This document shows positions 1-64,000 of a DNA stretch of 64,000 nucleotides, in pieces (position 1 is the stretch's first letter; each line of letters begins with the position of its first letter). The position numbers and the translations under genes were made by a program. The stretch lies in contig OZ024749.1 in assembly GCA_964016885.1 (NCBI GenBank), forward strand, positions 18,228,001 to 18,292,000. The letters run 5' to 3'. The notes under the pieces are model-generated. The model did no database searches, was not told where the DNA came from, and saw nothing but the letters and a program-made list of their open reading frames with translations. This stretch comes from Eledone cirrhosa (taxonomy: Eukaryota).

Positions 1-1244
<1,244 letters not shown>

Positions 1245-1245
<1 letters not shown>

Positions 1246-1465
1246 ACGATATTAACAAATGGAAACTATATTTATAAAACCATATTTATTTCATTATACA
1301 TATTTCAAGGATACCAAGTTAAATTATGGTATGCCTTCGTCAGACAAAATAGTTTCCATTTGTTAATATCGTATATCTACTCCAAATAATTGTCGAGTGC
1401 TTTATATCAGTTATAAAAATATTTGCTTGTTGTATCCCAACAATTTAAATAGAACTTTTGCATAA
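1245..1465 (-). mobile_element. Solo PLE pLTR fragment (family L) with fold-back inverted ends
   Basis: tacgatattaacaaatggaaactat (~1245-1269) is inverted at ~1349-1373. Contains an HHR. Related fragments at 17205-17260, 17531-17590 and 45336-45478. Confidence 0.75.
1287..1351 (-). ncRNA. Type I hammerhead ribozyme (family L)
   Basis: Minus strand: tattttgt CTGACGA aggcatacca..tggtatcctt GAAA tatgta TA atgaaata. Stems I, II and quasi-palindromic III pair. Confidence 0.8.
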
Positions 1466-1471
1466 ATATAT

Positions 1472-1857
<386 letters not shown>

Positions 1858-1893
1858 ATATATATAGTTTATCAAATATATATATATATAAAT

Positions 1894-1926
<33 letters not shown>

Positions 1927-1927
1927 A

Positions 1928-2000
<73 letters not shown>

Positions 2001-2017
2001 TATATGTATATATAAAT

Positions 2018-2083
<66 letters not shown>

Positions 2084-2085
<2 letters not shown>

Positions 2086-2383
2086 AAGGCGGGTAAAATT
2101 CCCGAGATCCATGGACGAGTTCTCTCCAGCGGTCTCTGTCCCTCATTATCGCTGCCATATCCTGCATCTCCAACATACCAGTGTCTATCCTTAGGGCATC
2201 AACATATGTTAACCTTGGTCTTCCTCTTCTAGTGTGTCCATGTAGGGGCTCCCAAAGGAGCACTGAGTGCAATGTCAACTCTGGATGTCGGTGAGCATGT
2301 CCAGCCAACCTCAGTCTCCTCTGTGTCACATTTGAGCTGACTTTTGGGATGCTCCCATACAGATCTGAGTTTTTCATCCACCA
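2084..2383 (-). mobile_element. 5'-truncated RTE-clade non-LTR retrotransposon, C-terminal end of ORF
   Basis: Translation [53 protein letters not shown] is typical of RTE/RTEX C-termini. Flanked by (TA)n. Confidence 0.85.
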
Positions 2384-2386
2384 TAT

Positions 2387-2417
<31 letters not shown>

Positions 2418-2425
2418 AATACATA

Positions 2426-2496
<71 letters not shown>

Positions 2497-2531
2497 CTAT
2501 ATATATATATAAAATATATATATATATAAAT

Positions 2532-2772
<241 letters not shown>

Positions 2773-2857
2773 TATATATATATATAAATATATATATATA
2801 TAAATATATATATATATAAATATATATATATATAAATATATATATATATAAATATAT

Positions 2858-4688
2858 ATTTCGTTTCTGTATTTGTTTAGCAAGATTCTTTATCTGAAAA
2901 CGTGTGTTGAAACCGATATTGTTATACTTTGGGAGGGTCATGTTGCCAATAAGAAACACACGCACCAGTTGCTTTCACTTCAATTTATTATAATAAATTC
3001 ATGAATTTAGCAATTTATAAATTTCTGGTTGGTTGGTTGGTTCCACAACCAGATAGTTGTTTATATATTGTCAAAGTTCTTTCGTCACACATTCTGTGAC
3101 ATCTTCAGTGACTGGGGATTCTTTTCTTTGTTTTTGTGCCTCTGCTTTGTTCTGTCCTACGCCATCTTGTTTCTGTGTGTGTGTTGTGTGCTCAGTCTGC
3201 GCATGCGCCACATCCGGTTGTCTGTGTGTGTTTATATTCGTTTATTTATTTGTTTATTTACATGTTACAGGTTGGTTGTTTGTTCTATGTGCGTGTGTGT
3301 TTTCATTTTGTCCTTAATTGTAAGTTGTGATGTTGCTGTTCCACTCATGTTTTCTATTTAATTTTGGTTGTAATTCTTTTATGTTTATTGCCTCTGTGAT
3401 TTGTCTAAACATTGCGTCTTTTCTGTGTGTAGATTCTATTTTTATTTCTATGTCCTCTAATTTACCCTTATGTTCTATTTTAGCATGTTGGTAGAGTACA
3501 GATGATTCTTTACTATCTTGAAGGTCTCGCCAGTGTTCATTTATCCGTTCCCCTACACTACGAGCTGTCTCACCTATGTACACTATATTTTGGTCTCTAC
3601 ATTGTCCTTCAGTACATCTTATGCTATATACTACATTTCTAGTTTTACAGTTAATATGGGGGCTGAATTTACAGGTTATACATTTCTTATCTATACAGGG
3701 GGTCTTTGAAAAGGGTATGTCTTGCTAATAAGTGTTTTTACGGAGGTACCTGGTCTTTCTACTATCTTAATATTGAGTTTATGTTTATCTAGGGCCCTTC
3801 TAAATTTGTAAGCTAATTCACCTCTAGGGGTTGTATCGATGAACATTACACTCTGGTATTTATTGCTATCATACCATGAGTTTATTCTATTAGCCTTATT
3901 CCTAGTTCTAATCGATGGTTGGGGTGTTTACTTGGGTAGTCTATAATAACTCTAATACTCTGGTGGATGGAGTTAGCTATTTGCTGGATGCTTTCCATTG
4001 TGTTTTTCTCTTATTCCTGACTGTTCTCTAGTGGGGGTGTTTTAACTACGATGTTTAAATCATCAACGTAGCGGGAGTACATTATCAGGGTGAAGGGTTC
4101 TTCTAATTCTTCTTTAAGTTTAAATTTAAGTCTACTGTCCCACCATACCATGAATAAGTTAACTATGTCGCCTGCAATGCTAACACCAATGGCTGCTCCT
4201 TCCTCTTGGGCATATGTTTTTCCATTAAATTTGAACATATGTTCCTTAAGGGTTAATTTTATGCTGGCCCCCCACCGCATGTGCAATCATTTTCTTTAGT
4301 TCATCGTGGTTTTCGGGTGTCCGTATGGCTCTGGTCCACCCGCTCCATCTACCTGTGTGGGTTTTCTTGGCCATTGAGGTAATGGTAGGTGGTCTGCCTG
4401 TTGCTGGTCTTGTAGGGCACAGGTTGCTAAGGTCACATGTGTCTAGGTAATTATTACTATAGGTAAGTTTAAGTAGGAGTCCCAGCTCACTGATATCAAT
4501 CCCACGGAACTCACCATTGCTCTCACTGATCATTTCTACGCATTTCTCCACAGCAAAATCCACGTCAATAGATGGATACAGGGACACAACATCCATACTA
4601 CCTATTATGCAGTTTGCTAGGTCCCTAGATCGGTTACTCTCACCGATTCTGCTGAGGAGGTCCTCCGTGCTGTCACATACATCTGGGG
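2858..4688 (-). mobile_element. PLE family A (Neptune/Nematis-like), 5'-truncated and internally deleted copy with 3' pLTR
   Basis: RT motifs SMDVVSLY, GAAIG, YSRYVDD and EN motif YIGETAR. Closely similar to 28552-31162, with a deletion near 3910, frameshifts and stops. Confidence 0.93.
3070..3112 (-). ncRNA. Minimal type I hammerhead ribozyme (family A)
   Basis: gtca CTGAAGA t gtcaca gaatg tgtgac GAAA gaac TT tgac. Confidence 0.85.
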
Positions 4689-5621
4689 ATATATATATAA
4701 ATATATATATGCTTCCTTTCCCCACCTTAAAGGTGGTTTATATCGTGACGACTGTCTTCTTCTTTCCAATAACCTTAGCCTTTCAGCGATAGAAAAAAAT
4801 AAAAAGCTTATTAGAACTTTCCTCAAAGACTATTATAGTCTAGATATTACATTTGAAAACACAAGTAAAGTAGTAAAGTTCCTTGATATAACATTAGACT
4901 TATCTACGGGTATCTACCAACCTTACCATAAACCTAACCAAAATTTACATTACATACACTCACAATCTAATCACCCTAAATCTATCCTTAAAAACCTTGC
5001 ATATAATATCTCACTTAGAATTTCTAACCTTTCGTCTAACCAGGATGTATTTGATAAAAATGTGACCTTCTATAACGAAGCTTTAGCTAGAAGTGGCCAC
5101 AAAAATAAATTAATATATATACCTAGTACCAATAACACTACAAACATACAACCTAATATTACCAACAAACACCAAACATACACACACTCACACTATACCC
5201 CAAAATACCAACATAAAACCAAATTTCTCTAACTCTTCTAATATACAATATAGTAACTCTCAAAAAACTACTCATCCTACTACTCTAATAAATGTTAATA
5301 ATAAAACTCCTAATAAACAAGCTAAAACACCTAAATCAATAAATCTAACTAAAAATGTGTGTGGTGAAGTCATTAACAATAATTCTCTTAATAAACATCA
5401 GGATACATCCTATAAAAACAATAAACAACATCGAAACCGTAATAGACGTGTTACTTGGTATAATGCTCCATTTAACTTACAAATTAAGGATAATATACCT
5501 AAACATTTTTTTAATATCCTAGAGAAGAACTTCCCGCCAAACCACAAATACCATCAAATTTTAAATAGATCAACAGTTAAATTCTCCTACTCAACAACCC
5601 AAAACATAAAACAAAATATAA

Positions 5622-6146
5622 GTGCCTACAATGCATATAAATGTAAAAAAAACCATGAGTATACCACCAGTACATCAAACTAACCATAATATCTCCTCTG
5701 ATACAGGATTCACGAAAAGTTGTAACTGTAGAAACAAAGCAAACTGCCCATTAAAAGGAAATTGCCTTGTTAATAACATAGTATATAAATGTAAAGTTAA
5801 CACTAAGGACTCAATTTATTCATATATAGGAGCTACCTCTAACAAATTTAAGGTAAGATTTAATACCCACAAACATAGTTTTAAAAATGCCGCATTAGCT
5901 AATACAACATCTCTAGCTGAAATAATTAATAATTATAGAAAGAGGAATATAGATTATGACCTGACCTGGAGTGTGCTCAAAAGGGCCACCCCTTATCAAA
6001 ATAATAGATATGAATGTAGATTATGTTCCCAAGAACTTTTCGAAATAATGAAATCTAAGGATATCCTATTAAATAAGCGACAGGAATTAATAATATCGTG
6101 TAATCATAAACTGAGAAAAACATTTAAATATTATAAACCTAATTAA
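5622..6146 (+). pseudogene. GIY-YIG endonuclease portion of the family H polyprotein
   Basis: CNCRNKANCPLKGNCLVNNIVYKCKV..YSYIGATSNKFKVRFNTHKHSF. Upstream RT is broken by frameshifts. Confidence 0.9.
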
Positions 6147-7115
6147 TATACATTTTAGAAATTAATATAAAAACTATTTTTAATTTAGTTAACATATAAT
6201 TAATATTCTACTACTGATGAACTACATAATTTTACTTTCCTTCTTAAAACTATCTTTTCCTAAAATTGATACCATTAAGTAAACATATATAATGTTTTAA
6301 TTTCAGGTTATGATTCTATGTTCCTTGAAATCTCTATATATTTATTATTTCTCACTAATAAATTTAACCCCCCCACCAATAATTATATATATATATATAT
6401 ATATATATTCTTTTTATATTTATTTAATTTTCCCTCGTCTTTAACAGCACTCTTCTATTACATCTAACTCTTATTTATCATATCTATATGCATTAATATA
6501 ATTTTATCAATATAAATATACCCATCAATTAAATTAATTTATATTCTTTTCATAGATGTAAATTCCATATATATATTTTTCTCACTAACACTTTTATCGT
6601 AAAATTTTAGTCTCCTTAGATATTTACATTGGCATTATTCTTTTATAACTTCAAATTTTCGTGTACCTTTTACCGACTAGACCTATTTTCATCCACAAAA
6701 TAATATTTTCATTATACTCTTTCCATTCAAAACTGAAATCTGCCTTCTACCCCAAAATAAATTTCAATTACTGCTATTTTACCATTTGGCCAATTATTAC
6801 CTTTCTATTGGTTAATTCAAAACCTGTTCCCAAACATACCTACTATATTAAATCTTTGTTGGTTTTATTCAATGAACAAATATAATTATTTCTGAGGTCA
6901 GCATATGACCTATTCCCATCCCTAAAATAATCTTTCATTCATAATATTCTTTCCATCCAAAACTGAAATCTACCTTCCTCTACCCATAAATTAAGCTTCT
7001 TTTACTACTATATTACTATCTTGACCTTCACTATCTTTCTATTGGTCAATTCAAAACCTGTTCCCAAACAGACCTATTGTATTAAATCTTTGTTGGTTTT
7101 TTCAATAAACAAATA

Positions 7116-7253
7116 TCATTATTTCTGAAGACAGCATATATATGTGTAGGTATGTATACTCCCTCTGATAGTTTGTAAAAATTTTACATATATCTATAGG
7201 ATATGCATACCAACACTAACATATATATCCTAGAAACGATCGTAAAATGATGA
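7116..7253 (+). ncRNA. Type I hammerhead ribozyme with ~100 nt stem II (family H)
   Basis: tcattattt CTGAAGA [long hairpin] GAAA cgatcg TA aaatgatga. Stem III is the palindrome ACGATCGT. Confidence 0.8.
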
Positions 7254-7301
7254 ATTTATTAATATAAGGAACTGTTTCTTTGTTTATTCATTATTTTATT
7301 A

Positions 7302-7384
<83 letters not shown>

Positions 7385-7393
7385 TATATATAA

Positions 7394-7424
<31 letters not shown>

Positions 7425-7427
7425 AAT

Positions 7428-7458
<31 letters not shown>

Positions 7459-7461
7459 AAT

Positions 7462-7492
<31 letters not shown>

Positions 7493-7741
7493 AATATATA
7501 TATATAAATAGTATTAGTTATACTATTTATGGTTATGTAAACACAAAACCTTAAGCAGTTGTAAGTATTTTACACACACCCTAAATAGTGGTAGGCAGTA
7601 ATGTATTACTACCTTATTACCAGTAAGTTAAGTAGCTCAATGTAAAAACATCAGATGATTTACAGAGCAGTTATATGAAATATAAGAATCAAAGAACTGT
7701 TCAAAACATTATATTTATATTTATATTTATATTTATATTTC

Positions 7742-7774
<33 letters not shown>

Positions 7775-7801
7775 AATATATATAAATAAATAAATATATA
7801 T

Positions 7802-7852
<51 letters not shown>

Positions 7853-7940
7853 AATATATATATATAAATATATATATATAAATATATATATATATAAATA
7901 TATATATATAAATATATATATATATCAATATATATATATA

Positions 7941-7978
<38 letters not shown>

Positions 7979-8007
7979 AATATATATAAATATATATAAA
8001 TAAATAC

Positions 8008-8405
8008 AATATCGGAGAAAGCTTTTAAGCGATACTCCGGCCAAATTCCAATTCACTCAACAAACATTAGGAAATAAGTGATTATATTCCTAATTATGCG
8101 TTCGGGGTGCTATCTAAAAGTATTCCGTGGAAAATTGGCTGTATTATTTCATATGAGACATATCGAATATATCTCTTCCCAGACGGACGTCTCGTTTCAT
8201 TATAGGATTCCTACAATTTGGGTTAAATTATACCAATTTATGTAGGAGCTTGTATACCATCAATAGATATATATTAAAGTGGGCTCCTATAATTCATCAG
8301 TGGGTGCCTCAATAATATTAATATTGATAATCTAACCAACATCAGTATTTAGTGATAATCAACATCAGTGCCAGAGGTATCTGTCAGGTTGCCAGTCCAG
8401 CAGTT
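8008..8405 (-). mobile_element. Solo pLTR-like element (family M)
   Basis: Non-coding, 3' end at (TA)n, carries an HHR, joined 5'-to-5' to a family B fragment. Confidence 0.7.
8178..8304 (-). ncRNA. Type I hammerhead ribozyme with long stem II (family M)
   Basis: ccca CTGATGA attatagga...tcctataat GAAA cgagacgtccg TC tggg. 9-bp perfect stem II base and GUC site. Confidence 0.85.
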
Positions 8406-9167
8406 CTAAAGAAATTATTTTTTCTCCCTTTCATCTAACTTATTCATGCTCATCTCACAATATATCCTTACTTACATTACTTTTGTTTTTTTAATAATAC
8501 ATATCAACATTTTCTTTCCATAGCACATATTATTAAACCCTTAAATATTATTCTTAATAGATATTAACAATTTCTTTTCATCGCACATATTATTAAACCC
8601 TTCAATATACAAACCTTAACTTTACATTATTTTTCTCTTCGTTAATTTTCAAATTCTTTTAATTTATATATTATCTTCCAACGGTTTTTCAACCTCTCTA
8701 TGTAAAACAATATATTTTTCTCAGTTATAAAAGCTATCTCTCTCTCTCTATCACCCATCTCTCCTCCTATCTAATCCTTCCTCATTATACCCCCCCTCCA
8801 CTTTTTACTCTCATCTCCTCCTCTATTTACTCTCATCTCCTCCTTTTTTTCATCTCGCCCTCCAAAAAACTTTTTCCCCAATATCACACATCAATCTAAA
8901 ACTACTTTTCATATGTTGATTTAAAACTGCACTATCCACAAGTGTTTTTAACCTTCATATCATGTCTTCCTATTTTATCTGATGAAAACACAAATGTTAT
9001 TGCATGATGATATTTGTTTTTGAAATGCGCATAATAAAATACATGGAACTCATTTAACCATATTTTGATCTTATATATTATGTATACTCCAGTCCTAAAA
9101 ACTGTAGAGTGCTTCTTATCCGATATCTGCATTGCTTTATTGTACTACAATAAAACTCACGTCCTAC

Positions 9168-9170
<3 letters not shown>
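8406..9170 (+). mobile_element. PLE family B 3' UTR/pLTR fragment
   Basis: Matches 38740-39470 and extends into sequence also found at 18540-18637. Confidence 0.9.
8972..9041 (+). ncRNA. Type I hammerhead ribozyme (family B)
   Basis: attttat CTGATGA aaacacaaat..atttgttttt GAAA tgcgca TA ataaaat. Stem III is the palindrome ATGCGCAT. Confidence 0.85.
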
Positions 9171-9262
<92 letters not shown>

Positions 9263-9275
9263 AATATATATAAAT

Positions 9276-9310
<35 letters not shown>

Positions 9311-9474
9311 AATATATATAATATATATATATATATAGTATACTAGGGAGAGGATCAGGGGTGTATAACACTCCACTTATCCAGCAGGCAGTATAAGGTT
9401 AGCTCGATGTCTGAGGACAGAGCCGTGATATAATAAATAACAAAGAACGCCTATAGCATATGCATATCTTTACT

Positions 9475-9520
9475 TGCTAACATTGTTTCATCCGCACTAT
9501 AAGTGGGACTCATCAGAGCA
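9475..9520 (-). ncRNA. Type I hammerhead ribozyme (family C, inverted arm)
   Basis: Reverse complement of 13425-13470. Confidence 0.85.
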
Positions 9521-10704
9521 TAAAGGTTAATTACATACCACACAAGCAATAACAAATCCAAGACATTGAAGAATGAAAAATAATAGAAGATAAAGGATAT
9601 TAAGGAAGTAAAAGTAAAAATAAAAATAAAAATAAAAATAAAAGTAAAAATAAAAATAATAAAATAAACCATGAAAAATAAGGGGTGCTATCAGTCACAG
9701 TTGGGCGGGGTGCTGTCAACATATAGTTACATACAAGCATACACATGGATAAGAGAACAGACAAGAGTAGATAAGATAGATAGGATTAGGTAAGAGTAGG
9801 TAAAAAATAGGTGAAAAACAGACTTATAATATATATAAGAAAATATAAAAAAATATAACAAACATACATATAAAATATAAAATATACAGATAATAGTGAT
9901 ACAGGGTAAGGAATGAAATAAAATAATATAAAATTAAAATTAAAATTATATAAAATAGAACATAATATAATATAATCATAAAATAAGATAAAATAAGGTA
10001 AACTAAAATAAAATAAAATAGACTAAAGTAAAATAATATAATATAAGATATAATTAAATGTAATTAAATAAATAAATAAATAAATAGAATTAAATAAATA
10101 AATAAAATTAAAATTAAAATTAAATAAATAAATAAATAAATAAATAAGTAAATAAATAAATAAATGAAATTAAATAAATAAATAAATAAAATTAAATAAA
10201 ATGAAATGAAATAAAATAAAATAAAATAAAGTAAATTGAGATAAGATATATATTTTTTAGAGTATATCTCTTGAATACATCAGGGGCCCACGAAGGCACT
10301 AAGTGTCACAGTTATCTGTATCACTTGACCATTTTTTTAGAATATATTTCTTGAAAATATCAGGGGCCCACGAAGGCACTAAGTGTCACAGTCACCAGTA
10401 TCACTTGACCATTGCAAGGCAATGGAGGCGTCCTAGGTTGGGCAGTCTCAAAAGTTCACTCGAAAGTCACGGGTGTGCATTCACACAGTTGAGCGGTGGG
10501 GTAATCACAAACCGGTTCACACCCGGGCAGGAGTCCAATGGTCAAACAGAGGTACATCGAAGGAAGGTAGGAGAATTCACGTGCAGTAGCAAGAGGCCGA
10601 AAGCAAGGTGCAGGCGGGTTAGCCAAAGCAAGCAGACACAGTTGGAGCGCATACAAAAGATATATAAAAAGACAAAAGATATATAAAAAATAGCTTCAAG
10701 AGCC

Positions 10705-11304
10705 ATGAAGTCACCGTATTCTACAACCCAAAATCTGGCCTCTCATCTGGCCATTACTAATAATAAGAAAATAAAGGAAGGCCTGGACAACCTAAGCCTA
10801 GGGGAAAACACGGTAGTGGACAGAGTGGGCCGAAACACAAGTGGTGATCATTCTGAGAATAGCATCACCAGAAGTTGTAACTGTAGAAGGGCTTCAGGCT
10901 GCCCCCTGAATGGTTTCTGCCTTGTTAGAAACATAGTTTATGCGTGTGATGTGGTAACTACGGCGTCCACTAAAACCTATATAGGATCAACCTCCACCCC
11001 CTTTAAGACCAGGTTTAACTCTCACCAGTGCACTTTTAGACATAATAAACTGAGGAACTCCACCTCCTTGGCAGCGTACGTCCACAATTTAAAAAATGCA
11101 CGAACACATTACACACTTACTTGGCGGCAGGTTGCTAAATCCCATCCATATACTCCTCATAATAGAGTATGTAACCTATGCCTTGCCGAATCCCACTCTA
11201 TTATATTTGCTAAATGCCCTCTACTAAATAGAAAGTCAGAAATATTTTCCTCTTGCCCCCACCGAATATTAAGCTCTTTCTTCTACTTTAAACCTATTAG
11301 CTAG
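10705..11304 (+). pseudogene. GIY-YIG endonuclease domain of family C (5'-truncated)
   Basis: YSTT.NL, CNCRRASGCPLNGFCL, IVYAC..YIGSTS, CNLCLAE, LLNRKSE. Confidence 0.9.
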
Positions 11305-12799
11305 CACTTCCTTATTTCTCCAGTTGGGCTATCTTGTGTAACTGTCTCTGATTGTGTGTAACAGTCTCCTATTGTTTGTCTTCTATGTATATGAGTCGGT
11401 GAGTGTATACGTATGCCTGCGGGAGGATATTGATCTGGATATTGGGGTGTACAGGTGAGTGGGTGTGTATGTTAATAAGCACCCCTGTTTGGCACAGCGG
11501 ATGTAACCCATCCACGCTCGCCTACCCACCATTGGTGCATTGGTGGGTCTATCCTGACGTGTATCTTGTGGATCTGTACCTCTGTATGCGCATGAGTTGT
11601 GATGTAATGTATCTATGTAGAGCGTGTACTGTGATATAGGCTGCACTAATAGAAATTTAGCCTGTAACTGTGGGCGGACCTGTGCCATCCCGCCGTAAGC
11701 AGTAGATACGTGGCGCATGTACGTGTTGCCCTCCTATTCTGTGGTTTAAGATCTACAGGCTGACTTCTGGGAGCTCTTGCCCGGGGTTGTAGTCTTTCTA
11801 GCACGATCGGCCTTCCATATATTGACGGTCGTTGTTATGATCCCGAAAGTAACGTTTTGGCCCCGATAGCCCTCCGTAGTTACTAACGGTCTGTGTACAC
11901 TTAAATCGGGCAATGGCACGTGCGGACATGATTATCTCCGTAGGAATTCAATTTTATTTTACTACATCTCATCGTATGTATTTATTTTGAATGTATTATC
12001 CGTGGTGGTGGGTCTTGCCTAATGTGGTATTTCTGTGTTTAATATCAGCTTTGACCCGGGTGTCCTACGCTGTGTGTGTGTGCGTGTGTGTCTGTGTATA
12101 CATTTATATGTGTATGGGTGTAGGTGGTTGTATATGTCTGTATATAAAAAAATATATATATATGTATACCGTCTCTGCATATGCATGTGGTGTGTATATG
12201 TGCATATACGGCTGAACATATTGGTGTGTATAATCTTGTGATGTCCCAATGCGGTGACTTCATGGCTCTTGAAGCTATTTTTTATATATCTTTTGTCTTT
12301 TTATAAATCTTTTGTATGCGCTCCAACTGTGTCTGCTTGCTTTGGCTAACCCGCCTGCACCTTGCTTTCGGCCTCTTGCTACTGCACGTGAATTCTCCGT
12401 TTGACCATTGGACTCCTGCCCGGGTGTGAACCGGTTTGTGATTACCCCACCGCTCAACTGTGTGAATGCACACCCGTGACTTTCGAGTGAACTTTTGAGA
12501 CTGCCCAGCCTGGGACGCCTCCATTGCCTTGCAATGGTCAAGTGATACTGGTGACTGTGACACTTAGTGCCTTCGTGGGCCCCTGATATTTTCAAGAAAT
12601 ATATTCTAAAAAAATGGTCAAGTGATACAGATAACTGTGACACTTAGTGCCTTCGTGGGCCCCTGATGTATTCAAGAGATATACTCTAAAAAAATATATA
12701 TCTTATCTCAATTTACTTTATTTTATTTTATTTTATTTCATTTCATTTTATTTAATTTTATTTATTTATTTATTTAATTTCATTTATTTATTTATTTAC

Positions 12800-12831
<32 letters not shown>

Positions 12832-13424
12832 TTTTAATTTTAATTTTATTTATTTATTTAATTCTATTTATTTATTTATTTATTTAATTACATTTAATTA
12901 TATCTTATATTATATTATTTTACTTTAGTCTATTTTATTTTATTTTAGTTTACCTTATTTTATCTTATTTTATGATTATATTATATTATGTTCTATTTTA
13001 TATAATTTTAATTTTAATTTTATATTATTTTATTTCATTCCTTACCCTGTATCACTATTATCTGTATATTTTATATTTTATATGTATGTTTGTTATATTT
13101 TTTTATATTTTCTTATATATATTATAAGTCTGTTTTTCACCTATTTTTTACCTACTCTTACCTAATCCTATCTATCTTATCTACTCTTGTCTGTTCTCTT
13201 ATCCATGTGTATGCTTGTATGTAACTATATGTTGACAGCACCCCGCCCAACTGTGACTGATAGCACCCCTTATTTTTCATGGTTTATTTTATTATTTTTA
13301 TTTTTACTTTTATTTTTATTTTTATTTTTACTTTTACTTCCTTAATATCCTTTATCTTCTATTATTTTTCATTCTTCAATGTCTTGGATTTGTTATTGCT
13401 TGTGTGGTATCTAATTAACCTTTA

Positions 13425-13470
13425 TGCTCTGATGAGTCCCACTTATAGTGCGGATGAAACAATGTTAGCA
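13425..13470 (+). ncRNA. Type I hammerhead ribozyme (family C)
   Basis: tgct CTGATGA gtcc cac ttata gtg c ggat GAAA caatg TT agca. Confidence 0.85.
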
Positions 13471-13559
13471 AGTAAAGATATGCATATGCTATAGGCGTTC
13501 TTTGTTATTTATTATATTATATTATTATATATATATATATATATATATATTAATATATG

Positions 13560-13633
13560 TATGTGTGTGTATGTATCTATGTATATGTATGTATGTACAT
13601 ATATGTCTATGTATGTGTGTATGTATGTGTATG

Positions 13634-13690
<57 letters not shown>

Positions 13691-13899
13691 TTATTTTATT
13701 TTTTTTATATATATGTGTGTGTGTGTATGTGTGTGTGTGTGTCTATATATATCTTTGTATATGTATATGTGTATGTTCGTGTAGGTATATGTGTGTGTAT
13801 GACTATGTATGTATGTGTATGTGTGTATGTGTGTGTATATGTATATCTATGTGTGTGTACATGTATGTATGTATATGTATGTGTATATGTGTATGTGTG

Positions 13900-13950
<51 letters not shown>

Positions 13951-14272
13951 ATATGTGTGTGTATATATGTATATATATATGTATATGTTTCTCTATTTGT
14001 ATATGTATATGTGTATGGGTATATATCTTTTTCTTTGTATGTCTGAGTTATGTGAGAGTGTAGTGGTGTTTGTATGTATATACCGATATATAGATGCGTA
14101 AGTATTTGTCTGTATGTATGTATATATGTCTGTATGTATTTGTGTGTATATATAGGTATGTATGTGTATATCTGTATGTATATATGTATGTAAATGTATG
14201 TATATGTGTGTGTATGTGTGTCTATATAGTATGTGTGATTATATGTGTATGTATGAGTGTATGTATATATAT

Positions 14273-14316
<44 letters not shown>

Positions 14317-14456
14317 GTGTATTTATATGTATGTGTGTATATGTATGTATGTGTGTATATGTATATGTTTATATATGTGTGTGTATGTATGTTCTAAGTG
14401 TGGACGTGTGTATATGTATGTATGTGTTTGTATATGTGTATGTATATATATGTGTG

Positions 14457-14499
<43 letters not shown>

Positions 14500-14502
14500 G
14501 TG

Positions 14503-14540
<38 letters not shown>

Positions 14541-15525
14541 CTTGATATATTTCTTTTTTCTTTTTTCTTTTTTCTTTTTTCTTTTTCTTTTCTTTCCTTT
14601 TTAATGTTTATTTATTATTTATTATTCTTTATTTTCTTAGCTTATAGATACATCTATATTAAGCAGTCAGCCCAAACCGTTGAATACTGACTCTCCCCCC
14701 CCCCTCCCACCTAATTTCTGTATCTTTATCTAAATGTGTGTGCCAGTGTTTATGTGAGTGAATTAATATCCATGTGCTTAGGATTTTATATCCACATATA
14801 TATATGTGAGTGGGGATGTGTGTGTGTTTGTATGTTCGTAGTTTATGTGTATGTCTATGCATATACGCGCGTGTATGTGTGATTGTACTGATATGTGTTA
14901 GTATGAAAATATGTGTATACACTTATTTCATATTTATGTATCTATACGCATCTTATCTGTGCATTATAGACTTACAGAGACATTAACCTTGAAATTTTGT
15001 ATTTGCATCCATCCTTTTTGTATGCGTATACAGGTTCTGCATACATTTTTGTAAAATATGTGTAAGGTTTGTTACATGTATATACACACACCGAACTGCA
15101 TTAAACCTTTTGTATTTTCATTGGTCAATTCTGTTCCCAAACGGACCTGAAAGTTTGAATTGTTGTTATTATCAATAAATATATTTCATTATTTCTGAAG
15201 ACGGCGTATATATGTGTTGGTATGTATATTTAATCTTGATAGTTTGTATAATTTTGTATAATTTTGTACATAGATCTGTTGAATATGCATGCCAACTCTA
15301 ACACATATATATCCTAGAAACGATCGTTAAATAATGAACTTTTTTTGTTTAATATAAGGAATTGTTTATTCATTATTTGTTTAATATTTTATCTTGACTC
15401 TGTATACCGTTTATCTTTCACCGAAAGTGATTTTTCATTACATCTCTTCTTTCCATGATATCCGGAATACATTGAGTTCTTCATACGGATTGGACACTAC
15501 CGTAAACTCTTGGTGGATTTATCTA
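13560..15525 (+). mobile_element. Microsatellite-rich 3' UTR/pLTR of a family H relative (H2)
   Basis: 15115-15370 aligns with 7040-7290 (ctgttcccaaac, HHR, aatataagga). Upstream is a degenerate (TG/TA)n tract. Confidence 0.7.
15185..15338 (+). ncRNA. Type I hammerhead ribozyme with ~115 nt stem II (family H2)
   Basis: ttcattattt CTGAAGA ... GAAA cgatcg TT aaataatgaa. 10-bp perfect stem I; gttggtatgtatatttaa pairs with ttgaatatgcatgccaac. Confidence 0.82.
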
Positions 15526-15533
15526 CATATATA

Positions 15534-15609
<76 letters not shown>

Positions 15610-15619
15610 TATATATCTA

Positions 15620-15657
<38 letters not shown>

Positions 15658-15775
15658 TATATATATCTCTCTCTCTCTATATATATATATATACAGATAT
15701 ATATATATTAATATATATATATGTAAGTATGTATGTATACGTACATACATATATGCATACAAACGTACAGTAGCA

Positions 15776-15820
<45 letters not shown>

Positions 15821-15943
15821 AGGAGGTTATAGCATTGTGTAATGAGGTATAAACGTTTGAATATGTATAATAAAGCCAAAACAATGAATGTATGGACATA
15901 GAAAAAGAATGCAATTGCAAAAGATATTGTTGACAATTCGTCT

Positions 15944-16007
15944 TTTACCTTAAATTTATTTTAAACGTCCTTAATTTTCGAGATAATATCTCTTCTTCAG
16001 AAGGAAA
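15944..16007 (-). ncRNA. Probable type I hammerhead ribozyme (family Q) in a short solo element at ~15818-16035
   Basis: ttcctt CTGAAGA a gagat att atctc GAAA att..aat TT aagg. One extra A after the core. Confidence 0.55.
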
Positions 16008-16044
16008 TAAAGGTCTCAAACCAGCGTTCTAAATATCTCTCTAT

Positions 16045-16249
16045 ATATACATACAGGTACACATACATATATGTACGTATCAGTTTAGCGGACGTTTATT
16101 ATAACGCCAGCTTTGTCCGTTTGTAAACAAACTGACAGCCTGCATTTATGCCGTACGGTGTTAAGGCAACCACGTCACCTTTTTGTTCAATACTGACACA
16201 GGAACGATGTACTAGTTTCAAGATACGTACATATATGTATGTGTACCTG

Positions 16250-16285
<36 letters not shown>

Positions 16286-16393
16286 TGCTACTGTACGTCT
16301 GTATGCATATATGTATGTACGTATACATACATACTTACATTTAAGTAAGTGCCGTACTAAGAGTGAGAAATGAAATTTCGTTTTCATTTTATT

Positions 16394-16395
<2 letters not shown>
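16045..16395. mobile_element. Rearranged fragments of the family F tandem unit (another at 15720-15780)
   Basis: Matches 47625-47788 forward, then inverts and matches 47495-47650. HHR truncated. Confidence 0.8.
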
Positions 16396-16481
<86 letters not shown>

Positions 16482-16601
16482 TATGTATCTATATATATAT
16501 ATATATATAGTTATATATATATTAATATATATCTGTATATATATATAGATATAGATATATATATATTAAGATATCTATATATATATATATATTAATATAT
16601 A

Positions 16602-16637
<36 letters not shown>

Positions 16638-16793
16638 TATACATCTATATGTATATATATTAATATATATCTATATATATATATATATTAATATTTATCT
16701 CTCTCTCTCTATATATATATATTAATATATATCTATATATATATATATATATTAATATATATCAATATATATATATTAATATATATCTATATA

Positions 16794-16836
<43 letters not shown>

Positions 16837-16916
16837 CGTGACTATCTCCCCCTCCGCCTTTTGGGATTCTTTCTCACGTCGTGTAGACGCGTTCTTGAGA
16901 CTAGTAAAATGAGGTA

Positions 16917-17006
16917 TCCTCTTGATAAGTCGGCAGACCTCGCAGGGACTCTATATCTTTATGATATATTGTTTTTGTTTATGCGACGAAACTACGTAGT
17001 CGAGGA
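16917..17006 (+). ncRNA. Hammerhead ribozyme, U3-A8 core variant (family I)
   Basis: tcctc TTGATAA gtcg...cgac GAAA ctacgtag TC gagga. Stem III is the palindrome ACTACGTAGT. Confidence 0.78.
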
Positions 17007-17075
17007 ATTTAGGAGCAGTTTAGGTATGATACATTTTATTACTAATTATATCTAAATGTTTCTTCTCTCTTCATA

Positions 17076-17188
<113 letters not shown>

Positions 17189-17359
17189 TATATATATATA
17201 TATGCAAAAGTTTTATTTAAAATTTTGGGTTACAACAAGTAAATATTTGTTTAATATCGTATATATATATATATTTATATATAGATATATAGATATATAT
17301 TAATATATATATATATATTAATATATATATATATAGATATATATACATATAGATATATA

Positions 17360-17431
<72 letters not shown>

Positions 17432-17603
17432 TATATATCTATATGTATATATATCTATATATATATATATTAATATATATATATATATTAATATATATCT
17501 ATATATCTATATATATATATATATATATATACGATATTAAACAAATATTTACTTGTTGTAACCCAAAAATTTTAAATAGAACTTTTGCATATATATATAT
17601 GTA

Positions 17604-17680
<77 letters not shown>

Positions 17681-17749
17681 TATGAAGAGAGAAGAAACAT
17701 TTAGATATAATTAGTAATAAAATGTATCATACCTAAATTGCTCCTAAAT

Positions 17750-17839
17750 TCCTCGACTACGTAGTTTCGTCGCATAAACAAAAACAATATATCATAAAGA
17801 TATAGAGTCCCTGCGAGGTCTGCCGACTTATCAAGAGGA
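17750..17839 (-). ncRNA. Hammerhead ribozyme, U3-A8 core variant (family I, second copy)
   Basis: Reverse complement of 16917-17006. Confidence 0.78.
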
Positions 17840-18231
17840 TACCTCATTTTACTAGTCTCAAGAACGCGTCTACACGACGTGAGAAAGAATCCCAAAAGGC
17901 GGAGGGGGAGATAGTCACGCGATATAACGGTCGAGAAACAGAGCTAAGCCTCTTATAACCACGAAGAAAATACCACGGAGGCGGAGGGGGTATTCATATC
18001 GAGGCCGCAGAAGAGGTGGTGAAGAAGGCTAGAAGTATGAGTAATGGAAGCTTTCCAGTTGTCCCCACACTTCAAAGATTGCTCGACCACTGGTTCAGTC
18101 TAGTTCAACTGAATTGGTCTGTCCCGGTCATTCATTGAGCAACATCGGTGAAGTCGGCACCCTTAACTCACAGTTGGGTGCGGATGCATTCATGTATATA
18201 TGTGTGTGTCCGCATGTATCTGTGTTTCTAA

Positions 18232-18264
<33 letters not shown>

Positions 18265-18341
18265 TAACATATATCTATATATATATATATATTAATATAT
18301 ATCTATATATATTAATATATATCTATATATAAATATATATA

Positions 18342-18421
<80 letters not shown>

Positions 18422-18445
18422 TATATATCTATGAAAATAATAATA

Positions 18446-18509
18446 TTTATCTGATGAAAACACAAATATTATTGCATGATGATGTTTGTTTTTGAAATGC
18501 GCATAATAA
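18446..18509 (+). ncRNA. Type I hammerhead ribozyme (family B, 5' pLTR)
   Basis: tttat CTGATGA ... GAAA tgcgca TA ataaa. Confidence 0.85.
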
Positions 18510-18717
18510 AATACATGGAACTCCTTTAACCATCTTTTGATCTTATATTATGTATACTCCAGTCCTACAAACTGTAGAGTGCTTCTTATACGATATCTGC
18601 ATTGCTTTATTGTACTACAATAAAACTCACCTCCTACATTAACTTGCTCCTTAACGGTTGAGCGCTTACTCTCATATTGGATACCTTTTGATGGTCTTTT
18701 ACCTCTTCTTCTACAAC

Positions 18718-21108
18718 ATGGATTATTACAACATAACCAATTCAACTAAAGACATTCCTATACCTGGTAAATCTGAATTTACCAAACTTCTTATTGAAAA
18801 AACTGACTCCTTCGTAAGAAGACTTAGATGGACAGCCTATTTCTATGACCAGCGCCTAAAAGGGAACTTCCATACCAAAGAACATAACTTCCTCGATCAT
18901 CTATTTAATTCTAGACGAAATCCTCCTTCCAACAAAAATCTAGTACAATTCGAGGAAGAATTAACTAAAATAATAAAAAATCTTAAATTCAAGAGATACC
19001 CTTACAAAGGATACAAAGGACAAGAGCACCTTGTAAATCTCAAGAACACAATTTCTAACCTAAATTCCTCAAAAAATGTTTTAGTCCACTCTGACAAAAC
19101 CAATAACTTATATGGTATTTCCAAGGATAATTATAACAACCTTATCCTGAAGGAACTTAGGAAAAAGTATCGTAAAACCAACCATGAAAATTTAGAATAC
19201 ATAAACCTTGAAGCCTCTGAGATTATGTCAAAACTTGGCATTGAAAAAAAGACCGAACCATTCCTCCCAAGAACTCCGAGGATAAATCTCAAGGATCACA
19301 AAAACAATTTTCGCACTGAACTACCTGTTAGATGAATCGCCCCCTCTAAATCTGATTTGGGGGTTGTTAGTAAAGCCATCTTGGATAGAATTATCCCACA
19401 GGTTAGTTCTAATTGCTCTTCTTTGAACCTAAATTTATGGTTTGGTACTTCTGAAGTGATTGGCTGGTTCAACAAATTGGATAATAAAAACAAACTAAAA
19501 TTTATTCAATTTGATATTGCCAGCTACTATTCCTCCATTTCGCCTTCACTTCTCAATAATGCTCTATCTTTCGCACTTAAATATTCTGACATCACCACAG
19601 ATGAACTTCACATCATCCTCACCGCACGTAAAACCATCCTAGAGTTCAACAACGAATATTGGACCAACTTCGACATCACAATGGGAGCATCCGATTCATC
19701 CCAATTGACTGATTTAATTGGTATCTTTATTTTGAACTCTTTGAGTCGGAAAATTCCTCAACTTCGCGGTGGAATTTATCGTGACGATGGACTCTTTACT
19801 ATCTTAAATTGCAATATAGTTAACCTTAATATTATTAAGAACAATATACGTAATCTCTTTAACCAACATAACCTAAAAATTGAATTTGATAATAGTATCA
19901 AACTAGCTAATTTCTTGGATGTATCTCTTAATCTTGACACTGGCCTATATTACCCTTACCATAAAAACAATGAGAACCTAAATTATGTTAACTTTAAATC
20001 TAACCATCCTACCAATATCAAGAATGGTATAGTTAGTAATATTGGAAAAAGAATATCTAACATATCTTCTAATAAAAACATCTTTGATGCTAACGCCAAT
20101 TACTATAATAACGCACTTTCTAAAGCCGGCTATCCAGATAAAATCAAATATAGTAAAGAAACAAATTCTAGAAAAACTTACAGTAGAATAATTAATCATG
20201 ATCATTCCAATAATTTTAATAAAAGACCTAGATACAAAAACATAATCTGGTATAATGCTCCTTTCTCCATCTCTATTAATAACAATATTCCTAAATTATT
20301 TTTTAGTGCCTTAAATAAATGCTTCCCTCCCTCACATATCTATAGTAAAATATTTAACAAACACACCATCAAATTTTCTTATTCTACATCCTCCAATATT
20401 TCCAACATTTCTAAACACAACAATAAAATACTAAATACTAAATCTCTTCCTTCCAACATCGAATTTCATAATAACAGTAATAGTACTCCCGACGTCATTG
20501 TAAACCCTAGGCTAACTTCTGTAAACCTAAATACAACGTCAAACACAACTTCGCTAAATGTTCATAATCCAACTCTAAATCAAGAAACTATTATTCCTAT
20601 TATTCCTATCGCAAACAACTTCTTCAATCCAATTCCTTCTATAGATAACACTAGGTCACTCATTAATAATCTCTCTAATTGCAACTGCCGCATTAAAAAT
20701 AAATGTCCTCTCAACAACCATTGTCTTGATAAAAACTTAATTTATGAATGTAAAGTTATAACTAGCACCAATTCCTTCACCTATTTTGGCTCCACTTCCA
20801 CCTCTTTTAAAGCTCGTCTCTATAATCACCATTCATCTTTTAAATACAAACTTAAAAGAACCAACACGGCTCTCTCAGAACTCATATGGTCCTTGAAAGA
20901 CAAAAACATTAAATATACCATCTTTTGGAAGAAGGTTTCTTCTGCATCCTCATACTTGAACAGCTCTCTATCTAAAATCTGTAATCTCTGCCTAAATGAA
21001 GAATTTACCATTATCTCTAATCTAGATTCTATAATAAATAGACGTACAGATTTGTTTTCTATCTGCCTGCATACATTCCATAGGACTTTTCACAAAGTAT
21101 ACAGCTAA
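18718..21108 (+). pseudogene. PLE RT + GIY-YIG endonuclease polyprotein (family B) with one in-frame TGA at 19333
   Basis: KDIPIP, HSDKT, LKDHK, QFDIASYY, ITMGASDS, GIYRDDGL, FLDVSL, CNC..CPL..HC, IYEC..YFGST, CNLCLNE. The two track ORFs share a frame. Confidence 0.93.
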
Positions 21109-21751
21109 TATTCAATTCTTTATCAATTTAGAATCTTTTCTCAAAGACACATATACATACACCTCTTTAAAATATACCCATCTTCCTACCTTACTTCAAA
21201 GGGCATTATACACTCTATAATACTTGTTTACTCATTACCCTCATTCTATCTTCACCTTGTAAAATCCTTCATAACATATACATTTGTTTTTTTGACGTTA
21301 GAATATTCATCCGCAATTATTATTATTTTTTTCTCTCTATCATAAAACTTTTTAATCTCAATTTCACCCTTAATTTATTATTTTTTTCTCCCCAACAACG
21401 AACTCATTCTTAATACATATTAACTCTTTCTTCGCACATATTATCAACTCCTTCAATATACAAACCTTAACTTCACATTATTTTTCTCAAATCATCTAAT
21501 ACACAAACCTTAATAATTTTTTAATACATATTAACTCTTTCTTCGCACATATTATCAATTCCTTCAATATACAAACTTTAACTTCACATTATCTTTCTCA
21601 AATCCTTCTACACACAAACCTTAATAATTTTTTCTCTTCGTTAATTTTGAAATTGCCACAATACTTATCAACATACACCTTTTTGACGTTAGAATATTCA
21701 TCCGCAATTATTATTTTTTCTCTCTATCTTCATACATAAACTCCCTTTCTT

Positions 21752-22170
21752 TCCTCGTACATATTTTTCCCTTCGTTAATTTTCAAATTCTTTTAATTTA
21801 TACATTATCTTCCAACGGTTCTCAACCTCTCTATGTAAAACAATATATCTTTTCTCAGTTATAAAAACTATCTCTTTCTCTCTATCACCCATCTCTCCCT
21901 CTCCACCTTCACTCTCATCTCCTCCCCTTTTTTCACCCCCCCCCCTAAATAAAATATTTTTTCCTCGTACATATTTTTCCCTTCGTTAATTTTCAAATTC
22001 TTTTAATTTATACATTATCTTCCAACGGTTTTCAACCTCTCTATGTAAAACAATATATCTTCTCTCAGTTATAAAAACTATCTCTTTCTCTCTATCACCC
22101 ATCTCTCCCTCTCCACCTTCACTCTCATCTCCTCCCCTTTTTCATCCTTTCCACCCCCCCTCTCTAAATA
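21752..22170 (+). repeat. ~210 bp tandem duplication inside the family B 3' UTR
   Basis: ttcctcgtacatatttttccc... occurs at ~21751 and ~21961. Confidence 0.85.
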
Positions 22171-22277
22171 AAATATTTTTCCCAATATCACACATCAATC
22201 TAAAACCACTTTTCATATGTTGATTTAAAGCTGCACTATCCACAAGTGTTTTTTAGCCTTCATATCATGTTCTCCTG

Positions 22278-22344
22278 TTTTATCTGATGAAAACACAAAT
22301 ATTATTGCATGATGATGTTTGTTTTTGAAATGCGCATAATAAAA
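22278..22344 (+). ncRNA. Type I hammerhead ribozyme (family B, 3' pLTR)
   Basis: ttttat CTGATGA ... GAAA tgcgca TA ataaaa. Confidence 0.85.
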
Positions 22345-22418
22345 TACATGGAACTCCTTTAACCATCTTTTGATCTCATATTAATATATATCTATATATA
22401 TTAATATATATCTATCTA

Positions 22419-22798
<380 letters not shown>

Positions 22799-22811
22799 TA
22801 TATAAATATAC

Positions 22812-22929
<118 letters not shown>

Positions 22930-23102
22930 GAAAAGTGTAATTTACTACACAAAACGAAGGTTATAGAGAAAATTGAGGTTGGTAAAGTATTCTGTCTCTA
23001 ATATATTCCATGTGCCATTACCAACCTCAATTTTCTCTATAACCTTCGTTTTGTGTAGTAAATTACACTTTTCATATATACTAACCTACGCAAATCCGGA
23101 AA

Positions 23103-24308
23103 ATGGCACTGGAACAAGACAACACAACTTCAAACTCCAATATAAATGAGGAAATCCTGAAAATCCTAAAAGAGATAAATGGAAAACTCACCATTCTGAC
23201 AAAAAAACAAGATATACCCCAAACCACCACACCGACTGACAACCAAATTTATTTAAACGTTCAAAACGTATGCAACTTCATCGAAAAACTTATGAATACC
23301 AACACAGAACAGACGACATTGCTCCATATCAAAAACCAAATGGGACACCTCTGGAAAAAACATCTAAAAACCAGAAAATTCACTTTCTGGAATATGATAA
23401 AAAACCTCAACAAAGCTGGAATTTACCAAAAATGGATTAACTCAACACCGATAGTTTTACCACGTAAATTCCAAATAAAGCATATTACAAACGAACCTGA
23501 ACCAGAAAGAAAACTCCGTGAACAAATGTCACTCAACAGGATAAACATGGAAATAGAACTCCTAAAATTAAGGGCCACCTCCAACGAGCAAGAGTATAAG
23601 GATACTGATAAAAATATGGAGGAAGAATGCACTAAAAAGGCCGAGGGAACAACCCTACAAAATTTAATCAAATCGTGGAAACAGGACTGCGAGAATGCAG
23701 AAATTATTTCCCTTAAACGGTGGGAAAAATCCGAAAACTGGTTTCTCAAATATGAAGAAGACTTTAAAAGGACGCACCAAACAGGTAACCCCTTTATAAA
23801 GCATCTGAACATAACAAGAACTACAACAGACACATTTACACCACCAAACCCAACACACACTAACCACAGGCACATCCCCCACCAACACAAACCAAATACG
23901 GCCAACTACACCAAAAGAAACACACCCAACCACCACAACACAGGTTTCCGAAGAAATGCCCCCTACATAAACCAACGACGAATTAACATAGATCCAACTC
24001 ACAACACATACACCACATTCCTCAGAAGAAATCCACCAGACCACTTGAAATCACAACAGAACTTACCCACAACCACACCAGACATCACCCTCAATCCAAC
24101 AAAAGACAACCCCCCAACCTCAACACTCTGTACCACAGAAATAACGCACCCAGACCACATGAACCAACAACAGAACCCTTGCTCATCAACAACCACAACA
24201 CATACCACCCCCACCATCACATTCACCCTCATGAAACAACAAGCTACAGACCCACACGCAACAGACCAACAAAATATAATCACACACAAAACTACATTCC
24301 TTTTTTAG
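23103..24308 (+). CDS. ORF1 / N-terminal region of family G (predicted helical N-part, Thr/Asn/Pro-rich linker), 401 aa
   Basis: Uninterrupted ATG-started ORF directly downstream of the 5' pLTR. Overlaps the RT ORF, which is in the -1 frame. Confidence 0.7.
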   Translation: MALEQDNTTSNSNINEEILKILKEINGKLTILTKKQDIPQTTTPTDNQIYLNVQNVCNFIEKLMNTNTEQTTLLHIKNQMGHLWKKHLKTRKFTFWNMIKNLNKAGIYQKWINSTPIVLPRKFQIKHITNEPEPERKLREQMSLNRINMEIELLKLRATSNEQEYKDTDKNMEEECTKKAEGTTLQNLIKSWKQDCENAEIISLKRWEKSENWFLKYEEDFKRTHQTGNPFIKHLNITRTTTDTFTPPNPTHTNHRHIPHQHKPNTANYTKRNTPNHHNTGFRRNAPYINQRRINIDPTHNTYTTFLRRNPPDHLKSQQNLPTTTPDITLNPTKDNPPTSTLCTTEITHPDHMNQQQNPCSSTTTTHTTPTITFTLMKQQATDPHATDQQNIITHKTTFLF

Positions 24309-26547
24309 GGAAAAGCCTGAAATACCAGGATACTCGATGCCCCCCCCCCCAGGAGAAACCAAAAATAATCAACCTCTCAAAGACACCTCTAACCAACACA
24401 CAAATCAACATTTTAAGTAAGGGCCTGAAATTTACACCTACACCACGTAAACCAAACTTCCCCGAAATGAAGGATGACATCATGGAATACTGCCGAAAGC
24501 TGCCACTAACGGAATTCTTCCACAACGACACCAACACTGAAGACGAATCACTGGTTAGAAATAAAAGCAATTTCTGCCCACAAAAGGGAAGAAATAAAGC
24601 ACTGGACACGTACTGCGAACACATCACCAACTTTCCCTATGAAAAAATTACAAATAAACACACGAAATCAAACCTATCTACACACGAATGGGAAGAATTA
24701 TTCACACTTAGAAACAACCCTGAGATAACTATCAAAGAAGCCGATAAAGGCAGTACTGTTGTCATTATGAATACGGACTACTATAGGACCCTCGCACTTA
24801 ACATTTTAGAAAACAACACATACTATGAAAAAACAGAAAACTACAAACACACCAAAACAATGGGGAACCTTTTGACCTTACTGAATAAATACCGCAACAG
24901 CTTAACCACAAAAGAGTTTAACTATATAAGCCACTTCAAATGCAATACAAACTCTTTTTACAGCTTACCGAAACTCCACAAATGTAAACCCATAAACGAT
25001 GCATGTGACACCTCAACCAACAATTACATTGAACTAACACCACCAGAAGACCTAAAACTCAGGCCAATTATAGCAGGCCCTACATGTGAAACCCACAGAC
25101 GTAGCAACTTTCTGGAAATCCTACTGAAACCCTTTCTACAACATATACAGAGCTACATACGAGATGACCTTGACATGCTGAAACACCTCCCTAAAACAGT
25201 AAGTGCAAATACAGTTCTTGTCTCCTTTGACGTAATAAACCTCTACACAAACATGCCCCACAACTATGGAATAACAGCAGTCCAATACTGGCTTAACACA
25301 CACCCATCAGAAATACCGACACGCATCAACACAGAATTTATCACTGACGGACTCCGCTTTATCCTACAAAATAACTACTTCACATTCAATGGTTCAACAT
25401 ACAGACAAGTATCAGGTACGGCAATGGGCACGAAAGTAGCACCCACATATGCCAACCTAGTCATGGGATTCCATGAACAACAAATATACAGTCAGTCCCT
25501 TCTCTTATTTGGAGACTATTTCCACATACACCTCAAAGCCAATTGGAAAAGATATCTAGACGACTGCTTTATCCTATGGCAAGAAGACATGAACTCACTT
25601 ACTACGTTTAAAAACATGATAAACAACATAGATAATAACATACAATTCACAATGGAATCCAATCCCAAGGAATTAGCCTTCTTGGATATTCTCATCTCTG
25701 TAATAGACGGGAAATTAGATACAGATATATTCTATAAACCCACAGATTCCAAGCAATACCTCTTTTTCACATCAAGTCACCCAAAACATACAAAACTTAA
25801 CATTCCTTACAATTTGGCCAAACGTATATGTACCATAGTATCAGATCCACCTAAACGGGAGCAAAGACTAAAGGAACTAAAAGAACCTTTCCAGTTGAAA
25901 TAATCAACAATGGAATAGACAGAGCAAAACACCTAAATCCCCATCAACTTAACAATCCAAAACAGAAAACCACACTCAACACCCTGCCATATGTATCCAC
26001 TTTCAACCCCAGAAATACCGAAATGTTTGATCACCTACACAAAAACCTCCCCATCCTACTTAAAGATGTAAAAATGAAGTCTATTCTTGAAACACACAAG
26101 ATCCTTAAAAGTAAAAGACAACCCAAATCACTAAAACGCATTCTCACTGGACCAAATATACCCAAACCAATCCTCAACCCTACAGTTACCAAATGTGGTA
26201 GAACAAACTGTTGAACGTGCCTCTACCTCACTGAAGGACAAACATTTACATTCAAAGATGGCCAAACATTTACAGTAAAAAACAATTTCACCTGCAACTC
26301 GGAGAACTTGATTTACGCAATAACTTGCGGTGGGTGCAAACACAACTACATAGGACAGACGGGCACCTCATTACGCAAAAGAATGACCATCCACCACCAA
26401 CAAATCCGGGACGCTAACACAAGAAAAATCCCCTTGAGCAGCCATATTGCGAACTGCGCAAGAATGACACTACCCAACTTTAAAATCTTCCCCGTCTACA
26501 AGTGCTCAGATTCGTTCACACAGCAACAAAGAAAATCTATTCCTTAA
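24299..26547 (+). pseudogene. RT + Cys linker + GIY-YIG endonuclease (family G)
   Basis: INLS, LSKGLKF, EADKG, LPKLHK, LRPII, FDVINLYT, GTAMGT, KRYLDD, FLDI, CGRTNC.TC, LIYAITC..YIGQTG. Frameshift near 25890 and stop at 26212. Confidence 0.93.
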
Positions 26548-27417
26548 CAAATTTAAACCAAAACTAAACGGGTTATCACCCCAATAGAATTGTCATAAAA
26601 TATAAACACACATACGCACGGAGTGACAGATATAAGTGTTTGTATGTGTGCATGTATATAAGTATCACTACTATTAAAGACCAGAGACCAATTCTGTAGA
26701 ATCAGGTTTATTCGTTGACAGACCATGCCTTTGTGTGACCAACACATCCATGTTAAACCCTGCACGTGCACACACATATATCTATATATATATGCGCACA
26801 CAGAATTCACCACTGTCGGTTGCGGGGCCCAATCTACATGAAGAACTCAATGTGATCAGAATGACTTGTATTTTAATTTCACTGTCCTAACTTCTTATAT
26901 TATGGAAAAAATATATGTGTATGTATGTATATATATATATTTGGAGGCCATTTCTCTGTGTGTGGGTGTATGTATGTGTATATGTGTGTGTGTGTGTGTA
27001 TGTGTGTGCATGTGGATGTATGTATTGTGTGTGCGTGTGTGTGTGTGTGTATGTATGTGTGTATCTGGATGTATGCGTATGTGTATATATATATATGTGT
27101 GTGTGTGTATATATATGTGTGTGTATGTGTATATATGTGTGTGTGTGTGTTTGTATGTGTGTATGTATATATATGTGTGTGTGTGTATGTATGTGTGGGT
27201 GTGTGTATATATATATATGTATGTATATGTGTGTATATATGTGTATGTACACATATATATATATATGTGTGTGTGTGTATGTATGTGTGTATCTGGATGT
27301 ATGTGTATGTATGTATATATATATGTGTGTGTGTGTATATATATATATGTGTGTGTATGTGCATATATGTGTGTGTGTATGTGTGTATGTATATGTATGT
27401 GTGTGTATGTATGTGTG

Positions 27418-27500
<83 letters not shown>

Positions 27501-27861
27501 ATGTATATGTATATGTATGTATGTGTGGATGAAGGTATGTGTGTATATATAGGTGTAAGTGCACTAAATCCCTTTCTATCAATCTCCCCTCTCCTACCGA
27601 CCACAGCGAGATATATGTATGTATATTGCTTCCACCCCCTCACTGACTAGCAGCTGGCCATCTGGCCATTGCTAAATCTGACCTTTATAAAATAACCCAC
27701 ACCCCAAATAACTTCTCATTCACTACCAGAAAGGCACACAGCAGTCAACTTGCAGCTACCAAGATGAAAACTAATATGAAATCCCACAATGAATTTTATA
27801 CTTGAATTTTCAAATCTCAAATTTTAACTCCTCTTATTATTAATTTTTCTTAATATTAATC

Positions 27862-27911
27862 AACATTTGAAAAGATGGCTTTTGCAGACCCATCGAAACC
27901 GGTCATTTGTT
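27862..27911 (+). ncRNA. Hammerhead ribozyme, U3-A8 core variant (family G)
   Basis: aacat TTGAAAA gatgg cttttgcagac ccatc GAAA ccgg TC atttgtt. Stem III is the palindrome ACCGGT. Confidence 0.75.
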
Positions 27912-28025
27912 ATACCCTTTATTATTTCCTTACCTTATAAAATTATATGTTTTTTCACAAAAAAGTATTCTGTCTCTTATATATTCCATGTGCCATTACC
28001 AACCTCAATTTTCTCTCTCTCTCTC

Positions 28026-28073
<48 letters not shown>

Positions 28074-28226
28074 TATATATAAATATATATATATATATAT
28101 CTATATCCAAAATTAAGATAGATTAAAAGAATTCAATCAGAATCGAAATTGTGGGTGTCATTCCTTAACGGAATGCGCCATATCGCCCGGAAAATAAGCT
28201 CTAGGACTTTGTAGGTACGAGCATTT

Positions 28227-28537
28227 TATAATAACTAGGAATTGATCAACATATATATAAATAAATATAAACATGAAAAATCACAGGAGATAATTTTTAC
28301 AAGCGTGTAACCATGCATGGCTAGGAGGTAACAAATAAATAAAGTTAACTAGAACTTCAAAAATATATACCTTTTAATGATTAATCATTAAAAGGTATAT
28401 ATTTTTGAAGTTCTAGTTAACTTTATTTATTTGTTACCTCCTAGCCATGCATGGTTACACGCTTGTAAAATTATCTCCTGTGATTTTTCATGTTTATATT
28501 TATTTATATATATGTTGACCAATTCCTAGTTATTATA
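28227..28537. repeat. Near-perfect palindrome with ~155 bp arms, centre gattaatc at ~28382
   Basis: Arms are reverse complements with about two differences and no spacer. Confidence 0.95.
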
Positions 28538-28767
28538 TAAATATATATATACATTTCGTTTCTGAATTTGTTTAGTAAGATTCTTTATCTGAAATCGTGT
28601 GTTGAAATCGATATTGTTATACTTTGGGAGGGTCATGTTGCCAATAAGAAACACACGCACCAGTTGCTTTCACTTCAATTTATTATAATAAATTTATAAT
28701 AAATTTATAAATTTATAAATTTCTGGTTGGTTGGTTGGTTCCACAACCAGATAGTTGTTTATATATT

Positions 28768-28808
28768 GTCATAGTTCTTTCGTCACACTCTGTGACCTCT
28801 TCAGTGAC
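28768..28808 (-). ncRNA. Minimal type I hammerhead ribozyme (family A)
   Basis: gtca CTGAAGA g gtcaca gag tgtgac GAAA gaac TA tgac. Confidence 0.85.
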
Positions 28809-29007
28809 TGGGGATTCCTTTCTTTGTTTCTGTGCCTCTCCTTTGTTCTGTCCTACGCCATTTTGTTTCCGTGTGTGTTGTGTGCTCAGTCTGCGCATGC
28901 GCCACATCCGGGTGTCTGTGTGTGTTTATGTTCATTTATTTATTTGTTTATTTACATGTTACTGGTTGGTTGTTTGTTCTATGTGTGTGTGTGTTTTCAT
29001 TTTGTCC

Positions 29008-30969
29008 TTAATTGTAAGTTGTGATGTTGCTGTTCCACTCATATTTTCTATTTAATTTTGGTTGTAATTCTTTTATGTTTATTGCCTCTGTGATTTGTCT
29101 AAACATTGCGTCTTTTCTGTGTGTAGATTCTATTTTTATTTCTATGTTCTCTAATTTACCCTTGTGTTCTATTTTAGCATGTTGGTAGAGTACAGATGAT
29201 TCTTTACTATCTTGAAGGTCTCGCCAGTGTTCATTTATCCGTTCCCCTACACTACGAGCTGTCTCACCTATGTACACTATATTTTTGTCTCTACATTGTC
29301 CTTCAGTACATCTTATGCTATACACTACATTTCTAGTTTTACAGTTAATATGGGGGCTTATTTTACAGGTTATACATTTCTTATCTATACATGAGGGTCT
29401 TTGAAAAGGGTATGTCTTGCTAATAAGTGTTTTTACGGGGGTACCTGGTCTTTCTACTATCTTAATATTGAGTTTATGTTTATCTAGGGCCCTTCTAAAT
29501 TTGTAAGCTAATTCACCTCTAGGGGTTGTATCGATGAACATTACACTCTGGTATTTATTGCTATCATACCATGAGTTTATTCTATTAGCCTTGTTCCTAG
29601 TTCTTTCTATTCTATTCCAAAATTTGCTCCTATACAAGGGGCAGGTCCCATTTATGTCATTATTTACCATTTTTTCCCATTTGGTTCTGGCTCCTCTATA
29701 CACTCTGATTTTATCTCCCTGATTGTAGCCAGAGAACTGCATACGGTGGATGAAGTGTTGTATGTGTCTCTCTAGTTCTTCGGGGTTGCACATGCGGGAC
29801 ACGTTTCTCATCACCCGTACCAAATCCGCAATCAGTATGTTGATTTTGGTATGGTCCGAAACGGCCGAGTTTCGGTGGATCAGATGTTTGGAAGTCATGG
29901 GTTTGGCATAATGGGAATGGAGGATTTGTTTTATGTTATTAATGGTATCTAACCAGAGCTCTGTGTCTAGTACAGGTAATCGATGGTTGGGGTGTTTACT
30001 TGGGTAGTCTATAGTAACTCTAATGCTCTGGTGGATGGAGTTAGCTATTTGCTGGATGCTTTCCATTGTGTTTTTCTCTAGTTCCTGACTGTTCTCTAGT
30101 GGGGGTGTCTTAACTACGATATTTATATCATCAACGTAGCGGGAGTACATTATCAGGGTTAAGGGGTCTTCTAATTGTTCTTTAAGTCTACTGTCCCACC
30201 ATACCATGAATAAGTTAGCTATGTCGCCTGCAATGCTAACACCAATGGCTGCTCCTTCCTCTTGGGCATATGTTTTTCCATTAAATTTGAACATATGTTC
30301 CTTAAGGGTTAGTTTTATGCTGGCCCCTACCGCATGTGCAATAATTTTCTTCAGTTCATCGTGGTTTTCGGGTGTCCGTATGGCTCTGGTCCACCCGTTC
30401 CATCTATCTGTGTGGGTTTTCTTGGCCATTGAGGTAATGGTAGGTGGTCTGCCTCTTGCTGGTCTTGTAGGGCACAGGTTGCTAAGGTCATATGTGTCTA
30501 GGTAATTATTACTATAGGTAAGTTTAAGTAGGAGTCCCAGCTCACTGGTATCAATCCCACGGAACTCAACATTGCGCTCACTGATCATTTCTACGAATTT
30601 CTCCACAGCAAAATCCACGTCAATGGATGGATACAGGGACACAACATCCATACTACCTATTATGCAGTTTGCTAGGTCCCTAGATCGGTTACTCTCGCCG
30701 ATTCTACTGAGGAGGTCCTCCGTGCTGTCACATACATCTGGGGACATTTCAATGATGGGGCGTATGATCAGGGAGAGGAAGTAGGACAGTCTGTAGTTAC
30801 TAGCAATGTTAGCTCCACAGACTGGCCGTGTTGGTGGTCCCGCGACAGGGTCACTGCCCGTTTTATGGTCTTTTCGAAGCCCATACAACGCCGGCACGTC
30901 ATTGTTCCAGGCCTGGAAGTTGTTGGCAGTCCTTTTGTTGGGCTGCATTATATTCGTCCACATCACCAT
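29008..30969 (-). CDS. PLE RT + GIY-YIG endonuclease (family A), 653 aa open segment, N-terminally truncated
   Basis: LYGLRKDHK, TRPV, SMDVVSLYPS, GAAIG, RYVDD, LPVLD, C..C..C, VVYSIRC..YIGETAR, EAINI..PKLN. Confidence 0.9.
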   Translation of the reverse strand: MVMWTNIMQPNKRTANNFQAWNNDVPALYGLRKDHKTGSDPVAGPPTRPVCGANIASNYRLSYFLSLIIRPIIEMSPDVCDSTEDLLSRIGESNRSRDLANCIIGSMDVVSLYPSIDVDFAVEKFVEMISERNVEFRGIDTSELGLLLKLTYSNNYLDTYDLSNLCPTRPARGRPPTITSMAKKTHTDRWNGWTRAIRTPENHDELKKIIAHAVGASIKLTLKEHMFKFNGKTYAQEEGAAIGVSIAGDIANLFMVWWDSRLKEQLEDPLTLIMYSRYVDDINIVVKTPPLENSQELEKNTMESIQQIANSIHQSIRVTIDYPSKHPNHRLPVLDTELWLDTINNIKQILHSHYAKPMTSKHLIHRNSAVSDHTKINILIADLVRVMRNVSRMCNPEELERHIQHFIHRMQFSGYNQGDKIRVYRGARTKWEKMVNNDINGTCPLYRSKFWNRIERTRNKANRINSWYDSNKYQSVMFIDTTPRGELAYKFRRALDKHKLNIKIVERPGTPVKTLISKTYPFQRPSCIDKKCITCKISPHINCKTRNVVYSIRCTEGQCRDKNIVYIGETARSVGERINEHWRDLQDSKESSVLYQHAKIEHKGKLENIEIKIESTHRKDAMFRQITEAINIKELQPKLNRKYEWNSNITTYN

Positions 30970-31414
30970 ATGGGCATTGAGGGCTTTTTCTCTACCCTCG
31001 TGCTACTGTGGTGTTACCTCTCTTGTGTTAGTGATGTGGGGTTGCATTGCCTGGATGTGGTTTGGCAGGCTGTCAACCGACATTCTGCCAGACTTGTCTG
31101 TTGGAAAGCATGCTATCTCTCCATTACGCGAGCGCTGCATGAGCTTAGGCAAGCCATTTGCAGAATTAAATAGAAAATATGAGTGGAACAGCAACATCAC
31201 AACTTACAATTAAGGACAAAATGAAAACACACACACACATAGAACAAACAACCAATCAGTAACATGTGAATAAACAAATAAATTAATTAACATAAACACA
31301 CACAGACACCCGGATGTGGCCCATGCGCAGACTGAGAACACAACACACACACAGAAACAAAATGGCGTAGGACAGACCAAAGGAGAGGCACAGAAACAAA
31401 GAAAGGAATCCCCA

Positions 31415-31457
31415 GTCACTGAAGAGGTCACAGAGTGTGTGACGAAATAACTATGAC
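31415..31457 (+). ncRNA. Minimal type I hammerhead ribozyme (family A, 5' pLTR)
   Basis: gtca CTGAAGA g gtcaca gagtg tgtgac GAAA taac TA tgac. Confidence 0.85.
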
Positions 31458-31714
31458 AATATATAAACAACTATCTGGTTGTGGAACCAACCAACCAACC
31501 AGAAATTTATAAATTTATAAATTTATTATAAATTTATTATAATAAATTGAAGTGAAAGCAACTGGTGCGTGTGTTTCTTATTGGTAACATGACCCTCCCA
31601 AAGTATAACAATATCGATTTCAACACACGATTTTAGATAAAGAATCTTGCTAAACAAATTCAGAAACGAAATATCGTAAGCCTTAGCCAGGCTAACAAGA
31701 TACTGAAAACCACC

Positions 31715-34700
31715 ATGTTCTGTTGTCTACGAAAACCCATAACATCTCGACAACTACACTTCAGAAAAGAATGTGCCTCGTGCCGAGTTTACACCAACAC
31801 CATCAACACCGACGTAAGAAGATTACAACTCACCAAAAAACAAGCAGATAGGCTAAAACGAACACTAATTCTAAACATAAAAAAGAAGATCTATTGAGAA
31901 CTAAGTCATCAAGAAAAACATACAAGAAATAGCTAGGATCACTACACCAAGAGAGAAACTAATATTTATAAGCCTTATACGTCCCGAAGAACAGTACATT
32001 ACTCAAGAATGTGATAAGCACTTTAACAAGAAACTAAAGTGGCTTAAGCAGATAAAGCTAAATCAGGATACTGTAGAGAATACCAATAGATATCCCGACA
32101 AAATTGACGGTATAAATATTGCCGACACCTCATTAACAGATGAGTTCAACAACAACAACAACACAAATATATACGGCAACACAGTAATAGATGACGATGA
32201 GTTATCTATATTACGTCTACCCCCGAAATTTGCGACATTCAAGAAGGTAAATATGATTAGTTGTCTGTCAGAAATAGAAAAATCATTTACAAAACTACGC
32301 TGGAGCCTCAAAAACAAAAACAAAAACAAAAGCAACAATATACGCACACACATATACAACACACATCCCAACAACAACAGACACACAGACACAAACAACA
32401 ATAACAACAACACACACACCAACAACAACACACACACCAACAACAACAACAATAATAACATACCCAGAAACAACAGACACGCAGACACAAACAACAATAA
32501 CAACACACACAACAATAATAACATACACGGAGACAACAACAACACATATCAACAACAGCACACATCAACAACAACAACACACACACATTCAATGCCTCTC
32601 ACCACCACCACAATCTTAACAAACACACAGACACAGAAAACAAGTAATGACAGTAGCACAGAAATCACAGAAGTAAGGGAAAGTAATAGGATTAAAAGGA
32701 GAAGGGAGACTAAGGACAAAGAAAATAACCAAGACGAACACACAGACACACAAAATAGGGTAGATAACAACAATGAGCCAGTGGAAAGAGACAGGAGTAA
32801 TTATGAGAGACATAGAAACAACCATGAGGCTGTTGGTGGAAATAGAAATAGAAACAACACAACTAACAATAACAATAGCACTAGTACACATAAAGCAGCA
32901 GCCTGGAACTCTACTTTTTATAATCCCTCCGATAAATCGTTCGACCTGCGACGAGTCCACGCCACGACTTTACCATTTAACAAACGCACGCAATTGCCGG
33001 CGCAGGTCGATGAACAAACAGAAGCACAATTTAGTATAGCTAGATCCGAACTTAGAAATATTATAGAACAGTATAGCAAAAAGCAAAAAGCATAATAGAA
33101 TGAAGGCCCAGCAACTGGGAGAAAAATCTGCAAATGGCTTGCGTAAGCTCATGCAGCGCTCGCGTAATGGAGAGATAGCATGCTTTCCAACAGACAAGTC
33201 TGGCAGAATGTCGGTTGACAGCCTGCCAAACCACATCCAGGCAATGCAACCCCACATCACTAACACAAGAGAGGTAACACCACAGTAGCACGAGGATAGA
33301 GAAAAAGCCCTCAATGCCCATATGGTGATGTGGACGAATATAATGCAGCCCAGCAAAAGGACTGCCAACAACTTCCAGGCCTGGAACAATGACGTGCCGG
33401 CGTTGTATGGGCTTCGAAATGACCATAAAACGGGCAGTGACCCTGTCGCGGGACCACCAACACGGCCAGTCTGTGGAGCTAATAACTACAGACTGTCCTA
33501 CTTCCTCTCCCTGATCATACGCCCCATCATTGAAATGTCCCCAGATGTATGTGACAGCACGGAGGACCTCCTCAGTAGAATCGGCGAGAGTAACCGATCT
33601 AGGGACCTAGCAAACTGCATAATAGGTAGTATGGATGTTGTGTCCCTGTATCCATCTATTGACGTGGATTTTGCTGTGGAGAAATGCGTAGAAATGATCA
33701 GTGAGCGCAATGTTGAGTTCCGTGGGATTGATACCAGTGAGCTGGGACTCCTACTTAAACTTACCTATACTAATAATTACCTAGACACATATGACCTTAG
33801 CAACCTGTGCCCTACAAGACCAGCAAGAGGCAGACCACCTACCATTACCTCAATGGCCAAGAAAACCCACACAGATAGATGAAACGGGTGGACCAGAGCC
33901 ATACGGACACCCGAAAACCACGATGAACTGAAGAAAATGATTGCACATGCGGTAGGGGCCAGCATAAAACTAACCCTTAAGGAACATATGTTCAAATTTA
34001 ATGGAAAAACATATGCCCAAGAGGAAGGAGCAGCCATTGGTGTTAGCATTGCAGGCGACATAGCTAACTTATTCATGGTATGGTGGGACAGTAGACTTAA
34101 ACTTAAACTTAAAGAACAATTAGAAGACCCCTTAACCCTGATAATGTACTCCCGCTACGTTGATGATATAAACATCGTAGTTAAGACACCCCCACTAGAG
34201 AACAGTCAGGAACTAGAGAAAAACACAATGGAAAGCATCCAGCAAATAGCTAACTCCATCCACCAGAGCATTAGAGTTACTATAGACTACCCAAGTAAAC
34301 ACCCCAACCATCGATTACCTGTACTAGACACAGAGCTCTGGTTAGATACCATTAATAACATAAAACAAATCCTCCATTCCCATTATGCCAAACCCATGAC
34401 TTCCAAACATCTGATCCACCGAAACTCGGCCGTTTCGGACCATACCAAAATCAACATACTGATTGCAGATTTGGTACGGGTGATGAGAAACGTGTCCCGC
34501 ATGTGCAACCCCGAAGAACTAGAGAGACACATACAACACTTCATCCACCGTATGCAGTTCTCTGGCTACAATCAGAGAGATAAAATCAGAGTGTATAGAG
34601 GAGCCAGAACCAAATGGGAAAAAATGGTAAATAATGACATAAATGGGACCTGCCCCTTGTATAGGAGCAAATTTTGGAATAGAATAGAAAGAACTAGGAA

Positions 34701-35286
34701 CAAGGCTAATAGAATAAACTCATGGTATGATAGCAATAAATACCAGAGTGTAATGTTCATCGATACAACCCCTAGAGGTGAATTAGCTTACAAATTTAGA
34801 AGGGCCCTAGATAAACATAAACTCAATATTAAGATAGTAGAAAGACCAGGTACCCCCGTAAAAACACTTATTAGCAAGACATACCCTTTTCAAAGACCCT
34901 CATGTATAGATAAGAAATGTATAACCTGTAAAATAAGCCCCCATATTAACTGTAAAACTAGAAATGTAGTGTATAGCATAAGATGTACTGAAGGACAACG
35001 TAGAGACAAAAATATAGTGTACATAGGTGAGACAGCTCGTAGTGTAGGGGAACGGATAAATGAACACTGGCGAGACCTTCAAGATAGTAAAGAATCATCT
35101 GTACTCTACCAACATGCTAAAATAGAACACAAGGGTAAATTAGAGAACATAGAAATATAAATAGAATCTACACACAGAAAAGACGCAATGTTTAGACAAA
35201 TCACAGAAGCAATAAACATAAAAGAATTACAACCAAAATTAAATAGAAAATATGAGTGGAACAGCAACATCACAACTTACAATTAA
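31715..35286 (+). pseudogene. Family A polyprotein (N-terminus, Asn/Thr/His low-complexity insert, RT, EN), disrupted
   Basis: Stops at 31895, 33093, 33286, 33880 and 35158, frameshift near 33095, PTDKSG motif. Otherwise matches the 653 aa ORF. Confidence 0.92.
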
Positions 35287-35486
35287 GGACAAAATGAAAA
35301 CACACACACACATAGAACAAACAACCAACCAGTAACATGTAAATAAACAAATAAATAAATGAACATAAACACACACAGACACCCGGATGTGGCGCATGCG
35401 CAGACTGAGCACACAACACACACACAGAAACAAAATGGCGTAGGACAGAACAAAGGAGAGGCACAGAAACAAAGAAGGAATCCCCA

Positions 35487-35529
35487 GTCACTGAAGAGGT
35501 CACAGAGTGTGTGACGAAAGAACTATGAC
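35487..35529 (+). ncRNA. Minimal type I hammerhead ribozyme (family A, 3' pLTR)
   Basis: gtca CTGAAGA g gtcaca..tgtgac GAAA gaac TA tgac. Confidence 0.87.
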
Positions 35530-35736
35530 AATACATAAACAACTATCTGGTTGTGGAACCAACCAACCAACCAGAAATTTATAAATTTATAAATTTATTA
35601 TAAATTTATTATAATAAATTGAAGTGAAAGCAACTGGTGCGTGTGTTTCTTATTGGCAACATGACCCTCCCAAAGTATAACAATATATATATATATATAT
35701 AAATATATGTAGGAGGTGAGTTTTATTGTAGTACAA

Positions 35737-35796
35737 TTATCTGATGAAAACACAAATATTGCATGATGATATTTGTTTTTGAAATGCGCATAATAA
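35737..35796 (+). ncRNA. Type I hammerhead ribozyme (family B)
   Basis: ttat CTGATGA ... GAAA tgcgca TA ataa. Confidence 0.83.
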
Positions 35797-36010
35797 AATA
35801 CATGGAACTCTTTTAACCATCTTTTGTTCTTATATATTATGTATACTCCAGTCCCCCAAACTGTAGAGTGCTTCTTATCCGATATCTGCATTGCTTTATT
35901 GTACTACAATAAAACTCACCTTCTACATTAACTTGCTCCTTAACGGTTGAGCGCTTACTCTCATATTGGATACCTTTTGATGGTATTTTACTTCTTTCTT
36001 CTTCTACAAC

Positions 36011-38414
36011 ATGGATTATTACAACATAACCAATTCAACTAAAGACATTCCTATACCTGGTAAATCTGAATTTACCAAACTTCTTATTGAAAAAACTGAC
36101 TCCTTCGTAAGAAGACTTAGATGGACAGCCTATTTCTATGACCAGCGCCTAAAAGGGAACTTCTATACCAAGGAGCATAACTTCCTCGATCATCTATTTA
36201 ATTCTAGAAGAAATCCTCCTTCCAACAAAGATCTAGTGCAGTTCGAGGAAGAGTTAACTAAAATTATAAAAAATCTTAAATTCAAGAGATACCCTTACAA
36301 AGGACAAGAGCACCTTGTAAATCTCAAGAACACAATTTCAAACCTAAATTCCTCAAAAAATGTTTTAGTCCACTCTGACAAAACCAATAACTTATATGGT
36401 ATTTCCAAGGATAATTATAACAACCTTATCCTAAAGGAACTTAGGAAAAAATATCGTAAAACCAACCATGATAATTTAGAATACATAAACTTTGAAGCCT
36501 CTGAGATTATGTCAAAACTTGGCATTGAAAAAAAGACCGAACCATTCCTCACAAGAACTCCGAGGATAAATCTCAAGGATCACAAAATCAACTTTCGCAC
36601 TGAACTACCTGTTAGATTAATCGCCCCCTCTAAATCAGATCTGGGGGTTGTTAGTAAAGCCATCTTGGATAGAATTATCCCACAGGTTCGTTCTAACTGC
36701 TCTTCTTAGAACCTAAATTTATGGTTTGGTACTTCTGAAGTAATTAGCTGGTTCAACAAATTGAATAATAAAAACAAACTAAAATTTGTTCAATTTGATA
36801 TTGCCAGCTACAATTTGATATTGCCAGCTACTTCACTTCTCAATAATGCTCTATCTTTTGCACTTAAATATTCTGACATCACCACAGATGAACTTCACAT
36901 CATTCTCACCGCACGTAAAACCATCCTAGAGTTCAACAACGAATAATGGACCAGAGCCGATACCTCTAACAACTTCGACATCACAATGGGAGCTTCCGAT
37001 TCATCCCAATTGACAGATTTAATTGGTATCTTTATTTTGAACTCTTTGAGTCAGAAAATTCCTCAACTTCGCGGTGGAATTCATCGTGACGATGAACTCT
37101 TTACTATCTTAAATTGCAACATAGTTAACCTTAATATTATTAAGAACAATATACGTAATCTCTTTAACCAACATAACTTAAAAATTGAATTTGATAACAG
37201 CATCAAACTAGCTAATTTCTTGGATGTATCTCTTAATCTTGACACTGGCCTATATTACCCATACCATAAAAACAATGAGAACCTAAATTATGTTAACTTT
37301 AAATCTAACCATCCTACTAATATCAAGAATGCTATAGTTAGTAATATTGGAAAAAGAATATCTAACCTATCTTCTAATAAAAAATATCTTTGATGCTAAC
37401 GCCAATTACTATAATAACGCGCTTTCTAAAGCCGGCTATCCTGATAAAATCAAATATAGTAAAGAAACAAATTCTAGAAGAACTTACAGTAGAATAATTA
37501 ATCATGATCATTCCAATAAATTTAATAAAAGACCTAGATACAAAAACATAATCTGGTATAATGCTCCTTTCTCCATCTCTATTAATAACAATATTCCTAA
37601 ATTATTCTTTAGTGACTTAAATAAATGCTTCCCTCCCTCACATATCTATAGTAAAATATTTAACAAACACACTATAAAATTTTCCTATTCTACATCCTCC
37701 AACATTTCCAACATTATCTCTAAACACAACAATAAAATACTAAATACTAAATCTCTTCCTTCCAACACCGAATATCATAATAATAGTAATAGTACTCCCG
37801 ACGTCATTGTAAACCCTAGGCTAATTTCTGCAAACCCAAATACAACGTCAAACACAACTTCGCTAAATGTTCTTAATCCCATTCTAAATCAAGAAACTAT
37901 TATTCCTATCGCAAATAACTTCTCCAATCCAATTCCTTCTATAGATAACACTAGGTCACTCGTTAATAATCTCTCTAATCGCAATTGCAATTGCCCTGTT
38001 AAAAATAAATGTCCTCTCAACAACCATTGTCTTGATAAAAACTTAATTTACGAATGTAAAGTTATAACTGACACCAATTCCTTCACCTATTTTGGCTCCA
38101 CTTCTACCTCTTTTAAAGCTCGTCTTTATAACTATCATTCGTCTTTTAAATACAAACTTAAAAGAACCAACACGGCTCTCTCAGAACTCATATGGTCCTT
38201 GAAAGACAAAAATATTAAATATAGCATTATTTGGAAGAAGGTTTCTTCTGCGTCTCTATACTTGAACAGTTCTCTATCCAAAATTTGCAATCTCTGTCTA
38301 AATGAAAAATTTACCATTATATCTAATTTAGACTCTATAATAAATAGACGCACTGACTTGTTTTCTCTCTGCTTGCATAAATTCCACAAAACATTCCACA
38401 AAGTATACAGCTAA
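36011..38414 (+). pseudogene. Family B RT-EN polyprotein, disrupted
   Basis: Same protein as 18718-21108, with stops at 36707 and 36944, a frameshift near 37380, and YRDDG changed to HRDDE. Confidence 0.93.
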
Positions 38415-39365
38415 TATCCAAATCTTTATCAATTTAGAATCTTTTTCTCAAAGGCACATATATATATATACACTTCTTTAAAAATATACCCATCTTTCTA
38501 CCTTTTTCAAAGGTTATTATACATTCTATAATACTTGTTACTCATTCTATATTGCTCCTATTTATCACTTCCCTTTCTTCTGCTTTTCTTTTAATATCTA
38601 ACCCCTAATCTGTACCTTTTCTCACTGTTGCCTAACATAGAATCAATTATTACATAATACAATACATTCTTACTCTATATCACCTTGTAAAAATCCTTCG
38701 TAAACATAAGCATTTTTTTGACGTTAGATTATTCATCCTCAATTCATTATTCTTTTCTCCCTTTCATCTAACTCATTCATGCTCATCTCACAATATATCC
38801 TTACTTAAATTACCTGTTGTTATTTTTAATAATACATATCAACATTTTCTTTCCATCGCACATATTATTAAACCCTTAAATATCATTCTTAATACATATT
38901 AATTTTTTTTCCATCGCACATGTTATTAAATCCTTAAATATTATTCTTAATACATATTAACATTTTCTTTTCATCGCACATATTATTAAACCCCTCAATA
39001 TACAAACCTTAACTTTACATTATTTTTCTCTTCGTTATTTTTCTCTTCGTTAATTTTCAAATTCTTTTAATTTATACATTATCTTCCAACGGTTTTCAAC
39101 CTCTCTATGTGAAACAATATCTTTCTCAGTTATAAAAGCTATCTCTCTCTCTATCACCCATCTCTTCTCCTATCTCATCCTTCCTCATTATACTCCTCCC
39201 TCTCCACTTTTTACTCTCATCTCCTCCTCTTTTTCATCCTTTCCACCCCCCTCAAAATAAAATATTTTTCCCAATATCACACATCAATCTAAAACTACTT
39301 TTCATATGTTGATTTAAAACTGCACTATCCACAAGTGTTTTTAACCTTCATATCATGTCTTCCTG

Positions 39366-39432
39366 TTTTATCTGATTAAAACACAAATATTATTGCATGA
39401 TGATATTTGTTTTTGTAATGCGCATAATAAAA
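39366..39432 (+). ncRNA. Degenerate hammerhead (family B, 3' pLTR)
   Basis: Core mutated to CTGATTA and GTAA. Stems intact, probably inactive. Confidence 0.7.
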
Positions 39433-39484
39433 TACATGGAACTCTTTTAACCATCTTTTGTTCTTATATATTATATATAAATAT

Positions 39485-39515
<31 letters not shown>

Positions 39516-39554
39516 AATGTATTATATATATATATATATATATATATTTAAATA

Positions 39555-39611
<57 letters not shown>

Positions 39612-39615
<4 letters not shown>

Positions 39616-39831
39616 TAAAGGATCGATCGACTTTCGTCAAATCGGACCGAGGGAACAATGTTTCCGTTGGTCTTTCCAATTGCTAGTACTATCTATCGGT
39701 CGCAACTCCAGGTAGAAGGAGCAACGTGAAATAAAGTGTCTTGCTCAAGGACATAACGCATCGCCCGGTCCAGGAATCGAACTCACAATCTCAAGATTGT
39801 GAATCCAATTCTCTAACCACTCAGCCACACG

Positions 39832-39833
<2 letters not shown>
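39612..39833 (-). mobile_element. tRNA-derived SINE with CORE-like domain (resembles octopus SINEs)
   Basis: Minus strand: ggcgtgTGGCTGAGTGGttag (A box) ... GAGTTCGATTCC (B box), then tgtccttgagcaagacacttt (CORE-like). Confidence 0.85.
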
Positions 39834-39926
<93 letters not shown>

Positions 39927-40211
39927 CAAATAACGAAACGAAATTAAATTTCGTTTCGCTTCTCACTCACTTTTGTATGACTGACGCTTAAACAATTAAG
40001 TTAAAGTGTACATCTACATATGTATACGGAAGTATTAGTATGCATATAAATACACACATGTATACATATGTACATGTACTCAGCTTTTCACTAGACACTT
40101 TACAGTGAGTGTCAGCTAGTCTGTATGTAACCACACAGGCGGACCGGGCTTTAGAGTCATACGAGTTTTCAAGGAAACACATTTCCTCAATTCTCCAGAG
40201 GGCCAGGCAGG

Positions 40212-40256
40212 AATATTGGACTAGTTTCGATGTTATTACATCTCATCAGCAATATT
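40212..40256 (-). ncRNA. Type I hammerhead ribozyme (family E)
   Basis: Reverse complement of 40574-40618. Confidence 0.92.
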
Positions 40257-40573
40257 TACCCATCTTCCGGCTTCTCTGGAGAATTGTAAAAGCACATATT
40301 GTTATATGCTTTTTCTATGAAAATTAGTAGTGGGTAGACTAATTTGCATAGAACGTGAGTCATTGTACGCACCGGTTCAGCGGAAACGATAAAAACAAAT
40401 AACGAAACGAAATTTAATTTCGTTTCGTTATTTGTTTTTATCGTTTCCGCTGAACCGGTGCGTACAATGACTGACGTTCTATGCAAATTAGTCTACCCAC
40501 TACTAATTTTCATAGAAAAAGCATATAACAATATGTGCTTTTACAATTCTCCAGAGAAGCCGGAAGATGGGTA

Positions 40574-40618
40574 AATATTGCTGATGAGATGTAATAACAT
40601 CGAAACTAGTCCAATATT
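40574..40618 (+). ncRNA. Type I hammerhead ribozyme (family E)
   Basis: aatattg CTGATGA gatgt aata acatc GAAA ctag TC caatatt. All stems perfect, GUC site. Confidence 0.93.
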
Positions 40619-40830
40619 CCTGTCTGGCCCTCTGGAGAATAGAGGAAATGTGTTTCCTTGAAAACTCGTATGACTCTAAAACCCGGTCCGCCTGTGTGGT
40701 TACATACAGACTAGCTGACACTCACTGTAAAGTGTCTAGTGAAAAGCTGAGTACATGTACATATGTATACATGTGTGTATTTATATGCATACTAATACTT
40801 CCGTATACATATGTAGATGTACACTTTAAC

Positions 40831-40888
<58 letters not shown>

Positions 40889-40903
40889 TTATTGTATAGC
40901 AGG

Positions 40904-40954
40904 AGCTTCTACATGACTAGTACTGTTTCATTCAGATGAAATCTTCAGGAAGCT
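40904..40954 (-). ncRNA. Type I hammerhead ribozyme (family D, 3' pLTR)
   Basis: agcttc CTGAAGA t ttca tc tgaa t GAAA cagtactagtcatg TA gaagct. Confidence 0.8.
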
Positions 40955-54909: not shown

Positions 54910-56974
54910 CCCTGACCCCACCCTGTCCCGCACATGGCTGCCCCGCTGGCGAATAGGGTGCTCTTGAGTGACCCCGGCCCCATTGATGCCTCGGCTCCCC
55001 ACTTGCCGATGGGGACTCTGGTGAGGAACAGTCGATCCTGTGTCCCACTTGCCAAAGTGGGATTGGTGGCAGCATTGTTGCTGGGCGCTCTGGGGGCCGC
55101 TGATGCCTGCGGTGTGGGATACTGAGAGTGCCTGGACCCACATTGCCTGGTCTGAGGGTGTACCGTCGAGGATACACATCAACAAATTCGGGAATTTGCC
55201 CAAGGGAACAGTAGTGGAACACCCAATGTGGCGGCCGTTCCCTGCCTATTACCAATTTGACCAGTCGCGTGTGAACTTGGAATTGGTGAGAGGAGGGGAT
55301 AATAGCGAGAGACGTAATATACCACCCCAGTCAAGTCCATACTGGACATTTTTACCAATATATCATGTACACCAATATATCCTATACAGCAAAACCTTGG
55401 ATTTAGAACCGACAGGCTGATCTATCGCGAACGCGTGCGATCCCACGCAAGGATTAATAACTGGCACGACCGAAACTACATGGAAAAGATTGAACGGACC
55501 ACACCCTGCGACCACTAGCTGTTTGATCCGCGGGTCCATCTCCCAGAGAGGGCACACAGCTGATAGTGAATCCCAGTTGACTCGTGAACTCGGAACTTTT
55601 CAACAAGACCAACTGTGTCTGGAGCTACGCAGATGATTGCATGCGCACAATGGATATCGCACCTACAAGGTCACCGGTATTGTTCATCTTACTGTATTTG
55701 TGTAAAGTATCCGTGTGTGGGATATCCCTGAGTAAATTTGCTTGACTGTTAATTGTTTATTAATTGTTTGTTAATTAGGCAGGAATATATTATTATATCT
55801 TTGTTAATCCTATATTAATAATTTTTTGATAATACATTATTAGATTACTGAAGCTATTTAATACCTTCTTAAAAATACATTTTATAATTATTGTCTTTTT
55901 GCTTATATATTTTCTTACTTATCATTTTCTTTAATCTTCGAGCCCAACTTGATAAGCTCTTTGAATTGCTCCTTAATTAGATTACTTAAATTACTTTATT
56001 TATTATACCTAAGTTGCTGTATCTGTTGAAGCAACCCTTTGGAAATTCCTCGAATCTCCCAAATCCCGTAATTTTTAATTTGAAATTTTCCTTCATTTAT
56101 ATATATTTTTAAAGGTTCTCTAAAATTTTAATTCTTTGAAGGGTCTTTCGGAAGAGGTTTTTATTAAAAATATTAAAGGGTCCTTTTCTGAGGGATTTTT
56201 TGAAGCCTTTTTGAATTAACCTTTAATTGATTAATTTCTCTCAACTATTTATTTCTTAATTTTTAAAATTAAATGTAATGTCCAACCTCTTAATCTTTAA
56301 TTTTTAATCTTGGATATATAAGATTGCTTAATCTTAAATTCATTAATTTTTTTAATTTCTGGGTTTGGAACTCTTAAACTTCAAATCCTAATTTAAATCT
56401 TAATCTTTATATTATGGATTCCCTAAATTATTAACTTTATTAACCTCTTAAATCTTATTGAAAGTTTTTTTCGCTTATTTTTAATTTTTAACTTTTAATT
56501 TTTAATTTTTGATTTTTGAGCTTAGAACTTTCGTAGAGATTATTAAATCTTCGTAAATTTTCTTAAATTTTTTAAGGGAATTTCTTATAAAAATTTTTTT
56601 GAAGGAATTTTTTAAGGAGACTTTTTATTTTTTTACTCTCTTAATCTCCTCTGGTTTTTAAAGTTTATTGAGGCTTATAAGCTTTATGCGCTTATTGAGG
56701 GATTTTTTAAGGTGCTTTTGAGAGATCCCAAGTCTTGTACTTTTAATGCGTAACTTATAAATTCCTTAATTTTTAACCTTCAATCCCTAACTTGTAGGCC
56801 CTTTTCAAATTCTCTTAATTCCCTATAACCCATCCCTCTTACAACTCCTACAACTATTATAAAAGAGCCCCCTTAGAATATAGACCCCAAGCTGAGCTGT
56901 TGATGTATACCACGATTTCAAACTGCTAATCTTGAGGGAAACGTTGATGAAAATAATGAACTTACAATTACCTG

Positions 56975-57030
56975 TTATATGCCTTGAAAAGTCCCACCAT
57001 ATGGTCGGACGAAACGGCTGTCGGCAATAA
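56975..57030 (+). ncRNA. Hammerhead ribozyme, U3-A8 core variant (family K)
   Basis: tgcc TTGAAAA gtcc c acca ta tggt c ggac GAAA cggctg TC ggca. Confidence 0.82.
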
Positions 57031-57092
57031 ACTTGTTATAATGTCATAAAAGTTCCTTTGTTCTTTTTCCTTAATATTTCTGCTCTGCATAA

Positions 57093-57153
57093 GCGACGGT
57101 AGCTAGTTAAGCTCTATGCGTATAACGCATAGAGCTTAACTAGCTACCGTCGC
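57093..57153. repeat. Perfect ~29 bp hairpin
   Basis: gcgacggtagctagttaagctctatgcgt ata acgcatagagcttaactagctaccgtcgc. Confidence 0.95.
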
Positions 57154-57256
57154 ATATGTGGTAGGTCTGGCGTGATCATCGTGATTTACGTACGACCTAC
57201 CATACATCTTGCTTATATATAAATATATATATATATATAAAGATAAATATATATAT

Positions 57257-57548
<292 letters not shown>

Positions 57549-57652
57549 TATTGAAGTTTCCGTTGAAAACAGAAAAAGTTATAGGAGTGAAGAGTGGTCT
57601 ATGTAAGTACCAGAGCAAAATTTAACGTATAAAAAAACAACAATACAATATA

Positions 57653-57730
57653 ATTACCTCATTATCAGAGGTTTCCCGAATAAGGCGAATGCGAAAGAAA
57701 CGTCTTCATTCGTTCGTCGGACGAGGCAAT
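57653..57730 (-). ncRNA. Hammerhead (family O, core mutated to CCGACGA)
   Basis: Homologous to 45592-45669. Confidence 0.65.
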
Positions 57731-58922
57731 ATAAAACATAGCTAAATATTTGGAAAGTCTCCTCAAGAAATGCAAGAAAAATTATGTAAATATAGGTGAA
57801 GGTAATACAATAGACATATAAAATATATAAACATTTTTTAAAGAAATATAGTTAGGTGTGTGTACAGATGTACGTATGTATGTATGTACAAATGTGTGTG
57901 TATAGTGAAAATGTGTGCGTAAATATATATATGAGGGTAAGTATATCTGTGTATATGTAACTACAGACACAGACATGAATGTCCGTTTGACAGGTATACA
58001 GAAAAACAGAGTATTAGATACATTATAAGAATATGAAGGCACGCGTATAAACACACACACACGCGCGTACACTTATATGCGGAAGAAAAAGAGGTAAGGG
58101 AGTGTAATAGTAAAAAGAAAGTATCATTCTCGATATATTTATAAAAATGGAACAATAATTTAGAAAGAAAAAAATTGCGAAGTAAAGAAAACAAACAAGG
58201 TACACGCGTACATACACACATATATCTATAAGAAACGTATATCTATAAAATATATATATATATATACACGCAAAACGTGCAGACAAAATCGTATGCAAGT
58301 ATACATACACACACAGGATGCACATATAGACATACATACATGTATATCTAATCACGCGTACGTATATACATACATACATGTATATCTAATCACGCGTACG
58401 TACGCGACTGTATACTCACACACACATACACACACATAAATATATACATACATATATACATACGCACACTTACACATCATACATTCAGTACGTACACACA
58501 CACATACACACACACATACATACACTCACGCACGTTGACCCGCACACGTTATGCGCACACATAAAAATAAGAATGTAAAAAAAATAGATGTAAAAACACA
58601 GATATAAAAACACACACACATACACGCATATATACACACGCACGCGCGCGCACATACGGAGGCGTTCGTGTACATATACAGAAAGTATACACACATAAAG
58701 ACGCTCAGACACATAGATACAGGGTGTAAAAACGGCCTTGTGAATAAGTGAGTACAAATATAAAAAATGGCTGCGAAATAACAGAAATTATCTGGAGTGG
58801 AAAACGCAATTGACCAGTATAATCAGGTAGTGAAGAAAATAGGGAAGTAAAAAGTGGAAAGTGAAGATATTAGGTAAGTGAATCGGTGAATAAAGGGGGG
58901 GGGGTTAGTGGTGGATGTGAAG

Positions 58923-59082
58923 TAAAAATAAAAATAAAAATAAAAATAAAAATAAAAATAAAAATAAAAATAAAAATAAAAATAAAAATAAAAATAAAAA
59001 TAAAAATAAAAATAAAAATAAAAATAAAAATAAAAATAAAAATAAAAATAAAAATAAAAATAAAAATAAAAATAAAAATAAA
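58923..59082. repeat. (TAAAAA)n hexanucleotide microsatellite
   Basis: About 26 perfect copies. Confidence 0.98.
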
Positions 59083-59153
59083 GATGAAATTAATAATAAG
59101 GTTAAAAATGAAAGTAAATCAGAAAAGGTAGTCTTAAAGAGAATAATAAGAGC

Positions 59154-59520
59154 TTATGGAAGATAAGTATCTGAAAGTGTGTTAAGTTTATATGAGCTGG
59201 AAAGCAGGTGTGATTTCATGTGTGGGCAACTGGTGAAAATTTCTGTCTTTGTGTTTAGGCAGGTCTTTGGTGATTTAAGATTTTGCAAAATCCAGTATTT
59301 TTCATTTATACAGAGCGTGTATTTTCTTGTTCCTCTTGCATATTCTTTAGATTGGTTCAAAATTGACCAATCCAATTTATATTGGATACCTTGGTCTTTC
59401 AAATCCCATATTCTGCTAGCCAGAGCTGTTGTAAATCTTTTTTCTGGATGTCGAAAGGATGCGACATGCGAGGAATAACGCGTTTTGAATTTGTCTTGCG
59501 TCATACCCACATATCGTTCA
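59154..59520 (-). pseudogene. GIY-YIG endonuclease C-terminal fragment (family O)
   Basis: YVG motif, conserved R and H, LCINE. Confidence 0.85.
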
Positions 59521-59582
59521 CTGGTGGCTGGTTGGTTGTTGCTTTATATATTTATATATATATATATGTTTATATATATATT

Positions 59583-59697
<115 letters not shown>

Positions 59698-59747
59698 TTA
59701 TATATATATATATATCTATATATATATTTATATATATATATATTTAT

Positions 59748-59832
<85 letters not shown>

Positions 59833-59893
59833 TATATATATAAATATATATATAAATATATATATATATAAATATGTATATATATAAATATAT

Positions 59894-59950
<57 letters not shown>

Positions 59951-59954
59951 AATA

Positions 59955-60008
<54 letters not shown>

Positions 60009-60009
60009 A

Positions 60010-60096
<87 letters not shown>

Positions 60097-60107
60097 AATA
60101 TATATAA

Positions 60108-60256
<149 letters not shown>

Positions 60257-60319
60257 TATCTAAATATATATATATATATAAATATATATATATAAATATA
60301 AATATAAATATAAATATAA

Positions 60320-60609
<290 letters not shown>

Positions 60610-60625
60610 AATATATATATATAAA

Positions 60626-61588
60626 TATACAAGTTAATATAAATTAATATATGATAAACACATAAGTGTTTGTATTGTAAATGACCAAGTTAGCTAGATT
60701 GAAAAATACTAATTAAAATAAACATAGTTTGCTTGTCTCGATTTAAAATAATAAATCAATAAAAACAAACCCATATTGGCAATAACCGTGATACCTGGAC
60801 AAATTTAAATTTCAAAATCCAAACCTGTTCCGTAGACAAATTTAAATTTCAAAACCCAAATAAGTTTCGCAACGATAGTATAAAAAAGTGAAAGATTCCA
60901 ATTTCTGTGGACATCAACAGGTATCCAGAAAATTAGCACCTCGAAATATTTTTGGAGGTCTGGTTTACACGCGCTTACGCACGTGGTTTTCCAGCTCCTA
61001 GCTATCACCATACTCATGGTGCTAGAAATAACAGCCTTTCATAATGGATTAAAATTTAGCTCAACAAAAGGAGCCGTAATACTATATTATATTTAGAGTT
61101 ATAAACTCAAATAGTCCTTTACAATTAATTAGCTCAAACAAAGAAGCATTTCTGAGCCGTGAAATACAAGTTAATATAAATTAATATAGGATAAACACAT
61201 AAGTGTTTGTATAAGTGTTTGTCCAAGTTAGCTAGATTGAAAAAACTAATTAAAATAAATATAGTTTGCTTGTCTCGATTTAAAATAATAAATCAATAAA
61301 AACAAACCCATATTGGCAATAACCGTGATACCTAGACAAATTTAAATTTCAAAATCCAAACCTGTTCCGTAGACAAATTTAAATTTCAAAACTCAAATAA
61401 GTTTCGTAACGATAGTATAAAAAAGTGAAAGATTCCAATTTCTGTGGTCATCAACAGGTATCCAGAAAATTAGCATGTTTCACCTCGAAATATTTTTGGA
61501 GGTCTGGTTTACACGCGCTAACGCACGTGGTTTTCCAGCTCCTAGCTATCCCCATACTCATGGTGCTAGAAATAACAGCCTTTCATAT
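60626..61588. repeat. Family N non-coding tandem repeat, ~539 bp unit, ~1.8 copies
   Basis: atacaagttaatataaattaata occurs at ~60626 and ~61165 and the units are near-identical. Relatives at 22448-22667, 47312-47355 and possibly 61948-61990. Confidence 0.85.
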
Positions 61589-61817
61589 AGTGAGGCACAA
61601 TAACAAAGAAAAGAATCCCCAGTTACTGAAGAGGTCACAGAATGTGTGACGAAAGAACTTTGACAATATATAAACAACCATCTGGTTGTGGAACCAACCA
61701 ACCAACCGGAAATTTATAAATTCCTAAATTTATAAATTTATTATAATAAATTGAAGTGAAAGCAACTGGTGCGTGTGTTTCTTATTGGCAACATGACCCT
61801 CCCAAAGTATAACAATA
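61589..61817 (+). mobile_element. Family A pLTR fragment
   Basis: Matches 35458-35683. Confidence 0.9.
61622..61664 (+). ncRNA. Minimal type I hammerhead ribozyme (family A)
   Basis: gtta CTGAAGA g gtcaca..tgtgac GAAA gaac TT tgac. Confidence 0.83.
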
Positions 61818-61819
61818 TA

Positions 61820-61951
<132 letters not shown>

Positions 61952-61985
61952 GCTAAATTTTAATCATTTGACTTTTATTTAACTT

Positions 61986-62028
<43 letters not shown>

Positions 62029-62090
62029 TAGATAAATATATATATATATATAATATATAAGATCAAAAGATGGTTAAAAGAGTTCCATGT

Positions 62091-62160
62091 ATTTTATTAT
62101 GCTCATTTCAAAAACAAATATCATCATGCAATAATATTTGTGTTTTCATCAGATAAAATA
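62091..62160 (-). ncRNA. Type I hammerhead ribozyme (family B, inverted arm)
   Basis: attttat CTGATGA ... GAAA tgagca TA ataaaat. Confidence 0.8.
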
Positions 62161-62549
62161 GGAAGACATGATATGAAGGTTAAAAAACACTTGTGAATAG
62201 TGCAGTTTTAAATCAACATATGAAAAGTAGTTTTAGATTGATGTGTGATATCGGGAAAAATTTTTTTTCACGGGGGGGGGGAGGTTGGAAAGGATGAAAA
62301 AGAGGAGGAAATGAGAGTAAAAAGTGGAGGGGGAGGAGTATAATAAGGAAGGATGAGATAGGAGGAGAGATGGGTGATAGAGAGAGAGAGAGATATCTTT
62401 TATAACTGAGAAAAATATATTGTTTTAGATAGAGAGGTTGAAAAACCGTTGGAAGATGATGTATAAATTAAAAGAATTTGAAAATTAACGAAGAGAAAAA
62501 AATAATGTAAAGTTAAGGTTTGTATATTGAAGGGTTTAATAAACTCTTG

Positions 62550-63132
62550 GCTAATTTCTGCAAACACAAATACAACGTCAAACACAACTTCGCTAAATGT
62601 TCTTAATCCTATTCTAAATCAAGAAACTATTATTCCTATCGCAAATAACTTCTCCAATACAATTCCTTCTATAGATAACACTAGGTCACTCGTTAATAAT
62701 CTCTCTAATCGCAATTGCAATTGCCCTGTTAAAAATAAATGTCCTCTCAACAACCATTGTCTTGATAAAAAACTTAATCTACGAATTGACACCAATTCCT
62801 TCACCTATTTTGGCTCCACTTCCACCTCCTTTAAAGCTCGTCTTTATAATCATCATTCGTCTTTTAAATACCAACTTAAAAGAACCAACACGGCTCTCTC
62901 AGAACTCATATGGTCCTTGAAAGACAAAAATATTAAATATAACATCTCTTGGAAAAAGGTTTCTTCTGCTTCGCCATACTTTAACAGTTCTCTATCCAAG
63001 ACTTGCAATCTCTGTCTAAATGAAAAATTTACCTTTATATCTAATTTAGATTCTATAATAAATAGACGCACTGACTTGTTTTCTCTCTGCTTGCATAAAT
63101 TCCACAGAACATTTCATAAAGTCTACAGCTAA
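62550..63132 (+). pseudogene. Family B GIY-YIG endonuclease fragment
   Basis: CNCPVKNKCPLNNHC, YFGST, CNLCLNE. A small deletion removes IYEC. Confidence 0.9.
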
Positions 63133-64000
63133 TATCCAATATTTTATCAATTTAGAATCCTTTTCTCAAAGGCACATATATATATATATATACTTCTTTA
63201 AAAATATACCCATCTTTCTACCTTATTTCAAAGTTATTTATTATACATTATATAATACTTGTTTCTCATTCTATATCACTCCTATTTATCACTTCCCTTT
63301 CTTCCTTTTCCTTTTCTTTTCTTCTTCTTTTAATTTCTAACCCCTAATCTGTACCTTTTCTCATTGTGCCTAACATTGAAACAATTATTACACAATACAA
63401 TATATTCTTACTTTATATCACCTTGAAAAAATCCTTCGTAAACATAAACATTTTTTTTGACGTTAGATTATTCATCCTCAATTCATTATTTTTTTCTCCA
63501 TTTCATCTAACTTACTCATGCTCATCTCACAATATATCCTTACTTACATTACTTGTTGTTTTTTTAATAATACATATCAACATTTTCTTTCCATCGCACA
63601 TATTATTAAACCCTTAAATATTATTCTTAATACATATTAACATTTTCTTTCCATCGCACATATTATTAAACCCTTAAATATTATTCTTAATACATATTAA
63701 CATTTTCTTTTTCATCGCACATATTATTAAACCCTTCAATATACAAACCTTAACTTTACATTATTTTTTTCTCTTCGTTAATTTTCAAATTCTTTTAATT
63801 TATACATTATCTTCCAACGGTTTTTCAACCTCTCTATGTAAAACAATATATTTTTCTCAATTATAAAAGCTATCTCTCTCTCTCTCTATCACCCATCTCT
63901 CCTCCTATCTCACCCTTCCTCATTATACTCCTCCCCCTCCACTTTTTATTCTCATCTCCTCCTCTTTTTCATCCCCCCCCCCCCCCTCAACATTTTTTTT

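Follow-up and report, generated by a model that had tools for sequence, protein, structure and literature searches.

Recurrent U3-A8 hammerhead cores in Penelope-like elements of Eledone cirrhosa and an amplified lineage with a mismatched core

The hammerhead motifs of several Penelope-like element (PLE) families in Eledone cirrhosa have U3-A8 instead of C3-G8 as the 3-8 pair of the core; the switch to this pair has recurred, and in one family (J) nearly half of the copies no longer have a Watson-Crick pair there at all. Judging from these sequences, we favour, with a probability of roughly 0.6, the reading that U3-A8 is a tolerated compensatory swap in a slow ribozyme under weak purifying selection, cleavage being dispensable for spread at least in J. 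The window (the whole stretch that was analysed, 64,000 nucleotides) sits in a 3.0-Gb genome and is dense in PLEs inserted into (TA)n. By their sequence, four sites in it are type I hammerhead motifs, placed in the terminal repeats of three PLE families (K, J and G) and in one non-coding tandem repeat (I). Residues are numbered in the established hammerhead scheme, and the dimer model used below is likewise established. The features are as follows.

56980..57026, plus strand: family K type I hammerhead motif, core UUGAAAA at 56984-56990, GAAA at 57011, GUC, predicted cut after 57022
52742..57219, plus strand: family K Hydra-clade PLE copy, frameshifted RT-endonuclease pieces at 52995-54906
49598..49693, minus strand: family J hammerhead motif, core UUGAGAA at 49688-49682, predicted cut after 49603
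49551..52741, minus strand: family J Hydra-clade PLE copy, frameshifted RT-endonuclease pieces at 52719-50783
27862..27911, plus strand: family G hammerhead motif, core UUGAAAA at 27867-27873, GUC, predicted cut after 27904
22984..28066, plus strand: family G Neptune-type PLE copy, upstream ORF at 23085-24308, RT and GIY-YIG pieces at 24280-26532
16917..17006, plus strand: family I hammerhead motif, core UUGAUAA at 16922-16928, predicted cut after 17001
17750..17839, minus strand: second family I hammerhead motif (inverted copy), core starting at 17834, predicted cut after 17755
16830..18240, both strands: family I insertion, partial unit at 16830-17081 (plus) and inverted unit at 18240-17675 (minus)

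The core positions given in the original prediction were all correct: TTGAAAA at 56984 (K) and 27867 (G), TTGATAA at 16922 and on the minus strand at 17834 (I), and TTGAGAA at 49688-49682 on the minus strand (J). Every site has the type I boxes (N3-UGA-N-N8-A, GAAA, A15.1-U16.1 and an NUH site, which is GUC in each), with GAAA and GUC downstream of all four core types, and the K, G, I and J copies of the window all have U3-A8 as their 3-8 Watson-Crick pair. The further claim that all have paired stems held only in part, since stem I of G is weak and the stem II helix of the window J copy is broken by a private change at 49676, a helix that the rest of the family keeps. Stem II of K is closed by G-C and its stem III is short; I has a long stem II and a palindromic stem III; J has a long stem II and a 6-bp stem III with a near-palindromic loop; and G has a 5-bp stem II, a palindromic CCGG stem III and a weak, bulged stem I. 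When the hammerhead was forced in predicted folds, all of them monomer folds, it lay above the best fold by 3.1 kcal/mol in K, 1.7 in I, 1.5 in a typical J copy, 6.0 in the window J copy and 13.2 in G (+4.6 against -8.6 kcal/mol). When the window was scanned with a descriptor, K (56984) and the two I copies (16922, and 17834 on the minus strand) were detected with three stems, plus several canonical C3-G8 motifs; J escaped owing to the internal loop of its stem II and G owing to its bulged, AU-rich stem I, and AU-rich motifs were under-scored. Rfam matched none of the four U3-A8 sites at E<=1, and in the window it returned only microRNA matches driven by (TA)n and a C3-G8 hammerhead pair (40197-40263 and 40563-40633) below the gathering score.

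K and J show the hallmarks of Hydra-clade PLEs, with tandem or inverted pseudo-LTRs and insertion at (TA)n, and 72 of 80 K motifs and 68 of 73 J motifs have (TA)5 no more than 400 nt from the cut. Read by eye (L151-L153, L156, L158 and L165), their proteins are single RT frames with an RWK-like motif, DKT, a CxCx5C linker and, at the C terminus, a GIY-YIG endonuclease without CCHH; the J frame of L158 is 710 aa long and has RWR, DKT and CxCx5C. The likeness to the Hydra clade of Craig et al. 2021 (PMC8557442) covers the RWR (RWK as published), DKT and linker motifs, the C-terminal GIY-YIG without CCHH, the (TA)n insertion and the hammerhead near the 3' end. J and K differ from that clade in their U3-A8 core, all hammerheads in its list being C3-G8, and in the distance between hammerheads, which is about 5.3-5.9 kb in K and about 3.1-3.6 kb in J, compared to the <3 kb stated there. 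The elements had been described as unrelated; J and K do fall in different subclades, but both are Hydra-clade. An assignment of the CxCx5C elements to Naiads was rejected, their endonuclease being C-terminal. The K hammerhead lies in the 3' pseudo-LTR, about 2.1 kb past the RT-endonuclease pieces, near-full K copies (L151-L153) have a hammerhead on both sides, and the matches listed fall into two subfamilies distinguished by position 7. Directly past the K hammerhead, in the tail region of the element, there is a 71-bp near-perfect palindrome (57088-57158). An inverted-repeat copy of a Hydra family closely related to K occupies 9165-13773 and has a K-like hammerhead with C3-G8 and a GUU site. 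L291, a relative of K at 73% in RT, has a C3-G8 motif upstream; the link from frame to motif was not closed, so L291 was left unlabelled.

The G hammerhead sits in the 3' repeat of a two-frame PLE. The Neptune hallmarks (DKG, a CX2-5CxxC linker and, at the C terminus, a GIY-YIG with CCHH) were found by eye in L161 and L163, and the 777-aa frame of L161 combines DKG, a Cx4CxxC linker and a C-terminal endonuclease; we call G Neptune-type on this reading of motifs rather than on a reference tree. Pfam gave no match for the K, J and G proteins. Another PLE family, with weak Pfam matches to RT and GIY-YIG, is present in the window as young inverted copies (29008-31002 and 33289-35283); its minimal hammerhead is C3-G8, and in it A9 is followed by an extra base.

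Family I is retrozyme-like as judged from its units, which are non-coding (longest ATG frame 75 aa), repeat in tandem with a period of about 591 bp (8 units in L168) and have one type I hammerhead apiece, as expected of non-LTR retrozymes. It resembles metazoan non-LTR retrozymes (PMC7229834, bioRxiv 10.64898/2026.07.22.740005) in these respects, in its GC content of 43% and in its thousands of copies, and differs from those described there in its 591-bp unit (about 170-400 nt in the published cases), its U3-A8 core and its long stem II. No parent element of I was found among the loci examined, where the Hydra frames beside I units start at unrelated points. A second retrozyme-like U3-A8 family forms a 316-bp tandem array (L284:477-2057) with a hammerhead in every unit, and a 13-unit array of 311 bp per unit (L190:6066-9777) has a canonical hammerhead in each.

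Family patterns with N at positions 3, 7 and 8 matched the genome 839 times for K, 2,086 times for G and 5,927 times for I, and the J pattern matched 1,930 times. The backward controls gave 0 matches, so these matches are not due to chance. Among the first 100 matches listed for each of three families, the core was U3-A8 in 99 of K (the other being U3-C8), 100 of G and 99 of I (the other being U3-G8); at least that many copies of each thus have it. As the original prediction held, U3-A8 is therefore the state of these families, the window copies of K, G and I are not decayed outliers, and single-copy decay was ruled out as the source of the core.

The same core had been called rare, a description that does not suit this genome. 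A genome-wide pattern with a short stem II, G10.1-C11.1 and C15.2-G16.2 matched 23,531 U3-A8 cores (2,972 in the backward control) and 5,449 C3-G8 cores (53), a ratio that is not that of the genome, because I, J and many C3-G8 families escape this pattern and the U3-A8 listing is taken up mostly by a single family. In 464 kb unselected for the four families we counted 32 C3-G8, 11 U3-A8 and 3 other motifs, with 3 in the reversed control. Mismatched cores under the short-stem pattern amounted to 283 C3·A8 (107 in the backward control) and 222 U3·G8 (226), which is about 1% of the number of paired cores; most of them are isolated copies from families whose core is paired, and the exception that we found to this scarcity is J. 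The expectation that searches based on CUGANGA miss U3-A8 cores was borne out, as the descriptors of PMC4209133 (fig. S7) and PMC8557442 use cuganga, and in this genome such searches alone would overlook over 30,000 motifs. The family that dominates the genome-wide listing (L243-L267, L296:6106) has a short stem II, a CCGG stem III and a GUA site; its motifs often stand in head-to-head pairs 50-150 bp apart, with a Neptune-like endonuclease about 1 kb upstream in L296. In a divergent Hydra-like family (L294:3977-6627, L292, L288) the hammerhead is mostly U3-A8, with sporadic C3·A8 copies, and lies about 300 nt past the endonuclease.

The switch to U3-A8 has more than one origin. In protein trees of proteins from this genome only, with some rows partial or long-branched and with roots and the C-G to U-A direction assumed by parsimony, K grouped with three C3-G8 families (support 97/96 and 100/97) and J paired with another C3-G8 family (89/100) inside a wider group supported at 100/100. 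An AU test rejected a single Hydra A8 clade (p 5.6e-47 on the quick tree, and 3.6e-08). With J and K each placed among C3-G8 families and one origin rejected, the switch recurred. A8 took three changes on the trees with G, J and K, and four with one further family, the starred branches alone forcing two in the four-change tree, although such counts cannot separate gain from loss. The claim that the same double change occurs in Neptune-type and Hydra-clade elements was thus supported, with at least three separate changes by parsimony. File S2 of PMC8557442 lists only C3-G8 hammerheads for Hydra elements, which favours C3-G8 as the ancestral state although a cuganga descriptor was used to compile it. 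Some of the U3-A8 set probably goes back to common descent instead of convergence, since other U3-A8 motifs with G-like flanks are close to Neptune-like frames. The C3-G8 label of the J sister family stands, because its own repeats carry CUGAAGA cores (read by eye at 40948 and 44904). A link between the sister frame (window 44643-42622) and the hammerhead at 40249 was ruled out; that motif belongs to an inverted pair of canonical CUGAUGA hammerheads (39994-40836), which elsewhere in the genome forms 469-bp tandem arrays and is retrozyme-like.

The U3-A8 core itself was known already, and no novelty can be claimed for it; the new members belong to additional PLE clades. Perreault et al. 2011 (PMC3088659) first reported natural covariation from C3-G8 to U3-A8, in scattered examples that the report does not follow through transposon families as is done here. 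Closer to our families are the Cercyon PLEs of Schistosoma mansoni (Cervera and de la Pena 2014, PMC4209133), with about 1,300 matches to U3-A8 minimal hammerheads, which share with them the covariant UUGAUAA/UUGAAAA core, the location in PLE pseudo-LTRs and the invisibility to a CUGANGA descriptor. In contrast to Cercyon as described there, stem III is present here (2-6 bp), no extra base follows A9, the motif is carried by a tandem non-coding unit as well as by Neptune-type and Hydra-clade elements, and we found several origins within one genome and more than 30,000 pattern matches.

Family J departs from the rest. The original prediction had proposed a YUGANRA-type search to learn whether U3-A8 is the family consensus, and had named frequent C3-A8 copies in advance as evidence against it; these are what J contains. 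Position 3 is C in 883 of its 1,930 matches, only 22 matches lack A8 (5 of them with C3), and the core is C3·A8 in 878, so that the 3-8 Watson-Crick pair is absent from these copies, C3-G8 in 2, U3-G8 in 10 and U3-A8 in at most 1,030. In a tree of the J 3' pseudo-LTR, made with the core columns masked, with the 44 of 79 copies that were long enough and with SH-aLRT values from a quick method, 17 CTGAGAA copies formed one branch (SH-aLRT 99) nested in the U3-A8 copies, with inner branches at 99, 95 and 96; one more C3 copy represents a separate mutation. Single J insertions have the C3·A8 hammerhead at both ends (L155, L157, L164, L165), and the C3·A8 allele accounts for 30-35% of the depth of short-read contigs from a single sample, which may be the assembled one. 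An assembly artefact was ruled out, the change being a substitution that defines a clade with linked changes and is seen in short-read contigs. Changes at position 8 are rarer in C3 copies (5/883) than in the others (17/1,047; p 0.03), which would suit a lineage of young age. At its very end (49607-49636 in the window, the 3' half of the hammerhead; also L039, L087, L088 and L020), the last ~50 nt of J are about 25x deeper in short-read contigs than the rest, tiny fragments of the J end occur in inverted clusters, and very short 5'-truncated J insertions may be extremely abundant. A search of sequencing runs with the J-K stretch listed no RNA run, which is evidence in neither direction.

By analogy, the mismatched J core is likely inactive; a natural CUGANAA hammerhead did not cleave (PMC8490949). 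Since nearly half of the J copies are mismatched and the lineage has spread nevertheless, self-cutting is likely not needed for J to jump, and we lean towards J being a natural knock-out in which the 3-8 pair was broken and cleavage lost, with several rounds of masters since then and about 880 copies left. Searches of the open-licence literature brought up no amplified C3·A8 family, and Lunse 2017 may already include such core variants.

The J RNA might instead still be cut, either in trans by a U3-A8 sister transcript through the self-complementary stem III, or in cis after a shift in register that pairs C3 with G7 and leaves a spare A ahead of G10.1. The near self-complementarity of J stem III and its loop, the similarly short end branches of both J subfamilies and the intact remainder of the hammerhead in the C3 lineage fit this alternative, as do the G7 found in 98 of the 100 first-listed C3 copies and the frequency of an extra base between positions 9 and 10.1 in PLE hammerheads. 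Nevertheless, we consider it unlikely: trans cleavage between rare transcripts is inefficient, G7 is merely the ancestral background of the C3 branch, we came across no report of a hammerhead tolerating the loss of position 7, and C3 mispairs in stem I, which puts the predicted hammerhead fold 4.0 instead of 1.5 kcal/mol above the best one.

As copies inherit the core of their master, copy counts alone do not demonstrate selection. Across 28 paired or core positions of the 3' half of the J hammerhead, 0 fixed changes separate the U3-A8 subfamilies where about 3.4 were expected (P 0.02-0.03); the 5' half was left out because the search pattern fixed it, and the reference was a repeat-rich upstream region whose rate is perhaps inflated. 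The flanks of the core differ as well: G10.1-C11.1 is found in 6 of 6 U3-A8 families and 8 of 22 C3-G8 clusters (p 0.016), and a GUC site in 4 of 6 and 2 of 22, respectively (p 0.01), in comparisons of few and related families to which G was added by hand and in which 9 of the 22 C3-G8 clusters are single-copy. It is as if the weaker U-A pair survived only inside an otherwise strong ribozyme, and these two weaker tests point to purifying selection.

The assertion that U3-A8 keeps activity is met by conflicting evidence. In vitro activity of covarying pairs is cited in PMC3088659, but when all pairs were scanned in one type III hammerhead, rescue came from the G:C swap alone and not from U3-A8 (PMC9901934). 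All U3-A8 motifs could then be vestigial, the fold being kept as a landmark for protein binding or RT and the U and A having arisen by AT-biased mutation of masters. Besides the scan in PMC9901934, this would suit the nature of the two changes, which are transitions from G/C to A/U in a genome rich in AT, and the finding that no RNA-seq reads ended at the cut site of the anole PLE (PMC11167929). However, independent loss would leave many U3·G8 or C3·A8 families, and such cores are about 1% of paired ones; moreover, the tandem retrozyme-like units (family I and the 316-bp array of L284) use U3-A8, and published retrozyme models require cleavage (PMC7229834). We regard this alternative as quite improbable.

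Insertions of every family run beyond the cut site. The ends lie 17 or 97 nt past it in J, 52 or 159 nt in K, and 55/156 and 53/155 nt in C3-G8 families (2 copies each). Two end points match the situation in the anole Poseidon element PAc (Frangieh et al. 2024, PMC11167929), where reverse transcription begins at two points 3' of the cut, the template in vitro is mainly uncut RNA, and single core mutants abolished cleavage and left insertion in vitro unaffected. Those mutants (C3G, G8C) were engineered and assayed in vitro, whereas the J lineage arose naturally and multiplied with its core mismatched. Since copying runs across the cut site in C3-G8 families too, uncut template persists irrespective of the core and does not require U3-A8, and the proposal that cleavage was tuned down so that uncleaved template survives is left unsupported. 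Positive selection of U3-A8 to slow cleavage and spare uncut template for reverse transcription would fit the repeated switches, the very high copy numbers of U3-A8 families, the use of uncut RNA in vitro (PMC11167929) and the J mismatch as an extension of the same trend, but it is the least probable of these readings, as C3-G8 families read through equally well and form most of the clusters found (22 versus 5 plus G), PLE hammerheads with C3-G8 are already slow or protein-assisted, and U3-A8 goes with the strongest flanking features, suggesting offset rather than net slowing.

If U3-A8 is a tolerated swap, as we prefer, the element would be transcribed through its tandem or inverted pseudo-LTRs, the hammerhead would fold and cut slowly after GUC, in K, G and I likely as dimers formed through the short or palindromic stem III, and reverse transcription would begin 3' of the cut on uncut RNA, so that a weak or dead core would be cheap in the short term. 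A single mismatch could then drift up for a while until a second change repaired the pair, which would explain the repeated switches from C-G to U-A, and weak purifying selection would retain a Watson-Crick pair in the long term. The mismatch in J is derived from U3-A8 and only 2 of its 883 C3 copies have C3-G8, so the repair step of this proposal is not seen in J. Against the tolerated swap, U3-A8 cores may be nearly inactive, given the scan in PMC9901934, and the undecayed state of the hammerhead in the C3·A8 lineage (0 changes in the rest of the motif versus about 2 expected, P 0.12) would also be expected under retained function.

The role of the PLE hammerhead is described as unclear in PMC8557442. 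If the reading of J as a natural knock-out is true, it would provide in vivo evolutionary evidence that PLE transposition does not need hammerhead cleavage, and J would reveal the mismatch state through which ribozyme cores may switch between C-G and U-A. Because this genome has matched sister families with C3-G8, U3-A8 and C3·A8 cores, the need for cleavage is testable with natural sequences.
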